Shown piece after piece: positions 1-64,000 of a DNA stretch of 64,000 nt (within the stretch, counting starts at the first letter, position 1; each line of letters opens with the position of its first letter). Location of the stretch: positions 109-64,108 of the forward strand of contig JBAUZB010000222.1 in NCBI GenBank assembly GCA_049585095.1, read 5' to 3'. Under the pieces are notes generated by a model. That model did no database searches. It was not told where the DNA came from and saw only the letters and a program-made list of their open reading frames with translations. Source of the DNA: Candidatus Tumulicola sp. GTDB lineage: Bacteria > Vulcanimicrobiota > Vulcanimicrobiia > Vulcanimicrobiales > Vulcanimicrobiaceae. The translations under genes and the position numbers were made by a program.

Positions 1-702
1 GATAAATACAATGGCTGGGGCAAACGGGCCGTGGGTAACATCTGGGAAATCCGGTACGTCTCGGGGCCAGACGATTGCGGTCCTCTTTGCCTCTACAAAT
101 GGCGTTTCGCACTCCTCTATCGCAAAAGGAGGCGAATCCGCTACAGCGATTGGCATGGGTCCTTGCGGGGACGGCAGCGGCGACGGGGAAACGACGGACC
201 GGGGGTTGCCGAGATTTATGCTTGTCGATTCAAACTCTGGAACGTCGCACGGTACTGTGCCGTGCTTGTCCCAACCCAGTATCTCCTCACCTTTCGTTAA
301 CGCTGCAAGTACCCAAGTATGGCGAACAGTAACCGGCTGAGAAAACGTGACACCAAGAGGGGGCGAGGCTGTAACTAGAGACGATGCATTGCTAATCGCT
401 TCATCTAGAGGTAGCACCGTCCGTTTCAGTTCCACGCCTGAAACACTCCATGTATACCATCCTGTGTCAGTCTCCGCGATAATAGCCGCACTAACCGACC
501 GAGGCGTCATTGCCCTGAGTTCGTAAACGTAGGTACGGGCCGCGCTGCCCATTCGCGCACCCACGGGCGATACATGTTGGACCTCGGCTGGGCAGAACTC
601 GGTCGCCGCGACGCTTTTACCGTCAGTAGTACCTAAGAATAGTAGCAAAGCCCCTAGCGCAAGAACCAGAGGCGTGTCTCTGCGGATACAGCAACTCGGC
701 AC
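1..702 (-). CDS. Hypothetical secreted protein (partial; 3' end beyond the window edge).
   Basis: The minus-strand frame is open from GTG at 702 (GGAGGG 12 nt upstream) to position 1: 234 codons, hand-translated, no stop. The N-terminus VPSCCIRRDTPLVLALGALLLFLGTT looks like a signal peptide. It is absent from the ORF track because its stop lies outside the window. No family recognised. Confidence 0.45.
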   Translation of the reverse strand, partial: MPSCCIRRDTPLVLALGALLLFLGTTDGKSVAATEFCPAEVQHVSPVGARMGSAARTYVYELRAMTPRSVSAAIIAETDTGWYTWSVSGVELKRTVLPLDEAISNASSLVTASPPLGVTFSQPVTVRHTWVLAALTKGEEILGWDKHGTVPCDVPEFESTSINLGNPRSVVSPSPLPSPQGPMPIAVADSPPFAIEECETPFVEAKRTAIVWPRDVPDFPDVTHGPFAPAIVFI

Positions 703-751
703 GTTAGACCTAAGCCCTCCATTTCCGAAACAAAAAGGGCAACCGCGACCA

Positions 752-1849
752 TCATTTAGGCTCGTCTTGTTGCGAACCTGTGATGCCAACCTTCCAGGTG
801 GCCGACGCATCCGCGAGGGCGAGTCCTTCTAGCGCCTTCTTGAGCACCTCGGCCATGTCTGCCCGCGAGAACTCCAGCCGAAACGTCAGTCGTGGATGCG
901 TGAACTGCAAGTCAGAGTATCTTTGAATCGGCAGTTGGCGGTTGTTAGCGAACCGTCTATCCGGGCCTCCGTTCTTGTTTACGAACTGCCAGGTGGCCCC
1001 GACGTTCGTTGAGTCGGGCGGGACTGGTCCGTCCTCCCTGAAGTTTGTGAATGAGGCGCTTACGCCAACGTCCTTGTAGTTCATTGACAGTACCCCGGCC
1101 GGTCCGAAGAACAGCATCCGGTCAGGAAGCAATGCAAGTTTCCCGCCGGCAACCCAAAGCCACGGTATACTCACGTTTGCCTTGAGTGCGGCATCGTTGA
1201 AGGTGATTGCGGTTACACTGCGCTGGACTACCCTATCGGCTCCCGCCGTATACTTCGCATGGGCAGCAGCCTGAGACGTTACGCGCCAGATAGTAAAGCA
1301 CTGCGCCGCTACTTCAAACGAATGAATGAAGGCTTGATAGTATTTAGCAGCTAGGTCGGGAAGATTGTAAGTGAGGTTAACGCACCGGCGCTTCCCCTCG
1401 CGATCAGACAGCCACATGCTCCAGACAATCAGTCCTACAAAAGCCAGTGCTGCCGGTATGTAAAGCCGCGTGGAAAGGAGCAGCAGGGCAAGTGCAAAGG
1501 CTCCTGCGAGCACTAGGCGGCTCCAGCGGAACTCCTGGAGACGTTCGTTTATCGCAGCCGCCACGTCGTCATTCGTCGCAGGGACTCCGGCGAACTCTAG
1601 AGATTCGCTAGACGACTGTTGCGAGGGCCAAGTCCGCTGCTGCTCAGGCGACGGAACTGGAACAGCCGGTGACTTTGTGTTCAGGTATTGCCGATAGTAC
1701 AAGCCGCCGCGACCGGCGTGAATGTACGTTCCCTTGGGACCGACGCCAATGCGAAGACCCTTTACTCCGAACGATGTGCCGAGGCCGTGCTTCGACAGGT
1801 TCAGTCGGATTGGCCCGCGAGTTAGGCTTTTGCGAAGATACCACGGCAT
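752..1849 (-). CDS. DUF4236-domain membrane protein.
   Basis: From ORF 752..1879, with the start moved to ATG 1849. The N-terminus MPWYLRKSLTRGPIRLNLSKHGLGTSFGVKGLRIGVGPKGTYIHAGRGGLYY matches the DUF4236 motif as I recall it. Hydrophobic TM segments follow (LVLAGAFALALLLL, ALAFVGLIVWSMW), then an unassigned C-terminal domain of about 200 aa. Confidence 0.6.
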   Translation of the reverse strand: MPWYLRKSLTRGPIRLNLSKHGLGTSFGVKGLRIGVGPKGTYIHAGRGGLYYRQYLNTKSPAVPVPSPEQQRTWPSQQSSSESLEFAGVPATNDDVAAAINERLQEFRWSRLVLAGAFALALLLLSTRLYIPAALAFVGLIVWSMWLSDREGKRRCVNLTYNLPDLAAKYYQAFIHSFEVAAQCFTIWRVTSQAAAHAKYTAGADRVVQRSVTAITFNDAALKANVSIPWLWVAGGKLALLPDRMLFFGPAGVLSMNYKDVGVSASFTNFREDGPVPPDSTNVGATWQFVNKNGGPDRRFANNRQLPIQRYSDLQFTHPRLTFRLEFSRADMAEVLKKALEGLALADASATWKVGITGSQQDEPK

Positions 1850-1983
1850 GAAATAAGTCCCCCAGTCAACTAATACCATCGTCGCGACCGTTAAGCGCGC
1901 CTTCGCAGTAGGTCTCGCAAGTAATGCACGGACCGAGCCGCTCTGCGCGCCCCTGCCATTGCTTCATGAAGTCTTTTTCGCGC

Positions 1984-2160
1984 TCATTGAATCGGACCTG
2001 ACAGATGATACGTTAGGTGCAGAACCGTTAGCACAAACACCGCGATAGCTCCGATGCCAGCAAGTGCGCGAATCGCGAATGGGTAGTGCAAGCCCGTTAG
2101 TATAACCAGCAGCCTCACGAAACAGTAAATGCCTACAACGAGTCCGATAACTTGAATCAC
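1984..2160 (-). CDS. Small two-TM membrane protein (58 aa, below the ORF-track cutoff).
   Basis: Hand translation from GTG 2160 gives VIQVIGLVVGIYCFVRLLVILTGLHYPFAIRALAGIGAIAVFVLTVLHLTYHLSGPIQ, with stop TGA at 1984-1986. It sits between two co-directional genes. Confidence 0.3.
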   Translation of the reverse strand: MIQVIGLVVGIYCFVRLLVILTGLHYPFAIRALAGIGAIAVFVLTVLHLTYHLSGPIQ

Positions 2161-2220
2161 TAACTTTTGTCTGCCTCCCGCGCCGCTACGGTTGGTAGCG
2201 GCTTCTTGTCAAAGACGAAC

Positions 2221-3027
2221 CTAATCGCCGTAAACCTCCCAGTTCGTAGTAGCCTTGATGTCGTTTTCTTGCTGCGTTTCGCAAACGGCCCCCGTATGAG
2301 TCCCGTAATAGTTCGGGTTGTTTTGGCACTCTTCGAGAAGCGTTTCTGCTTGGTGTAGGTCCGTACGCGCGTCACCGCTTGATAGATAATGTTCGGACAA
2401 GCCCTTCACTGAGAGAAGGAACCCTTCATTGAGCGTCTTCTCGTCGGACTGGTCGCATCTTTCGTTTACTGCGAGCCCTTTTTCGGCGTCATCAAATGCC
2501 ACCTGATAGGACGACCCGTTGTAATCACTCCATCCCTGACTTATGCGGCTGTTAGCATAGCTGCACGGGTCCTTATTCTCGGGAAGGTTAGCAACCCGGT
2601 CAGATTCGCGCTGCTGCGCGGCTTGCCGTGCTTGCGCCAGACGCTGCTGAGCCTCCACCCGCGCTTGAGCCGCCCTTGCGGCCGCTACGCGCGCAGCGTA
2701 CTCCTTAGGGTGTGCCCTTTGCCACGCAAGTCGTTGCTCGTGAGCCGCTCGGGCCTGCTCCGCCCGGCGAGCGGCGTCCGCGTTGTCGCGACCACTCTGG
2801 CTAACTTGGATGCCAATCAATACCAGAACGGCCGCACCGCAGATGATGCCGGTTACTACCATTGCCTGATGGTTCTTGGCGGCTGCTGTGAAAAAGCGGC
2901 CACGCGCGGCCATGAAGAAGACCACGGCGCCTATCGTAAGAGTAATCCACAAGAGCCCAACCACTTTACGCCCTCCGGAGTATCGGTGCAACCGGGGTGG
3001 CCCTTTAAGAACCGGTAGGTTCTCCAA
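2221..3027 (-). CDS. Membrane-anchored coiled-coil protein with a Cys-containing C-terminal domain (hypothetical).
   Basis: 268-aa ORF with two predicted TM helices (VVGLLWITLTIGAVVFFMA, VVTGIICGAAVLVLIGI). An Ala/Arg/Gln-rich helical stretch follows, then a C-terminal region with 4 Cys. No family recognised. Confidence 0.5.
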   Translation of the reverse strand: MENLPVLKGPPRLHRYSGGRKVVGLLWITLTIGAVVFFMAARGRFFTAAAKNHQAMVVTGIICGAAVLVLIGIQVSQSGRDNADAARRAEQARAAHEQRLAWQRAHPKEYAARVAAARAAQARVEAQQRLAQARQAAQQRESDRVANLPENKDPCSYANSRISQGWSDYNGSSYQVAFDDAEKGLAVNERCDQSDEKTLNEGFLLSVKGLSEHYLSSGDARTDLHQAETLLEECQNNPNYYGTHTGAVCETQQENDIKATTNWEVYGD

Positions 3028-3205
3028 GTCCCCTCGCCCCTCTTGCTCCGGCTCCGCAGCCAGGGTTGGACCGCGCGACCGTTAGGCGGGGCGCCGCAAC
3101 GCGTGTGTAATCAGTCACGCCCCAACGGAACATGGTTTCTCGTTTTTGCCGCCTAGACGCCGTGCTAAAACGGAACTCCAGGTAAGCATCGGTAAGTATC
3201 CCGAA

Positions 3206-3469
3206 ATGCGACTGACTACCATCGGCTGGGCTATTGTTGTACTGGCCCTGACGTTCTCTATCTGGAATGTCTTGGAGTACCGCGAGAACGTGGCGTCCAT
3301 TTACGCAGTCATGGACAGCGTTAATCGGGAATCTGGGCTACCAGAACGTGCCGAGCCAAACATTTGGCTGAGGCAAAGTGCTAAGTACATCGAGCGTGAG
3401 GTCCTAATCGTAGGCGTTGCAGTCGCAGCATGGGTCCTTTTCGGCAGAGCCAAACCTTCGGCGCGCTAA
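3206..3469 (+). CDS. Small membrane protein (hypothetical).
   Basis: From ORF 3146..3469, with the start moved to ATG 3206 (MRLTTIGWAIVVLALTFSIW). A second hydrophobic helix lies near the C-terminus (VLIVGVAVAAWVLF). Confidence 0.4.
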   Translation: MRLTTIGWAIVVLALTFSIWNVLEYRENVASIYAVMDSVNRESGLPERAEPNIWLRQSAKYIEREVLIVGVAVAAWVLFGRAKPSAR

Positions 3470-3510
3470 ATGGGCGTCGCACGGGCCATAGCTGGTTCAG
3501 CGTGCCGAAG

Positions 3511-4239
3511 TCAGGCGGCGCTCCTCAATAAACGCAGTACTTGAACGTGATTCCACTTCTTGCCGGTGCGCGTGTAAAACCCCCGCGCATCAAGTGCGGT
3601 AGCGATGGCGCGTAGCGAGAGGCCGTCGCCCTTCAAATCCCGAGCGATAGTCGTAACTTCGGCGTTTGATTCGCGCGCAACAAGCGCTGCACGTCTTCCA
3701 GACGCTACAGAACCCCTTGCGCGATGTTCCGTGGTTAAACGACGGCATGCGGGGTTCGCGGCACCGAGAAGACCCCCGCGAGCTTTATACGCAGCGAGAG
3801 CCGTTTTTGTGCGCTCGCTGATACGACGCGCCTCGTCCTCCGCAACGGCAGCCATGATGTGAACCGTGAGTCGATTCGCGTGCGGCATATCACAGGCGCG
3901 GAACTCGACTCCCGCCTCCATGAGGTTCGCAATGAAAGCGACGTTGCGTGCCAAGCGGTCCAGCTTGGCAATCAGGAGGACCGCCTTGGCGGCCTTGGCG
4001 CGTGCAAGGGCTTTCCGTAGGACGGGACGTTCGCTTTTGCGACCGGATTCAATCTCTTGGTACTCGTCGAGGAGCGCGCAGCGGTTCTCCCGGCAGAACG
4101 CCGCGACAGCAGCGCGCTGACCCTCAAGTCCAAGACCAGACGCTCCCTGACGCTGCGTCGAGACGCGAATATACGAAACAACGGTCCTCACACTCTCATG
4201 GTACAGCGACCGGGACGGTCGTTCAAGGCTTTGTACCAC
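3511..4239 (-). CDS. Serine recombinase (resolvase/invertase family).
   Basis: The N-terminal catalytic motif is VVSYIRVSTQRQGASGLGLEGQR, followed by LLIAKLDRLARN. The C-terminal HTH-like segment is LSLRAIATALDARGFYTRTGKKW. The size (242 aa) fits a small serine recombinase. Confidence 0.9.
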   Translation of the reverse strand: MVQSLERPSRSLYHESVRTVVSYIRVSTQRQGASGLGLEGQRAAVAAFCRENRCALLDEYQEIESGRKSERPVLRKALARAKAAKAVLLIAKLDRLARNVAFIANLMEAGVEFRACDMPHANRLTVHIMAAVAEDEARRISERTKTALAAYKARGGLLGAANPACRRLTTEHRARGSVASGRRAALVARESNAEVTTIARDLKGDGLSLRAIATALDARGFYTRTGKKWNHVQVLRLLRSAA

Positions 4240-4260
4240 AGGATTACAGGATTACAGGAC
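4238..4260. repeat. Tandem octamer ACAGGATT x2.75 at the recombinase start / divergent promoter region.
   Basis: The sequence reads ACAGGATTACAGGATTACAGGAC. It lies directly at and upstream of the recombinase ORF start (4239), facing the divergent small ORF at 4363. Confidence 0.6.
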
Positions 4261-4362
4261 GGGTTTGTAGCCGCTGGGTCCCTGACAGTTGGGCTAAGTC
4301 TTAGGCTTGGAGGCTCGCGCGCTAAGAGGGCCTGGGCTCTCGTTCGTGTTAGAACTCAGGCC

Positions 4363-4629
4363 ATGGCAAGTAAAGAGGGCCGCATCGTGCCGGACGGCTT
4401 CATCAAAACGTCATTCGAGGTCAGTGAGGCGGCTAAGTACGCGCTCGAAGACCTCAAGACCGCCCTACGGCGTGACGGCTATTCTGGCCTGTCCGAGGCC
4501 GCCATCGTCGAAGCCCTGATACTCGCGGCCAAGAAGGCGGGCATAAACGAAGCCGTTCTTACAAGGGTCCTAAAAAGCCGGAAGATGGCCAGGGAGCGCG
4601 CGTCGTCTATAGCACCTGCGGACGGGTGA
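4363..4629 (+). CDS. Small hypothetical protein (88 aa), divergent from the recombinase.
   Basis: From ORF 4057..4629. The upstream part is antisense to the recombinase, so the start was moved to ATG 4363 (MASKEGRIVPDGFIKTSFEVSEAAKYALEDLK). The protein is helical and charged. An RHH-like regulator is only a guess. Confidence 0.4.
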   Translation: MASKEGRIVPDGFIKTSFEVSEAAKYALEDLKTALRRDGYSGLSEAAIVEALILAAKKAGINEAVLTRVLKSRKMARERASSIAPADG

Positions 4630-4911
4630 GCGTGGTAGTTAGTCAGTATCTCTGCTTCGGTCAACTTCGTTATGCCTTTACGCCCTCTCTCTTCAAGCGG
4701 AACTGCACACTACGCCAGGTCCTTACGGGTTCGGATGGCGCTCCTCTTCCTCGGTGGCCTGCGCGTCGTAACATTGCGACTCCGTAAACACTCTCCGAAC
4801 AGTCATTCCCGTTAAAGAGTCCGTTGACGTTCGTACTTGGCTTGATTCATCGGGATAGTTGTCTTGATACTGAAGGGACACCTGATAGCGAAACGACACG
4901 TTATAAGCCGT

Positions 4912-5250
4912 CTAGGCGAGCAGGCCGATGGCGACGAAGGTCAGGGTTGGCGCAGCCTTGTACCATCCGACTGTTCTTTGCATACCTTCCTTCAGTGCAA
5001 CATGTGCGTCTGGTGCCTTGCCGATTACTAAGAGGCCGAACGAACGAAGCAGAAACCACAACGGGACAATATAGTTCAGTGAGAGGAGCAAGGTCGTGTC
5101 AACGAAGCCTTTTGTGCTGCAGATGTTTGAGTTTGCCACGTCTTTCATGGCGAGGAATGACGCCCATACCATCTCAGCAATCCATAGGCACAGGAAGAAT
5201 CGTGTAACGGTTCGCGCTGACTGTGCCTCTCGGACTCTGTATTCTGTCAT
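4912..5250 (-). CDS. Membrane protein (about 3 TM), hypothetical.
   Basis: 112-aa ORF with hydrophobic segments (FFLCLWIAEMVWASFLA, LLLSLNYIVPLWFLL, TLTFVAIGLLA). It starts 5 nt after the stop of 5255..5920. Confidence 0.45.
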   Translation of the reverse strand: MTEYRVREAQSARTVTRFFLCLWIAEMVWASFLAMKDVANSNICSTKGFVDTTLLLSLNYIVPLWFLLRSFGLLVIGKAPDAHVALKEGMQRTVGWYKAAPTLTFVAIGLLA

Positions 5251-5254
5251 CTCG

Positions 5255-5920
5255 CTACAATCCGGGAGGCGTCGTGTCTGCGAACATCTCGTTATTGAAG
5301 TTCACAACATCGAATAGTTTCACGGTATCACGATAGAACTCGGGCTCCTTCACGGAGCGGCGATAAAAGATGTAGGCTTGACCGCCAACACTGTCCCACC
5401 GGAGCGAGGGCGCGGGATAGCTCCGACCGCAGTGTTCGCATTGGTTGCCGCCGAGGTATGCCAGACCCGAGTTGGGATGCTGATAAGGGATGTACCGCGC
5501 ACAGTACTTACATCGAATGAAAGTGGGCCGCCTCTTATAAAACATTTTGAATAACCACGCCGGGAAAATGTCACGACTCATCTTCCACCGCTTATAGGCG
5601 CGGGCGCGTTCGGTGTCTTCAGGGTGCTCCACCGTGGTCACGACGTTTCTGCAAAATCGGATGTAAGGCCACGTGACTTCAATGGAAGCCGGAGTCGGCC
5701 TCGCCAAGTCCTCAAGTCTAGCTAGGGCCTCTTCGTAGTTGCCGCACTCATAGCAGTCGCTCAGGATTGTGCCAAGCGACTGCCGCGGCTCCGCAGTTGG
5801 CAAGACCTCATAAACTCGGTTCAGATAGTTCTCCCAAAAATCCGGCGTATCGTACTCTTCCTTACTGATACTCGGCTTTGGGTATTCGCTTTCGGGGCCG
5901 TGATTCGACGATGGGCTCAC
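5255..5920 (-). CDS. Hypothetical Cys-rich protein with a putative zinc-ribbon (CKYC...CEHC).
   Basis: 221-aa ORF with CxxC pairs at RCKYCARYIPYQ and NQCEHCGRSY. No family recognised. Confidence 0.5.
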   Translation of the reverse strand: MSPSSNHGPESEYPKPSISKEEYDTPDFWENYLNRVYEVLPTAEPRQSLGTILSDCYECGNYEEALARLEDLARPTPASIEVTWPYIRFCRNVVTTVEHPEDTERARAYKRWKMSRDIFPAWLFKMFYKRRPTFIRCKYCARYIPYQHPNSGLAYLGGNQCEHCGRSYPAPSLRWDSVGGQAYIFYRRSVKEPEFYRDTVKLFDVVNFNNEMFADTTPPGL

Positions 5921-6018
5921 GTGCTAGTTCGCCACTTTGCGAGACTTACAAGAACTATTGCAATCGCTCCAGCTATGGAGAGTAGCATCGTCCAGTGGTC
6001 GTATATCTTCGAGAACAT
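5917..6018 (-). CDS. Possible 33-aa single-TM micropeptide.
   Basis: Hand translation gives MFSKIYDHWTMLLSIAGAIAIVLVSLAKWRTST. Its TGA overlaps the GTG start of 5255..5920 (a GTGA overlap). No convincing SD. Speculative. Confidence 0.2.
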   Translation of the reverse strand: MFSKIYDHWTMLLSIAGAIAIVLVSLAKWRTST

Positions 6019-6062
6019 CGCTCACGATTTGCCCTCTACTAACTTCCATTTTTGCGCCGTGT

Positions 6063-6536
6063 CTATGGAAAACTCCAGCCGACCTCCCTGAAAAAGTCTG
6101 TCGGCGTTAGCGACCTGACAGAAAGTAACCCATTGCGACAGAGCGCAGTGATGGGACCGTCGCGTGTCACTACCGGTAGGGCTCGTGCTTCGGCAGCAGC
6201 AAGCACCCAGCGGTCTACTTCACCTACGCTCCTTGGTATTGCTAATCCAGCCAGCCTCGCGAAAGCCCTTTGAACATCCGAGTCCGACTCGTCTACGGCC
6301 CTAGCTTTACATGCGGCTTGAACGGTTCTGCGCCACCGAGGAACTACCGGCATGTTTACAAGTTCTCCGATTACTTTTTTGCATGTTACGGCAGTACCGC
6401 CCCCGATTGCGGTTAGCATCGAAGTCCAAAGGCAGCCAAACACGTCTTCGGGGTAGTAACGTTCGCCCAAGTCTACAAATGCATTAGTATCGAACAGGTA
6501 CGTCGTGGCAACGGGTGTAGGACTAACGGCTGCCAT
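6063..6536 (-). CDS. DUF4411-family (PIN-like) putative nuclease/toxin.
   Basis: The N-terminus YLFDTNAFVDLGERYYPEDVFGCLW matches the DUF4411 pattern I recall (YLLDaNvfi...YYpfd.fp.fW). The C-terminal part reads VDRWVLAAAEARALPVVTRD...FFREVGWSF. The ORF overlaps the upstream ImmA/IrrE gene by 14 nt. Confidence 0.7.
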   Translation of the reverse strand: MAAVSPTPVATTYLFDTNAFVDLGERYYPEDVFGCLWTSMLTAIGGGTAVTCKKVIGELVNMPVVPRWRRTVQAACKARAVDESDSDVQRAFARLAGLAIPRSVGEVDRWVLAAAEARALPVVTRDGPITALCRNGLLSVRSLTPTDFFREVGWSFP

Positions 6537-7704
6537 AGACGCTAACAGCCTTTTCCCGGATTTTTGATACGTTGTCGTAACTTGGTGAGATTTGAAGCAG
6601 GTGCGCTGCCTGACTTATCGACAAATAGTCGCTATCGACGGCACTAAGTATAGCATTTGTGAACGTTGGGCCGAGACGCTGCACTTGCAGCAGATGATAG
6701 CTTGGACCCGCTTCGCTCTCGGAACTCCTCTCTCGTTCCTCGGTAAAGTACTGTGCGTAGGTTTGTAATCGCTGCTGCAACTGCGTCGCAGACAGGGCGC
6801 CAAACTGATTCAAGCGCACGGCCACTGCCGAATAACTGAGACAATATCGGTTTGCCAAGTACTCGATTAACGAATCTATAGCGATATGACTCTTTTCCTC
6901 AATATCATGAGCCAGCAGTTCAGTCGGCAACAGTGCCTCGCCTGCAACAAGATTACATCGGCGTTCGGTCACATTTGAGATTCGTCCGCGTATAGGATAA
7001 CATATCCCCGATTCGCGCATTAAGAGATGCGCTAGTTCATGTCCCATCGTAAATCTTCGGGCATTTGGCTTGTCCCGCGTGCTCAGCGCAACAATCGAAA
7101 GACCATCGCTGTACAGCGAACACCCCCGTAGGAACTTTGGGTCAATGATGAACTCGAAGACGAGAACCGGCAGATTAGTTTCTACAAGCTCTTTAGTAAG
7201 GCTTAGCGCCTTTGCCCCTTTCCAAAGCTCCTTACGCTCGTCCGTGCTAACGTGATTCCATTCCAAAACGCACAAAAGACCTCGAAGGTACTCGGCTATT
7301 TCTTTATCGTTCCTAAGAACGGGCAGCTTCGTGCGCGGCATGTCGAGGTCGCCAAAAAGGTCTAGTGCCGCATCGCGTCTCTCTCTCGCGATACGTAGAG
7401 TCTTTATCAGACCCGATGAGAACTCGCCGCCACCTTCCTGGGGTGACCGAAAATCAATCGGTAGCTCTTCCTCTTTTGGGGGGGCGTCACTGTAGAGGAT
7501 GTGCATTGGTATGCCGCAGGCGTGAGCGAGCTTTTCAAGTTGCCTGAACGTGATTGACCCACTCCCGCCTTCGGCTGCGGCCAGCCTTGCCGCGCTGACG
7601 CCCATCTTCTTAGCAGCATCCTCAAGCGTTAGCATAGTGGATTCGCGAGCCCACTTCAGCCGCTCGGGTCTGACCAAGGCTACGCGCCTCCTCGTATCGC
7701 TCAT
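6523..7704 (-). CDS. XRE-type HTH fused to an ImmA/IrrE (M78, COG2856) zinc metallopeptidase.
   Basis: The N-terminal HTH reads LKWARESTMLTLEDAAKKMGVSAARLAAAEGG. The HEXXH motif is in FTMGHELAHLLMRE. The start was moved to ATG 7704 (MSDTRRR), which has AAAGGTGA upstream. Confidence 0.85.
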   Translation of the reverse strand: MSDTRRRVALVRPERLKWARESTMLTLEDAAKKMGVSAARLAAAEGGSGSITFRQLEKLAHACGIPMHILYSDAPPKEEELPIDFRSPQEGGGEFSSGLIKTLRIARERRDAALDLFGDLDMPRTKLPVLRNDKEIAEYLRGLLCVLEWNHVSTDERKELWKGAKALSLTKELVETNLPVLVFEFIIDPKFLRGCSLYSDGLSIVALSTRDKPNARRFTMGHELAHLLMRESGICYPIRGRISNVTERRCNLVAGEALLPTELLAHDIEEKSHIAIDSLIEYLANRYCLSYSAVAVRLNQFGALSATQLQQRLQTYAQYFTEERERSSESEAGPSYHLLQVQRLGPTFTNAILSAVDSDYLSISQAAHLLQISPSYDNVSKIREKAVSVYGSR

Positions 7705-8085
7705 CGGTTCTTCACCTTTGGGGAATAGCACGATTCGCCATTGCCTCCTTCACAAATAGGCTTTTGAGGCTACGCCGACCCCTTGTGCTCGCTGTATCGC
7801 TCATTACGGGTCAAAACAGAGTTTCGGCGCCTCCTCCACTCGGCGCTGGTGTTATCCTTTACGTTCCCATTTCACCGCAAGGGGATTGCACAAAAACCCG
7901 CCCCCTAGCACGAAACTTGTAGCAGAGATGAGGCGGAAGTCATCGCGTGACTTGAACGTGCGTTGACGGGCGATTCTGGCCCAAAGACGCGCATCGGACG
8001 CGGTTCCCCCCGGCGAAATGTCGCCTAGCGGCGCTGCCTGGCGCGGCGCCGGGAGTAACAGGACGATTTTCCAAGAAAGCTGCGT

Positions 8086-9279
8086 GTGGAGGGCGATGCC
8101 ATGGTTGAAGACGATGGTAGCTCGACCATCTCTTGTCCGCGCTGCGGTCACGGGGTAAACGCTGAGGCGCGGTTCTGTCGGCGCTGCGGGAACACGCTCA
8201 GGAGTGCAACACGGCCCGCGTGTAGCCAGTGCGGTGCCGTAGCCGAAGCGGGTGACCGTTTTTGCCCGCATTGTGGTGATGCGCTCAGGCCGTCAGCGCA
8301 CGACGACTCCGATACTCAGCCGCTTGCCGCTACAACCCTAGGTCGCGAACGCGCAACTACGGACCCTCCGCTCGCGGAGGCAACCGAGGGTTCGGAGGAA
8401 GACGCTCTGCCGGGTGCTGACGAAATCACAAGGAAGCCCGCATCCCTTGGAGTTAGCCAGGGACTCTGGCTACTTGCCATCGGCGCCATCATCGTCAGTT
8501 TGTTTTACGGACAAAACATCGCGCGGATGCTGTCGTCATTGAACCCAGGGCAAGTCAACACCGAAGCGTCAACCGAACCAAGCCCAGTTAACGATGGCAC
8601 GCCATTGACGAATCCGATGGAAGAAGCCGTCCGACAATACTACGTTTCAGTCCGCGGTCACGATTTTGCAACGGCGTACTCCCTGTGGTCGCCATCCATG
8701 CAACGAAACCTCACCGCCGACGACCTTGCCCGCCAGTTCCAAGCAACAACCGACATTGATGCCACGATTTCAGACCCTCCGAGTGGCAACGCTGTCGGCG
8801 TGACTGTCATTCAGTCGGATACGTTTGGTGACTACGTTCGTAAGCGCACGTTCAAAGGCACTTGGCGCGTGTCAAATGTCGGCGGCCACTGGTTGTTGGA
8901 TGGCAGGGATTTCAAAACGGTTGTTGATACTGGACCTCCGCCCAACACCTCTGCTCAGCAAACTTCAACCGGGGCAAGTGAACCCGACGATAGTTCCGAA
9001 GCCATTGCCGCCGTTCGCGGGCACTATGAGCGGACGATTACACAGTTCATCGACACCCTTGCTAGTACTTCGGGCTTCGTGTACAAGCCTATTGGTTGGA
9101 AGGCCGTCAAGTCGCGTGGAAGGTGGACCGTGACCTACGCGCTTAGCGAAGACAACGGCGAAGGCCATATTGGGAAAGAGAGTTTCATATTCACCTACGA
9201 CGCGTCAACGCACCAGATGCAGCAAATCGGTGGAGCAGGCTTTCCGTACTTGAATATGGACAACGCCGACCCAGAATGA
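8086..9279 (+). CDS. Zinc-ribbon (double CxxC) membrane protein with NTF2-like extracytoplasmic parts (hypothetical).
   Basis: The N-terminus carries CPRCGHG..CRRCG and CSQCG..CPHCG motifs. One TM follows (GLWLLAIGAIIVSLFYG). The C-terminal region has EEAVRQYYVSVRGHDFATAYSLWS, a SnoaL/NTF2-like flavour. The start could instead be ATG 8101. Confidence 0.6.
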   Translation: MEGDAMVEDDGSSTISCPRCGHGVNAEARFCRRCGNTLRSATRPACSQCGAVAEAGDRFCPHCGDALRPSAHDDSDTQPLAATTLGRERATTDPPLAEATEGSEEDALPGADEITRKPASLGVSQGLWLLAIGAIIVSLFYGQNIARMLSSLNPGQVNTEASTEPSPVNDGTPLTNPMEEAVRQYYVSVRGHDFATAYSLWSPSMQRNLTADDLARQFQATTDIDATISDPPSGNAVGVTVIQSDTFGDYVRKRTFKGTWRVSNVGGHWLLDGRDFKTVVDTGPPPNTSAQQTSTGASEPDDSSEAIAAVRGHYERTITQFIDTLASTSGFVYKPIGWKAVKSRGRWTVTYALSEDNGEGHIGKESFIFTYDASTHQMQQIGGAGFPYLNMDNADPE

Positions 9280-9340
9280 CCCGACGCATCCGGAGGGTAA
9301 AGCCGACTCAAGGCTCCAACGCGCCCGACTAGCCCAAGTC

Positions 9341-9377
9341 ACCCTTTTGGCGGAACGACCTCACGCCGAAAAGGGTT
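9341..9377 (+). terminator. Hairpin (12-13 bp stem) after 8086..9279; possible terminator or regulatory stem-loop.
   Basis: The sequence ACCCTTTTGGCG-gaacgacctca-CGCCGAAAAGGGT is an inverted repeat with one bulge. No clean U-tract follows, only TTATAAT. Confidence 0.3.
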
Positions 9378-9382
9378 ATAAT
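9377..9382 (+). promoter_or_regulatory. Consensus -10 box TATAAT upstream of 9403..9666.
   Basis: A perfect TATAAT lies 21 nt before GTG 9403, with the SD GGAAGGAG at about 9390-9397. No clear -35 was identified. Confidence 0.3.
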
Positions 9383-9402
9383 CGGCTCGGAAGGAGTCAC
9401 TG

Positions 9403-9666
9403 GTGCCAGACAAATCGAGGCGTTCGGACGCGATGCAAGACCTTGACGATTTCGAGGTAAGAATCTTAGAGCAGTTGATTGCCGGAGAGCTTAGGACGGA
9501 AGTTGTCGTAGGCGATGGCGAGTTTGCGAAGTTAGCTTTCGGCTCTCTCCGCGACCGTGTTCAGCCTCAATCCGCACTGGCCGAAATAGACGCCCGCGTT
9601 GCGGAACGCGCAGCCGCAGAGGAATCCTTCACGAACCCAAAACCGGGCCAGGAAGCGCTAGATTAG
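9403..9666 (+). CDS. Hypothetical small acidic protein.
   Basis: 87-aa ORF with a GTG start preceded by a strong SD (GGAAGGAG). No family recognised. Confidence 0.45.
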   Translation: MPDKSRRSDAMQDLDDFEVRILEQLIAGELRTEVVVGDGEFAKLAFGSLRDRVQPQSALAEIDARVAERAAAEESFTNPKPGQEALD

Positions 9667-9748
9667 TACATAGTTGCGCACGCAGGACAGCGCACGAGCC
9701 GGATTGCGGCGGTGGCTCCCGTTATGACCATGGGACGAGAATCAAGTT

Positions 9749-10238
9749 GTGAACGCGGTCTGCGCTGCTCTAAAGGCTCGCGGGTGGGAAATCATCTCGC
9801 AGTGTGGCACGTCGCGAGGCCGGAGTGGACATTCACGCGCGGCGACACGCCGTAAACCTGTATGTCGAAGCAAAGGGCACCACGAGCAGCAAGCATGCTT
9901 CAAACCGATTCGGGATGCCCATGACCGGAACGCAACTTTTCATCCAAGTTGCCGCGGCGTTACCAAAAACAGCAGAACTGCGCTCCCTCAACCCCTCCGA
10001 CGAAGTTGCTATCACGCTCCCAGCCGATGAGCGCCTCAAAGCCCGAATCGCACGAATCAAGCCCGTCCTCGAAGCGAGCAGAATCGGGGTACCGTGGGTT
10101 GCTGAGTCGCTTGCACTTGACGCATGGAACGTCACATGGGTCGAACAGCATCCATCCATGTACTACTCACCCACTGCACCCAACATGCTGACTCGGCTTC
10201 AACCGCTGCTCTTAGCTTTTAGGGCAAAGCTCGCGTAG
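9749..10238 (+). pseudogene. PD-(D/E)XK (restriction-endonuclease-like) protein, apparently frameshifted.
   Basis: Frame A (9749-) encodes VNAVCAALKARGWEIISQCGTSRG. Frame B (ORF 9804..10238) continues GVDIHARRHAVNLYVEAKGTTS, which carries the D...E-x-K motif. The two frames join sensibly if one base near GGCCGG (about 9820) is removed. Confidence 0.4.
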
Positions 10239-10592
10239 CGCCGTCTCGGCTTCCATATTCGGTTTAGTGTCTAGGCGGCGAACATATAACAACATGTAAG
10301 TCGAGCCGTTTACAACCGTGAATGTCGCCTCGGCCCTCTGCTCCCCCGAAACCGCGTATTGCTTCATTCCCCGAATATATGTTGCGTCCTGATTTCCGCA
10401 GATTCTCAGTCGGCGAACTTCGGTGACGCGAGATGGCTCTATATCTATTCCTTTGCGCTTGAGTGAATGATGCGTAAACCCATGCGGCGGCTGGAACCTT
10501 AAATCGTCGGCAGGACTGCCAATCATCCCGCAGCCTGACAGGACGATTAGAGCGAATAGCGCAACCCGCGTCAGGTTTCCAAAGCATCTCAC
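10212..10592 (-). CDS. Small lipoprotein, member of a local paralog family ending ...AL..LCP.
   Basis: From ORF 10212..10730. The likely start is GTG 10592 (VRCFGNLTRVALFALIVLSGCG, with a lipobox). The C-terminus is NMEAETALRELCPKS. The longer start 10730 would overlap the upstream gene by 13 nt. Confidence 0.5.
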   Translation of the reverse strand: MRCFGNLTRVALFALIVLSGCGMIGSPADDLRFQPPHGFTHHSLKRKGIDIEPSRVTEVRRLRICGNQDATYIRGMKQYAVSGEQRAEATFTVVNGSTYMLLYVRRLDTKPNMEAETALRELCPKS

Positions 10593-10717
10593 CTGGCGCG
10601 TGCCGACTCTCTCGCGAATCAAACCTCGCCTAGACACAGGTTCACGGCGAGATGCTAAAGAGCGACGCGCAGGAACTAAGCCGGTTCGACTCAAGACCGC
10701 GGGTCGATTTGCGACGG

Positions 10718-11173
10718 CTACGTCGGGCAAAGGGTCATCAAGGCTGCCTCGGCATCGGGAAGTGGCGCTGGAGTCAAGAATGAATAGGCCAGAGTGTAGA
10801 GAGCAGCGCCTTTGCGAAACTCGATTATCTCCAGGTTGTTGGCCTCTGGATTAGATGGAGTATTGCGGCCGGTAACTATTACACGATGAGCCTGCTCCCC
10901 GCAAGCCTGCACCGCACTTTTTGCCACAACAGCGCCAGGGACCAACTGAAACATCGATTGAATCATACCTATCCGGTGCGCGGGGTCGCAGTCGCAAACA
11001 TCACGCGCTAACGAGATACTGGTTTCGCTTCCGTCTGCTTCTTTTCGACTGTACGCACTCGTCTCGGTCATTTCGAGCGGAGCAACTTTCCATTCCGGCG
11101 ATAAAGTCACCGTCGGTGACGGCTGAGCGTTTGTCTGTGCAATCAGCACGATGATGCTTAATATTGCCAGCAT
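10718..11173 (-). CDS. Small secreted protein, paralog of 10212..10592 and 14992..15456.
   Basis: The signal peptide is MLAILSIIVLIAQTNAQ. The protein has an internal Cys (VQACGEQ) and the C-terminus PLPDAEAALMTLCPT. Its ATG overlaps the TAA of the upstream gene by one base (TAATG). Confidence 0.5.
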   Translation of the reverse strand: MLAILSIIVLIAQTNAQPSPTVTLSPEWKVAPLEMTETSAYSRKEADGSETSISLARDVCDCDPAHRIGMIQSMFQLVPGAVVAKSAVQACGEQAHRVIVTGRNTPSNPEANNLEIIEFRKGAALYTLAYSFLTPAPLPDAEAALMTLCPT

Positions 11174-11547
11174 TAAGCCTCTTCTTCAGCCAGCTTCCTC
11201 AGCGCATCTGACTCAACGGGTTGCCCCTTTGAGTCAAATCCGCTCTGCAAACCCAGGTAGACTCGCTCGGCTGGGTCGGCCGCTATGTATCCGGTCCGAG
11301 GAAGTGGTGAATCTGGGTTTCTTTCAGCGTCGAGGCTCTCACTCTCGTCTCGGCCATAAGCCAGGCGTGGTAAAAACCAGAGAGCAGTCAGTCCAACTAT
11401 AACCGTCACAACTACGTTCCAGCGCGTTGTAATGCCAGCGAGAAGGGTAAGAAATAAGGCTCCTCCCAAGCCAAACAACGTGGAATGACGATGCAAGAGC
11501 GACTTCATACCAAGGTCCCAGTTTCGGCCAGTCAGCCGTGCTTTCAT
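11173..11547 (-). CDS. Membrane protein (2 TM), hypothetical.
   Basis: 124-aa ORF with hydrophobic segments LFGLGGALFLTLLAGI and VVVTVIVGLTALWFL. It is translationally coupled to the downstream paralog pair. Confidence 0.45.
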   Translation of the reverse strand: MKARLTGRNWDLGMKSLLHRHSTLFGLGGALFLTLLAGITTRWNVVVTVIVGLTALWFLPRLAYGRDESESLDAERNPDSPLPRTGYIAADPAERVYLGLQSGFDSKGQPVESDALRKLAEEEA

Positions 11548-11777
11548 TTGGGGAAGGAAACCTCAGTAGACACATCCCCTGCGCAGGTGAGACGAGTGAG
11601 GGGGTGTGGTGGCGCGACCGGCGGGTCCGACCCGCCCACAAACGTGCGGGCATCCTGGAGGGCCGCCTCAAGATGCGCGCCAGGGCCTGTGACGCTGCAA
11701 ACGTCATGCCAGTCTCAAACGCAGTGGAGAGCCCGGATTCCGCAGGCAAGCCACAAGTTCGGTCGTAGCACTAGGCT

Positions 11778-12113
11778 GTGAAAAGCGCGTCTCAGCCGAC
11801 GTGGACTACTGTGGGCACAATCGCTGCCTGCACAGTCGCAGCTTCGGCCGGAGTCGCTAATGGTGCGTGGTGTTCCAGCTTCACTTTCAACTGCTTGGCG
11901 TATGCGCCTCTAGATTTACTCGGCGGCATCGCATTCTTCGGAATACCATCGGCTGTGATTGCCACGCTCGTTGTCCTCGCGCTGACTTTTCAGCCCAGCG
12001 GCCGTGCGCGAGCCATGCGAATCACTCCGATTTCGTTCGCACTGCTGGTTCTATCCCACGCCGCTTTGGGATTCAGCGTCGGAATCACTTTACTTCGCGG
12101 GCAGGGACCGTAG
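11778..12113 (+). CDS. Membrane protein, hypothetical.
   Basis: 111-aa ORF with several hydrophobic helices (IAFFGIPSAVIATLVVLAL, ISFALLVLSHAALGFSVGI). No family recognised. Confidence 0.35.
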   Translation: MKSASQPTWTTVGTIAACTVAASAGVANGAWCSSFTFNCLAYAPLDLLGGIAFFGIPSAVIATLVVLALTFQPSGRARAMRITPISFALLVLSHAALGFSVGITLLRGQGP

Positions 12114-12483
12114 TCTGAAAACGGCCCCCAGGTTTTTCAAGACGACGTGTTCATGGAAACGGAAAGCGCGTCGTGGGAGTGGAGTATCCCCCGGTTTCGT
12201 AATAGGAGCATGGCGGGGTGTCTCGTAGTCGCGTACAGGAAGCGTACCAAGTGCGCGTTTGCAACTCGTGCCCCCAGGGTCTTGCGGTTTCCCTCGGCGG
12301 AGGAGTTTGGTGACCTAAGCTCGACCGGAGAGAGCGGCTTCATACCGCTTTACCCGTCGCCCTCGCCTAGCCCGTGCAACCGCAGACGTGCAAATATAAG
12401 AACCCAGCGAACTAGAACGAATACACTCAGTCTCCAGCAGTCAGCGTCAACAGGCTAGAAGCGCGTGCCGTGGCGAATCCTGC

Positions 12484-13284
12484 GTGATGCGTCCAGTGGC
12501 CGCTACCTTGACTATCGCCATGCTAGTCGCGACAGGTGTGGTAAATGCGCAGAACCCGAGTCGGCTACCGGGACCTTCAACGGCTGCTGTGGTCAACTTT
12601 TCGTTCCGACCGTGTACAGAGTTGGAAAAGCACCCCGTCAGGAGTGGTCTGGTTACGTATCAGGTGGCGAGTGCCAGCAAAGATGGAACGTATATTGCGA
12701 AGCAGGTGGCGTGGAGTTCTGCTGAGACTGGGCCGCTAAAGCAGTCATTTGGGATTCCTGCGGGAGCGTACGTGTACAACGTCTATGCCTGGGATGAAAA
12801 GCACGAACACGCCTGCCAGTCCTTCTACTATTTCGCTGTATTGCCCGGTGACTCTAGAACGATAGCAGAACAGATGGCTGACTGCTGCGGCGACCCGATT
12901 TCGAGGCTTTTTATCGTCGGCGAGGTTCAAGTACCAATGCAGGTGTCTGTAACGCGGCTAGAAGGCTCACCACCTTGCGGGACGGTACTCGCGGTACTTC
13001 ACAAAAGTCCAATCGACGTCGAACAAGACAGGATTGGTTTTTATGCAACCGACAATCGGCTATCCGGCGACGCCGCAGGGTCAGGGGCCGTGTTCGGAGT
13101 GGAACTGAAGCGTCCTGACGGCGACACTCGTACGCTTCGCATTGTCGCCGACTATCCGAGCGAGTTTCTTAGCACGCTGCCAACCCTTACAAGCATCAAC
13201 CTGACAGCGGACCTAGTGAGTGCCGTTTTCAAGGCTCCGGCCGAACAACTCGTTTGCCTGAAGGGCAACGACCAAGTTAGGTAA
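12484..13284 (+). CDS. Secreted hypothetical protein.
   Basis: 266-aa ORF with the signal peptide MMRPVAATLTIAMLVATGVVNAQ. No family recognised. Confidence 0.5.
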   Translation: MMRPVAATLTIAMLVATGVVNAQNPSRLPGPSTAAVVNFSFRPCTELEKHPVRSGLVTYQVASASKDGTYIAKQVAWSSAETGPLKQSFGIPAGAYVYNVYAWDEKHEHACQSFYYFAVLPGDSRTIAEQMADCCGDPISRLFIVGEVQVPMQVSVTRLEGSPPCGTVLAVLHKSPIDVEQDRIGFYATDNRLSGDAAGSGAVFGVELKRPDGDTRTLRIVADYPSEFLSTLPTLTSINLTADLVSAVFKAPAEQLVCLKGNDQVR

Positions 13285-13404
13285 ACGGAGTAGCGCGGAG
13301 GCCCCTCTGACGTTCTTAGGCGCGGGACGCGCGTACCAGGTTGTTGGTAGTGGTCCCCTTTTAAAAACGGGCGCACGGCGAGGCCCCCGAATGCTACTTA
13401 GGCT

Positions 13405-13770
13405 GTGAGCTTAGTCCGCTTTATCGGATGGGGCATTCTCGGCCTCATCATCGGAGCCGCCATCTATTGGGTTGCCGCTTACGTCGCAACGGCCGCACTC
13501 GTATTCACGGTCGGGCCGCACGTCTGGTGGAGCATCCATCAGTCCATAGCCTGGAAGCTGCTAGGGGCTGCCTGTCTCGGGTTCGGCGTGTGGCTAATGT
13601 GGTCACACATGACCGGACGCAAGGCCCCAAACCGCAGCGAAACCGAGAACGACTCAAGCGGCTGGAGCGCCGTCGCCGCGCATCAGGTCCCCGAGGCCAA
13701 GGTTCCTAACGTGGAAGCGTTCATTACGGACCAGTGGCAAGCTCTTGCGGATTTTGCATCCCTTTGGTAA
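13405..13770 (+). CDS. Membrane protein, hypothetical.
   Basis: 121-aa ORF with 3 hydrophobic helices (GWGILGLIIGAAIYWVAAYVATAALVF, LLGAACLGFGVWLMW). Confidence 0.4.
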   Translation: MSLVRFIGWGILGLIIGAAIYWVAAYVATAALVFTVGPHVWWSIHQSIAWKLLGAACLGFGVWLMWSHMTGRKAPNRSETENDSSGWSAVAAHQVPEAKVPNVEAFITDQWQALADFASLW

Positions 13771-14857
13771 CGGTCCGTATGGGCGTGCTGCCCCCCGCCG
13801 GATACACGACGACGCTTCCTGGGTCGCTGCCAAACACGCCACTGTTCGAGACATAAACATCGCCGAGCGAATCGAGAGCTATTACGTGGCCCTGCGCCTC
13901 AACTATACCTTCCGTCATCGTTCGTAACAGCGTGTCGCCTGTTGGCGGAAACACCGTGACGTTCGGATGCGTATAGCCGCCGAGCACGTAGAGATTATCG
14001 AATGTATCGACTTTCACGCTGTCGGGGCAGACAACGCCGTCTAAGGTACTGAGGTTGCGTATCGGGTATATGCTGCTGCCAGGGGCGTACTCAAGAACGG
14101 CTCCATCGTAGCCCGGCTCCACGCACCGCAGGGCTAAGTATAAGTCACCCTTGGAGTCAAACGCAGTTGCTGTCATACCATCGAGCGTTTGCGGACTGAT
14201 TGACCAATACGGTGCTGTTTCTCCCGGAGCAAAGACTTGCACGGTCCCACCCCGGTTAATCGCTAGGTCGCCCGAACTGTCAGTCGCAAAATCGTGGGCT
14301 CCGTCCACGTGGTGGGTAAGTGGTGGGATTTTACCGAGGGCTATTCTCCGAATGACTCGTTGCTTTAAGACTTTCTGATTGCCCGCCGCAGCATATTCGC
14401 AAACGCGGGCCGCCGCACACATAGTGAAGAGACTTCCGAAGCTATCGAGTATGGGCAGGAAAAATACATGCGCTTGATTCAGGCTTTGTACCACCTTCGC
14501 CCCGCGTCCAGAATAGATGTTAAGTCGTCCAGACGGACGGTGATGTGCCTCGGGAACGTAAACTGCAAGAAAAACGTGGCCCGATGAGTCGGCAGTCATA
14601 CCGTCGAAGTATTCTCCCTTGGGTGGAGGGCTAACGGTACGGAGAAGTTTTGAACCCGCGTTACCATAAACGGCCACACTGGGAGACGCAGCGTTCAATA
14701 CGTAGAGGATTGGGCCGCCCCGCTTACTGGAAGCAGGAATGGCGCGATGCGCGGGCAGCGAACTAGTTGCTTCGCTCGGCTCGGATGACATTCCATTTAC
14801 GCTACACGCAGCCAGCACAATGGTGGCAATGCAGAGACTTATGAGCGTCCGATTCAC
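13724..14857 (-). CDS. Beta-propeller-type lipoprotein (NHL/SMP-30-like repeats).
   Basis: The signal peptide plus lipobox is MNRTLISLCIATIVLAACS. It has repeated strands such as LYVLNAASPSVAVYGNAGSKLLRTVS and GDVYVSNSG. These resemble the repeat of 20983..22014. Confidence 0.6.
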   Translation of the reverse strand: MNRTLISLCIATIVLAACSVNGMSSEPSEATSSLPAHRAIPASSKRGGPILYVLNAASPSVAVYGNAGSKLLRTVSPPPKGEYFDGMTADSSGHVFLAVYVPEAHHRPSGRLNIYSGRGAKVVQSLNQAHVFFLPILDSFGSLFTMCAAARVCEYAAAGNQKVLKQRVIRRIALGKIPPLTHHVDGAHDFATDSSGDLAINRGGTVQVFAPGETAPYWSISPQTLDGMTATAFDSKGDLYLALRCVEPGYDGAVLEYAPGSSIYPIRNLSTLDGVVCPDSVKVDTFDNLYVLGGYTHPNVTVFPPTGDTLLRTMTEGIVEAQGHVIALDSLGDVYVSNSGVFGSDPGSVVVYPAGGSTPIRTVTKGMQNPQELATGP

Positions 14858-14991
14858 AAACTGCTACCCTTCTAACGAAGCATGGGCTAGAGGTTCGACG
14901 GTGTACTTAAGCGTTCCCGGCTGTGAGCACCGCTAACGCAAACGTGGACTAAGCCGTCATCTGCGCTGTCCAGTCGCAACAAAGACTATTC

Positions 14992-15456
14992 TCAACGAGG
15001 GCAGATGGATTCAATGGCGGCCTCCGCCTCAGGGTCCGGTGACGCAGTTCGCGGATAGTAATACCATGCCGTCGCGGTCGTTCCATGGTATTGCATCTTC
15101 ACACCATCCGCGCCCTCCGCTGAGGAAAACGGCTCGCGAAGCTGAAGGAGCAGCGCCCTTCGGCCACGACAAACTGCGGTTTCCCCGACCGCCTTCTGCA
15201 AAGGCCAAATCGGCCCCGGAGTACCACGGACGCCCGCGACAAGTTCCAGCCTGACGGTTTGCCTCGAATCAGGGGACTCCCAACGTCGAACCGGTAGGGC
15301 CGGGAACAGACTGGATGGGAACCTTGCAGCGGCGGTGTGCCATCCTACTGTGGCCCGAAAGGTCCATTCTGACCAAGGCGCAGTTGCGCGGCCTCTGGCG
15401 CACCCGCTTACCATTAGAACGAGAGCGACCGCAGGGGCAAGATGTTTCTTACGCAT
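14992..15456 (-). CDS. Small lipoprotein, third member of the ...LCP-terminal paralog family.
   Basis: The lipoprotein signal is MRKKHLAPAVALVLMVSGCA. The protein has an internal Cys (TAVCRGR) and the C-terminus SPDPEAEAAIESICPR. Confidence 0.5.
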   Translation of the reverse strand: MRKKHLAPAVALVLMVSGCARGRATAPWSEWTFRATVGWHTAAARFPSSLFPALPVRRWESPDSRQTVRLELVAGVRGTPGPIWPLQKAVGETAVCRGRRALLLQLREPFSSAEGADGVKMQYHGTTATAWYYYPRTASPDPEAEAAIESICPR

Positions 15457-15557
15457 GAAGCGCCTTACGAATACCGGCGTCGAGCAACTTCTAGCGCATC
15501 CCGTTAATCTCGTCCGCTTCGGTCCGTTCCATGCGGCAGGTGAAATGATTCAGTTGG

Positions 15558-16511
15558 CTACCCAAACCCATTCTGCTTAGGCTGAAACCGCAAATCACAA
15601 CCAGGCGTATCGAAATAGGTAAATCGTGCAAGAAACTCTCTTGCCTGGTTCTGGGACGCAGTAAGCGGCAGCAGCGTTAGGTTAACCCGCTGCGCGAGCG
15701 CCAATATATCGCGGTATGCGCGGTCATATCCGGGCGGTAGGCTGGATGACAGGCCAATCATGCGCGATGCAATGAATAGGTTTGCCCATCCCTTTGCAAC
15801 GTAATACTCCGCCGATGCTTGATGCATGGCGGCACACTGGCTCATAGCGTCGTGCCGAGCGTCGAGCGACATGTTCCCGAGAAATGAAACCACTAGTGCA
15901 TTGAGTTTCGCAACCCTAAGATAAAAGCCGACGGTACTACAAGTCGTTGCAGGTAGTCTCTCACCTTTCTTCTTGGTCTTATCATACAAAACAATCGCCT
16001 CACTGACGTGACCTTCGGATTGCAGCTTCTTCACTTTTTCTATGATGAGTAAGTCGTCATCAGCAACTGCATCGCGCGCGACGCACTCCGGAGACGGAGT
16101 ATCGGGCATGAAGTCAGCACGGAACAAGTAGCGGCCGGTCGTTGCTTGGCAGTTAACTACCTTGGCGGAGTACTGTGACTTCCTCGCAGCCGACATAGCG
16201 GACTCATCCAAAGCATGATTGCCAGAGCTTTTCCAAGTGCTCGCTGACACGATATTGCCTGAAGGGCCTATTGTAACGACGACTAGCGATGACACTGGTC
16301 CGAGCTTTAAACGACGAACGGAAGGCGGATACTCCGGCTGCGCCGCTTTGACCACGCGGGCCTCCATGTTCGGGAACGCGCATGACGTTGGAGCACTGGG
16401 AGCGGCTGACTCGGGAACGACGGGCATTGACGCCTGCGCAGTTGCCAATATTGAGAGCAATGATACAGCGAGCGATAGGACTCCGAACGCGGTCACCAAC
16501 AATGTCCGCAT
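15558..16511 (-). CDS. Secreted protein with a TonB C-terminal-like domain plus an unassigned C-terminal domain.
   Basis: A signal peptide is followed by ARVVKAAQPEYPPSVRRLKLGPVSSLVVVTIGPSGNIVSASTWKSSGNHALDESAMSAARKSQY. This matches the TonB_C pattern (P.YP...G.V.v...i...G.v....v..SSG...LD.aA..A). Confidence 0.55.
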   Translation of the reverse strand: MRTLLVTAFGVLSLAVSLLSILATAQASMPVVPESAAPSAPTSCAFPNMEARVVKAAQPEYPPSVRRLKLGPVSSLVVVTIGPSGNIVSASTWKSSGNHALDESAMSAARKSQYSAKVVNCQATTGRYLFRADFMPDTPSPECVARDAVADDDLLIIEKVKKLQSEGHVSEAIVLYDKTKKKGERLPATTCSTVGFYLRVAKLNALVVSFLGNMSLDARHDAMSQCAAMHQASAEYYVAKGWANLFIASRMIGLSSSLPPGYDRAYRDILALAQRVNLTLLPLTASQNQAREFLARFTYFDTPGCDLRFQPKQNGFG

Positions 16512-16943
16512 GGCTCATGTGTTCGCGAAGGCGCTACCGGTGTCCTCAAGGAGTCCGCCGCGCCAGCATCCCGGCCTTTGTAGACGTGAAGCAACGCTAG
16601 ACAGCTATCCTCACGCCCGTTTGAGAATGCTTAGGGCCACATCGCGCTAAGGTCCAAAACCAATCGCGGTACCCTTGCGGTACTCTTTCGGTATAGTAAA
16701 CGGGCTGACCAATCTTGACCATTCCGACACTCGGGTGCGCGATAATGTACGTGTGCCCAGTCGGGGCCTCTGGCGTACTCTTCACTGGCGGCTACTCAAG
16801 CTCAACCACTCGGGTCTGTGACCGGTAGCACGGCGGACCATAGCTATTGATACTTACTCCGCCTAGCGCCCTCTGGAAGCTTCTCTGGGGCGCTCCAATA
16901 GGCTTGATGACCGCAGGAGAGTTACTGTCCTCATTCGCTCCCT

Positions 16944-17606
16944 CTAGCCGGGCCCAAGGTGAAACGGTAGTGCACTGCTTCGATGGAGCCTTAGAGGCGT
17001 GTTCGGCTTCACAGGTGCAGTCGATGAATCGCCCATAGCGTCGGTTATAGTCACGCGAAGAACTCGGGTTTGTGTGCCATTGTGCAACCAGAGGCGGTAC
17101 GCTTCTCCGGGCGCTATGGACTGAATAAAGCAAGGCGTCGAAAGCGTCGTGACCACCTTCTCTTCAGCGTCCACATCGTCAAGGACTAGCGTCACCTTGG
17201 CGTTTAACGCCGGTCCTCTTCCAATGCTGCGTATCTTAATCCGAACTAATCCACATTCACTCGCCTTAACGATGGAGCTTATGAGCAAGTGCGACTCAGG
17301 CTTGGTAATCTCCACCTGCATGTCGGGTCGGGCTGGCGGCTTGTCGGTGTCTATCTCGACTAGAAGAATCGGCTCTCGCTCAAGAGCCAACGTCTCTAGG
17401 GCGGCGCTAGCCGTTCCGTAGGCGTAGTACGCAGCACAGGCAGCTATGACAACAAGTAGTAATGTCGCAGTTCCTGTGAGCCACGCCGCCACGAGTCCGT
17501 AGTCGAGTGCGCATGGTCCATTGCTCGGCAAGAGCCATCGACCAATCAAAAAACCCGCTAGACCCGCAACGACGGCCATCGCCGCCAACATTGTCCACCT
17601 ACCCAC
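16944..17606 (-). CDS. Two-TM protein with a beta-rich (CARDB-like?) domain, hypothetical.
   Basis: The TM helices are MLAAMAVVAGLAGFLIG and LVAAWLTGTATLLLVVIAACAAYYAY, followed by VRIKIRSIGRGPALNAKVTLVL. It lies 43 nt downstream of 17650..19074 on the same strand. The architecture matches 19304..19945. Confidence 0.5.
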   Translation of the reverse strand: MGRWTMLAAMAVVAGLAGFLIGRWLLPSNGPCALDYGLVAAWLTGTATLLLVVIAACAAYYAYGTASAALETLALEREPILLVEIDTDKPPARPDMQVEITKPESHLLISSIVKASECGLVRIKIRSIGRGPALNAKVTLVLDDVDAEEKVVTTLSTPCFIQSIAPGEAYRLWLHNGTQTRVLRVTITDAMGDSSTAPVKPNTPLRLHRSSALPFHLGPG

Positions 17607-17649
17607 GGCTTAGGCCATTCGCGAGGACGTACTGGTTCCCCGTGCCCCG

Positions 17650-19074
17650 TTAAAGTGGCAAATGCTTGTCGGCGAAGTCCGACAGGTCTTGAACGACTGA
17701 CTCTCTACTTACTGTCTCCCCGCCCTTTCGTAACAGCCTTAACGTCACATCGGCAAAGCACTCTGCAAATGACTTTGCGAAGTCCGCGTCGTAGCCGTCG
17801 AGGTCGAACCCTCCCGGCAAGACCGGCTTAGAGTTCTGCCGCCCTGCGTGAAGGTTTAGTCTAAAGGCCATCCTGACGGTCTTCTCAAGCGTAAGGTGAG
17901 CGTAGAGCTTTCCTACGACAACAAAAACTGTTCCAATCAAGCATAGGTATTGCCAGAACGGGGATTCGTCATTCTGTTCAAAGCGGATGACTACTTCGCC
18001 ATCGGAGTCACACTCTATTTGCTGCTCCGGTTCTAGTGGCGAGCCGTCTCCTCTTTGACGCTCCCGTTGACCTGAAGTAAGCCATACGCCGTCCATCAGC
18101 GTGTCCGCCTTCAACGAGGAATGGAGCGGGCAGGTTGATTGCTTGCCGCGACTTGCAATCTCTATTACTTGAATCTCACGTTCATCAGACGAATCGAAAG
18201 TCCGACGCGCTCCGTATGCAGTGGGCACAACGCTACACCCAAGCACGAAGTCGGGATTGATAACTCGGCGCACGAGCGTGACCTTTCGTTCTCTTTCCGC
18301 GCCTAATGGGGATACGGTTATATTTGGCCGACTAGCGGTGACCTCACTGAACAGGCGCTTGACGTTTATTGAGAAATGCTCTAAGACTTCGTCGTTACTA
18401 TCAAATGGTACCGCGTTCAGCATGACCTTGTCACGCAGACCTTCTAGACGAACGCCGTCTTGAATGTAAAGCTGAACCTGAAGCTGCTTTCCGACAATCT
18501 CGGAGATATACGTTGCTATTGCAATCTCTTGTTCGACCCAAACGGAAGCTCGGTCGAATGGTGGCCAGTTGGGAACCGCAACCTGACCACGTTTATGCAA
18601 GATTCCCACAAAGCCGGAGCATCTGGATAAAGCTCCTAGAATATGGTCAGTAACGCCCTTGAACGAAGTTTGGTCTTTTGCGAAGTATCCTTCCGCGGGA
18701 GTTTCCTTCGTAATGATTGCGGCGATACTCTCTCCCAAATCGTATTCCTCGTCCGTCTGACCACAGCTTACAAAAACGAGTGGCTTCCCTCTCGCGGGTT
18801 TCGATTCCAATGCTTCTAATCGTTTAAGTCCGGCGTCCGAGATGGTCGTGCGGAAAATGCCGAAGTATCCGGGGCGACGGGTAACATGAATCAGCCCACC
18901 TTCTTTGAGCTTCTGCAAACGGGGAAGCAGGTCTGAGACATGAATCCCGAGGGACTCCCCAGCCAGGCGCGCGGGAGTGTCGAGCGTCGAGCTATTGGAC
19001 TCAGTCTGGGCCCCATCAGGTCCATTTGCTCGAAACCATCGCAGTACGTCGCGGTCCGTATCGTCCACGTGCAA
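17650..19074 (-). CDS. wHTH plus TIR-like (flavodoxin-fold) domain protein with an unassigned C-terminal half.
   Basis: The N-terminal winged-helix-like segment is LPRLQKLKEGGLIHVTRRPGYFGIFRTTISDAGLKRLEAL. The central segment is KPLVFVSCGQTDEEYDLGESIAAII...LSRCSGFVGILHKRG...SVWVEQEIAIA. This fits the TIR_2/DUF1863-type pattern (vFiSy..d...; S.Wv..Ei..A). About 230 aa at the C-terminus are unassigned. Confidence 0.55.
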   Translation of the reverse strand: MHVDDTDRDVLRWFRANGPDGAQTESNSSTLDTPARLAGESLGIHVSDLLPRLQKLKEGGLIHVTRRPGYFGIFRTTISDAGLKRLEALESKPARGKPLVFVSCGQTDEEYDLGESIAAIITKETPAEGYFAKDQTSFKGVTDHILGALSRCSGFVGILHKRGQVAVPNWPPFDRASVWVEQEIAIATYISEIVGKQLQVQLYIQDGVRLEGLRDKVMLNAVPFDSNDEVLEHFSINVKRLFSEVTASRPNITVSPLGAERERKVTLVRRVINPDFVLGCSVVPTAYGARRTFDSSDEREIQVIEIASRGKQSTCPLHSSLKADTLMDGVWLTSGQRERQRGDGSPLEPEQQIECDSDGEVVIRFEQNDESPFWQYLCLIGTVFVVVGKLYAHLTLEKTVRMAFRLNLHAGRQNSKPVLPGGFDLDGYDADFAKSFAECFADVTLRLLRKGGETVSRESVVQDLSDFADKHLPL

Positions 19075-19253
19075 CGTCTCCTCTTAGCCCAATGACCTAC
19101 TAACTGCGGAAATGGTAACATGGAAGCAGCACAACGGCGCAGTGGATTAGCGGCTGGTCGAGCCTCGCCAATCGCCACGACCCCACGCACGCCCCGGGAA
19201 CACACATGAAGGGGCTATCCCGGCCTGATAAGATGCCGAAGAGCCCCTGACTA

Positions 19254-19326
19254 GGGTATCCTCGGTTCGACGAAACCTAGCGTCTACGGAAACGATTATA
19301 ACAGTGACTTGGGTCCTCGGTTCGAC
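19254..19326. repeat. Direct repeat GGGT(A)TCCTCGGTTCGAC x2, spaced about 57 bp.
   Basis: Copies are GGGTATCCTCGGTTCGAC at 19254-19271 and GGGTCCTCGGTTCGAC at 19311-19326. They lie in the divergent region between 17650..19074 and 19304..19945. The second copy lies inside the 5' end of the long ORF call. Confidence 0.6.
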
Positions 19327-19945
19327 CGCACCGCTGCCCGTTATCGTTACGAATCCTCCTACGGCACCGTCGCCAGACTACTTAATGTACGGGCTAACCG
19401 GGGCGGCGGTCATTTTCACCTTTGCCACTCTGCTCTTCGCTGTCGCCGCGTGGTGGGTGAGTTTCGACCAAGCCATAAAGGCTGATGCACAGCGAGCGAA
19501 GCGACCGAACCCGAGTTTAACCTTCTCCTTCACACGTTCGTCTACCGAGCCCGATGCGGAAGGCCGATATGCCATCTTTTTGGAAGTCTACATTGTTAAC
19601 TACGGGACGGCACCAGCGAACAACGTTCATGCAACGCTTTCATTTCCTGCCAGCGTCGTATTCCAAGATTATGCTTCGGTGGTCAAGTACGGAATCGTGA
19701 CATCGGCTAGTCCGGACTACATTGAGCTGAGTCCAATGATTGATTCATTCGGGAACAGATGGGCGAATATTCACAACCGCGCGATGGAAGTTCTACCAAG
19801 CGAACCTCTACAGAAGCTCGGTTTTGGATGGTTCCTCGTTCGTCCCGGACCAAGTCGTATTCTGTGGCGCGTGAAGTGCCGCGAGGGAGACTTCCCGGGA
19901 CACAGCCTTGATAACGTCACTTCCGTTACGTTCGTCTCCGAGTAA
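19304..19945 (+). CDS. TM protein with a beta-rich (CARDB-like?) domain, hypothetical; paralogous architecture to 16944..17606.
   Basis: The TM helix is LTGAAVIFTFATLLFAVAAWWV, followed by RYAIFLEVYIVNYGTAPANNVHATLSF. The start is uncertain: GTG 19304, or ATG 19385 (MYGLTG...). Confidence 0.5.
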   Translation: MTWVLGSTAPLPVIVTNPPTAPSPDYLMYGLTGAAVIFTFATLLFAVAAWWVSFDQAIKADAQRAKRPNPSLTFSFTRSSTEPDAEGRYAIFLEVYIVNYGTAPANNVHATLSFPASVVFQDYASVVKYGIVTSASPDYIELSPMIDSFGNRWANIHNRAMEVLPSEPLQKLGFGWFLVRPGPSRILWRVKCREGDFPGHSLDNVTSVTFVSE

Positions 19946-20430
19946 GACGCCCGGCCGCTCTTCACAACGGGCATGCACGGTTTCAATCCGGCCTGAGCAT
20001 GGCTGCTCGCGGCTTGATTGCTCGGCCGTGACCATCTAATACCATCGGTGTCCGTCCATGAACAGTGGCTTTCGCAGCGCCGCCGTCGATAACCATCTGT
20101 GACCACGAGTGGCCATCGATTGCGGCGCCGCATTCGACCCCCGACGCGGCTACCAGCGTTCCGAAGCGTGAGCGCCGCCAGGCGCTCGTCCGGGGAGCCA
20201 TCGGGTAGCCAAACAGGATTTTCTGGGCTTTACATTCGTTTAGCTTCGTTACGTTTGCAAGGGCGGAAAGCCTGATTTTTAGGCACAATCTTTTCTTGCA
20301 TTGCGTAGCGTTTTGCTCGCCAAGAAGATTTGAAGACCGTGCGAACCACCAGATTCGTACGCTCCCACGTTTAGCGATAAGTCTTGCGCTGCAAGGGTTT
20401 TGCGGTGAACACCGCGCCGGCAATAGTTGC

Positions 20431-20463
20431 GGTGACCTACATTCTGGTCACTTCTAGGTCACC
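20431..20463. repeat. GGTGACC / GGTCAC / GGTCACC inverted and direct repeat cluster next to the integrase remnant.
   Basis: The sequence GGTGACCtacattctGGTCACttctaGGTCACC lies 62-94 bp beyond the 3' end of the integrase remnant. The outer heptamers are reverse complements of each other. Confidence 0.5.
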
Positions 20464-20524
20464 TCTGGCTACGCCCCGAGCCACCTTCCACCTGCTAGAG
20501 CTTGGCGTAGAACCGCATCAAGCT

Positions 20525-20881
20525 TCATTGCAGCCTCGGCCTGCGACGACAGCGCGACGTGTGAATGAGGTCCATCGTGATCGCGATGGTCGAGTGCCCG
20601 AGCATCTCTTGAATGACTTTCGGATGGACACCGTGTGCGAGAAGCTGGCTCGCGCAGGTCTGCAGCAGCGTGTGGAATGAAGCGCCGCTAAGCTTCGCGG
20701 TGCGTGCGAGGGCGCCGAAGCCGTCCGTGACTTTGCGCGGCGTCCACGGATTTCCGGCATCATCGCCCGGAAAGACGTAGCCGGGGCCGAGCCGACCCTG
20801 TGCGATCCGGTGATGTCGCAGCTTTTCGATTCCGCTCTTAGGTAGGGAACGACTCTCGACTCGCTCGCAACAGTCCGCCAC
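20525..20881 (-). pseudogene. Tyrosine recombinase (phage integrase family) C-terminal remnant.
   Basis: The 118-aa ORF keeps ASQLLAHGVHPKVIQEMLGHSTIAITMD, which is the conserved ...G.....vqe.LGHssi..T motif. The HxLRH box is degenerate (FHTLLQT). An Ile sits where the catalytic Tyr is expected (MDLIHTS). The whole N-terminal two-thirds is missing. Confidence 0.7.
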
Positions 20882-20982
20882 CGCACGCGCTGGGAAACCG
20901 ACAGCCTGTCTGCGAAAGCCCCTTTATCTGGATTGCTCGTCTGAGCCCCTTGGCAGCTCCGACCCCTTAAGGAAGGCTACCC

Positions 20983-22014
20983 GTGAAACGTCCACTCAGT
21001 CTCCTCGGAGCGAGCCTCAGTGCTGCGCTATTAGCCTCGTGCGGCGGTAGCAATGGCTCCTTAATGCCGATGTCTAGCTTGGACCAAAGCACGGCAGTAA
21101 GGTCGCCTCTACTCACCGCGGCCGCCGGTGCAAATCTCTACGTCGCAAACCGCGTCGGTAACACCGTGACCGTTTACGCACCCGGCAGCACGTCAGTGCT
21201 TCGGACCATTTCCAAAGGCGTGCACAAGCCAAATGCGTTAGCGTTAGATGGTTCAGGCAATCTCTACGTTGCAAACTCCAATACCGCCAGAGTCTTCGGC
21301 TCGGGCAGTAAGAACGTGCTAAGGACGATCTCCGAGGGCGTGAATCGACCGGCAGCCGAGGCGTTTGATGATTCCGGTAACCTCTATGTCGCAAACGCGG
21401 GCGGTAACACCGTGACAGTTTACGCGCCGGGTAGCACATCAGTGCTGCGCACGATCTCCCAGGGCGTGAACGGGCCGCTTGCATTGGCGTTTGACAGCTC
21501 AGGCAATCTCTACGTCGCAAACTACGACCCTTGGAGCGTGACGGTATACGCCCCGGGCAGCACGTCAGTGCTAAGAACGATCTCCCAGGGCGTTGATGAG
21601 CCGCGTGCGCTGGCGTTTGACGGTGCCGGCAATCTCTACGTCGCAAATTACGGGACCTGGACCGTGACGGTTTACGCCCCTGGGAGCACGTCGGCGCTGC
21701 GAACGATTTCTCAAGCCTTGAAATTTCCGGACGCCCTGGCGTTCGACGACTCGGGTAATCTCTATGTCTCAAACGCGTTAGGCGGTCGAAAAAGCGGTGG
21801 CACCGTTACGGTTTATGGCCCGGGCAGCACGTCAGTTTTGCGGACCATCACCCACGGCGTGAACCTCCCGATTGCTCTGGCGTTTGACGGCTCTGGTAAT
21901 CTCTACGTCGCAAACTCCAAAACCGTCACAGTCTACGCCCCGGAGAGGACGTCGGTTTTGCGGATAATTTCCCAGGGTCTGAATCAGCCGGTTGCGCTGG
22001 CATTCGGGCCATAA
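20983..22014 (+). CDS. NHL-like repeat beta-propeller lipoprotein.
   Basis: The signal plus lipobox is LSAALLASCGG. About 8 tandem repeats of 41-47 aa follow, with the pattern GNLYVAN..NTVTVYAPGSTSVLRTISQGVN.P.ALAFD.S. Confidence 0.8.
   Translation: MKRPLSLLGASLSAALLASCGGSNGSLMPMSSLDQSTAVRSPLLTAAAGANLYVANRVGNTVTVYAPGSTSVLRTISKGVHKPNALALDGSGNLYVANSNTARVFGSGSKNVLRTISEGVNRPAAEAFDDSGNLYVANAGGNTVTVYAPGSTSVLRTISQGVNGPLALAFDSSGNLYVANYDPWSVTVYAPGSTSVLRTISQGVDEPRALAFDGAGNLYVANYGTWTVTVYAPGSTSALRTISQALKFPDALAFDDSGNLYVSNALGGRKSGGTVTVYGPGSTSVLRTITHGVNLPIALAFDGSGNLYVANSKTVTVYAPERTSVLRIISQGLNQPVALAFGP
21124..22011 (+). repeat. Intragenic tandem repeats (about 125-140 bp units, about 8 copies) encoding the NHL-like blades.
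   Basis: Nucleotide-level similarity between units is visible. For example, ACCGTGACCGTTTACGCACCCGGCAGCACGTCAGTGCTTCGGACC compares with ACCGTGACAGTTTACGCGCCGGGTAGCACATCAGTGCTGCGCACG. Confidence 0.7.
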
Positions 22015-22078
22015 TTCCCGGTGCGGCAGTCGACAGATCCCGGTGTAAGACCGATGTCGCGTTTATGAGGAAGTTCGC

Positions 22079-23356
22079 ATGCGCATGAGCTGTTTGGTCG
22101 TTCTGGCCGCCTCCATCGTCGGTCTATCGAGTTGCAGCCACGGAAACACGGCCTTACCGAGTACATCCGCACCGAATCACACCCCCAAACATCCGCGCAG
22201 CATCGGCGCGGTCTGTACAACATAGCGCGAGCGAGAAGATTCTTTATGCCTTTCAGGGTGGTCCGGATGGTTCGGGACCGGCCGCGATTCTACGAGATGC
22301 GCAAGGCATTTTTTACGGCACCACGCAAACCGGCGGCGGAACGGTTTTTTCCATCGACCCATCGTCAGGCCAAGAACGTATCGTGTACCGGTTCCGAGGT
22401 GCACCGGATGGGGCAACCCGCAGTCAAAGCTGGTCGGCGTGAACGGTGTTCTCTACGGCACTACCAGTAAGGGGGGCTTGTCCGGCTGTCGCTGCGGAAC
22501 CGTTTTCTCCGCCAGTCCCTCGACCGGTCGCGAGCGCGTTGTGTACCGCTTCGGAGGCATGCCCGACGGGGATACTCCCACAGGCGATTTAATCGTGGTG
22601 AACGGCGTCTTGTACGGCGCGACCGTTTGGGGTGGTAATCCCGGCTGTTGGCCCCCCTCCGGGTGCGGAACCGTTTTCGCCGTCAACCTCGTGTCGGGAC
22701 AAGAAACCGTAGTTTATCGCTTCCAGGGTGGAGGGGATGGTGAACATCCATTTGCGGGGCTGCTCAGCGTAAATGGAACGCTGTATGGCACGACTGCTGA
22801 GGGCGGCATTCCCAGTGGCTCAGGTTGCGACTATGGCGATGGATGCGGAACGCTTTTCTCCCTCGAGCCGTCGTCGGGTACCGAAACTGTACTCTATCGC
22901 TTCCCGGGCGGGCAAAACGCCGAACGGCCGTATTCCAGCCTGATCGATGCGAACGGCGCACTGTACGGCACCGCGGGCGGGGGCATTGCAGGTACGGTGT
23001 ACACGTTCAGTCTTGCGCCCGGATTGGAGAACGTGATTTACACTTTCAGAGGTGGCGACAAGGACGGTACAGGTCCGTTGGCCGTCCTCTACTTGAACGG
23101 TGTGCTGTATGGCACTACGCAAGGCGGAGGCTTTGGCTGCCACAACTACTTCAAAGGTTGTGGAACGGTGTTCTCCATTGACCTGTCATCAAGACATGAA
23201 ACCGTTCTCTATAGCTTCAACGGTGGTAAGGACGGAGCACGCCCCTATGCCGGTTTAATTACGTTGAACGGGACGCTTTACGGCACGACGGATGGTGGCG
23301 GCGGTTCGTGCGGCAATAAGAATGGGTGCGGCACGGTTTTCGCGGTGACTAAGTAG
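22079..23356 (+). pseudogene. GloVer-type (choice-of-anchor tandem repeat) lipoprotein, interrupted by two compensating frameshifts; intact ORF 22439..23356.
   Basis: Repeats NGVLYGTT..GG...GCGTVF.....G.ETVLY.F.GG.DG..P match the Gloeo_Verruco repeat as I recall it. The lipoprotein signal MRMSCLVVLAASIVGLSSC (22079-) is in the same frame as 22439... The first repeat (SEKILYAFQGGPDGSGP...IFYGTTQTGGGTVFSIDP, about 22230-22412) is in another frame. Confidence 0.6.
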
Positions 23357-23767
23357 TCGGCCTGAGGCCTCGATTTCCGACCCTCGCAATCGCAACTCCG
23401 TTGGCGTGACCATTGCTCAGTCGGAACTTATGGCCGCTACGTCCGCAAGCACACCTTTAGTGCTTTTCATCACGATGTCGCACTTACGCATGGGCGGCTC
23501 GCAGTCTCTTCGGATTGCAGCAAGGGTGCCGAGCAAACGCGCGACACCCCGTGGAACTTTTCAGTGGGGTCCGGTTTCCGTCTCCTGGCTGCGCCCGGTA
23601 ATGCTACTGGGTGACGCCTCAGCCGTGACTGTAAGACGGACGCGGGGCTAGCCGCTTGCGCGGGTTACCCGCTTGCGCGCCCTCGCGCGCGTACCGCCGG
23701 CGCGTCTCCGCGGTCGAGGGACCTCCACGCGCCGACGACGCCATTGTACTCCGGCGGGGGGCTAAAG

Positions 23768-24901
23768 TCACGCCTTGGCGCGCAGGAACGCGGGCCATCG
23801 CTCGCCGGCGTTCACGAACGCGGCCGGGCGCGCCGTTCCGCGCACCCCCGTCGTGGCCCACGTGAGCGCGGCTTTAGCGTTCTCGTTCGGCGACTCGCCC
23901 GGCGGGGCTTCGCTTCCGGGCACGCACCAGTCGAAGAGTTTGGACTGCTTGAGCGTCGCGCTCGATAACGCCCCGGCGAGGTCGGTCTCCTGCGCCAGTT
24001 CGTTGAGCGACTGTGCGAGAATCGCTTCGGCGATCAGCAGCCGCCAGAACACCGGCTTCGCCCGCGGATGGAACTTCGTCAGCAACCCGCGGATTTCGCC
24101 GAGATTCGGCTCGAACTCGGGATCGTTGGTCGAAAACCGCGCGACGAAACTCGCCCGCGAACAGACCGGATCGGTTTCGGCGCTCGGGGCAAAAGTTTGA
24201 AGCATGTCGCTGACGCCGACAATCCCCTGACGGTCGGTTTCGCGGAACTCGGGTTGACCGGCGCGCTCGGGAGCGTACGTCAGCTTCGAGTCGTACGCTG
24301 CGAGAGCGTCGTCGGCACGGAAGAGTTGCTGCAGGCATCGCGCGAGGGCCAAGCGGTTCCACGTTTCGAGCGTGCACAGCGTGACGTCGAAGTCGGCAAC
24401 GCGATCGGCGATCGCGACCGGCGCGACGATGTCGTAAATCGCCGCCTTCCAAAACGGCTTGTTGGCCTCGAGATCGCGCTGGAAGGTTCCGTCGCGGGCG
24501 GCTTGGGCCAGACCTTGGATTCGTTCCCGCGCTTGCTGAGCGCTGCGCGGAAGCACTTCGTTGAGGAACGTCTCCTTGAGGGTCAGCTCCCGGTAGCGCT
24601 CGGCGCCCGTTGCGGTCAACCACGACTGCGTTTGCGCGAGGTCGCGGTCTTGCTGGCCTTTGACACTCGTGAGAATCAACTCGTTGTTGTTCTTGATGTC
24701 GAGGATCGCGATTTTTTGGTCTTGCTGCTCGGCAGCTTGCTGATGCTGCAGGTCCAGCGACTTGTTTTGGAGAGCGTTGGACTCTCTCGAGGCCGCACGC
24801 ACCAAGAACGCGCCCACGATGCTCGCGATTGCAGCGACGCCAGCGACGGTAACGGCCACCCAACCGGGCGTCGCCGCTGCTTCGGCAAGCAGAACGTTCA
24901 T
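23768..24901 (-). CDS. Membrane-anchored hypothetical protein.
   Basis: From ORF 23768..25009, with the start moved to ATG 24901 (MNVLLAEAAATPGWVAVTVAGVAAIASIVGAFLV, an N-terminal TM). The composition is protein-like, unlike the Arg-rich overlapping frames. No family recognised. Confidence 0.5.
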   Translation of the reverse strand: MNVLLAEAAATPGWVAVTVAGVAAIASIVGAFLVRAASRESNALQNKSLDLQHQQAAEQQDQKIAILDIKNNNELILTSVKGQQDRDLAQTQSWLTATGAERYRELTLKETFLNEVLPRSAQQARERIQGLAQAARDGTFQRDLEANKPFWKAAIYDIVAPVAIADRVADFDVTLCTLETWNRLALARCLQQLFRADDALAAYDSKLTYAPERAGQPEFRETDRQGIVGVSDMLQTFAPSAETDPVCSRASFVARFSTNDPEFEPNLGEIRGLLTKFHPRAKPVFWRLLIAEAILAQSLNELAQETDLAGALSSATLKQSKLFDWCVPGSEAPPGESPNENAKAALTWATTGVRGTARPAAFVNAGERWPAFLRAKA

Positions 24902-25064
24902 GGAGTGTCGCTCAAACCGGCCTTCTCCATATGACCGTCCTTTTCGAGTCCACGCCGGGTGATTCCGGCTGTTTTCGGGGCCTTCGCTAACGAACCGGCG
25001 CGGACGCACATTAAGTTGCCTCTAAGGCGCCCGTCGTATTCTTGAGGTTGAGGGAGTTCGGCCA

Positions 25065-25490
25065 ATGCAGCGTTCGGCAATTATCGGCAGCGTTTACGGT
25101 TATCTCGTATGCCTGCTTGCCATCTTACTCTTCGTCCATAGCGGGGCCAGATCGGTGGATGGTATCTTCGGAGTCGTGAACCCGACGATGTCCGCGCATC
25201 ACCGGGGTTCGATGACCGGTACGCGGGATCGTCGTCACATGCGACCTTGGGGTGCTCCCGTCGGCATCGGCGCTGCTCAGGCTTCCGCCGCTACGGCGAG
25301 CCGTTGGCCCACGGCTGCCGGTAACGGCCGGGAGAATGCGCGAGCCGCGATGGTGGCAAACGCTCGCATGCGAGCCGCACGAGACCTCGCCGTCAACCTG
25401 ATCCTTCTCGTCGTCGCCGTCCTGCTTTTTCGCTGGCACTGGAAATGGCTTCACAACGGCCAAATGGTATCTTCGCCCGCTCCGGCTTGA
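25065..25490 (+). CDS. Membrane protein (2 TM), hypothetical.
   Basis: 141-aa ORF with the TM helices VYGYLVCLLAILLFV and LAVNLILLVVAVLLF. Confidence 0.4.
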   Translation: MQRSAIIGSVYGYLVCLLAILLFVHSGARSVDGIFGVVNPTMSAHHRGSMTGTRDRRHMRPWGAPVGIGAAQASAATASRWPTAAGNGRENARAAMVANARMRAARDLAVNLILLVVAVLLFRWHWKWLHNGQMVSSPAPA

Positions 25491-25523
25491 GCGCGCTCGT
25501 CCGCGCGCGGCGCATCGCGCGTA

Positions 25524-26306
25524 ATGAGACGATTCGAAGTTGCCGTGCTCACCGCGGTTATGGCCGCTTGCCAGGCGGAGGCCGCCCTTTCGCCGGATGA
25601 TATCTTTCTGCAGGCGCAACACGCTTGGGAAGCGCGCGCCATTCCCCGGTACGAATCGTTTCGCATTCCGTGTGACCGCACGTTCTTGGCGCCGCACTGC
25701 GACGCCGGGGAGACCGTAGAGTTCACCGTCCGCACGATCGACGGGCGCACGTTTGCTCGGGCATTTTCTACCAGCGGGAATGCCCCACGCGTGTTAATGC
25801 AAGGGGGATACATCACGGGGCCCGTCGAGACGCCGCTTGGATTCTACCGCGCTCTCCCCAATGAGCAACCGGCGGCCGTGCCGATCCCGAATCTCGCTCC
25901 CGATCCGCTGCAGACCATCGCATCGGTGACCGCGATCGGCCACGCTTACGACGTCGAACTCGCCGGGAGCGCGAAGGTCGACGGACGCCTCTGCTACCAC
26001 CTAACGCTCCGTCCCAAGATCGATCCCGATCGCTACCCGCTGCGCGAGCTCTGGGTCGCTCAAGAAAGCTTTGAAGTCGTGCAGCTCACCTACGAGCGCC
26101 CGTACGACGAGAGGCACGCGCGCGCACTCGTGCTGTATCGCTTCTCTCCGGTCGGTCCCCAACGGATTTGGACGGTTGTGCACATCGAGGCTCAAGCCTC
26201 CGTACAGGATCGCGCTTCGACGACGATCGAGCGCGTCTCCGACGACCTGACCGACGTGACGTTCCCGGAATCGGTGCCGGACTGGTACTTTCAAACACCC
26301 ACATAA
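25524..26306 (+). CDS. Secreted hypothetical protein (possibly LolA-like fold).
   Basis: 260-aa ORF with the signal peptide MRRFEVAVLTAVMAACQAEA. The fold guess rests only on the beta-rich composition. Confidence 0.45.
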   Translation: MRRFEVAVLTAVMAACQAEAALSPDDIFLQAQHAWEARAIPRYESFRIPCDRTFLAPHCDAGETVEFTVRTIDGRTFARAFSTSGNAPRVLMQGGYITGPVETPLGFYRALPNEQPAAVPIPNLAPDPLQTIASVTAIGHAYDVELAGSAKVDGRLCYHLTLRPKIDPDRYPLRELWVAQESFEVVQLTYERPYDERHARALVLYRFSPVGPQRIWTVVHIEAQASVQDRASTTIERVSDDLTDVTFPESVPDWYFQTPT

Positions 26307-26403
26307 AAACCTCCGCTGCGCGCGTGCCACTTTTTCAGGCATACGCCTTCGATCGGCGCATCCGAAGGTCGCGCTCGCGCCGCACGCGAATTCGCGTTTG
26401 CAC

Positions 26404-27366
26404 ATGAAGAAGATTGCTTTAGAGGAAGCGTATGCCGCGCCGGGCCTAGAAAAGTATTTGGAGCGGACGCTGGAACTCGTCACCCGGGAGGCACCGCGCC
26501 GCGAACTAACCTCGATGCTCGAGGACCTCGGCGAACGGCGCATCGCGGCGATGGACGATGCCGGCATCGACGTCTTCGTGCTCTCGCATACGAGTCCGGG
26601 TGTTCAAGCCGAGACCGACGCCGGCACGGCGGTGAAGCTCGCCCGTTCTGCCAACGATTATCTGCACGGGCAGATCGCGAAGTATCCGGATCGCTACCGC
26701 GGCTTTGCCCATCTCGCAATGCAGGACGTTGCGGCGGCGTCCGACGAGCTGCAACGCTGCGTGCGTGACCTCGGCTTCCTCGGTGCGATGATCAACGGCA
26801 ATACCAACGGCGTCTATCTCGACGATCGGCGGTACGATCCATTTTGGGAACGTGTCGGCGATCTCGGCGTGCCCATATACATCCATCCGGCGGATCCCTA
26901 CGTGCAGCCGCACGTCGTCGACGGTCTCCCTGAGATGCAGGGCGCGGTGTGGGGCTGGACGACGGACAACTCGTCGCACTTTCTACGTCTGGTGTTCGGC
27001 GGCTTGTTCGACCGCTTCCCCAATTTGACGGTGATTCTGGGTCATATGGGAGAAACGCTGCCCTATTTCATTTGGCGCCTCGACGGCCGTTATGCCGCGA
27101 CCGATCAGGGCGACGCCCGCAAAATCAAGCGCAAGCCATCGGAATACTTTCGCTCGAACCTCATCATCACGACGACTGGCGTCTGCCAAGACTCCGCACT
27201 GTCGTGCGCGTTGGCTGAAATGGGCGACGACCGCGTATTGTTTTCCGTCGACTATCCGTACGAAGACACCAAAGAGGCGTCCGAGTGGATCGACCGCGCG
27301 CCGCTCACCGATGCACAGCGGGAGAACGTCTGTCACGCCAACGCCGAACGCATCTTAAAAATGTAA
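26404..27366 (+). CDS. Amidohydrolase-2 family decarboxylase (gamma-resorcylate / 2,6-dihydroxybenzoate decarboxylase-like).
   Basis: The sequence MKKIALEEAY...DDAGIDVFVLSHTSPGVQ...YPDRYRGFAHLAMQD...ELQRCVRDLGFLGAMING...PFWERVGDLGVPIYIHP...FPNLTVILGHMGETLPYFIWRLD...DRVLFSVDYPYE aligns along its length with rhizobial gamma-resorcylate decarboxylase as I remember it. Confidence 0.8.
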   Translation: MKKIALEEAYAAPGLEKYLERTLELVTREAPRRELTSMLEDLGERRIAAMDDAGIDVFVLSHTSPGVQAETDAGTAVKLARSANDYLHGQIAKYPDRYRGFAHLAMQDVAAASDELQRCVRDLGFLGAMINGNTNGVYLDDRRYDPFWERVGDLGVPIYIHPADPYVQPHVVDGLPEMQGAVWGWTTDNSSHFLRLVFGGLFDRFPNLTVILGHMGETLPYFIWRLDGRYAATDQGDARKIKRKPSEYFRSNLIITTTGVCQDSALSCALAEMGDDRVLFSVDYPYEDTKEASEWIDRAPLTDAQRENVCHANAERILKM

Positions 27367-27443
27367 GCAATCGAAACCTAGAAGTCACCACATGCCGAAC
27401 ATTTCCGCGCGGCTGGTGGCCGGCGTACTCGTAATCGGGATAG

Positions 27444-28457
27444 CTACGGTATTTGCGCGATGAAACCGTCGTTCTGTCCGGCCCCTTTGTAGACGCCGAT
27501 CACCGTCCGGGCGTACACCGAGTTCGCCGACAAGGAACCAATGATCACCGGACTGCCGGCCTTCCAGTTGCGAACCGGAAGGAAGAACCCGTGAACGCTC
27601 TTGCTATTCACGTTGACGAAGTCTCCGCACAGATTGTAGTTTCCGGGTCCACCGGCCCCGGTGATGCCCTCGAAGTGGGAATCGAGCGAGTTGGGACTGT
27701 CGTACACCACTTCTTTGTTCGAGTTCAAACTGCGCACGTACGCGTGCGTTCCGCTTTTGTCGGTATATCCGCCGGCGACGGCCGTCGTGGAACGGTCGGT
27801 CCAGATTCCGTACGCGGTCGTGCTGACGGCACCCGATACGTCGATCGTCTTGAACGCGCTGCTGATGGAATCGTAAAGAAATGCGTGCCCAGTCGCCGGG
27901 TAACCGCTGGCGTCGAGGTTTTTGGACGTAACGGCGTCGTAGTTTCCAACCACGTTGTAGACGACGTCGCCGTAGATGCTGTGAGCGATCGTCTCATTGC
28001 AACCGCTCGAGCAAAAGCCCGGCGGGACGTCGAGGTTCGTATAATGGCTCGATACGGAGTCGTAGAGGAAACCGTGACTGTGCTTCGACCCGAAGTTCGT
28101 ATAACTGCCTACGAAACGAAACCCAAGGGTCGTCAAATCTGGTCCGTACGCCGACGTCGAGGTCGCACCCGGAAACTGAAACGGCGTCCAAACACCGCTG
28201 TTTTGATCGTAGGTCACCGCAACGTCTGCGCCGCCGGACCCGACGTAAAAAGCAGTAATGAGGTTGCCGCGAATGCCGGTGAGCAGCGTTGCGGTCGCCG
28301 CAGGGAACTGACTGATTGGCACGTCGAGCGTTTGCAACTGGACCTTTGCGCCGGACATCTGCGAACCGTTTAGGGGAACTGCGGCCGGGTTAGGAGCCAT
28401 TGCGCCGGAGCACCCGGCGATTGCAATCGCGAAAACGACCGCGCTAAAAGCCTTCAT
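27444..28457 (-). CDS. Lipoprotein with HAF-like repeats (hypothetical).
   Basis: From ORF 27444..28616, with the start moved to ATG 28457 (MKAFSAVVFAIAIAGCSG, lipobox). Recurrent motifs are HGFLYDSVSS, GHAFLYDSISS and VHGFFLP, each after VG.Y segments. Confidence 0.55.
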   Translation of the reverse strand: MKAFSAVVFAIAIAGCSGAMAPNPAAVPLNGSQMSGAKVQLQTLDVPISQFPAATATLLTGIRGNLITAFYVGSGGADVAVTYDQNSGVWTPFQFPGATSTSAYGPDLTTLGFRFVGSYTNFGSKHSHGFLYDSVSSHYTNLDVPPGFCSSGCNETIAHSIYGDVVYNVVGNYDAVTSKNLDASGYPATGHAFLYDSISSAFKTIDVSGAVSTTAYGIWTDRSTTAVAGGYTDKSGTHAYVRSLNSNKEVVYDSPNSLDSHFEGITGAGGPGNYNLCGDFVNVNSKSVHGFFLPVRNWKAGSPVIIGSLSANSVYARTVIGVYKGAGQNDGFIAQIP

Positions 28458-28545
28458 CGATTCGCCCACACCTTTCTTTCCAAAAGCGATCCCAGAGTAG
28501 CGCCGGCATTCGGCGAACTCAACGGCGTTTCCCGGTAGGGCAGGC

Positions 28546-28893
28546 TTAACCCGGATCGCGTGAAATCTCTCCGCGGCGCGTATAGACCTCGAACTCGATC
28601 GTGGCCGCATTATCATAGCAAGCCTTCACTAATGATTCCACGATCGGATGATAACGTGATCTGCCCCACGTGTGGCGATCGCTCCACTCACTGATAACAA
28701 CGATCGTTTTGTTATCGACGCTTAGTAAAACTTGCGCAGACAGGAAGCCAGGCAAGTTCTTGTTTTCTGCGGCGAAAGCGCTAAGCGTCTCTTCCAATAG
28801 ACCGACCGCCTGCTTCGGATCAATCTTCATCTTCATAACACTGACGACCGGCTTATCGTACTCGCCCGCGTCACGATCATCGATCAAAACCAT
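28546..28893 (-). CDS. Putative ABM (antibiotic biosynthesis monooxygenase-like) domain protein.
   Basis: 115-aa ORF. The stretch PGFLSAQVLLSVDNKTIVVISEWSDRHTW resembles the ABM ferredoxin-like-fold signature. Weak call. Confidence 0.4.
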   Translation of the reverse strand: MVLIDDRDAGEYDKPVVSVMKMKIDPKQAVGLLEETLSAFAAENKNLPGFLSAQVLLSVDNKTIVVISEWSDRHTWGRSRYHPIVESLVKACYDNAATIEFEVYTRRGEISRDPG

Positions 28894-28984
28894 GTGCTTC
28901 TAACAGCCCCTCTCGGCGTCCTCAAAAGATCTCAACCCCAGGTAAGATGGGAGCGCGATTCGCGTCGCGCTCCCATTCTCGGCT

Positions 28985-29449
28985 TTACGACGCGACGACC
29001 ATCTTGCGATGGGGAACCGCGCGGCCTTCTTCTAGATCGAGCAAGTCGGCCCAAGACGTGACGTCGGTCCGGTTGGGAGCAATCTTCGTGCGCAACTCCT
29101 GGAAGTGTTTCAACGATTCGCCGACCGGCACCGCCGAGAGCCACTTCTTATTGAAAGCCTCCACGGCTGAAGAATCTTTCCTCGCAACGAATTTGAACGC
29201 GTACGCTTTGATCTCGGCATCGGTCTTCGCGTCCTTCACGATATTGAGAAATTCCTTCGGATTCATGCCGAGGTACTCGAAGAGGCCTTGGTCCATGGGG
29301 CAATCGTACCGATACTCACCAACCTGACCGTGCGCCACGGCCTTGGCCTTGTCGGTCGTTCGAGCGAGTTGCACGATTCCTAGCATCGTTTCGCTGACGC
29401 TACGCGGCACGGTCTTAGTTAGATCCACCATAAAATGCTCAACTTTCAT
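28985..29449 (-). CDS. DUF5069-family protein.
   Basis: The motifs VDLTKTVPRS...LARTTDKAKAVAHGQVGEYRYDCPMDQGLFEYLG...TSWADLLDLEEG match the DUF5069 pattern I recall (PRS...DK.RA...G..GEY.Y.CPlD......DllDld). Confidence 0.65.
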   Translation of the reverse strand: MKVEHFMVDLTKTVPRSVSETMLGIVQLARTTDKAKAVAHGQVGEYRYDCPMDQGLFEYLGMNPKEFLNIVKDAKTDAEIKAYAFKFVARKDSSAVEAFNKKWLSAVPVGESLKHFQELRTKIAPNRTDVTSWADLLDLEEGRAVPHRKMVVAS

Positions 29450-29606
29450 TTGAGTTTCTTGTTCGCGGCTGTGTGAACCCCAAAAGACCCGGTAAGGTTA
29501 CTTCAAGCGACGCATCGTCTCGTAAGCAAGGCAATGCTTTGTGGCAAGAGGCCAACAAATGACTCCAGGAGCGGGCTTCGCCCGAACAAATGCCTGCCCG
29601 GAGCGC

Positions 29607-30374
29607 CTAAACTTTGGATTCGCCCCTGAATTTCGCGACGTCCAAGGGTTCCAGAAGCGGCCCAAACTGCGCTCGTGCGACGCCATAGCACTCGCACGAG
29701 GCGTCTTCCAAACCTTGTCGATTCAGGATCACGATGTGTCCATGCGCGTAGCGAATGAACCCAGCTTGCTGGAGCGTAGCTGCAGCGATGGTCACTCCGG
29801 AGCGGCGCGCGCCCAACATCATCGCGAGATATTCATGCGTGAGCTCGATCTTGTCGGAATTCACGCGATCGTGCGTCAGCAGCAGCCAGCGAGCGCATCG
29901 CTCGTAAATGCTATGCATGCCGTTGCATGCGGCGAGCTGCCCCAACATGTTTACGTACGCTTGCAGAAATCGATCGAGCACGCTGCGAAACTCATCGTCT
30001 CCCGCGCTGAGCAGCCGCCGAAAATGGTCGCTGGTAATGACGACGGCGCGGCCCGGAACTTGGCAGTAGCTCTCGTTGGCCGAGGTCGTTGCTCCGAGCA
30101 GCAGTGGAATTGCGGACACGCCCTCGCGGCCGACCGTTCCTACTTCGATCGAGCCGCCATCGCGCATTTGCGTCACGACTGAGAGGACGGCGTCGATTGG
30201 GAAATAGACCTCTCGTATGGGGCGCCCGGCCTCGTAGATTTGCTGCGGCGTCTCGAGCGAGACAAGTTTCCCCGTTTCGGTGACCTCTTTGATCATGGAA
30301 CGGCTCAAGCCGCCGAGAATCGCGTTTTGCTTGAGCAGAGGTTCGGTGGGGAGAAGGACTTCCTCAGCCTTCAT
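29607..30374 (-). CDS. Crp/Fnr family transcriptional regulator.
   Basis: The cNMP-binding-like N-terminal half reads IYEAGRPIREVYFPIDAVLSVV...DGGSIEVGTVGREG. The C-terminal HTH reads LTHEYLAMMLGARRSGVTIAAATLQQAGFIRY. The start was moved to ATG 30374. Confidence 0.8.
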   Translation of the reverse strand: MKAEEVLLPTEPLLKQNAILGGLSRSMIKEVTETGKLVSLETPQQIYEAGRPIREVYFPIDAVLSVVTQMRDGGSIEVGTVGREGVSAIPLLLGATTSANESYCQVPGRAVVITSDHFRRLLSAGDDEFRSVLDRFLQAYVNMLGQLAACNGMHSIYERCARWLLLTHDRVNSDKIELTHEYLAMMLGARRSGVTIAAATLQQAGFIRYAHGHIVILNRQGLEDASCECYGVARAQFGPLLEPLDVAKFRGESKV

Positions 30375-30738
30375 GCTCTCGGATACTTCCCTGACTCCTG
30401 ATTGCTGGCGTGTGCGAACGTATTTTTCGTGGTCACGTCGCACTCCTGGTGCTAAAGCGTACCGATTTTGACGTGGGACTTAAGGTATGCTGAGCTTGCA
30501 ACGATGGCCGAACCCTCGAGGCGAAGAGCGTTTCGTTCAAGCTCGTGGCGATCGGAACTCCCTTTAGCGACCGCTCTTCGGTGACCCGAGTCTGCGAATG
30601 CTCGCATCGCTAGCGCGTTTCGCTGAATCTCTCGGAACGCACTGCGTTCAAGCCCTCCCGCCGATCTAGTTAAAGGAACAGCCCCATGCGGATCTTCAAA
30701 CTACCTCGCGACGGAACGGTCCATCGGTCAACGAGAAC

Positions 30739-31332
30739 GTGATCGAAGGCAATCGCAACATTCACTCGGCGGGGCGCTCCGCTGCGACTCTCATGCTCTT
30801 CCTAGGAGCGTTGTTGGTCAGTGGGTGCACTCACCGCGCCAACGCCGAGCGTGACCTAAATTCTGGAGTTGCCCCTTTTACGGAGACGAGAAACCAGGCA
30901 GTCGCACTCGTTATGACCGCAAAACGCGCCTTGGGTGCATCCGACGTAAATCAACTCGCGGTAGCTTATGGTGCTCTCCAGGTTACAGCCAACGGCTATG
31001 CTCGTTTCTTAGTCGAATCGACGAACGTTACGTCCTTCGATGCGGATAGAAACAATAAGTACGCGACAAACCTCACGGATGCGATCAAAGCCTTCAATTC
31101 CGCTTTTGTGGGTTTGAGAGCAACCAAACAGGGTAACGCGACCGTTCCGAGCGCCTGGATTCCGGCGTTTGCAGAATCCGTAGAGCCCTACTGGAATCGA
31201 TATCACGCGACTGTTGCCGCGGCTTCGCCACAAACAAGAGCCGGTTTGACACGACAGTTAACCAGCGACGTCCTTTGGCCGAATTTTGAAGACATCGCCA
31301 CGGAGTCGTTGACGGCGTCGGGCTCGCATTGA
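30739..31332 (+). CDS. Lipoprotein, hypothetical.
   Basis: 197-aa ORF with the signal/lipobox RSAATLMLFLGALLVSGC. No family recognised. Confidence 0.5.
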   Translation: MIEGNRNIHSAGRSAATLMLFLGALLVSGCTHRANAERDLNSGVAPFTETRNQAVALVMTAKRALGASDVNQLAVAYGALQVTANGYARFLVESTNVTSFDADRNNKYATNLTDAIKAFNSAFVGLRATKQGNATVPSAWIPAFAESVEPYWNRYHATVAAASPQTRAGLTRQLTSDVLWPNFEDIATESLTASGSH

Positions 31333-31352
31333 AGTAAGCCCTTCAGGAAAGA

Positions 31353-31598
31353 GTGGAACGTATGCTGCAAGAGCAGCGGGCCCGTTCGCAATACGGCGAG
31401 CCTGAAACCTCAGACGAGATTGCGCTCGGCCACATGTACGAGTATGGCGAGCGAGTGCCGCAAGATTTCGCCACCGCACTGCACTGGTACCAGTTGGCCG
31501 CCGCCACGCGTGATACGGCAGCGGAGGCCGGCGTGCAACGAGTTGAGCTGATCCTCAATCTACCGCGCTCAGTCGCGCCACGCCAACTGCCGGCATGA
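31353..31598 (+). CDS. Sel1-like repeat protein (short).
   Basis: The sequence ALGHMYEYGERVPQDFATALHWYQLAAATRDTAAEAG fits the Sel1 repeat consensus (LG.mY..G.gV.qD...A..WY..AA). Confidence 0.45.
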   Translation: MERMLQEQRARSQYGEPETSDEIALGHMYEYGERVPQDFATALHWYQLAAATRDTAAEAGVQRVELILNLPRSVAPRQLPA

Positions 31599-31728
31599 CG
31601 GGTTTGCCTCAGGGTCGAAATGTCGCTCGAGAAACCGGTTTATAGTCAGTTGGTCTTAAACCGTACAGAATCGTCGCCAAGCCCCTGATAGGCTATGCGC
31701 GAACGCCGGCGTTCGGAATGGTGTAAGG

Positions 31729-32016
31729 TTGCTCGGCTCAAGTAAACCGTTTAGGCTATATATTCACCGCGAGAGTGGGCGCCTGATCGGATTGTGTGCC
31801 GAGTTGCGAGCGATCGTCGAGGGCTCTACCCTCGAGGAGATCCTCGCCGAAACCAAAGTCCTGATCGCCGGCTCGGCCTTGAGTTCCGAACCGTTAAAAC
31901 CACGCATCAGCGTTCGCATCGACCCGAACTCACGGATTTCCGCAAAAAACCCGCACCGCGCCTTAAGATCTGCAGTATGCGGCAAGACGTCACGGCCTGG
32001 AGAAAATCATGTATAG
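31729..32016 (+). CDS. Possible HicB/DUF1902-like small protein.
   Basis: The ORF has a TTG start. The stretch FRLYIHRESGRLIGLCAELRAIVEGSTLEEILAETKVLI resembles the HicB/DUF1902 core. No HicA partner was seen. Weak call. Confidence 0.25.
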   Translation: MLGSSKPFRLYIHRESGRLIGLCAELRAIVEGSTLEEILAETKVLIAGSALSSEPLKPRISVRIDPNSRISAKNPHRALRSAVCGKTSRPGENHV

Positions 32017-32194
32017 CGACGAGAACCTGATCTGCGCCGATTGCAGCAGAATGTTCGCGTTTACTACGAGCGAAAAAGAGCTTTTCGCTCAAAAAGGCTT
32101 CACGAACAAGCCGGGCCGATGCCCTGACTGCCGCGCCGCGCGCAAGGCGTCGGGACGCAGTGGCCCTAGCCCAGGCTATAGATCGCCGAGGTGA
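32009..32194 (+). CDS. Zinc-ribbon domain protein (zf-trcl-like, CxxC...CxxC).
   Basis: The sequence MYSDENLICADCSRMFAFTTSEKELFAQKGFTNKPGRCPDCRAARK matches the widespread small zinc-binding family (C.dC...F.ft..Eq.F...kGf.n.P.RC..CR). The SD GGAGAA lies 5 nt upstream. Confidence 0.65.
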   Translation: MYSDENLICADCSRMFAFTTSEKELFAQKGFTNKPGRCPDCRAARKASGRSGPSPGYRSPR

Positions 32195-32244
32195 GATAGG
32201 CTCCGTGGGTCGTTCGGGAGAAGCAGACCCAACGGGAGTTTCTC

Positions 32245-32436
32245 ATGAACAAATGGTTCATCGGTCTTATAGTGACGGCAATCGCGTTGATCGGCGCCGG
32301 AGCACTGGGTGGTTCAGCCCAACCCTTCCCCTACCCCAGCCCCTCGCCATCTATGCCGAACACGTCACCCATGCCCACGATGACGATGCTGCCCACATCG
32401 CCAATGCCGTTGCCGTCTTCGACGCCATCACCGTAA
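32245..32436 (+). CDS. Small Pro/Ser-rich secreted peptide (hypothetical).
   Basis: 63-aa ORF. The signal-like N-terminus MNKWFIGLIVTAIALIGAGALG is followed by a PSP-rich tail. Confidence 0.35.
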   Translation: MNKWFIGLIVTAIALIGAGALGGSAQPFPYPSPSPSMPNTSPMPTMTMLPTSPMPLPSSTPSP

Positions 32437-32463
32437 GCACCGCAAAACCGTGAGGCGCCAGAA

Positions 32464-32613
32464 GTGACACCGCGTAGAAACTGGATAGACTGGCCACACA
32501 TTGCCCTAGCGGTCATACTCATCGTGCTTTGGATCGGTGCTCTGATCGCCTACGTATCGGTTGACCCATGTTTTACCCAAGAGCAATGCGATCGCCCGTA
32601 TCTCAATACATAG
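32464..32613 (+). CDS. Possible 49-aa single-TM protein.
   Basis: Hand translation from GTG 32464 gives VTPRRNWIDWPHIALAVILIVLWIGALIAYVSVDPCFTQEQCDRPYLNT. Below the ORF-track cutoff. Speculative. Confidence 0.2.
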   Translation: MTPRRNWIDWPHIALAVILIVLWIGALIAYVSVDPCFTQEQCDRPYLNT

Positions 32614-32718
32614 CCAAAGCGCCGTATCGCCCTCAGTCGCGCGAAAAAGCACTGTAACGCGGGGAGGCTAACTCAGGACCCACACGATTAAGCACGTCTT
32701 AATTCCAACCTCTGCCAG

Positions 32719-32935
32719 TACAACAACGCGGCGATCGGCGTGGCCGGGTGCGTGATCGAGAGCGTTACGCGCGAGCGGCGACCTCGATTTGAGGCTCGCA
32801 TTTTATCGCGACGAGTACGTGCTGACCACCGACGCCAACGGCCAGCACAATCGCAGCGAATTCGTGCGCGGACCGGACGGCCGGGTCACGTGGTTCCGCG
32901 ACGGCGGTCGCATTACGCGCATCAGGGCTGAGTTT
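32719..32935 (+). pseudogene. Possible serine-hydrolase/beta-lactamase-family gene remnant.
   Basis: One frame reads YNNAAIGVAGCVIESVT (like the YSN..y.llg.iie.vtG motif). A shifted frame then reads DLRLAFYRDEYVLTTDANGQHNRSEFVRGPDGRVTWFRDGGRITRIR (like the family C-terminus). The N-terminal catalytic part and the middle are absent. Confidence 0.3.
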
Positions 32936-34403
32936 CGAGCGGACAAAGCGTTACCGACGGATAGTTCTGCGGATCGCCGAGGAAGCGCGCTTCGGCTTCG
33001 AACGCGCATTTCGAGACGATCCAGCTTTGATGGCCGTCACTGTCGGCGACCAGCAGCCGTGCTTGCGGAATCTGCAGCCAGACGGAAAGCGCGTTCGCCA
33101 ACGGCGTCGCCGGGTCGTGCGTCGGATTAGCGACCATGACGTTGGGATGCGCCCCGACGCGCAGCCGCTGCGGCGGATATCCCGCCGCTATCGGCCATTC
33201 GACGCAGTCGCCGACGCCAACGCTGGCGCGAAGGATAGGCGTGTAATCCCAGAACTTCCATGCAAAGCGCGGCGCTTCGTTCGAAATGGCCTTACCATCG
33301 GAAACGAGCGCGTCGTAGTCGGTCTGCGGGCCGTAGTCGGCGCAGATCACGCCCGAAAAGAATCCGCTCTTTCCCGCCACGACGTGGGCGTCTGCAGCAA
33401 CGGCAGCAATCGACGTCGCTTTGCGCACTTCTTCAAATCCAGAAGTATCGCCGCTTTTGGCCGCAGCCAGCATCTTCGCAAGCGCTGGCCAGCCGTAGGC
33501 GGGATCGCTTCCGGCCGCCAGCAACTGCGATACGACCGGGATGAATTCCGGGTGGGCGCGGGCGACTTCGTCGTAGACCGCACCGACCCCGGTCCCGCGT
33601 AACGCGCACGATGAACTCGAGGCGCACCAGCGCACCATACGATCGAACTCGTCGTCAACCGAACGCACGTTCCGCGTGACGAATGTCGGAAAATCGATGC
33701 TGTGATCGACGACACCGTCGAGGACCATCGCTTTGACGTGCATCGGATATTGCTCCAGGTACGCTTGCCCGTATGCCGAGCCGTACGAACCTGCATAGGA
33801 AACGAGACCTTGGTCGGGCGTTAGTGCGAGGCGGATCTGCTCGACGTCGGCAGCCGTGTCGGCCGCCGACAGGTGCCGCATCAAGTCGCCGGTCTCTGCA
33901 AAACACATCTCGAAAAATGCAGCATTCACGCGCGCGACGTTCGCATAGTATTCACGCCCCGGCGGTTGAAGTGACGGAGGCGGCGGCGAGGGCGCCGCGA
34001 GTGGCGAGCAGCGGACCGGGCTGCTCTCGCCGACACCGCGCGGGTCGAATACCACGAGATCCCAACTGTGGCTGAGCTCGTCGATATGCTGCGCTTTACG
34101 GTTATCGCCACCGAAGATCGCGGCAATGCCGGCGCCCGGTCCGCCGGGAAGAAACACGATAACGCCTCTCTTGTTCGCCTGATCCTGTGCCGGCACGCGA
34201 GCCAAACGTAAGGTCAGTTTCGCGCCGGCCGGGTTGGCGGGATCGAGCGGAACCGGCAGCCCGGCACATTCGGTGCTCGGGACGTCGGCACACGGCGACC
34301 ACTGCAACGCGGGTGCGTTTGGCGCTGCGGCTGCACTCGCGGCGCTGAGTAAAGGCTCGATCGCGCATGCAATCGCGCAAGCAGTGATCGAGCGGGACAA
34401 CAT
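32922..34403 (-). CDS. Secreted alpha/beta hydrolase, tripeptidyl-aminopeptidase-like (peptidase S33).
   Basis: A signal peptide is followed by GVIVFLPGGPGAGIA, DLVVFDPRGVGESSP and the nucleophile elbow YAGSYGSAYG (G-x-S-x-G). The C-terminal TAP-like region includes PNVMVANPTHDPATP. Confidence 0.8.
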   Translation of the reverse strand: MLSRSITACAIACAIEPLLSAASAAAAPNAPALQWSPCADVPSTECAGLPVPLDPANPAGAKLTLRLARVPAQDQANKRGVIVFLPGGPGAGIAAIFGGDNRKAQHIDELSHSWDLVVFDPRGVGESSPVRCSPLAAPSPPPPSLQPPGREYYANVARVNAAFFEMCFAETGDLMRHLSAADTAADVEQIRLALTPDQGLVSYAGSYGSAYGQAYLEQYPMHVKAMVLDGVVDHSIDFPTFVTRNVRSVDDEFDRMVRWCASSSSCALRGTGVGAVYDEVARAHPEFIPVVSQLLAAGSDPAYGWPALAKMLAAAKSGDTSGFEEVRKATSIAAVAADAHVVAGKSGFFSGVICADYGPQTDYDALVSDGKAISNEAPRFAWKFWDYTPILRASVGVGDCVEWPIAAGYPPQRLRVGAHPNVMVANPTHDPATPLANALSVWLQIPQARLLVADSDGHQSWIVSKCAFEAEARFLGDPQNYPSVTLCPLETQP

Positions 34404-34489
34404 GCCGCAATACTACAGCGCTTCGTCAGCGCGACCTGCCGAGGCGTCCCGCGCAGGGTTCGCCGCTTCTGCCGCCGAGTTATCGCCGT

Positions 34490-35995
34490 ATGCGTACCCG
34501 CCGTATCCTGTCGGTGGCCTTGTTCGGAATTCTAGTTTCGTGTACGAAATCCGGCGGTTTGGGCTGGGGCACGCCGCACGAGTTGCGGATCGGCATGGTC
34601 AACGATCCGACCTCACTCAATCCGCTCTTCGGCTACATTCAACGCCAAATCGACCTCGGACAACTCTACTGTGAAACGCTCGTCGGTCTCGACGACCATA
34701 ATCGGCTCATACCGTTGCTCGCTTCACCAGTGCCGTCGCAAGAAAACGGCGGCATCTCGCCTGACGGCACGACGATTACGTATCACCTGCGCCGCGGAGT
34801 GCGCTTTGCCGACGGCGTCGAGCTCACGTCGAAGGACGTTGCATTCACATATCGCGCCGTTCTGGACCCTCGCAATCCCGTAACCGACACTGCCGCGTAC
34901 CGTTCGATCGCTTCCCTCGACACGCCCGATCGCTACACGGTTCGGATTCGTCTGAGGCATCCGTGGGCCGCAGCGGTCGGCGACCTTTTCGCGCCGTCCG
35001 ATTTCGCGGTTGGTATCCTGCCGGCGCACGCGTTTGCGAGCACCGACGTTTCGCGCGCTGCGTGGAACGATCGTCCGTTCGGCAGTGGGCCGTTCCGCGT
35101 GGTAACTTGGGCGCGCGGCGACGAAATCGAACTCGTTCCAAATCCGTATGCGTGGCGCAAACCGCACCTGCGGCGCCTCGTTTTTAAGATCGTCGCCGAT
35201 AACGAGGCCTTGTTCGACGCATTTCGCGCACACGACATCGACGTCGATAATCTCACGATACTACAAGTACCGCAGGCGCGCGCGCTCCGCGATATCGATA
35301 TCCAGGCGGTGTTGCGTAACGGTCTCGACTACCTGTCGTTTCAGACGGCGAAGCCGCCGACCGACGACGTTCGCGTTCGTCGGGCCGTCGCCGGAGCGAT
35401 CGACCGTTCCACGCTTCTTCGCAGCACCTACGTCGGGTTGCGCCCGATCGCGAATACGGAAATCCCTTCGGTGCTTTGGGCGAACGACCGATTTATCCAA
35501 CCACCGGCGTACGATCCGCAACGCGCGGGCCGCGATCTCGACGCCGCAGGCTGGCGACGTGACGGCGATCGGCGCATCAAAAACGGCGTGCCCTTGGCGA
35601 TCGAGCTCATATCGGATATCCGCGACTACAACCGCCGCATCGACGCGATCGTGCAGCGCGATCTCGCGCAAGTTGGGATCGAGGTGACGATCCGGACGTA
35701 TACCAACTCAATCATGTATGCGCCCGCATCAAGCGGCGGCATCCAATACGGCGGTCGCTTCAACCTGTTGTCGGACAACCTTTACGGAGGCTCCGATCCC
35801 GAACAGTCAGAGCAGTGGACGTGCGCCACGCGCCCGCCGAACGGCGCCAACATGGCTCGGTTTTGCGATCGGACGTACGATGCTGCGTACGCCGCGCAGC
35901 AGCTTACTCTCGATCGCGCCGCCCGTCTGCGAGCCTTCGCGGCCATGCAGCGCCGTATTCGAGACGAAGCAGTCCTGCTGCCATTAGCCCGATGA
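34490..35995 (+). CDS. ABC transporter substrate-binding protein, family 5 (peptide/nickel type), orphan; the 3' end is probably frameshifted.
   Basis: A lipoprotein-like signal (LFGILVSCT) is followed by typical SBP_bac_5 blocks: RIGMVNDPTSLNP, YHLRRGVRFADGVELTSKDVAFTY, GSGPFRVVTWARGDEIELVPNPYAW. The family C-terminus continues in the +1 frame to 36113 (see finding). No permease or ATPase genes are adjacent. Confidence 0.8.
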   Translation: MRTRRILSVALFGILVSCTKSGGLGWGTPHELRIGMVNDPTSLNPLFGYIQRQIDLGQLYCETLVGLDDHNRLIPLLASPVPSQENGGISPDGTTITYHLRRGVRFADGVELTSKDVAFTYRAVLDPRNPVTDTAAYRSIASLDTPDRYTVRIRLRHPWAAAVGDLFAPSDFAVGILPAHAFASTDVSRAAWNDRPFGSGPFRVVTWARGDEIELVPNPYAWRKPHLRRLVFKIVADNEALFDAFRAHDIDVDNLTILQVPQARALRDIDIQAVLRNGLDYLSFQTAKPPTDDVRVRRAVAGAIDRSTLLRSTYVGLRPIANTEIPSVLWANDRFIQPPAYDPQRAGRDLDAAGWRRDGDRRIKNGVPLAIELISDIRDYNRRIDAIVQRDLAQVGIEVTIRTYTNSIMYAPASSGGIQYGGRFNLLSDNLYGGSDPEQSEQWTCATRPPNGANMARFCDRTYDAAYAAQQLTLDRAARLRAFAAMQRRIRDEAVLLPLAR

Positions 35996-36247
35996 CCTGG
36001 AATACGTCGCCGTCAATTCCGCGCTGCACGGATTCAAACCGAATATGCTGTACGACTATTGGAATGCGGATCAATGGGATGTCGTGCCGGCCGAGCGTTT
36101 GGCTCGCTACTGAGTTCGCCCGCGCGTTGGCCACATGGAGGTTCCCACTGGCCTCCAAAGCACGTGCTCTCGGCTGATTTATGCCGTCAGAACGGTGAAT
36201 TCTCAGGCTCTTCGCGTACGATTGGAAGGCAAATCGGAGGAAAATTC

Positions 36248-36967
36248 ATGAAACACCACGCCAGGTTTCCGCTTTCCCGGGCGGCTTGCGCATGTGGCGC
36301 CGTACTCTTGGCCCTTGCCGGAAACTTTGTGCCGGCAGGCGCGCAGCAATCACCAAGCCCATCGTCGACAACGCACGCAATGAAGACGCCGGCGGCGCCG
36401 TCAGCTCCCGTCATGCACGAACTCGACGCTTTCGCCCATGCCTTGGCGGGTGTCACGAACTACAGCGCAACGGTCACGATTTTCGACCAAAAAGCTGCGC
36501 AGACTCAGAATGTCGTCTTCGACTATCGTTTCAGCAGGCCGTCGAACGTCATCGTGCACGTTATAGCCGGCCCGAATACGGGCATCACCATCAACTGGGA
36601 CGGCGGCTCAACCGTGACCGCCCACCGCGGATCGGGGCTCGTCGCCATGTTTACGCGGACGCTCTCACTGCACGATCCGCTGGTGACGACGCTTCAAGGG
36701 GCGTCGATCGATCAGCTGAGCTTCGGCGCGATATTGTCCCAAGCGCAGCAAGAGGTCGGCAGGCTTTTATTGGCCCAAGGTGGCGTTGTCGACGGCGTGG
36801 CGGTCAATAGCTTGACCCTGCTCCCCGTCGCTTCAGCCGATACCGGGTTGACACGCGAGGTCGTAGAGATGTCGGCAACGACCCACTTGCCGATACGTGT
36901 GTTCGGCTACGACGGTTCGACGCTGGTAAGTAACATCGGGTTCTCGAATGTGAAGCTACAGACGTAG
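36248..36967 (+). CDS. Secreted hypothetical protein (LolA-like fold suspected).
   Basis: From ORF 36059..36967, with the start moved to ATG 36248, which has GGAGG 8 nt upstream (MKHHARFPLSRAACACGAVLLALAGNFVPAGA, a signal peptide). The body is beta-rich. Confidence 0.5.
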   Translation: MKHHARFPLSRAACACGAVLLALAGNFVPAGAQQSPSPSSTTHAMKTPAAPSAPVMHELDAFAHALAGVTNYSATVTIFDQKAAQTQNVVFDYRFSRPSNVIVHVIAGPNTGITINWDGGSTVTAHRGSGLVAMFTRTLSLHDPLVTTLQGASIDQLSFGAILSQAQQEVGRLLLAQGGVVDGVAVNSLTLLPVASADTGLTREVVEMSATTHLPIRVFGYDGSTLVSNIGFSNVKLQT

Positions 36968-36993
36968 GTGCACCATTTGTGGCTATCGGCAGC

Positions 36994-37632
36994 CTACCGC
37001 CGATGGAGCGTCGTTGCGCGTTCGTCGCGGAATTCCCAGCCGGCGCGAAGGAGTTCCGGCGTATCGTGTTCTTCCTTCGGATACCCTACGCACAGGTAGG
37101 CGACCAGGGTCCACTGCGCCGGCACGTCGAGTGCGCGCTCTACCTGGTGCGGTTCGAGAATCGATACCCATCCGACTCCGATTCCTTCGGCTCGTGCGGC
37201 TAGCCAGAACGTGTACACCGCGACCGCCGTCGAATACGCGCGCGTTTCGGGCATCGTTCGAGTTCCGAGGCCCCGTCCGACCTGCGTCGATTCGTCGTTG
37301 AAGACCGCGAGGTGCACCGGTGCTTCGCGCAATCCTGCGAGCTTGAGACGGGCATAGCGGGCGGCATCGTCGTCGCCATACTCCGCGAGGGCGCCGGCGT
37401 TGGCGCGCTCGAACGAGGCAACGACGGCGTCGCGCCGGGCAGCGTCGTCGACGCATACGAAGCGCCACGGCTGCGAAAAGCCTACCGATGGCGCAAGCGA
37501 CGCCGTGCGAACGAGACGCTCCAACACCGCACCATCCACCGGATCGCTGCGAAAATGACGGACGTCGCGACGCCACTCGAACAACTCCCGCAGCTTCGCA
37601 CGAAACGCCTCATCGAATTGCGGTGAGTTCAA
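36994..37632 (-). CDS. bluB: 5,6-dimethylbenzimidazole synthase (BluB, nitroreductase superfamily).
   Basis: The motifs LFEWRRDVRHF, APSVGFSQPWRFV, YARLKLAGLREAPVHLAVF, GLGTRTMPETRAYSTAVAVYTFWLAARAEGIGVGWVSIL and TPELLRAGWEFR match the BluB signature blocks as I recall them. Confidence 0.8.
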   Translation of the reverse strand: MNSPQFDEAFRAKLRELFEWRRDVRHFRSDPVDGAVLERLVRTASLAPSVGFSQPWRFVCVDDAARRDAVVASFERANAGALAEYGDDDAARYARLKLAGLREAPVHLAVFNDESTQVGRGLGTRTMPETRAYSTAVAVYTFWLAARAEGIGVGWVSILEPHQVERALDVPAQWTLVAYLCVGYPKEEHDTPELLRAGWEFRDERATTLHRR

Positions 37633-37767
37633 TAGACCGGACTTTCGTAAGCCGGCGCTTCTAGCCGTGCCCGCGCGCCGCTTCTGCGAACCGCGCCGAG
37701 CGGTCGACGTTCCTTCGTCCCTGCGGCTCGGCCACAGCTTACCTTCGGAGGTCGCGATTGGGAACGC

Positions 37768-37968
37768 TCACTTGTATCCTCGATGCGTCCAGAGGTCGGC
37801 CAGCATGCGCGATTGCACGACCGCTGCTTCGTGCGCCTTTTGGGCGCCTTCGAAGCCGGAGGCCCCTTGACCCTGCGAATCGGACATTGCTTGATTCAGC
37901 CGCTTCATCTCTTTGTTATTGTCCCGAATGGCTGCCCGCAGCTCGTTTCTCGTTCGATATTGTTCCAT
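37768..37968 (-). CDS. Small hypothetical coiled-coil protein.
   Basis: From ORF 37768..38043, with the start moved to ATG 37968 (MEQYRTRNELRAAIRDNNKEMKRLNQAM...). Weak SD. No family recognised. Confidence 0.3.
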   Translation of the reverse strand: MEQYRTRNELRAAIRDNNKEMKRLNQAMSDSQGQGASGFEGAQKAHEAAVVQSRMLADLWTHRGYK

Positions 37969-38102
37969 TCCGTCCACTTCGACAACGCGCGTCCGCGCTC
38001 TTCTGCCGCTAGGTGACCCTGCCTGAAAAGTCGGGATGCGCATGGTTCGTTCGCCCGGGCGTGAGATGATTGACGAACGCGGGCTTTGGGTAACTCGAGT
38101 GC

Positions 38103-38321
38103 ATGGATACGCAGAAAGTAAAGGGCGCCGCGGACGACGTGCACGATGCGGCCAACGAAATCAAACATCGCGTCATCGCCGAAGGTGAACACTTAAAACG
38201 AGAGGTCGCCGGCGATAAAATGACGACCGGCGATAAGGTAAAGTCGGGAGCCGATGAGCTGAAGAACCGCGTGGAAGCGGAGTTCGACCGAGCGAAGCGC
38301 GACGTTCGACACGACACGTAG
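38103..38321 (+). CDS. Small highly charged protein (stress/LEA-like flavour), hypothetical.
   Basis: 72-aa ORF with repeated K/E/D helical motifs (GAADDVHDAANEIKHRV, GADELKNRVEAEFDRAKRDV). Confidence 0.4.
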   Translation: MDTQKVKGAADDVHDAANEIKHRVIAEGEHLKREVAGDKMTTGDKVKSGADELKNRVEAEFDRAKRDVRHDT

Positions 38322-38383
38322 GCGCAGCGCCGAGCCTACGCCACGTAGGCTCGGTGCCGAACTTGGTTGCGCCTACCCGCTCT

Positions 38384-38818
38384 TTATGTGGGCGCTTCGA
38401 CCTGGCAGTTCACCATCCAATCGATTCCAAACTTGTCGGTGAGCATGCCGAACTTTGCGCCCCAGAACGAATCGGCCAGCGGCACTTCAACGTTGCCGCC
38501 CTCGGCGAGACGATCGAAAATGCGTTGTGCTTCGGACTCGTCGCTCATTCCGAGTGAAAGTGAAATGGAGCCTTCCCCGTATTGCTTCCCTGGACTCCCG
38601 TCGGATGCCATGAAGCCGAACGACGGCGATTTAAACGTCGCGTGCATGACTCTATTGTCGTGCTCGGGTCCGACAGACGACCCTTCCCGCACGTCGGGAG
38701 GCATGTCCTTGAAGCGAGAAATATGGACGATTTCACCGCCGAAGACACTTTTGTAAAAATTGAGCGCGTCTTCACAGTTTCCGGTGAAGAACAAGTACGG
38801 CTCGAGTTGCGTTGCCAT
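38384..38818 (-). CDS. VOC-family protein (PhnB/YjdN-like, 3-demethylubiquinone-9 3-methyltransferase-domain type).
   Basis: The start was moved to ATG 38818, with GGAGGG upstream. The motifs are MATQLEPYLFFTGNCEDALNFYKSVFGG...VMHATF......EAQRIFDRLAEGGNVEVPLADSFWGAKFGMLTDKFGIDWMVN. Confidence 0.8.
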   Translation of the reverse strand: MATQLEPYLFFTGNCEDALNFYKSVFGGEIVHISRFKDMPPDVREGSSVGPEHDNRVMHATFKSPSFGFMASDGSPGKQYGEGSISLSLGMSDESEAQRIFDRLAEGGNVEVPLADSFWGAKFGMLTDKFGIDWMVNCQVEAPT

Positions 38819-38911
38819 CGATCCCTCCAGTAACCAGTGTTTGGCGAATCCCTCAGATTGGCCGCGGCTTCTGGAGGTTCCTCGCGCCGGCGCACGCAAA
38901 CCACTTCTACG

Positions 38912-40744
38912 GTGAAAACGCGCTCAGATCTCCGTAACGTGGCCATCATCGCGCACGTCGATCACGGCAAGACGACGCTCGTCGACGCAATGCTCCGGCA
39001 AAGCGGAGTCTTTCGCGAGGGCCAGCAACTGGTGACTCGCGTACTCGATTCGAGTCCGCTCGAACGCGAGCGAGGCATCACGATTCTCGCAAAAAACACC
39101 GCAGTTCGCCATGGATCGGTCAAATTCAATATCGTCGACACGCCCGGGCACGCCGACTTCGGCGGCGAGGTGGAACGGGTATTGCAGATGGTCCAAGGGG
39201 TATTGCTGCTCGTCGACGCCGCCGAAGGGGTAATGCCTCAGACGCGCTTCGTTCTGCGCAAGGCCCTGGAACTCGACCTCAAAGCCATCGTCGTCGTCAA
39301 CAAGATCGACCGGCGCGATGCCCGCTCGCAAGAGGTGGTCAACGAAGCGTTCGATCTCTTCATCGAGCTCGGCGCGAACGACGAGCAAGCCGATTTTCCG
39401 GTGATTTTCACCAACGCGAAAGCCGGGATCGCCAAGCGTTCGCTCGATGAAACCAGCGATTCGCTCGAGCCGCTGTTCGAAACGATCGTTTCGCGCATCC
39501 CCGAGGCGCCGGCCGAAGACGGCACTTTCCAACTGTTGATTTCCGCGATCGATCACAACCCGTACGTTGGTCGCATCGGCATCGGCCGCATTTTTCGCGG
39601 CACGTCGCGCCTCAACGCGCCCATCGCGAAGGTGGCGCGCGATGGAAACGTCACGACCGGCTTACGCCTCTCGTCGCTGCTCACGTTCCAAGGGCTCGAA
39701 CGGATCGAAGTCGACGAAGCTTCGGCGGGCGACATCGTCTGCATCTCCGGCATCGACGATCTCAACATCGGCGATACGCTCGCCGATGCCGAAGAGCCGG
39801 AAGGCATTCATGCGGTTGCGGTCGACGAGCCGACCGTCTCGATGTCGTTCAGCGTCAACAATTCGCCGTTCGCGGGCCGCGAGGGCAAGTTCCTCACGTC
39901 GCGGCAGATTCGCGAACGCCTCATGCGCGAACTGGAGTCGAATGTGGCGTTGCGCGTTGCCGCCACCGACTCGGCCGACACGTTCGAAGTGCGCGGCCGC
40001 GGCGAGCTGCACCTGTCGATCCTGATCGAAACGATGCGTCGCGAAGGGTACGAGTTGGCAGTCTCCAAACCGCAGGTCATCGTGGTGGAGCGCGACGGTA
40101 AGCGCTGGGAACCGGTCGAATACGTCGTCGTCGACGTGCCGGAAGAGTACGCCGGTGCCGCGATCGAGTCGTTGGGCCGCAGGAAAGCCCTGATGTCGAA
40201 CATGATCAACGTTGCAGAGTCGCGCCGTTTGGAATACACGATGCCGACTCGCGCGATCTTCGGGTTACGTGGCGAGCTATTGACCTTGACGCGCGGAACC
40301 GCGGTGATGTCGCACACGTACTACGACCATCAAGAGTGGCAGGGCGAACTGCCGGGACGCAGCGTAGGTGCGCTGGTCGCCAGCGATACCGGGCGTACCA
40401 CGGGCTACGCGCTGATGGGCTTAGAGCAGCGCGGCGAGTTCTTCGTCGGGCCCGGCGTCGACGCATACGAAGGCATGATCGTCGGTCGTGCCAACGATGA
40501 CAAGGATATCGCCATCAACGTGGTGCGCGAGAAAAAGCTTACGAACATGCGCGCCGCGGGCTCCGACGAAAACGTTCGTCTGGCGCCCCCCGACGAACTC
40601 TCGCTCGAGCGCGCCATCGAGTTCATCGATGACGACGAGCTGGTCGAAGTGACGCCGAAATCCATCCGTCTGCGCAAACGCATTCTCAACGAAAGCGAAC
40701 GCCTCAAGGCGCGCAAGCGCCACGCTGCGAAGGCGACCGCCTGA
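38912..40744 (+). CDS. typA: Translational GTPase TypA/BipA.
   Basis: Family blocks: [64 protein letters not shown], and a BipA-specific C-terminal domain. The start was chosen at GTG 38912 ([13 protein letters not shown]). The ORF-track start 38837 is the alternative. Confidence 0.9.
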
Positions 40745-40748
40745 CCTC

Positions 40749-41615
40749 TTACGCCGAGAAGCGGTAGATCGTGGTCGAGGCGAACGTTTCGCCGGGACGA
40801 AGGATCGTGTTGGGAAAGTCCCGGTGGTTCGGTGCGTCCGGGAAATGCTGCGCCTCCAGCGCAAACGCCCCGGGTTTGCCGGTATAGAGCTGTAACCCCG
40901 GCTCCGTGGTTTCAACGAGGAGTCTGCGCCCGGAGGCTTCGTCGTAGGCTTCCGCCGCGTGCCGCAAATCGCCGGTCCAATCGTCGAGAACGAAGGTACA
41001 GTCGTACGCTTGCGTGCCGATCGGGCGCGTGGAGCGGAAGTCGAGCGGCGTTCCCGCGACCGCGGCGACTTCCCCGGTCGGAATCATCGCGCCGTCGACC
41101 GGCAGATACGACGATGCTGCTATTCGCAGTTGCTGGGCTGCGACGGCCGAGCCTGCCGCGCCGCTTAAATTGAAGTACGCGTGATTGGTGAGATTGATCG
41201 CCGTCGGTGCATCCGAGACGGCGCCGTAGTCCAGCCGCAGCGCTCCCGTGTCGTCAAAGCCATACGTTATGGTGCACCGAAGATTGCCGGGGAAGCCCTG
41301 ATCGCCATCTGGGCTGCGCAACGCGAACTCGACCTGCATCGTTGCGCCGTTGTGGCCGGAGTCGTGCGAAAACACCGCCCAGGTGCGCTTCGAAAAGCCG
41401 TCGGGTCCGCCGTGCAGGGTGTTGGCTCCCTCGTTGGTCGCGAGCCGGTAGACGCGTCCGTCGATCGTCAAGCGGCCGTTCGCGATACGATTCGCGAAGC
41501 GCCCGATGGTCTTGCCCGCGCTGCCGCCGGCAGCCACGCTCACGTCGGCGATACGTCCTAACCGGTCGCGCACGAAAATACCGGCGATCGCGGCGCCGTC
41601 GGGTGTGAGTTCCAC
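40749..41615 (-). CDS. Aldose 1-epimerase (galactose mutarotase family).
   Basis: Family blocks: GRFANRIANGRLTIDGRVYRLATNEGANTLHGGPDGFSKRTW, FPGNLRCTITY, NLTNHAYFNL and the acidic/aromatic C-terminal blocks. The start is uncertain. The frame stays open upstream (...HLQLSNAHGER-V) into the clpB 3' end without an ATG, GTG or TTG. Confidence 0.75.
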   Translation of the reverse strand: MELTPDGAAIAGIFVRDRLGRIADVSVAAGGSAGKTIGRFANRIANGRLTIDGRVYRLATNEGANTLHGGPDGFSKRTWAVFSHDSGHNGATMQVEFALRSPDGDQGFPGNLRCTITYGFDDTGALRLDYGAVSDAPTAINLTNHAYFNLSGAAGSAVAAQQLRIAASSYLPVDGAMIPTGEVAAVAGTPLDFRSTRPIGTQAYDCTFVLDDWTGDLRHAAEAYDEASGRRLLVETTEPGLQLYTGKPGAFALEAQHFPDAPNHRDFPNTILRPGETFASTTIYRFSA

Positions 41616-41656
41616 GCGCTCGCCATGCGCGTTCGACAGTTGGAGGTGCGCCGCGT

Positions 41657-44284
41657 CTATGCGGTCACCGCCCGCTCCGATGCGACGGCGAAGGTCAGCT
41701 CTCCGCGAACGTCGTTGAACCCAATCTCGACCGTGTCGCCGTCATCGATCTCGCCGGCAAGAATCTTACGCCCGAGCGGCGTTTCCAACTCTTTCTGAAT
41801 CGTGCGCTTGAGCGGCCGAGCGCCGTAGTTCGGATCGTATCCAACCTTCACGATGTGACGCTTCGCCGCTTCGGAAAGATCGATCGTGATTCGGCGCTCC
41901 GCCAAGCGCCGCCGCAGGCGACGTAACTGGATATCGACGATCGCTTCCAACTGCTCCTCGCTGAGCGCGTGGAACACGATGATCTCGTCGACGCGATTGA
42001 GGAACTCGGGCCGGAAATGTTGCCGCAACTCGTCGAGCACGGTCGCGCGCATGACGGCATAGTCCGCTCCTTGGAACGATCCGCGGTGCTCGAGAATGCG
42101 ATGACTCCCGATGTTCGAGGTCATGATGACGATCGTATTCTTGAAATCGACGGTTCGACCCTGACCGTCCGTCAGCCGCCCGTCGTCGAGAATCTGGAGA
42201 AAGACATTGAAAACGTCGGGGTGTGCCTTTTCGACCTCGTCGAAGAGAATCACGCTGTACGGACGGCGCCGAACGGCTTCGGTGAGCTGACCCCCCTCGT
42301 CGTAACCGACGTATCCCGGCGGCGCGCCCAGCAGCCGCGCCACCGTATGCTTCTCCTGATACTCCGACATGTCGATGCGAATCAACGCGCGCTCGTCGTC
42401 GAACAAATATTCCGCCAGTGCGCGCGCAAGTTCGGTCTTCCCGACGCCGGTCGGCCCTAAGAAAATGAACGAGCCGATCGGACGATTCGGGTCGGCCAGA
42501 CCCGAACGCGTGCGCAGAACCGCTTCCGCGACGGCGTCGACGGCTTCGTCTTGCCCGATCACGCGCCGGTGCAGTTCGTCTTCGAGATGCAGTAGCTTCT
42601 CACGCTCGCCTTCCAGAAGCTTCGACACGGGGATGCCGGTCCAGCGCGCGATCACTTCGGCGATGTCGTCTTCGTCGACTTCTTCCTTTGAAAGCCGCGC
42701 GCCGTCACGCTGCGAAAGCTTAGTCTCCTCGGCGGCCAGGTCTTTTTCGAGCTGTGCGAGTTGCCCGTAGCGCAGTTCCGCGGCGCGATTGAGATCGTAC
42801 TGCCGCTCGGCTCGGTCGATTTGAACCTTGGTTTGTTCGATCTGTTCCCGAAGCTCGCGCAACTTGCCGGCGGCGTTCTTCTCCGAGTCCCACTGAACGC
42901 GCAGCTTCGCCTGCCGCTCGCGCAGTTCGGCCAATTCCTTTTCGAGCTGTTCGAGGCGCCGAGCGCTGGCGTCGTCGGTTTCCTTGCGCAGGGCCTGGCG
43001 TTCGATCTCGAGTTGCATAACGCGGCGCGACACTTCGTCGAGTTCTTGGGGCATTGAGTCGATCTCGGTGCGCAGTTTGGCGGCAGCCTCGTCGACGAGA
43101 TCGATCGCCTTGTCGGGCAAGAAACGGTCGCTGATGTACCGGTTGCTCATCGTAGCCGCGGCCACCAGTGCCGCGTCCTTGATGCGAACGCCGTGGTGCG
43201 CCTGGTATTTTTCGTTCAATCCGCGCAGAATCGAAATGGTGTCTTCGACGCTCGGCTGATCGACGAAGACCGGCTGAAACCGCCGCTCCAGCGCTGCGTC
43301 TTTTTCGACGTACTTGCGGTATTCGTCAAGCGTGGTCGCGCCGATCATGTGCAACTCGCCGCGAGCGAGCATCGGCTTGAGCAAGTTGCCTGCATCCATC
43401 GCACCTTCAGCCTTGCCGGCACCAACCACGGTGTGCAGTTCGTCGACGAAGAGAACGATCTGGCCTTCGGAGGCGGCGACGTCCTTAAGCACGGCTTTGA
43501 GACGCTCTTCGAACTCGCCGCGATACTTCGCCCCGGCGATGAGCGAGCCCATGTCGAGCGAAACGACGCGCTTGTTTTTCAAACCTTCGGGAACATCGCC
43601 GCGAACGATCCGCTGCGCCAACCCCTCGACGATCGCGGTTTTTCCGACTCCCGGCTCGCCGATCAGCACCGGGTTGTTCTTGGTGCGCCGTGAGAGCACT
43701 TGAACCACGCGGCGAATCTCTTCGTCGCGACCGATCACCGGATCGAGCTTGCCGCGTTCGGCCTCGAGCGTGAGATCGCGCCCGTAACGCTCGAGTGACT
43801 TGTACGTGCCCTCGGGGTCCTTGGTGGTCACGCGCTGGTTGCCGCGCACGTCGCGCAACGCTTGCACGAGTTTGTCCCGGGTTACGCCGGCATTACCGAA
43901 AAGGCGCCCGATTTCACCGGACGCTTGCGCCATCGCCAGGAGTACGTGCTCGACCGAGGTGTAGTCGTCTTGCAACGCCGCGGCCTCGTGCTCGGCGGCG
44001 TTCATCACCCGCGCGAGATCCGGCGACAGCGTGACTTGCGCGCTATCGGCGGAGGCGCCGCTGAGCCGCGGCAAACGCCCGATCGCTTCGTCGACCCGCT
44101 TCGTCAGCGCGGCGACGTCGGCTCCGGCTTTCGTTAAAATGTCGGGTGCGATGCCGCGCTCCTGGTCGAGCACGGCGGCCAGCATGTGCTCGGGCGTCGT
44201 CTGGGTATTGTGTTCGGTCAAGGCCCGGGTGTACGCCGCATTGAGCGCTTCACCGACGCGCTCGGTCATCTTGTCGACGTTCAT
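41657..44284 (-). CDS. clpB: ATP-dependent chaperone ClpB.
   Basis: The true start is ATG 44284 ([18 protein letters not shown]). Two AAA+ modules are present ([15 protein letters not shown]; [17 protein letters not shown]) with a long coiled-coil M-domain between them. At 875 aa the size is typical. The 313-aa upstream extension in the ORF track is Arg-rich junk. Confidence 0.95.
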
Positions 44285-44301
44285 AGTCTCACCATCATAG
44301 C

Positions 44302-47292
44302 CTATTTCAACTGCGCGTACTGCGCGGAAATCGTTTCGAAGAGCGCGTGCAAGTCGGCGGCCTCGGCCGCTTGAGCGGCGGTGGGCGCCTGGAACGAAGT
44401 GCCGAGCCGGCCGCCCAGGTCGATTAAACGATCGCGCAGACCGGGCGGTCCGCCGAGATCCTCGACATTGCGCGGATTGTACGTCAGCTTGGCGACGAAG
44501 GCGCGCAATGCGGCTGCTTGATTCGAGTCGCCGCGTTTCATACGCGCGTCGATTTGGTTGAGCATCTTGTCGACGGCACCCAACTCGTCGTCGATCGCCG
44601 CCAGGAAATCGTGGCGCAACGCGTACTCCTGTTGCGTCGCCTTGTCGCGGGGATCCGGAAGCACCCGGAGCGTTTGCTCGGCGGTGCGGCCGTCGACGTT
44701 CAAGCGAACCGTAAACGTCCCCGGAACGGCCTCCGGGCCTTGCTCGGGACCGCGGTTTTCCTTGAAGGTTCCGAGCCAGCGCTCGGGTCCGTCTTCGGAG
44801 AGATCCCAGCTCGTTCGATTGATGCCGGCTGTGTTTGGCACCGCCTCGCCGTCGATATGCCGGATCACCCGGCCACGCGCGTCGACGATGTCCAACGTCG
44901 GCCGGTGCACCGCCGCCTTCGCGAGATAGTACGTTAGTAACGCCCCGTATTCCGGGTTGTCGCCGACGAACTCGTTGTCGGGAAGCGTTCCGTCGAGGAA
45001 CGCGTTCACCGGCGCCCATTGCCACATGCGGAACGCATCGCGCGGCGCGAAGAACGTTACGCTTGCAGCAGATTCTGCGCTCCGCAGTTCCTGCAGCGGC
45101 CGCAAATCGTCGAGGATCCAAAGGCCGCGTCCGTGCGAGGCGACTAATAAGTCGTCGGTGATCGGCTGGATCTCTATGTCGTACACGGCGGTAGCCGGCA
45201 TATTGAGACGCAACGACTCCCAATGGTTACCGCGATCGAACGAAATCCACATGCCCCGCTGCGTCCCGGCGTAGAGCAGATTGCCGTTGCGTACGTCTTC
45301 GCGAACCGACCGTACGAATCGATCGGCCGGTAGATTCGAGACGATCGAACGCCACGTCGTGCCATAGTCGTCGGTCAAATAGAGGTGCGGGCGGTCGTCG
45401 CCGACCATATGGCAGTCGATGGCCGCGTACGCCGTGGCGGCCGAATAGTGTCCGGGTTCGACCGTCGACACGCGGCACCACGGTGGGGCCGATGCCGGCG
45501 TAACACTCGACCAGTGCGTTCCGCCGTCACGCGTGAGTTGCACCAAGCCGTCGTCGGTCCCGACCCACATCACGCCGCTCGCGAGTTTGGTCGTCTCGAT
45601 GTCGAGTATAGTGTCCGACGTTTCGGCTCCCGAAATGTCAAGATCGATGGGACCGCCCGACGCCTGTTGATGCGACTTTTCGTTGCGCGTCAGGTCGGGG
45701 CTGATGGCGGTCCAATGCCGCCCCCGGTCGGCGCTTTCAAAAACGACGTTCCCCCCGACCAGCACGCGCGGTTGCGAACCGGCCGTGAACGCAATCGGCG
45801 TATCCCAGTTGAAGCGATACGCCAGGGTTGCCGGCGCCATGCTGTTGCTTCGGGCGAACGGAGAAAGTTCTTCGACTTGCTGCGTGCGCCGGTCCCAGAG
45901 AAAAACCTGTCCGGTATCCGAGTTCGTCGACGTGGTCCACACGAGGTTCGGATCGGTTGGATCCACCAGCGCCCACATGCCGTCGCCCGGCCCAACGATG
46001 TACCAATCGCGATTCAAAATGCCGATGCCGTTATAGGCGATCGACGGACCGCACCACGAGTTATTGTCTTGAAGACCGAGACACACCTGATAGTCGGGAG
46101 CGGTGTTGCCGAAACCAACGTGATACGGCTGCGCGAACGGTAAGTCGTACGGCTGCCAGAAGTGCGCGCCGGAATCACCCGAGAGAATCGCGCCTTCGTC
46201 GGTGCCGACCACGACGCGGCGACCGTCGCCGGACCACCAGGCGACGTGATAATCCCATCCCGCGTTGGCCGCAATCGGATGAAAGATGCGCCCACCGTCG
46301 CTGCTGAGCGATAAGATGAGCCCGACGTCGATGACGCGGTCTCGATTCGCCGGGTCGACGAAGATCCGGCTGAAATAAAACGGACGTGCGCCGACGTAGG
46401 GACTGTGCGGCATTAGCTTCCACGAAACGCCGCCGTCGTCGGAGCGCCACAGATCGCCGCGGCGCGACTGCACGATCGCATAGATGCGACCGCCGCGTGC
46501 GGCCGCGAAGCCGATACGGCCCGTTAGGCCGCTCGGCACTCCGCCGCCGACGAGCTTGCGCCACGTCGCGCCGTCGTCATCCGAACGATACAGGCCACCC
46601 TGCGGGCCGCCGCTGGACATCATCCACGGCCGGCGGCGAAACTGATACATTCCGGCGAAAAGCGTCGACGGATGGTCGGGGACGCGAACCAAATCCGAAA
46701 TGCCGCTACCGGGTCCGACGAAGAGCGTCCGCGTCCAGTGTTTGCCTCGATCGCGCGTGACGTAGACGCCGCGCGTAGCGTTGTCGCGAAACACCTGGCC
46801 CAACGCGCCCACGGCGACGTCGCGCGGATCGCGGGGATCGATGGAGACGCTCGAAATCTGCCCGGCGTCGAGCAGCCCGGCGTGCGTCCACGTTTTTCCG
46901 CCGTCGGTCGAATGCCATAATCCGTTGCCGCTCTCCACGTCGTTGCGGGGATTGGATTCGCCGGTTCCGACCCATACGTCGTCGACGTTGCGCGGATCGA
47001 TCGCAATCGCGCCGATTGCCGCGGCCGACGCGCCGTCGAACACCGCAGTCCACGATGCGCCGCCGTTGTCGCTCTTGAAAACGCCTCCGTCGGCACCGCC
47101 CGCATACAGCAGCAACGAATCGCGGTCGCTGCCGGCGACCGCAGTCGTCCGGCCGCCCGAAATCGCCGGACCGAGCGACCGGTATTGCAAATCGCCGAAG
47201 GTGCTTCCGGCGTGGACAAGGATCGGTACGTACGACGCAAAAAAAATCGCACAGGATGCGACGGCACGGTATGCGATACGCCTAGAAGCCAT
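44302..47292 (-). CDS. Secreted BNR/Asp-box repeat (sortilin/VPS10-like double beta-propeller) protein.
   Basis: Ten Asp-box motifs of the S-x-D-x-G-x-T-W type: [80 protein letters not shown]. The start was moved to ATG 47292 ([20 protein letters not shown], a signal). The stop lies 17 nt before the clpB start. Confidence 0.8.
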
Positions 47293-47377
47293 GTTCGCAC
47301 GCTTACCAACGAAACAAAAGGTCTCCTTCCAACCGCCGTTGGCCAGGAGTCTCGTGCGCAAGGCGTAAGGCGACGAC

Positions 47378-48469
47378 GTGCTCGAAATCGCGTCCGGCGC
47401 GGTGCGCGCTTATTATCTGTTCGACGTTGCCGATACGATCGATCTGACGATTGCCGGCGCGCGCGGGTCCGAGAGCCGGGGTGCCTCCGAACTTCCTCTC
47501 GGGCCGCAAACGCCGTCGGCATATCTGCAGTTTCCAATCCCGCCGCTGATCGTGCCGCTGCCCGATGCGGAGATCGCAGGCCTGTCGTGCTCCGTCCGGC
47601 TCAAAGCCTACGATTACGGCGTCATGTCGCTGCGGCTCTCGTTCGACGCCGCCGGAACGTGGAACGCCCTTGCGGTACTGGCCGATCGGATTCGCACCGA
47701 CGATCGCGTGTCGGCTTTTGCCGAGGCGACGGTGCTCCGTTTTTGCAACGGCCATTCGTCCGCCCTCGGCGACCGGCACACACCGCTCGTCGAAGACTAC
47801 TTCATCATCGAAATCGACCGCTTTAAGGAGGCGGTCGACGCCGACACGCTTTTGAGCGAGCACTTCGCCGAACTTGCCGGTCTGCTGCTCGGGGAACGCA
47901 AACGGCTGGCAGCCGGCGAAGCCGAGGAAGCGTTGCGCACGCGCTTTTCCTATCATGAAGACGATCTCACGATCGTGCAGTGGGATACCGCCTTCGTCTA
48001 CGATCGAACGGAGAGCGCACGTGCCATCGAAGACATACTCGAATTCGCCAATACTCAGCTTCTCGAACTGCGAACCTACGACGCCTTGTTGGATCGCGAA
48101 CTCGACGGCATCTACAAGATCGGATCGGAGAAACCGGCGCGATCGCTGCGCGGCCGGCGGGAAGCCGATCAGGCCGAAACCTTGCGCTATTTGATCGTCG
48201 ACGTACTCGAATTGATCGATCGTTCGAGCAACGCGCTCAAGGTCGTCGGTGACGCCTACTACGCGCGAATCTACCGGTCGGTCGCCAAACGCCTGGGATT
48301 GGCCGATTGGCAGCGGCAAATCGACACCAAACTCGCATCGGTCGGAGACATCTACCGCTTCCTCAGCGACCAAGCTCGCAGCCGCCGCGACGAATTTCTC
48401 GAGTTGATCATTATCGCGCTGATCGCACTCGAACTGGTCGTCGCCGTCGCGACGTTATTCCATCGTTAA
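47378..48469 (+). CDS. DUF155 / RMD1-family protein.
   Basis: 363-aa ORF. It has an N-terminal AYYLFDVADTIDL block, a central helical region and a single C-terminal TM (ELIIIALIALELVVAVATLF), as in RMD1/DUF155 proteins. It was preferred over the antisense 356-aa ORF on composition. Confidence 0.55.
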   Translation: MLEIASGAVRAYYLFDVADTIDLTIAGARGSESRGASELPLGPQTPSAYLQFPIPPLIVPLPDAEIAGLSCSVRLKAYDYGVMSLRLSFDAAGTWNALAVLADRIRTDDRVSAFAEATVLRFCNGHSSALGDRHTPLVEDYFIIEIDRFKEAVDADTLLSEHFAELAGLLLGERKRLAAGEAEEALRTRFSYHEDDLTIVQWDTAFVYDRTESARAIEDILEFANTQLLELRTYDALLDRELDGIYKIGSEKPARSLRGRREADQAETLRYLIVDVLELIDRSSNALKVVGDAYYARIYRSVAKRLGLADWQRQIDTKLASVGDIYRFLSDQARSRRDEFLELIIIALIALELVVAVATLFHR

Positions 48470-50319
48470 GCGTGCCGGCGCAGCGTGCGGTAGTCGCCGT
48501 TTCGGAGCGTGACGTTGTGGGCGTCGAGCCACTCGAGCAAGGGTACGGCGTATTTTCGCGACGTGCCGAGTAAATCGCGAAACGCGGCCGCCGTTATGCG
48601 CTCGTTGGCACCGAGATATTTCTCCAGCCGCGCCCGTATCGATGCAATCTGCGAGCCGCGGTACAAGTCGTCGCCGACCTTCACTAATGCGCCGCCCAAC
48701 AGCAACGTGTCCAGCGCCTGATCGGCTCCGTCGATCGCCGACCTCCTGACGGCGGTTGCGACGTCCGCAAACGGCACCGGCGAGAACGGCTGCGCGTCGG
48801 TGCACGAAACCAAACGATCGAACAGCTCGCGCTGCTCGGGCGTAAGCGACGGCTGATGGTGGAGCGTTGCGTAGTAGCCGCTTCGGCTTGCCAGCCGGCC
48901 GTTTTCGGCGAATTCGGCGAGGACCCGCACCAGCAGCGATTCGGCGATGTCGAGTTCCCGCGCGAGGGCGATCGACGTGGCACCCAGCGTCCACGGCCGC
49001 GTGCGAGCAAACTCGTCGAGATATTCCAGAGCCTGAGCCAGCATTTCACGCGCCGCGACGCCGTCGACGTACGCCGGCGGTCGCCGCAGCGCCAGCACGT
49101 CGTCGCGCGCGGCCAAGCTCTCGAGCGCTGCGTGCGCAATCTCTTCGCGCAGGTTGGCGGCGCGTGCAACGGCGGCAACGTCGAGGGCGAGAAAACCTTC
49201 CGCACGCAACGCCGCGAGCACGGCGCTTTCGGCCGCGGTGCGCGACCCGTCAGCCGGCGCTAGACCGAGCCCTTCGACGAAGCCGCCGCCCAACAGCGTT
49301 TTGGGTGAGGGCCTCCGTACCACGAAGCGCACGCCCGGAAACGCGACGGTCGCTTCGCGCAGATGCAGTTCGGCGCGGACTTCCCGCGCGCCGTCGGGCG
49401 CGCGTTCGAACGTCAGGACGCCCAAAATCTCGGCGGCGCCGAGGTACGCGCGCACCGGAGTACGCCGGCGCAAGAGCGGCAGCGCCGGCTCCAGTGGCGT
49501 AAACCGGACGGCGAAACTCGAACGAACGGCGCAGCCCTCGCTGACGACCACTTCCCCACGCCCGATCCGATGGCGGTCGACACCGGGTAGATTGAGGGCG
49601 ACGCGCGTGCCCGCGGCAGCGCGCCGGCGCGTCGCGCCAAAGACCCCAATGCTGCGGATGCGCGCCCGCATGCCGCTGGGTGCGAGCGTCACCACGTCGC
49701 CGGTCGCGACGCTACCCTGCATCAGCGTTCCGGTGACGATCGTTCCCAGGCCCGGTAGCGCAAACACCCGATCGACGGGAAGGTAGGCGGGTGCGTCGTC
49801 GTTGCGCGGCGGCAGCGCGCGCAGTGCCGCAGCGATGCAGTTGCGCAGATCGGCGAGACCCTCCCCGGTGACGCTCGAAACCGCGGCCAACGGCGCACCG
49901 TCGGCAAGCGTTCCGCGCAGTGCGCTCGCGATGCTCGCGTACGCGCCATCGCGCGCCGCCGGCGGAAGCGCGTCGATTTTCGTGACGACGAGAATCGTTT
50001 GGCCGACGTTAAGATATCGCAGGATATCGAGATGCTCGCGCGTCTGCGGCATCACGCCTTCGTCGGCGGCAACTACGAGCAGCAGGACGTCCATGCCGGC
50101 CGCGCCGGCCAGCATATTGTGTAAGAAGCGTTCGTGGCCCGGAACGTCGACGATTCCCGCTTCGAGTCCCTTCTCCAGAACCAGATGCGCGAACCCGAGG
50201 TCGAGCGTCATGCCGCGCAACCGTTCCTCGATCCATCGGTCGGGATTGGTTCCGGTGAGCGCCGCAACCAGCGCCGACTTTCCGTGATCGACGTGACCGG
50301 CGGTGCCGACGATAGGCAA
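48466..50319 (-). CDS. selB: Selenocysteine-specific translation elongation factor SelB.
   Basis: The GTPase N-terminus reads IVGTAGHVDHGKSALVAALTG...ERLRGMTLDLGF...DVPGHERF...TKID. It is followed by EF-Tu-like domains and a long winged-helix C-terminal extension (617 aa). TTG start. Confidence 0.9.
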   Translation of the reverse strand: MPIVGTAGHVDHGKSALVAALTGTNPDRWIEERLRGMTLDLGFAHLVLEKGLEAGIVDVPGHERFLHNMLAGAAGMDVLLLVVAADEGVMPQTREHLDILRYLNVGQTILVVTKIDALPPAARDGAYASIASALRGTLADGAPLAAVSSVTGEGLADLRNCIAAALRALPPRNDDAPAYLPVDRVFALPGLGTIVTGTLMQGSVATGDVVTLAPSGMRARIRSIGVFGATRRRAAAGTRVALNLPGVDRHRIGRGEVVVSEGCAVRSSFAVRFTPLEPALPLLRRRTPVRAYLGAAEILGVLTFERAPDGAREVRAELHLREATVAFPGVRFVVRRPSPKTLLGGGFVEGLGLAPADGSRTAAESAVLAALRAEGFLALDVAAVARAANLREEIAHAALESLAARDDVLALRRPPAYVDGVAAREMLAQALEYLDEFARTRPWTLGATSIALARELDIAESLLVRVLAEFAENGRLASRSGYYATLHHQPSLTPEQRELFDRLVSCTDAQPFSPVPFADVATAVRRSAIDGADQALDTLLLGGALVKVGDDLYRGSQIASIRARLEKYLGANERITAAAFRDLLGTSRKYAVPLLEWLDAHNVTLRNGDYRTLRRHA

Positions 50320-50337
50320 ACTACGGCCCCCCGGTCA

Positions 50338-51915
50338 TCAGCCTACGGACTTGATGCGATAGTCGTTTAGAATTTCGCGCGCGGCGCGAAATCCCGACTC
50401 GGCGCCGCCTTCCATGAACCCTTGATCCGCAATCGAGGTATGCTCGCCGGCAAAGTGCACTCGCCCTTGCGGCAGCGCTTCGTGACCCGCGATCGTCGTG
50501 TATTGTCCCACCAGCCAGCACGAATAACTGGCTAGAATGTTGGGATCGGCCTGCGCGTTGCCGAACGTCGCTTTTCCGTTCCACGTGGCCGAAACGCCGG
50601 GCCAAATTCGATCGAGCTGTTCGAAGAATGCGTGCACGTGTCGCCGCACGGCAGCGGAATCGCCAATGCGCGCGTACGGCATCGGCGGCGTATCCGTCAT
50701 GGCGGCGGCGCCGGCGGTAAAGACTTCGATGATGCCGTCGCGTCCGGGCTGGCCGAGGGTGAAGTCGAGCGCGCTCTGAACCGGCAGCGTCGTCCAAATT
50801 TGTCCCGAAGCCGGTTCGGGCCAAGGCCCCCGGCGCATCCATTCGCGCCGGTCGAACTGTACGTGCAGCTTGGTGTGATAGCCGTACCCCAGGTTATCGA
50901 TCGCGCGACGCTTGGCGGCATCGAAGCCGGCGCCCGAAACGTCCAAGCCGCGCAGCACGATAAAGGGAATCGCCAGCACCACACGATCGGCGTATACGTT
51001 CTCCGTCCGTTCGCCGGTGGCAAACGTCAAGGCGTAGGTTCCGTTCTTGAGCCGCGCGATGGCGGTCAAACGGTGGTCGAACCGAATGCTGCCGTCCGGC
51101 AGCGCCCCGGCGATCGCCTCGGGCAACGCTTGACTGCCGGCAGCGAAGATGTACTTTTGGTCGGACGAACCCAAAACGTTCATCTCATGATTTTCGTGGT
51201 AGCGCCGCTGGCTGCCGAGCTGGACGACGAGATTGAGGGCGCTCAGCTCGTCGGTCGTCCGCCCGTACTCGTTGCAGTAGGCTTCGTCGATCAGGCGTCC
51301 GAGCTGCGACGTCTCGCCCCCGGGTACGTAGCGCACGATCCAGTCGCGCATGCTCATGGCATCGAGGCGACGCGCCTCCGCGGTTGCGTTGGCATACGTC
51401 GTGAGAACGTTGACCTCGCCGAGTTGGAGTTGCATGATCGGATAAATTTTCGCGAAATCGCGATCCGCGTCGGCCATCGCATAATATCGGCCGTCGAGGT
51501 AGCACGTGTCGCGGGAGTGCGGCGTCCGTGCCGCGATCGTGTCGAGGAGATTCAAGTTGAAGCGGCGCGCCAAGCGGCGCAGGTTGACGTGAAGCGAGTC
51601 CACCATCGCACCGCACCATTCGGTGTGCTGGCCTTGGCTCCAGTACGTCCGCTCCGAATGCATGCGGCCGCCGACGCGCGACGACGACTCGTAGATCGTC
51701 GACTCGATCCCCGCGTCGCGCAATTGCAGCGCCGTTACCAGTCCCGCGATACCGCCGCCGACGATCGCGATGCGCTCGCGCCCGCGCGCCTGCGAACTGC
51801 CGCACGCCACGAACTCGGGTACGATCGCGGCGCCGAGGGAGAGCATCAGCGAGCTTCGCAAGAATGCACCGCGAGAGGGCCCGTCACCGGCGGCGACGCT
51901 GCGTAGCGCGCGCAT
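50338..51915 (-). CDS. Flavin-dependent amine oxidase (putrescine/monoamine oxidase-like), probably exported.
   Basis: The FAD dinucleotide fold reads IAIVGGGIAGLVTALQLRDAGIESTIYESSSRVGGRMHS, and the C-terminal FAD block is FAGEHTS. The N-terminus MRALRSVAAGDGPSRGAFLRSSLMLSLGAAIVPEFVACGSS looks like a Tat-like/lipoprotein signal. The start was moved to ATG 51915 to avoid overlap with pucR. Confidence 0.8.
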   Translation of the reverse strand: MRALRSVAAGDGPSRGAFLRSSLMLSLGAAIVPEFVACGSSQARGRERIAIVGGGIAGLVTALQLRDAGIESTIYESSSRVGGRMHSERTYWSQGQHTEWCGAMVDSLHVNLRRLARRFNLNLLDTIAARTPHSRDTCYLDGRYYAMADADRDFAKIYPIMQLQLGEVNVLTTYANATAEARRLDAMSMRDWIVRYVPGGETSQLGRLIDEAYCNEYGRTTDELSALNLVVQLGSQRRYHENHEMNVLGSSDQKYIFAAGSQALPEAIAGALPDGSIRFDHRLTAIARLKNGTYALTFATGERTENVYADRVVLAIPFIVLRGLDVSGAGFDAAKRRAIDNLGYGYHTKLHVQFDRREWMRRGPWPEPASGQIWTTLPVQSALDFTLGQPGRDGIIEVFTAGAAAMTDTPPMPYARIGDSAAVRRHVHAFFEQLDRIWPGVSATWNGKATFGNAQADPNILASYSCWLVGQYTTIAGHEALPQGRVHFAGEHTSIADQGFMEGGAESGFRAAREILNDYRIKSVG

Positions 51916-51934
51916 CAGCGGAGTCCTCGGCAAT

Positions 51935-53635
51935 TTACGGTCCGCCGTTTTTCGCCGAAGCCAACGGAACGGCAAACGCCGGAACGTCGTCGAATTCGAG
52001 GAGCCGCACCGCCAGTTGCAATTCGAACCGCGTCTCGGGCTGATCCAGCCTCAAGCCTAGGATTTCAGCCGCGCGATTGAGACGGTATCGCAGCGTGTTC
52101 GGATGGATGCCGAGCGTCTGAGCGGTTTCGCGCATGCGGAATCCGCTCCGTGCGAGCGTTAGCGCCGCTTGCGCCAAGCCGGGGCCACCGCGCTTCGAAA
52201 GCAGCGGGTCCAGCAAGTCGTGCAAGAACGTTCGGCGCGCCTCTGCATCCCCCGCAATGACTCGGGGAACGAGCACGTCGTCGAAGTTGCACGCGGCCTT
52301 GCGATTGCGGTGGGCAATGAGTGAGAGCGCCTCGCGATAACTTTGCCGCGCGCCGGCAGTGCCGCGACACGTGCGGCCGGCGACGATCGTCAAGCTGCGA
52401 TCGTCGAGAGCCCGCAGAATTTCGTCGAGCGCGACGTCTTCGGGCAACAGCAGCGGCACGCGGTTGAGCACCGCCGAGACGAGCCGCTCGGCGCCGTGCC
52501 GTTTCAAGAACTCGCGGGCCCGCTGGGCGACGCGATCGCGGCGCAGAAAACCCTCGCGACCGAGCGGCATCTCTTCCGGAAGCAGCACGATGGCCACCCG
52601 ATACGCGCGTTCGGGATCGAAACCCAGAAGGCGTACCCGCTCCTGCGCTGCCGGAGTCGGATCGCTCTCCGATTCCAAGAGCGAGAGTACCGAAGCGTAG
52701 CCGAGCGTCGCTTCGAGCGAAGCGAGCTCGCGCTGATGCGCCACATGGATCGCGGCAACCAGCGCCGCGTACTCCGCCGCTCGATGATCCAGCTCGGCGA
52801 GGGGTTCGTCACCCTCGAGAATCCAAACCACGCCGACGAGTTCGGCCCCGAGCCGAATCGGACACGCGACCCTTGCCGCCAAACCGATCTCCGGCATCGC
52901 CGCAACGCGAATCGGTTTTTCGCTCGCGCGCAAGCGCCGGTCGAGTCCGGCCGCTTCCAGCGCGGCCAGCATCGGCGCCGGCGTTTGCGCGCGTTCGAGG
53001 GTTTCACGGCGCACCGCATCGGCACGGTCGTCGATGGAGCAATGCGCCAGCAGTCTACCGCCCGGATCTTCAAACGTGACCGAACGCCCGATAAGCGGAC
53101 ATAGAATTCTCGCGAGATCGTCGAGGGTCGCTTCGCGCGAGGCCGCGCGCATGAGCGCGTGGTGAATCTGCTCGGCTCGATCGATGATGCGATACGGCTC
53201 GGCCATAATCGCCCGATGCAGCTCCTCGGTGACGGCGGCAAACGGAACTTCGAACGGTATTTCCACGAGCGGCAAGCCGGCACGATTCGCCGCCTCTCGC
53301 TCCTCGTCGGAAAAGGCGGTTACGTACCGCGGCACGGCCAGTCCGACCCCGGCGATGCCCCGGGCCGCCAACGCGGCGATGAGCGCCGTCTGATCGGCAG
53401 CATTCTTCGGCCAGCTATAACCGGTGGTCAGCAGGAAATAGCCCGGCGGCACCCAGGGCGCCGGATCGGGCATATCGACCACGTGCGACCACAACACCGG
53501 CCGATCCAAACCGCTCTCGCCCGCGACCAGGCGCGCCGTTCCCAAGGCGGCCAAACCGAGGACCTCCCGAACGGTGAGCTGACTGTTCTTTTTGGATGCC
53601 TCCTCCAAAAAGGACGGTAAAATTGTGCTTGCCAT
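51935..53635 (-). CDS. PucR-family transcriptional regulator.
   Basis: The N-terminal PucR purine-catabolism-regulator-like domain reads LTVREVLGL...ARLVAGESGLDRPVLWSHVVDMPDP. The C-terminal HTH_30 motif reads ETAQTLGIHPNTLRYRLNRAAEILG. It is divergent from gabT. Confidence 0.85.
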   Translation of the reverse strand: MASTILPSFLEEASKKNSQLTVREVLGLAALGTARLVAGESGLDRPVLWSHVVDMPDPAPWVPPGYFLLTTGYSWPKNAADQTALIAALAARGIAGVGLAVPRYVTAFSDEEREAANRAGLPLVEIPFEVPFAAVTEELHRAIMAEPYRIIDRAEQIHHALMRAASREATLDDLARILCPLIGRSVTFEDPGGRLLAHCSIDDRADAVRRETLERAQTPAPMLAALEAAGLDRRLRASEKPIRVAAMPEIGLAARVACPIRLGAELVGVVWILEGDEPLAELDHRAAEYAALVAAIHVAHQRELASLEATLGYASVLSLLESESDPTPAAQERVRLLGFDPERAYRVAIVLLPEEMPLGREGFLRRDRVAQRAREFLKRHGAERLVSAVLNRVPLLLPEDVALDEILRALDDRSLTIVAGRTCRGTAGARQSYREALSLIAHRNRKAACNFDDVLVPRVIAGDAEARRTFLHDLLDPLLSKRGGPGLAQAALTLARSGFRMRETAQTLGIHPNTLRYRLNRAAEILGLRLDQPETRFELQLAVRLLEFDDVPAFAVPLASAKNGGP

Positions 53636-53723
53636 ACGTGGTTCTTGCCTGCGAGCAGCGTTTACACTCGGAGAACGGCACCTCCTTGAACCACGACAGG
53701 CGCCGTGAAGGGGTTCATTACCG

Positions 53724-54989
53724 TTGCCAAGTTCAACCGTGAGTGCCGACGCGCTGATCCGGCGGCGCGAGGCCGCCGTGCCGCGCGGCGTATCAACCGT
53801 GCATCCGATCTTCGTCGACCGCGGCAGCGGGGCGCTGCTTTGGGATGCGCAGGGACGCCGCTACCTCGATTTCGCGGGCGGAATCGGCACGCTCAACGTT
53901 GGACACGCGCATCCTAAAGTCGTCGCCGCAATCGCCGATCAGGCGCAACGGTTGACCCACGCGTGCTTCCAAGTCGCGATGTACGAACCGTACGTCGCCG
54001 TCGCCGACGCGTTGAACCGCCGCGCACCCGGTCCGTCGCGCAAGAAGACGCTGCTGCTCTCAACCGGGGCCGAGGCCACTGAAAACGCCGTCAAGATCGC
54101 GCGCGAGTTCACCCGCCGGCCGGCCGTTATCGCATTCCAGCACGGCTATCACGGCCGTACGCTGCTCGCCCTCTCCATGACCGGAAAGAACGAGCCGTAC
54201 AAGCAACACTTTGGCCCGTTCTGCAGTGAGATTTATCACGCGCCCTTCCCCTACGAACATCGCGGGCTCAGCACCGAACGCGCGCTCAAGGCCCTCGATG
54301 AGATTTTCGAAAACATCGTCGCCGCAGATCGCGTTGCCGCCATCATCTTCGAGCCGGTGCTGGGCGAAGGCGGTTTCGTGCCGGCGCCGGCCGACTTCGT
54401 GCGCGAGCTACGGCGGCTTACCGCCGAACGCGGCATCGTGCTGATCGCCGACGAGATTCAAACCGGCTTCGGGCGTACCGGACGGTTCTTTGCATGCGAA
54501 CACTACGGCATCGAACCGGATCTCATGACCGTCGCGAAGTCGCTGGCCGGCGGTTTGCCGCTGGCAGCCGTCGTCGGAAAAGCCGAAATCATGGACGCGC
54601 CCACGCCCGGCGGCCTCGGCGGGACGTTTGCCGGAAATCCGGTCGCGTGCGCGGCGGCGCTCGCGACGTTCGAGATCGTCGACGAAGCCTTTCTGAAGCG
54701 GGCACGAGAAATCGGCGAACGGCTGCAGGCGTCGCTGCGCGCGTTGCAGGCGCGTTTCCCGCAGATCGAAGACGTGCGTGGGCTGGGAGCGATGGTCGCG
54801 ATGGAACTCACGACGCATGCGCCGGAAATCGTCGAAATAGCCCGCGAACGCGGGCTCCTTCTGCTCCTCGCCGGAAAACGCAACGTTATCCGGATTCTCG
54901 TTCCGTTGGTAATCGACGACGCCCAGTTGGCCGAAGCGCTCGAGATTCTGGCGTCGAGCGTGGAGTCTTCTCTTACGGCGACGGCGTAA
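53724..54989 (+). CDS. gabT: 4-aminobutyrate--2-oxoglutarate aminotransferase (class III).
   Basis: Family blocks: LWDAQGRRYLDFAGGIGTLNVGHAHPKVV, STGAEATENAVKIAR, FQHGYHGRT, EPVLGEGGF, LIADEIQTGFGRTG and MTVAKSLAGGLPL (PLP Lys). TTG start; GTG 53739 is the alternative. Confidence 0.85.
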   Translation: MPSSTVSADALIRRREAAVPRGVSTVHPIFVDRGSGALLWDAQGRRYLDFAGGIGTLNVGHAHPKVVAAIADQAQRLTHACFQVAMYEPYVAVADALNRRAPGPSRKKTLLLSTGAEATENAVKIAREFTRRPAVIAFQHGYHGRTLLALSMTGKNEPYKQHFGPFCSEIYHAPFPYEHRGLSTERALKALDEIFENIVAADRVAAIIFEPVLGEGGFVPAPADFVRELRRLTAERGIVLIADEIQTGFGRTGRFFACEHYGIEPDLMTVAKSLAGGLPLAAVVGKAEIMDAPTPGGLGGTFAGNPVACAAALATFEIVDEAFLKRAREIGERLQASLRALQARFPQIEDVRGLGAMVAMELTTHAPEIVEIARERGLLLLLAGKRNVIRILVPLVIDDAQLAEALEILASSVESSLTATA

Positions 54990-54993
54990 CGAG

Positions 54994-56373
54994 ATGCGGA
55001 CGAAAGTTTCGATCGACGGCCGCCGCGACGCTTACGAATATACGCAACGCGTGTTGCGTTTGATCGGCACGCAAGAAATTACGGCTGACGAAGCGGAGTG
55101 GATCACGCGCGAAACGGTCGAGTCGTTTCGCGACCACATCAATCCCGGCTTCTTGGAATATCGCAAGGCGACGAACGTTGATTCCGCAGAGGCGGTCGTC
55201 GAGTGGGCCGACGCGGGCCCGAACTCCTATCGCGACGTCACCGGCCGTGAATATCTGGATTGCCTCGGCGGCTTCGGCATCTTCAACGTGGGGCACCGCC
55301 ATCCTAAAGTCGTCAAGGCGGTGATGGACCAGCTCCGCCGGCAGCCGTTGCACAGTCAGGATCTGCTCGATCCACTCCGGGCGATGCTCGCTAAGGCGCT
55401 GGCCATGCTCACTCCGCCGGGCCTGGATTTTGCGTTCTTCTGTAACAGCGGAACCGAAGCGGTCGAAGGTGCGCTCAAGCTGGCGCGGGCGTACGATGGA
55501 TCGAAGCAAACGATCGTCGCGGCGACCAAGGGCTTTCACGGTAAGAGTTACGGTTCGCTTTCGGCAAGCGCGAAGGCCGAATTTCGCCGTCCTTTCGGCC
55601 CGATGCTGCCGAACATCGAACACGTACCGTTCAACGATCTGCCGGCGCTCGCCGACATGATGACGTCGTGCAAGGCCGTGGGTGAAGACGTCGGCGCGGT
55701 CTTGCTCGAGCCGATTCAGGGTGAAGGCGGCGTCAACATTCCGTCCGACGCGTATCTTCCGGGCGTGCGCGCTCTCTGCGACGAGTTCGGGGCGCTGCTG
55801 ATTCTCGACGAAGTCCAGACCGGCATGGGGCGAACCGGAACGATGTTCTGCTGCGAACACTACGGCGTCGCGCCCGATCTCATGTGTCTGGCAAAAGCCT
55901 TCGGTGGCGGCGTCATGCCTGCGGGTGCCGTCGTCGGACGGCGCGCCGTTTTTTCCAAACTGTTCGATAACCCGTTCCTGCACACGTCCACCTTCGGCGG
56001 AAACCCGCTGGCGTGCGCCGCCGCCTTGGCGACGATCAACGTCTTGATCGAAGAGCGTTTACCCGAGCGTGCCGCCAGAATGGGCGAACGCATGCTCGCT
56101 GGGCTGCGGCGGGGCGTCGCGGGCCACGAGGATCTGATCGTGGACGTGCGCGGGATGGGCTTGCTGATGGCGCTCGAATTTTGCGACGACACGACGGGTT
56201 TTGAGTTCGCGAAGCGTATGCTCGACCGCGGCGTCCTCGTCTCCGGCACGCTGGTGAATGCGCGCACGATCCGCATCGAGCCGCCGCTGACGATCGAAGA
56301 GGAACAGGCGGATTACGTGTGTCAAGCTCTCACCGAGAGTCTGGATTCGATCGCGGCCGAAACCAGCGTATAA
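54994..56373 (+). CDS. patA: Putrescine aminotransferase (YgjG/PatA type).
   Basis: The protein is collinear with E. coli PatA as I recall it. Matching blocks: HINPGFLEYRK, YLDCLGGFGIFNVGHRHPKVV, QPLHSQDLLDPLRAMLAKAL, FFCNSGTEAVEGALKLARAY, LEPIQGEGGV, LILDEVQTGMGRTG, LCLAKAFGGGVMP, DNPFLHTSTFGGNPLACAAALATINVL and TIRIEPPLT. Confidence 0.9.
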   Translation: MRTKVSIDGRRDAYEYTQRVLRLIGTQEITADEAEWITRETVESFRDHINPGFLEYRKATNVDSAEAVVEWADAGPNSYRDVTGREYLDCLGGFGIFNVGHRHPKVVKAVMDQLRRQPLHSQDLLDPLRAMLAKALAMLTPPGLDFAFFCNSGTEAVEGALKLARAYDGSKQTIVAATKGFHGKSYGSLSASAKAEFRRPFGPMLPNIEHVPFNDLPALADMMTSCKAVGEDVGAVLLEPIQGEGGVNIPSDAYLPGVRALCDEFGALLILDEVQTGMGRTGTMFCCEHYGVAPDLMCLAKAFGGGVMPAGAVVGRRAVFSKLFDNPFLHTSTFGGNPLACAAALATINVLIEERLPERAARMGERMLAGLRRGVAGHEDLIVDVRGMGLLMALEFCDDTTGFEFAKRMLDRGVLVSGTLVNARTIRIEPPLTIEEEQADYVCQALTESLDSIAAETSV

Positions 56374-56408
56374 GTTCGAGCGAGCCTAGGAAGAGAGGGG
56401 AATCGAGG

Positions 56409-57944
56409 ATGCAAACGGTGTCCAGCCATCCGTCGGTCGACGCCGGCGATATTCTGCGCAATCTCCCGCGCATCGGCGGCGTCATTCCCGCGTACGTCGA
56501 CGGGCACTGGCGCTTGGCACAAAACGGAGCGACCCGCGATCTCGTCAATCCGGCCAACGGCGAGCGAATTGCGGCGGTAACGGAAAACACGCAAGAAGAT
56601 GCCGAGTTCGCAATACGCGCCGCGCGCAAAGCCTTCGACGAAGGGCCGTGGGGATCGACCGGTGCGGCCGACCGGGCGGCATTGTTGCTGAAGGTCGCCG
56701 ACGCGATCGACGCCCATCGCGACGAGTTCATTCGCATCGACACGCTCAACAACGGCAAGCCGTTGCGCGAGTGCGAGTACGACGCGATCGACGCTGCCAA
56801 CTGCTTTCGCTACTACGCGGGCCTCGCGACCAAGCCGCACGGCCAAACCTTCGAAGTTCCCGCGCCGTCGCAGAGCTTTACGGTACGCGAGCCGATCGGC
56901 GTGTGCGGGCAAATCGTTCCGTGGAATTATCCGTTGCTCATGGCGGTGTGGAAGCTCGCGCCGGCGCTGGCTGCCGGTAACGTCTGCGTGCTCAAGCCGG
57001 CCGAGCTAACGCCGCTCTCGGCGTTACGCTTGGCGATGATCTTCCAAGAGCTCGATTTCCCGCCGGGCGTGGTGAACGTCGTCACCGGCGCCGGCGCCAC
57101 CGTCGGACACGCGCTTGCGGCCAGCCCCCTCGTCGACAAGATCGCGTTCACCGGTGGCACGAAGACGGGACGCAGCATCATGCAAGCGGCGGCGGGGAAC
57201 TTGAAGAAAATCTCTCTCGAGCTTGGCGGAAAGTCGCCCAACGTCGTCTTCGCCGACGCCGATTTCGACACCGCCGTCGACTACGCGCTGTTCGGGATCT
57301 ACGCCAACGCCGGGCAGGTCTGCTCGGCGGGTTCGCGCCTGTTGCTCGAAAAAACGTTGCACGACCGCTTTGTGGATCGTTTGGTCGAGCGCGCGAAAAA
57401 GATTCGCGTCGGCGACGGCTTCGATACGAGCACCGAAATGGGGCCCATCATTTCACCGGTGCATCGCGAGCGCGTCGAATCCTACATCAAATTAGGAACC
57501 GCCGAAGGGGCGGCGCTTCTGTGCGGGGGGCATCGAATGGGCGGCGCGCTCGCCGCCGGCAATTTCATCGAGCCGACGATCTTCGACCGCACGACGCCGA
57601 CGATGCGCATCGTCCAGGAAGAAATCTTCGGCCCGGTGCTGGTGGTCCAAACGTTCGAAGACGAAGCCGACGCCGTGCGCGTTGCCAACGACACCGTGTA
57701 TGGATTGGCCGGTGCCGTCTTTACGCAAGACGTTGCCAAGGCGCATCGCGTCATTCGAAAGCTTCGAGCCGGCATCACCTGGATCAACACCTATCATCCA
57801 ACCTACAACGAAGCGCCGTGGGGCGGCTATAAACAGTCGGGGTTTGGGAGCGAACTCGGCACCTACGGCTACGACGCTTATACCGAAGTCAAGCAAATCA
57901 ACGTCAACTTGGACGTGACCCCTTCGGGCTGGTTCGCCGATTAG
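56409..57944 (+). CDS. NAD(P)-dependent aldehyde dehydrogenase (gamma-aminobutyraldehyde/betaine-aldehyde dehydrogenase-like).
   Basis: The start was moved to ATG 56409, with a GGGGAATCGAGG SD region upstream. ALDH blocks: IVPWNYPLLMAVWKLAPALAAGN, FTGGTKTGR, LELGGKSP and the catalytic Cys in NAGQVCSAGSR, plus EEIFGPV. The PatD-like role is inferred from adjacency to patA and gabT. Confidence 0.9.
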   Translation: MQTVSSHPSVDAGDILRNLPRIGGVIPAYVDGHWRLAQNGATRDLVNPANGERIAAVTENTQEDAEFAIRAARKAFDEGPWGSTGAADRAALLLKVADAIDAHRDEFIRIDTLNNGKPLRECEYDAIDAANCFRYYAGLATKPHGQTFEVPAPSQSFTVREPIGVCGQIVPWNYPLLMAVWKLAPALAAGNVCVLKPAELTPLSALRLAMIFQELDFPPGVVNVVTGAGATVGHALAASPLVDKIAFTGGTKTGRSIMQAAAGNLKKISLELGGKSPNVVFADADFDTAVDYALFGIYANAGQVCSAGSRLLLEKTLHDRFVDRLVERAKKIRVGDGFDTSTEMGPIISPVHRERVESYIKLGTAEGAALLCGGHRMGGALAAGNFIEPTIFDRTTPTMRIVQEEIFGPVLVVQTFEDEADAVRVANDTVYGLAGAVFTQDVAKAHRVIRKLRAGITWINTYHPTYNEAPWGGYKQSGFGSELGTYGYDAYTEVKQINVNLDVTPSGWFAD

Positions 57945-57959
57945 CCGGTAAGGTTCGGT

Positions 57960-58421
57960 TTAGCTCGTTGCGATGCCGACGTAACCCGTCGAGCATCCAG
58001 TTCCACAAACCTTCACGGCTTGCAGCCACTTGTACTTGCCGTGACTCGGTTTGACGTGGCGCAACTCGGTGACCGTATCGGTCACCGGGTCGCCGGGATT
58101 CGGATCGAACGTGGCGGTGAACTTTCCGAACGCCGTGCCTTTCTTTCTGCGCAAGAACGTCGACGACCACTGGTAGTGCACCGGGCCGCAGGAGCCGTAG
58201 CAGAGGAGGATCGAGCCGCCGCTGGCGGCGTTGACGATAATGCAGCCGCTGTAAATCTTCGGGCAGTTCGCGTCGGGACGAGCGCCTACGACGTGAATCT
58301 CCGACGCTCGCATCGCCGGCGCTTGACGCGCGCCGGGGATGGCTTGGGGTCCGGCGCCTCCCGAGCAGGCCGCCAAAACCGCGGCCGCAAGCGCACCGGC
58401 ATAGAGAACGGAACCACGCAT
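57960..58421 (-). CDS. Small lipoprotein, hypothetical.
   Basis: From ORF 57960..58724, with the start moved to ATG 58421, which has AAGGAG 8 nt upstream (MRGSVLYAGALAAAVLAACSGG, lipobox). The longer ORF would overlap the selA 3' end. Confidence 0.5.
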   Translation of the reverse strand: MRGSVLYAGALAAAVLAACSGGAGPQAIPGARQAPAMRASEIHVVGARPDANCPKIYSGCIIVNAASGGSILLCYGSCGPVHYQWSSTFLRRKKGTAFGKFTATFDPNPGDPVTDTVTELRHVKPSHGKYKWLQAVKVCGTGCSTGYVGIATS

Positions 58422-58572
58422 AAATCGACTCCTTCGTAGCAAACGATGAGCCAGGCCAGCCGCGAGCGACCATTCGTCGTCGAGGTCGGCGAAAGCCTCG
58501 GCTCCTTCAAAACGCAGCCGGGCGGGTGTTGGATTCTTTGCCGGTTCGACGCGGACCGCCGTCGGCCGGTCG

Positions 58573-59892
58573 CTAGGCTGGAGAGCGGCCGCCGGCCTGG
58601 ACGGTCGCGACGACGGTGCCGTCTTCGTCGGGCGCGATGGTACGCAAATCGAAGAGGACGCATCCGTCGCCGACGCGCGCGACAATCGCCGGATTTTCGC
58701 GGCGTAAGCCTGCGGCAAATGCATCCGGGCGTCGCACCGGCAACGCTATTGCTAATGACGGGATGCGCGTCTGCGGAAGCGCGCCGCCGCCGACGTAGGC
58801 ATCGCTCTCGACGATGCCGGCGCCGAGTATTGCGGCGACGTACGGCCGCGCGCGCGCCCGAAGTTCGTCGAGCGTATAGCCGAGCATGCGATAGAGCGGA
58901 ATGCTCGCGCGCGAACGCGGGTTACGGTGTAACCGCAACGTCGCGGCGAGCGCGGCGAGCGTCATCTTGTCGACGCGGAGCGCACGCAGCAACGGATTGG
59001 TTCGTAAGCGCGCGATCGACCGCACGTTTCCGACGACGATCCCGGCTTGCGGCCCTCCGAGGAGTTTGTCGCCGGAGAACGTCACCAGTCCGATGCCGTC
59101 GGCCAAGCAGTCTTGAACCGTTCGCTCGTGAGGCAGACCGTACTCCGCCAGGTCGACCACCGCACCGTTGCCGAGATCTTCGACCACCGCGATTCCGGCG
59201 CGCCGGCCGAGCGCGGCGAGTTCATCGCCGCCGACTTCGTGCACGAATCCTTCGATTCGATAGTTTGACGGATGGGTTCGCAACAGCAGCGCGGTGCGCG
59301 CGGAGAGCGCCGTTTCGTAGTCGCTGAGATACACCCGGTTGGTGGTTCCGACTTCGCGCAAGACGGCGCCGCTGCGTTCGAGGACGTCGGGCAAACGAAA
59401 TCCGCCCCCGATCTCGACGAGCTGGCTGCGCGCGACGATCGCCTCGCGCCCCTTGGCAAACGTGTCGAGAACCAACAGCACGGCGGCGGCGCCGTTATTG
59501 AGGACCAACGCGTCCGGCGCGCCGGTGATTTCGCACACGAGATCGGTTACGCGCCCGTAGCGCGAACCGCGTTCCCCCGCTGCCAGATCGTATTCTAGAT
59601 TCGAATATCCGCGCGCCAGCCGGTCCACCGCCGAGAGCGCTTCCGGCGCCAGTGGAACCCGGCCGAGATTCGTGTGCGCGACGATGCCGGTCGCGTTGAT
59701 GACGACGGCGAGGCCGTTGAGGGCAACGGAGCGCAGTTCCGCGACGACCGCTTCGAGAAGCTCGTCCAGCGCCGACGATCCGCCGGAAGCGCGGGCGCGT
59801 TCGAGCACTCGCCCGACCGCTCGTTTGACGCTCGTTCGCCCTAGCGTCGCCTCATATTCGGCGACGGCGGGCAGCTGCAAAAAGCGATGCAT
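58573..59892 (-). CDS. selA: L-seryl-tRNA(Sec) selenium transferase SelA.
   Basis: The N-terminus LQLPAVAEY resembles the E. coli LPAIDRLL region. The PLP-lysine block is VTFSGDKLLGGPQAGIVVG. Other blocks are NLEYDLAAGERGSRY and VINNGAAAVLL-like (LVLNNGAAAVLLVL). The start is ATG 59892; GTG 59919 is the alternative. Confidence 0.9.
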   Translation of the reverse strand: MHRFLQLPAVAEYEATLGRTSVKRAVGRVLERARASGGSSALDELLEAVVAELRSVALNGLAVVINATGIVAHTNLGRVPLAPEALSAVDRLARGYSNLEYDLAAGERGSRYGRVTDLVCEITGAPDALVLNNGAAAVLLVLDTFAKGREAIVARSQLVEIGGGFRLPDVLERSGAVLREVGTTNRVYLSDYETALSARTALLLRTHPSNYRIEGFVHEVGGDELAALGRRAGIAVVEDLGNGAVVDLAEYGLPHERTVQDCLADGIGLVTFSGDKLLGGPQAGIVVGNVRSIARLRTNPLLRALRVDKMTLAALAATLRLHRNPRSRASIPLYRMLGYTLDELRARARPYVAAILGAGIVESDAYVGGGALPQTRIPSLAIALPVRRPDAFAAGLRRENPAIVARVGDGCVLFDLRTIAPDEDGTVVATVQAGGRSPA

Positions 59893-59952
59893 GGCCGGCA
59901 GTCGCCGGCGTCCATCCACCTCGAACGCCTCCCGTTAACGCGCCTTGCGTAT

Positions 59953-60279
59953 TTACGACAGATGCTTGCTGAGCATCGAGACGATCGTGTTTTCGGGAAC
60001 GTATCCGACGATGCGATCGACGGGCTGGCCGCCCTTGAACAGAATCAGACACGGAATACCCGAAATCTGATACTGGCTTGCCAAGTCCGGATTGTCGTCG
60101 GTGTTCAGTTTTACGAACTTCGCCTTGCCGGTATGCGCGCCGGCGATTTTCTCGACGACCGGGCTTAGCATCTTGCACGGGCCGCACCAAGGCGCCCAAA
60201 AATCGACCAGCACCGGTTGGGTGCTCCGTAGTACTTCGCTCTCGAAATCGGTCTGCGAAACGTTCGCCAATGCGCTCAT
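59953..60279 (-). CDS. trxA: Thioredoxin.
   Basis: 108 aa with FWAPWCGPCKM in the active site and the typical thioredoxin fold length (...GIPCLILFKGG...). Confidence 0.9.
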   Translation of the reverse strand: MSALANVSQTDFESEVLRSTQPVLVDFWAPWCGPCKMLSPVVEKIAGAHTGKAKFVKLNTDDNPDLASQYQISGIPCLILFKGGQPVDRIVGYVPENTIVSMLSKHLS

Positions 60280-60353
60280 ATGCTGTGCTTTGAAATCCTC
60301 CGCTTGTTGAACTCGCCGGCCGGCCTTGCGGTTGCAGACGCGCGAGTGAGTGC

Positions 60354-62858
60354 CTATAACTCGGGTTGCTGCGGCTCGCCCGTGATCTCCGTGATTTGCT
60401 TTGCCTGCTTCCCGAGATTGGTGATCGCGATGACTTCTTCGCCTTCGCCGAGCCGTTGCAAGCGCACGCCTTTGGCATCGCGTCCGGTCTTGCGGATTTC
60501 GGCAACTTTCAGCCGGATGACCTGATTGCCGGACGTGATCATGAGAATTTGGTCGTCCGGAGCGACCAAGATTTGATCGACCACCTGTCCGATGTCGTCG
60601 CGCTGACGCGCAAAGGCTTTCACACCCTTGCCGCCCCGGGACGTGTGGCGGTACTCCTCGATCGGCGTCCGTTTGCCGAATGCCAGCGACGTCACGAGGA
60701 GCACCTCGCGGCGATGGTCTTCGATCACGTCCATGGCGACGATCGTTTCGCCGTTCTCGAGCTTCATCGCTTTGACGCCGCGGGCCTGGCGCCCCATCGG
60801 CCGCACGTTCTTCTCGTTGAAGTGTACCGCCATGCCTTGTGTCGAACCCAAGATGATGTCGTGCGATCCATCCGAGAGATCGACGGCAAGCAGTTCGTCG
60901 CCTTCGTCGAGATTGATCGCGATGAGCCCGTTGCGCCGCACGTTGGCGAACTCTTCGAGTTTGCTTTTCTTGATGATGCCGCGCTTGGTCACCATCACGA
61001 GATATTTTTCGCCCACAAATTTGTCGATCGGGAACACGGCCGAGACTTCTTCGCCCGGGGGCAACGTCAACAAGTTGACGAGCGCGGTGCCGCGCGCTTG
61101 GCGCGTCGTATCGGGGATCTCGTATCCGCGCAAGCGGTACACGCGTCCCTTATTCGTGAAGAACAGCACGTGGTCGTGAGTCTTGGTAACGAAGAAGTTT
61201 CGCACCACGTCCTCACGTTTGAGATTTGAGATGCCGGTAACCCCGCGTCCGCCCCGGTTCTGCGTCCGGAACGTGTCGAGGGTTACGCGCTTGATGTAGC
61301 CTCCGACGGTATAGGTTACGACGACGTCGATGTTCGGCACGAGCTGCTCCATCGAGATTTCGTCCTCGGCAGCTTCGATGGAGGTGCGCCGTGCATCGCC
61401 GAATCGTTTCTTGATGTCGAGCGTTTCACTCTTGACGATCTGGGCGACGCGCCGCGGACTGCGCAGAATGTCCTGCAGTTCGGCGATCGTCTTGATCAGC
61501 TGCGCGTACTCGTCCTCGATTTTCTGGCGCTCTAGCCCGACCAGGGTGCGCAAGCGCATGTCGACGATGGCCTGCGCTTGCACGTCGGTAAGACTGAATC
61601 GCGCCGAAAGGCGCGCTTTGGCTTCATCGGTCGTTTGACTGGCGCGGACGATTTCGATGACTTCGTCGATGTTATCGAGGGCGATGCGGTAGCCCTCGAG
61701 CAGGTGTGCGCGCTCTTCGGCCTTCCGCAAATCGTACTGGGTTCGCCGGGTGATGACGTTGCGCCGGTGGGCGATGAAGTGCACGAGCAGCTGCTTGAGG
61801 CTGAGCACCTGCGGCTCGATGGCGACCGAGCCATTGGCGCGCGGCTCGCCGACCGGAACGAGCGCGAGCATGTTGAAGCCGAAGCTCGCCTGCAGCGGGG
61901 TGTGCTTGAAGAGTTGATTCAGCACCACTTTCGGCGTCGCCGATCGCTGGAGCTCGATGACGACCTTCATGCCCTTACGATTCGACTCGTCGTCGAGGCG
62001 GGCAATGCCGCCGATGCGCTTCTCGGAATGCGCTTCGGCGATGGCCTCGATGATTCGCGATTTATACACCTGGTACGGAATCTCGGTAATCACGATCTTG
62101 TGACGGCCGCGATCCTCCACGATCTCGGCCTTGCCGCGAATGGCGATCGAACCGCGACCGGTCTTGTAGGCTTCGCGAATCGCCTCGCGGCCCAAGATGG
62201 TGCCGCCGGTTGGAAAGTCGGGACCCGTGACGATGTCGCACAAGGTGTCGTCGGTGGTTTCGGGATCGTCGATCAAGGCCGCGATGGCGTCGGCGATTTC
62301 GCCGAGGTTGTGCGGCGGAATGTTGGTGGCCATCCCGACCGCGATGCCCGAGGAGCCGTTGATCAGCAACTGCGGCAGGCGACCCGGAAGTACCGTCGGC
62401 TCGACGCCCTGGTTGTCGAAGTTGGGAACGAATCCGACCGTCTCTTTGTCGATGTCGGCCAAGACTTCGAGCGCGGTGCGCGCAAGACGCGCTTCGGTGT
62501 ACCGATAGGCCGCCGGCGGATCCGGATCGATCGACCCGAAGTTGCCGTGTCCGTCGACCAGCGGGTAGCGCAGCGTGAAGTCCTGAGCCAACCGCACGAG
62601 CGCATCGTACACCGACTGGTCGCCGTGCGGGTGATAGCTCTTGAGCACCTCGCCGATGATTCCGGCGCACTTGCGGTGCTGCTTGCTGGGATCGAATCCC
62701 ATCTCGCGCATCGCGTACAAGATGCGGCGCTGGACCGGTTTGAGGCCGTCGCGGACGTCGGGAAGCGCCCGCGACGCAATAACCGACATCGCGTACGAGA
62801 GATAACTCTCTCGCATCTCGTCTTCGACGTTGACCTGTTGAATGATATCGCTATTCAA
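60354..62858 (-). CDS. gyrA: DNA gyrase subunit A.
   Basis: Family blocks: [66 protein letters not shown] (catalytic Tyr region) and C-terminal beta-pinwheel repeats. 834 aa. TTG start. Confidence 0.95.
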
Positions 62859-62945
62859 TTAATTAGGCACTCGCTCGCGGTCGGCGCGTTCCGCGAAGAA
62901 ATCGGCAATCTCCAAACGAAGTGGCGGCTGCGGTAACCTTTGCTT

Positions 62946-62966
62946 CCGAGGGGAAAATACCCTCGG
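62946..62966 (-). terminator. Hairpin between the phosphoesterase gene and the gyrA start (possible terminator/attenuator).
   Basis: The sequence CCGAGGG-gaaaata-CCCTCGG has a 7-bp perfect stem and lies 20 nt downstream (minus strand) of the stop at 62986. No clear U-tract. Confidence 0.3.
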
Positions 62967-62985
62967 AAACGCCCGAAAGGACTCC

Positions 62986-64000
62986 TTATTCGGTGTCGAG
63001 CGGGTGGTTCGAAGGCCGTTGGTGGAGGAAAAATGCGCGCGAGTATTTCGCCGGTATCGGCGAAAACCGGCGCGCGCGCTGCTGGAAATTGAAGGAATCG
63101 TCGATGCTGTTCGCGCGCACGTCGGTGGTCCCGAGGCTGCCGAGCATCCACGTTTGTTCGATGAATTTGACCAGGCTGCCGAACTCGTACTGGGTATGGG
63201 AAACGTAGCCTTTCTTGGCGTACGGCGAAACGATCAGCATCGGCACGCGAAACCCGAGTCCTTGATAGTCGATCTGCTGCGGCGCGACGTGATCGTAGAG
63301 ACCGCCCCAATCGTCCCACACGACCACGATGGCCGTGGTATTCCAGTATTGGCTCTGGCCGATGGCGTTGACGACTTGCGCCACCCACGACGGCCCCGTA
63401 TCCGGCTTCGACCCGGGATGGTCGGAGTTGGCGAAATCCGGACACACCCACGCGACCGCAGGAAGCTTTCCGCTCGAAATGTCGGGCAAGAGATTTTCCG
63501 GCGCGGTAACGTTGGTTTTCCATTCGGAGCCGTAGCGCACGGCCCGAATCGCATCGAATGCATTCCAAATATCCGCGAAACCGCTGCCGATCGGCGGCGC
63601 GTAATACTTCCAGGTAACGCCCTTGGCGTCGAGGAGATCGCGCAACGTCTTATAGCGCAAGCACGGAAACGGCCCTTGGCCGGGGAGATACTGCCCGCTG
63701 GTGGTGATCAGCGACGTTACCGTGGGCGGATTCGTCGGAGAATCGCAGCCCCACGGCTGATTGCTCGGGTTGTCGATGATCGCCTGGGTCGCGTTGATCA
63801 GCGTGCCGCCGGCGATCAGATCTTGATGCCCGGTGAAACTGCCGCTTCCTTGCGTTGAAAACGCACGATCCGCCAGCACGTACTGCTTGGCGAGATTCCA
63901 GTACGGTGCAACGTCGCTCGGATTCGCGTACTGGTACACGTAGGATCCTGGATTGTTCTCGACCTTGATGGTATTGAAACCGTCCATCTTTCCGCCGTCG
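62986..64000 (-). CDS. Phosphoesterase-family protein (phospholipase C / acid phosphatase AcpA type), 5' end beyond the window.
   Basis: Family blocks: GKMDGF, SFTGHQDLIAG, PAVAWVCPDFANSDHPG, VVVWDDWGGLYDHV and GLGFRVPMLIVSPYAKKGYVSH. The frame stays open upstream of Met 63987 to the window edge (DGGKMDGF). Confidence 0.75.
   Translation of the reverse strand, partial: DGGKMDGFNTIKVENNPGSYVYQYANPSDVAPYWNLAKQYVLADRAFSTQGSGSFTGHQDLIAGGTLINATQAIIDNPSNQPWGCDSPTNPPTVTSLITTSGQYLPGQGPFPCLRYKTLRDLLDAKGVTWKYYAPPIGSGFADIWNAFDAIRAVRYGSEWKTNVTAPENLLPDISSGKLPAVAWVCPDFANSDHPGSKPDTGPSWVAQVVNAIGQSQYWNTTAIVVVWDDWGGLYDHVAPQQIDYQGLGFRVPMLIVSPYAKKGYVSHTQYEFGSLVKFIEQTWMLGSLGTTDVRANSIDDSFNFQQRARRFSPIPAKYSRAFFLHQRPSNHPLDTE

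Follow-up and report, generated by a model that had tools for sequence, protein, structure and literature searches.

A predicted TIR-like protein with a winged-helix N-terminus and its flanking genes in Candidatus Tumulicola

Three adjoining genes in a Candidatus Tumulicola (Eremiobacterota) MAG raise the question of whether a protein with a TIR-like domain acts together with the two membrane proteins encoded beside it or by itself. The window, that is, the whole 64,000-nucleotide stretch of DNA analysed, had been read as containing an abortive-infection cassette, in which a TIR-like sensor or signaller is paired with two membrane effectors of TM/beta-sandwich architecture in a Thoeris-like manner. 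In this study, we aimed to evaluate this reading using the gene layout, structural models, homologue searches, and the neighbourhoods of the homologues.

Gene layout and genomic context

All three open reading frames (ORFs) of the original prediction are present with the peptides quoted for them. The central gene (17650..19074, minus strand) is a 474-aa ORF with a TTG start; the NCBI version, WB615_11240, has 472 aa. The protein is a 100% match to a protein of the MAG, and its alignment with homologues begins at residue 1. The second ORF (16944..17606, minus strand) encodes 220 aa (211 aa in the NCBI version, WB615_11235). As claimed, it begins, in the same orientation, 43 nt past the stop codon of the central gene; no terminator-like site was found in the 43-nt gap, and the gene may be co-transcribed with the central gene. 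The third ORF (19304..19945, plus strand; 213 aa) is indeed divergent from the central gene, with a spacer of 229 nt. Hydropathy agreed with the TM segments proposed earlier: two at the N-terminus of the 220-aa protein, followed by a soluble region of ~150 aa, and one in the 213-aa protein, also followed by a soluble region. Neither protein has a Pfam domain. The coding status of all three ORFs is backed by codon-position GC, with GC2 being the lowest.

The GC3 of the three ORFs is 0.55-0.59, compared with 0.72-0.75 in the core genes of the window. The low-GC segment noted at the outset was recovered, with a local GC of 0.526-0.556 versus 0.62-0.70 beyond 33 kb. The recombinase and integrase remnants reported nearby were identified as a serine recombinase (3511-4239) and the C-terminal fragment of a tyrosine recombinase (phage integrase) at 20525..20881 on the minus strand, which matches PF00589 (6e-11) at profile positions 90-167 of 172. 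The integrase fragment is the marker of a decayed mobile element adjoining the locus. Low GC3, integrase and recombinase remnants, and a rare, patchy family distribution give the locus an accessory character. A "truncated nuclease-like fragment" had also been listed; no such identity was obtained, and ORF 19983-20423 has no Pfam match.

Domain architecture of the central protein

The model of the central protein (mean pLDDT 80) consists of a winged helix-turn-helix (wHTH), a TIR-like domain, and a family-specific C-terminal domain. Residues 1-95 (18790..19074, minus strand) comprise three main helices, a two-strand wing, and a C-terminal helix, with pLDDT mostly >90 (range 82-97), and thus display the recognition helix and beta-wing of the wHTH fold. 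Foldseek matched this block to the MarR family, namely MexR (1lnw; probability 1.00, rmsd 3.3 over 91 columns) and ZitR (6fi9; probability 0.99), in agreement with the winged-helix assignment made from the sequence. No Pfam MarR or HTH family scored above threshold against the central protein, and the sequence-profile hints were weak and sub-threshold. The wHTH module is common to 16 relatives; its wing region also occurs in another N-terminal class.

Residues 96-242 (18349..18789, minus strand) form the TIR-like, or N-glycosidase-like, domain. The AF2 model of aa 99-242 has the topology bA-aA-bB-aB-bC-aC-bD-aD-bE-aE, with pLDDT mostly 85-98, which is the five-strand/five-helix flavodoxin-like fold expected of the TIR superfamily. 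The TIR-like/flavodoxin-fold claim therefore stands; a non-TIR fold, set beforehand as its refutation, did not emerge. Foldseek matches fell on two sides: TIR proteins (SPARTA TIR-APAZ at 6e-4, L7 TIR, RPP1, and SpbK TIR; probability 0.95-1.00) and N-glycosidases (BcmB at 8e-4 with TMt 0.69, DNPH1 with TMt 0.62-0.65, MilB with TMt 0.57-0.60, and NDT; probability 1.00 for BcmB, DNPH1, and MilB). The domain also structurally resembles viral NDT-like proteins. The E-values are modest (1e-4 to 1e-2) and do not separate TIR from NDT-like. In canonical TIRs, an extended BB loop mediates oligomerisation-dependent activation. The bB-aB (BB) loop of the model has ~6 residues (132-137), fewer than in canonical TIRs, and may be read as more NDT-like.

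Pfam, NCBIfam, and PADLOC models did not recognise the domain. The window protein matched none of the curated TIR HMMs (Pfam TIR, TIR_2, ThsB_TIR, and CAP12-PCTIR_TIR; PADLOC TIR models), and in 103 full-length relatives and 40 domain-only ones, TIR profile HMMs gave nothing beyond single sub-threshold matches. The weak Pfam matches of the 40 domain sequences were to DUF4062 (1/40 at 1.6e-3), TIR_2 (1/40 at 0.025), and CAP12-PCTIR_TIR (1/40 at 0.093); Nuc_deoxyrib_tr-type families (Nribosyltransf clan) were absent up to E=5. PDB profile searches yielded no match. At the sequence level, no similarity to any TIR, DUF4062, or NDT model was significant.

Four motifs characterise the domain: FxSCGQ (101-106), HxRG (160-163), RxSVWxEQEIAIA (175-187), and EGxR (211-214). 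By conservation and model, WVEQE (aa 179-183; 18526..18540, minus strand) corresponds to the C-helix WxxxE motif defined for TIR NADases (PMC10641520), with Glu183 as the putative catalytic residue. A catalytic Glu is common to TIR and MilB/DNPH (10.64898/2026.09.21.753143). W179xxxE183 falls within the opening residues of helix 178-194, the helix after strand C (152-159). E183, E181, R162, R175, R214, C104, and S177 are kept in 253/253 relatives and W179 in 251/253, in a set that favours motif-bearing sequences because the homologues were retrieved partly via motif-containing words. Motif placement and conservation are consistent with the proposal that the Glu of WVEQE occupies the TIR catalytic position, and the loss of this Glu among homologues, named in advance as counter-evidence, was not seen. 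In the model, the invariant arginines are carried by the long bC-aC loop and by the stretch that follows bD. On the basis of the model, we regard the domain as a previously uncatalogued TIR-like domain (NAD/nucleotide-cleaving type) with a catalytic-type Glu and a predicted activity.

Beyond a low-confidence linker (residues 243-275), aa 276-474 (17653..18249, minus strand) form an alpha/beta domain whose stand-alone model has a pTM of 0.78. Modelled alone, this domain had no significant PDB fold match (best E=0.084). It is limited to ~14 close relatives, a C-extension cluster of 14, and is presumed to be a sensor or regulatory module. An APAZ identity was rejected, with no APAZ among the top 50 structural matches of the domain modelled alone; the long alignments of the whole-protein Foldseek search had a TM of ~0.2 and an rmsd of ~25.

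The TIR-like family and the flanking genes

At a cut-off of E<=1e-3, the family of the TIR-like core has 590 representative clusters, and 447 remain at E<=1e-10; its members come mostly from soil Acidobacteriota and Eremiobacterota. The TIR-like domain is the only part common to most homologues. Among 253 proteins, extensions formed 30 N-terminal and 39 C-terminal clusters, singletons included, with several N-extension classes; a beta-rich C-extension is present in 116 members and the C-domain of the central protein in 14. No N-terminal extension is present in 143 members (~57%), yet all invariant polar residues are kept in them. A motif-pattern scan covering one genome per species (185,579 species) gave ~90 tblastn-confirmed stretches, and 80 loci were kept. 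One MAG has two family copies (L045 and L080). Searches of plasmid and phage collections gave no matches.

The 532 neighbours fell into 493 clusters, the largest of which spans 4 loci, and no conserved partner gene was found among them. No conserved biosynthetic cluster was found around the family loci. At 76 loci, the immediate neighbours were heterogeneous, mostly housekeeping, and many of them metabolic; few were of the defence type (two ThsB_TIR, Cas1, AbiEi, and PycTIR), and no defence-island signal was detected. XRE/HTH genes adjoin several homologues.

The arrangement at the locus itself is compatible with a cassette: the 220-aa gene follows closely in the same direction with no terminator-like site between, the 213-aa gene diverges across the 229-nt spacer, and TM segments are present at the N-terminus of either flanking protein. 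A further link is a beta-hairpin signature in the 213-aa ORF (aa 86-124, LEVYIVNYGTAPANNVHATLSFPASVV; 19559..19675, plus strand), which by HMM matches the beta-rich C-terminal domain that about half of the members (116/253) carry in fusion with the TIR-like core. The match scored 16.1 bits (E=1.4e-4), top of 355 window ORFs, and the best unrelated ORF of 1207 reached 10.2 bits; in all, ~1,560 control ORFs scored lower, and 0/200 shuffles reached the score (maximum 3.8). By hhalign, it had P=6e-4 and a probability of 28%, spanning only 36-38 residues of the hairpin. We treat it as a Rosetta-stone-type hint, drawn from sequence, that may link the 213-aa protein to the TIR-like core. The 220-aa protein gave a weaker hint of the same kind with a different C-extension class (E=0.18 among 355 ORFs), a score that 1/200 shuffles reached.

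Synteny argues against the cassette. In the 7 other loci with a full-length homologue, as in 80 loci from reference genomes, no relative of either flanking protein was found, and the absence of such co-occurrence had been named beforehand as refuting. The 220-aa protein has only one other homologue, P0122 (51% identity), and the contig of P0122 has no central homologue within 616 nt upstream. A search of 5.8 billion proteins found no homologue of the 213-aa protein besides itself, which makes it a true orphan. The two flanking proteins had been called paralogous; BLASTP gave E=0.095 over the TM region only and hhalign P=0.05, which leave the paralogy unsupported. PADLOC matched none of the three proteins to a defence system, and with neither a PADLOC match nor synteny, the Thoeris-like logic of a TIR sensor with a separate effector is without support. 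The family as a whole likewise has no conserved partner. The flanking genes are lineage-specific orphans that never accompany the relatives, so the three-gene defence cassette is unsupported, and we consider it very improbable. Both the module and the role in defence stand as unproven proposals. We regard the 220-aa and 213-aa genes as lineage-specific neighbours within a mobile element that has decayed; neither is an established component.

Candidate functions and relation to known systems

In the reading that we favour, the central gene is self-contained and encodes a single-polypeptide member of a TIR-like family not described before, which would have an N-glycosidase activity and a conflict or defence role; we judge this combined reading to be evenly balanced. 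The central protein is probably a self-contained sensor-enzyme. Its core would act as an N-glycosidase on NAD+ or a related nucleotide, with Glu183 used for the cleavage. Phosphate binding would fall to the arginines of the long bC-aC loop and of the stretch past bD. As sensing/regulatory modules, the winged helix and the C-terminal domain would hold the enzyme inactive until a trigger binds. A conflict/defence role, of the abortive-infection type, is suggested by analogy: single-gene TIR-like NADase systems likewise combine a conserved core with an auxiliary region that has diversified.

Alternatively, the central protein may be a transcription factor, in which the MarR-like wHTH binds DNA, for example in the 229-nt spacer, and the TIR-like domain, as a non-catalytic sensor of a nucleotide or other ligand, modulates that binding, so that the neighbouring genes are regulated. 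Local regulators are typically divergent from an adjoining gene, as the central gene is from the 213-aa one, and flavodoxin-like domains are often ligand-binding modules. The confident wHTH with its MarR-family matches would suit such a role just as well as that of a sensor-enzyme, and XRE/HTH genes lie beside several homologues. However, the members that lack any N-terminal extension keep every invariant polar residue, and an invariant set of Glu, three Arg, His, Cys, and Ser is typical of an active site. Pfam HTH families were all sub-threshold, and the wHTH of TIR-like defence proteins can bind proteins instead of DNA, as the AUX of KpSwz does with the phage portal. Regulation of transcription as the main function is distinctly unlikely in our estimate. 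Similarly improbable is a nucleotide-metabolism N-glycosidase of the MilB/BcmB/DNPH1/NDT type, which would hydrolyse or transfer the base of (deoxy)nucleoside monophosphates in salvage, sanitation, or secondary metabolism and not in conflict. BcmB, DNPH1, and MilB give the top target-normalised TM-scores, viral NDT-like proteins match as well, the short BB loop is by our reading closer to NDT, and metabolic genes are among many neighbours. Yet no Nuc_deoxyrib_tr-type Pfam match was found in the 40 domains, whose few weak matches are all TIR-type, and WxxxE is a TIR feature. Varied, fast-evolving N- and C-terminal modules, a patchy and rare distribution, two copies in one MAG, and a low-GC3 mobile context are atypical of housekeeping enzymes, and a conserved biosynthetic cluster is absent.

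A wider proposal, which we hold to be doubtful, concerns the whole family. The ~590-cluster family would be a class of TIR-like enzymes, new and invisible to the databases, that cleave NAD(P)+ or nucleotides and act as single-gene conflict sensors with exchangeable modules. The locus analysed here would then represent a "split" form, in which the 213-aa protein, and perhaps the 220-aa protein, supplies to the enzyme in trans a membrane-anchored copy of the beta-rich module that is usually fused to it. If true, the exchangeable sensor modules would be the beta-rich C-domain in about half of the members and the wHTH plus the novel alpha/beta domain here, and soil Acidobacteriota and Eremiobacterota would be the hosts of a new class of anti-phage/conflict sensors.

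Among known systems, canonical TIR NADases (AbTir, TcpB/BtpA, ThsB, PycTIR, and SPARTA TIR-APAZ) share with the domain the five-unit beta/alpha flavodoxin-like fold, a strand-A FxS-type motif, and a helix-C WxxxE with an invariant Glu. The domain differs from them in failing all TIR HMMs, in its very short BB loop, and in its long bC-aC loop with invariant His and Arg; the central gene has no ThsA, Ago, CD-NTase, or cyclase partner. The pairing of a ThsB-type TIR sensor with a ThsA-type effector that defines Thoeris was not found at the locus, nor was an APAZ after the TIR domain, as in SPARTA (TIR-APAZ plus Ago). MexR and ZitR of the MarR family superpose on the N-terminal 95 residues; unlike these regulators, the central protein has its wHTH fused to an enzyme-like domain, and typical MarR dimerisation helices are not evident. 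The TIR/NDT group offers a likeness in N-glycosidic-bond chemistry and a catalytic Glu, and structural overlap normalised to the target is highest for MilB, BcmB, DNPH1 (Rcl), and NDT (TMt up to 0.69). However, sequence similarity between these proteins and the TIR-like domain is absent, and they are small metabolic enzymes without WxxxE or a multi-domain modular architecture.

DUF4062 (PF13271), found in Swarozyc (KpSwz), Evangelion (Eva01), and the TeTIR/NIR of eukaryotic TEP1, resembles the present core in being TIR-like, at a distance from both TIR and NDT, and in its conserved Glu of the catalytic type, and it is the best, albeit weak, Pfam link of any family member. The DUF4062 model was passed by neither the family (1/40 members at 1.6e-3) nor the window protein, which had no match. 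The motifs also differ: DUF4062 has an aromatic F motif, an acidic-SYT region with the catalytic Glu, and Q/W/E, whereas the family has FxSCGQ, HxRG, RxSVWxEQE, and EGxR. In contrast to the DUF4062 systems, enrichment in defence islands or on plasmids was not detected for the family, and the central protein has its wHTH at the N-terminus plus a private C-terminal domain. Swarozyc and Evangelion are single-gene TIR-like NADase anti-phage defences with a diversified AUX region, which in KpSwz has an HTH/winged fold and binds the phage portal. Their organisation, a single polypeptide with a conserved core and a diversified auxiliary region, is also that of the present family, in which the core is constant and no neighbour is conserved.

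The central gene and its genomic setting

The window comes from a Candidatus Tumulicola sp. MAG (Eremiobacterota) and covers nearly all of a contig of 64,377 bp. The coordinates, strands, and sizes of the three predicted ORFs were confirmed by ORF calling: a central ORF (17650-19074, minus strand, 474 aa), a downstream flanking ORF (16944-17606, minus strand, 220 aa, two TM segments), and a divergent flanking ORF (19304-19945, plus strand, 213 aa, one TM segment). NCBI locus WB615_11240 matches the central protein at 100% identity, and alignment of the N-terminus with homologues from residue 1 supports the TTG start at 19074. In codon-position GC, GC2 was the lowest in all three ORFs, which is a coding signature. 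The central stop codon lies 43 nt from the 220-aa gene, with no terminator-like site found between them; a 229-nt spacer separates the central gene from the divergent 213-aa gene.

The GC3 of the trio was 0.55-0.59, compared with 0.72-0.75 for core genes lying farther into the window, and local GC at the trio was the window minimum except for 6-7 kb. The surrounding genes encode a DUF4236 protein (752-1879, minus strand), a probably truncated serine recombinase of 242 aa (Resolvase + Recombinase; 3511-4239, minus strand), an HTH_3/Peptidase_M78 (ImmA/IrrE-like) regulator (6523-7731, minus strand), a double-zinc-ribbon protein (8086-9279, plus strand), and a tyrosine-integrase C-terminal fragment (20525-20881). 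The remaining neighbours encode TonB_C, NHL-propeller, and repeat proteins. No tRNA gene was found within the window. The recombinase, the M78 regulator, the DUF4236 and double-zinc-ribbon proteins, the integrase fragment, and the lower GC of approximately 1-33 kb suggest one or more decayed integrated elements. The surroundings of the trio look like an accessory, decayed mobile segment and are not a recognisable defence island.

Fold and conserved residues of the TIR-like domain

The central protein matched no Pfam, PADLOC, or NCBIfam model. Its AlphaFold2 model, based on a 103-sequence alignment, had a mean pLDDT of 80. Residues 1-95 form a confident winged helix, for which Foldseek returned the MarR-family proteins MexR and ZitR. 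Residues 96-242 are arranged as bA(99-103)-aA-bB-aB-bC(152-159)-aC(178-194)-bD-aD-bE-aE, and the pLDDT of these strand-helix units was mostly 85-98. Foldseek against the PDB matched this domain to SPARTA TIR-APAZ (E = 6e-4), BcmB (E = 8e-4, TMt 0.69), DNPH1 (TMt 0.62-0.65), MilB (TMt 0.57-0.60), flax L7 TIR (TMt 0.56), SpbK TIR (TMt 0.48), NDT (TMt 0.45-0.46), and RPP1 TIR (E = 1.5e-2). A viral structure library returned NDT-like and unnamed proteins. TIR NADases and the MilB/DNPH enzymes have related structures, cleave N-glycosidic bonds, and share a common catalytic glutamate (10.64898/2026.09.21.753143). Together with this kinship, the Foldseek matches support the assignment as TIR-like/flavodoxin-fold, and the predicted order of a winged helix followed by a TIR-like domain was right. 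On structure alone, as judged from the predicted model, TIR and NDT-like cannot be told apart.

A low-confidence linker (residues 243-275) follows. The C-terminal domain (aa 276-474; 17653-18249, minus strand), modelled alone from 8 sequences, reached a pTM of 0.78. It had no significant match in the PDB (best E = 0.084) and a weak AdoMetDC/TBP-like alpha+beta resemblance; on the basis of this model, it is possibly an undescribed domain. An APAZ-like C-terminal domain was suspected because the SPARTA TIR-APAZ alignments spanned 366-504 columns, and was ruled out by the stand-alone model, which had no APAZ match among the top 50.

The segment common to most homologues is aa 96-235 only. When 1.84 billion representative proteins were searched exhaustively for this segment by HMMER, 590 clusters reached E ≤ 1e-3, of which 447 reached E ≤ 1e-10. 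A genome scan limited to the pattern SVW[VI]EQEI, in which each of 185,579 species was represented by one genome, recovered approximately 90 family loci. Nearly all were in Acidobacteriota MAGs from soil or peat, with some in Eremiobacterota, Myxococcota, Gemmatimonadota, and other phyla. No relative was found in the plasmid and phage collections searched. Full-length homologues in two Eremiobacterota MAGs (L007 7770-9221 and L010 253-1427) are broken into two ORFs, by either frameshift/pseudogenisation or assembly error; P0014 (283 aa) is the C-terminal fragment of such a split homologue.

In the alignment of 253 domain sequences, C104, R162, R175, S177, E181, E183, G212, R214, and F224 were present in every sequence, W179 and Q106 in 251, and H160 in 250; this apparent invariance is somewhat inflated since retrieval partly relied on shared words or on the motif itself. 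The invariant Glu, Arg, His, Cys, and Ser residues gather at the end of strand A, on the bC-aC loop, where helix C starts, and in the segment that follows strand D. W179-x-x-x-E183 forms a WxxxE motif that opens helix C. This motif holds the catalytic Glu of TIR NADases, exemplified by W204/E208 of AbTir (PMC10641520), and the proposal that the Glu of WVEQE stands at the TIR catalytic position was supported. The central protein shares two TIR-type features, the WxxxE on helix C and an FxS motif on strand A.

Matches to curated models were found for DUF4062 (1.6e-3), TIR_2 (0.025), and CAP12-PCTIR_TIR (0.093), each in one of 40 domain sequences. A PADLOC scan of the family relatives gave nothing meaningful, and a profile search of PDB sequences with the full and domain-only alignments gave no match. 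Since no curated model covers it, the TIR-like family is a distinct family within the TIR-like/NDT-like structural group.

Architecture and gene neighbourhoods of the family

The TIR-like domain carries a C-terminal extension only in 134 of the 253 proteins, N- and C-terminal extensions together in 75, and an N-terminal extension only in 35; it stands alone in 9. The commonest C-extension class, Cc0 (116/253 proteins), is approximately 150 aa long and beta-rich, with the signature L-x-V-x-l-x-N-x-G-x(3)-i-x(2)-y-x-v-x-v-x-F-P. The C-domain type of the central protein occurs in only 14 family proteins. Among several classes of N-extension, at least two (46 proteins) look winged-helix-like. A Pfam scan of the regions fused to the TIR-like core found no domain in any of them.

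For the neighbourhood survey, ORFs were called and clustered for ±4 neighbours at 76 non-redundant loci, whose gene surroundings had no relation to one another. The 532 neighbour proteins formed 493 clusters, the largest of which (Ser/Thr kinases) spans 4 loci; no cluster occurred in more than 4 loci, and no conserved partner gene was found across the 76 loci. The 126 immediate neighbours, annotated with Pfam and PADLOC, were mainly housekeeping or miscellaneous genes. Defence-type genes among them were sporadic (ThsB_TIR twice, Cas1, AbiEi, and PycTIR), giving no sign of defence-island enrichment in these neighbours. Overall, the family looks like a solo accessory gene, rare and patchily distributed, whose core stays constant and whose accessory modules are exchanged.

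Several neighbours of family members at loci outside the window were recorded. Ser/Thr protein kinases were the most recurrent, at 4-5 loci (L090 2026-2784, L032, L053, L057, and L071); they resemble PADLOC PD-T4-6/mad6 through generic kinase similarity, and their recurrence could simply reflect kinase abundance in these phyla. Three Acidobacteriota loci (L012 8936-10216, L014 8889-9275, and L057 6294-7355) encode, within 1-3 genes of a family member, a protein in which pentapeptide repeats are joined to a canonical TIR domain of the ThsB_TIR/TIR_2 type. Cas1-like genes neighbour the TIR-like gene in L035 (2526-3839), L008, and L015, and the L035 neighbour is Cas_Cas1 by both Pfam and PADLOC. 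XRE-type HTH genes and a toxin-antitoxin-like DUF2442/DUF4160 pair flank full-length homologues (L087 7125-7818 and 4795-5595; L002 2908-3845), consistent with accessory or mobile regions.

A protein of approximately 1019 aa is encoded directly upstream of a full-length homologue in L001 (2854-5913), L006 (1-1241), and L089 (1238-2176). These copies are approximately 75% identical to one another, and a 30%-identical relative lies approximately 7 kb away in L008 (135-1250). The protein had no Pfam or PADLOC match and is absent from the window. In L001, a 360-aa gene overlaps the stop codon of the homologue, although its likely start is further downstream; it was rejected as a specific partner, being probably a lineage-abundant secreted repeat protein. 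Its relative in the window (22439-23356, plus strand) is a repeat protein that contains recurring '...LYGTT..GG...GCGTVF...' units and had no Pfam match. Relatives of this window protein lie directly downstream of the central homologue in L001 (7425-8931; 32-43% identity) and in L034.

Competing explanations and comparison with known systems

The trio had been predicted to form a three-gene defence module with paralogous flanking proteins. No kinship between the flanking proteins was detectable (BLASTP E = 0.095, in the TM region; hhalign P = 0.05). The 220-aa protein has a single homologue outside its own MAG (P0122, 51% identity), on a 2.7-kb contig whose 616 nt upstream encode nothing like the central protein, and the 213-aa protein had no homologue but itself in 5.8 billion proteins. 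tblastn of both proteins against 85-90 family loci returned nothing; they are absent from the 7 other loci with full-length homologues (L001, L002, L006, and L087-L090) and from 80 genome loci. This lack of synteny at homologue loci argues against a three-gene cassette. One observation leaves slight room for it: the Cc0 HMM had its best match among 355 window ORFs in the 213-aa ORF (aa 86-124; 16.1 bits, E = 1.4e-4), the 1,207 ORFs of other loci gave no unrelated score above 10.2 bits, and 0/200 shuffles exceeded 3.8 bits. The match spans one beta-hairpin signature only, with an hhalign probability of 28%, and may stem from a motif common to beta-sandwiches instead of specific homology. The analogous C-extension signal for the 220-aa protein was marginal. 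The original observation was largely correct and its domain reading was right; the paralogous flankers and the three-gene defence module were not supported. This negative result matters: the attractive cassette is probably no more than orphan genes that happen to lie together, and it should not be passed on as a system.

For the central protein itself, the TIR-like core may be an N-glycosidase whose substrate is NAD+ or a related nucleotide; Glu183 is the putative catalytic residue, the arginines would bind phosphates, and the accessory domains would gate the enzyme. The protein could instead be a transcription factor of the wHTH kind whose TIR-like domain senses a ligand; the MarR-type winged helix favours this reading, and the relatives that have no N-terminal extension count against it. 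It could also be a metabolic nucleotide glycosidase of the MilB/DNPH1 type; the structural matches to both enzymes favour this, and the TIR-type WxxxE counts against it. For now, a defence role of the family is suggested by analogy only.

Bacterial, plant, and animal immunity all make central use of TIR-like NADases. The locus exposes a further TIR-like branch, invisible to every Pfam, NCBIfam, and PADLOC model. Its active-site signature is unusually rigid, its flanking modules are exchanged freely, and it occurs mostly in soil phyla that have received little study. If it proves catalytically active, this branch would widen the known range of TIR-like enzymes and provide a new HMM for defence-finding tools and a compact one-core/many-sensors system for the study of enzyme gating.

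At the profile level, the family falls outside DUF4062, canonical TIR, and NDT; hence, the central protein was filed as a TIR-like variant outside those families. The closest functional precedent, by analogy, would be DUF4062 (Swarozyc, Evangelion, and TEP1), a second 'dark' branch of TIR-like proteins whose members were shown in 2026 to be active NADases, and these discoveries make the database-invisible family a worthwhile biochemical target. In Swarozyc and Evangelion, both single-gene NADases of the abortive-infection type, a conserved TIR-like core is joined to a diversified AUX region; the AUX of KpSwz has an HTH/winged fold and binds the phage portal.
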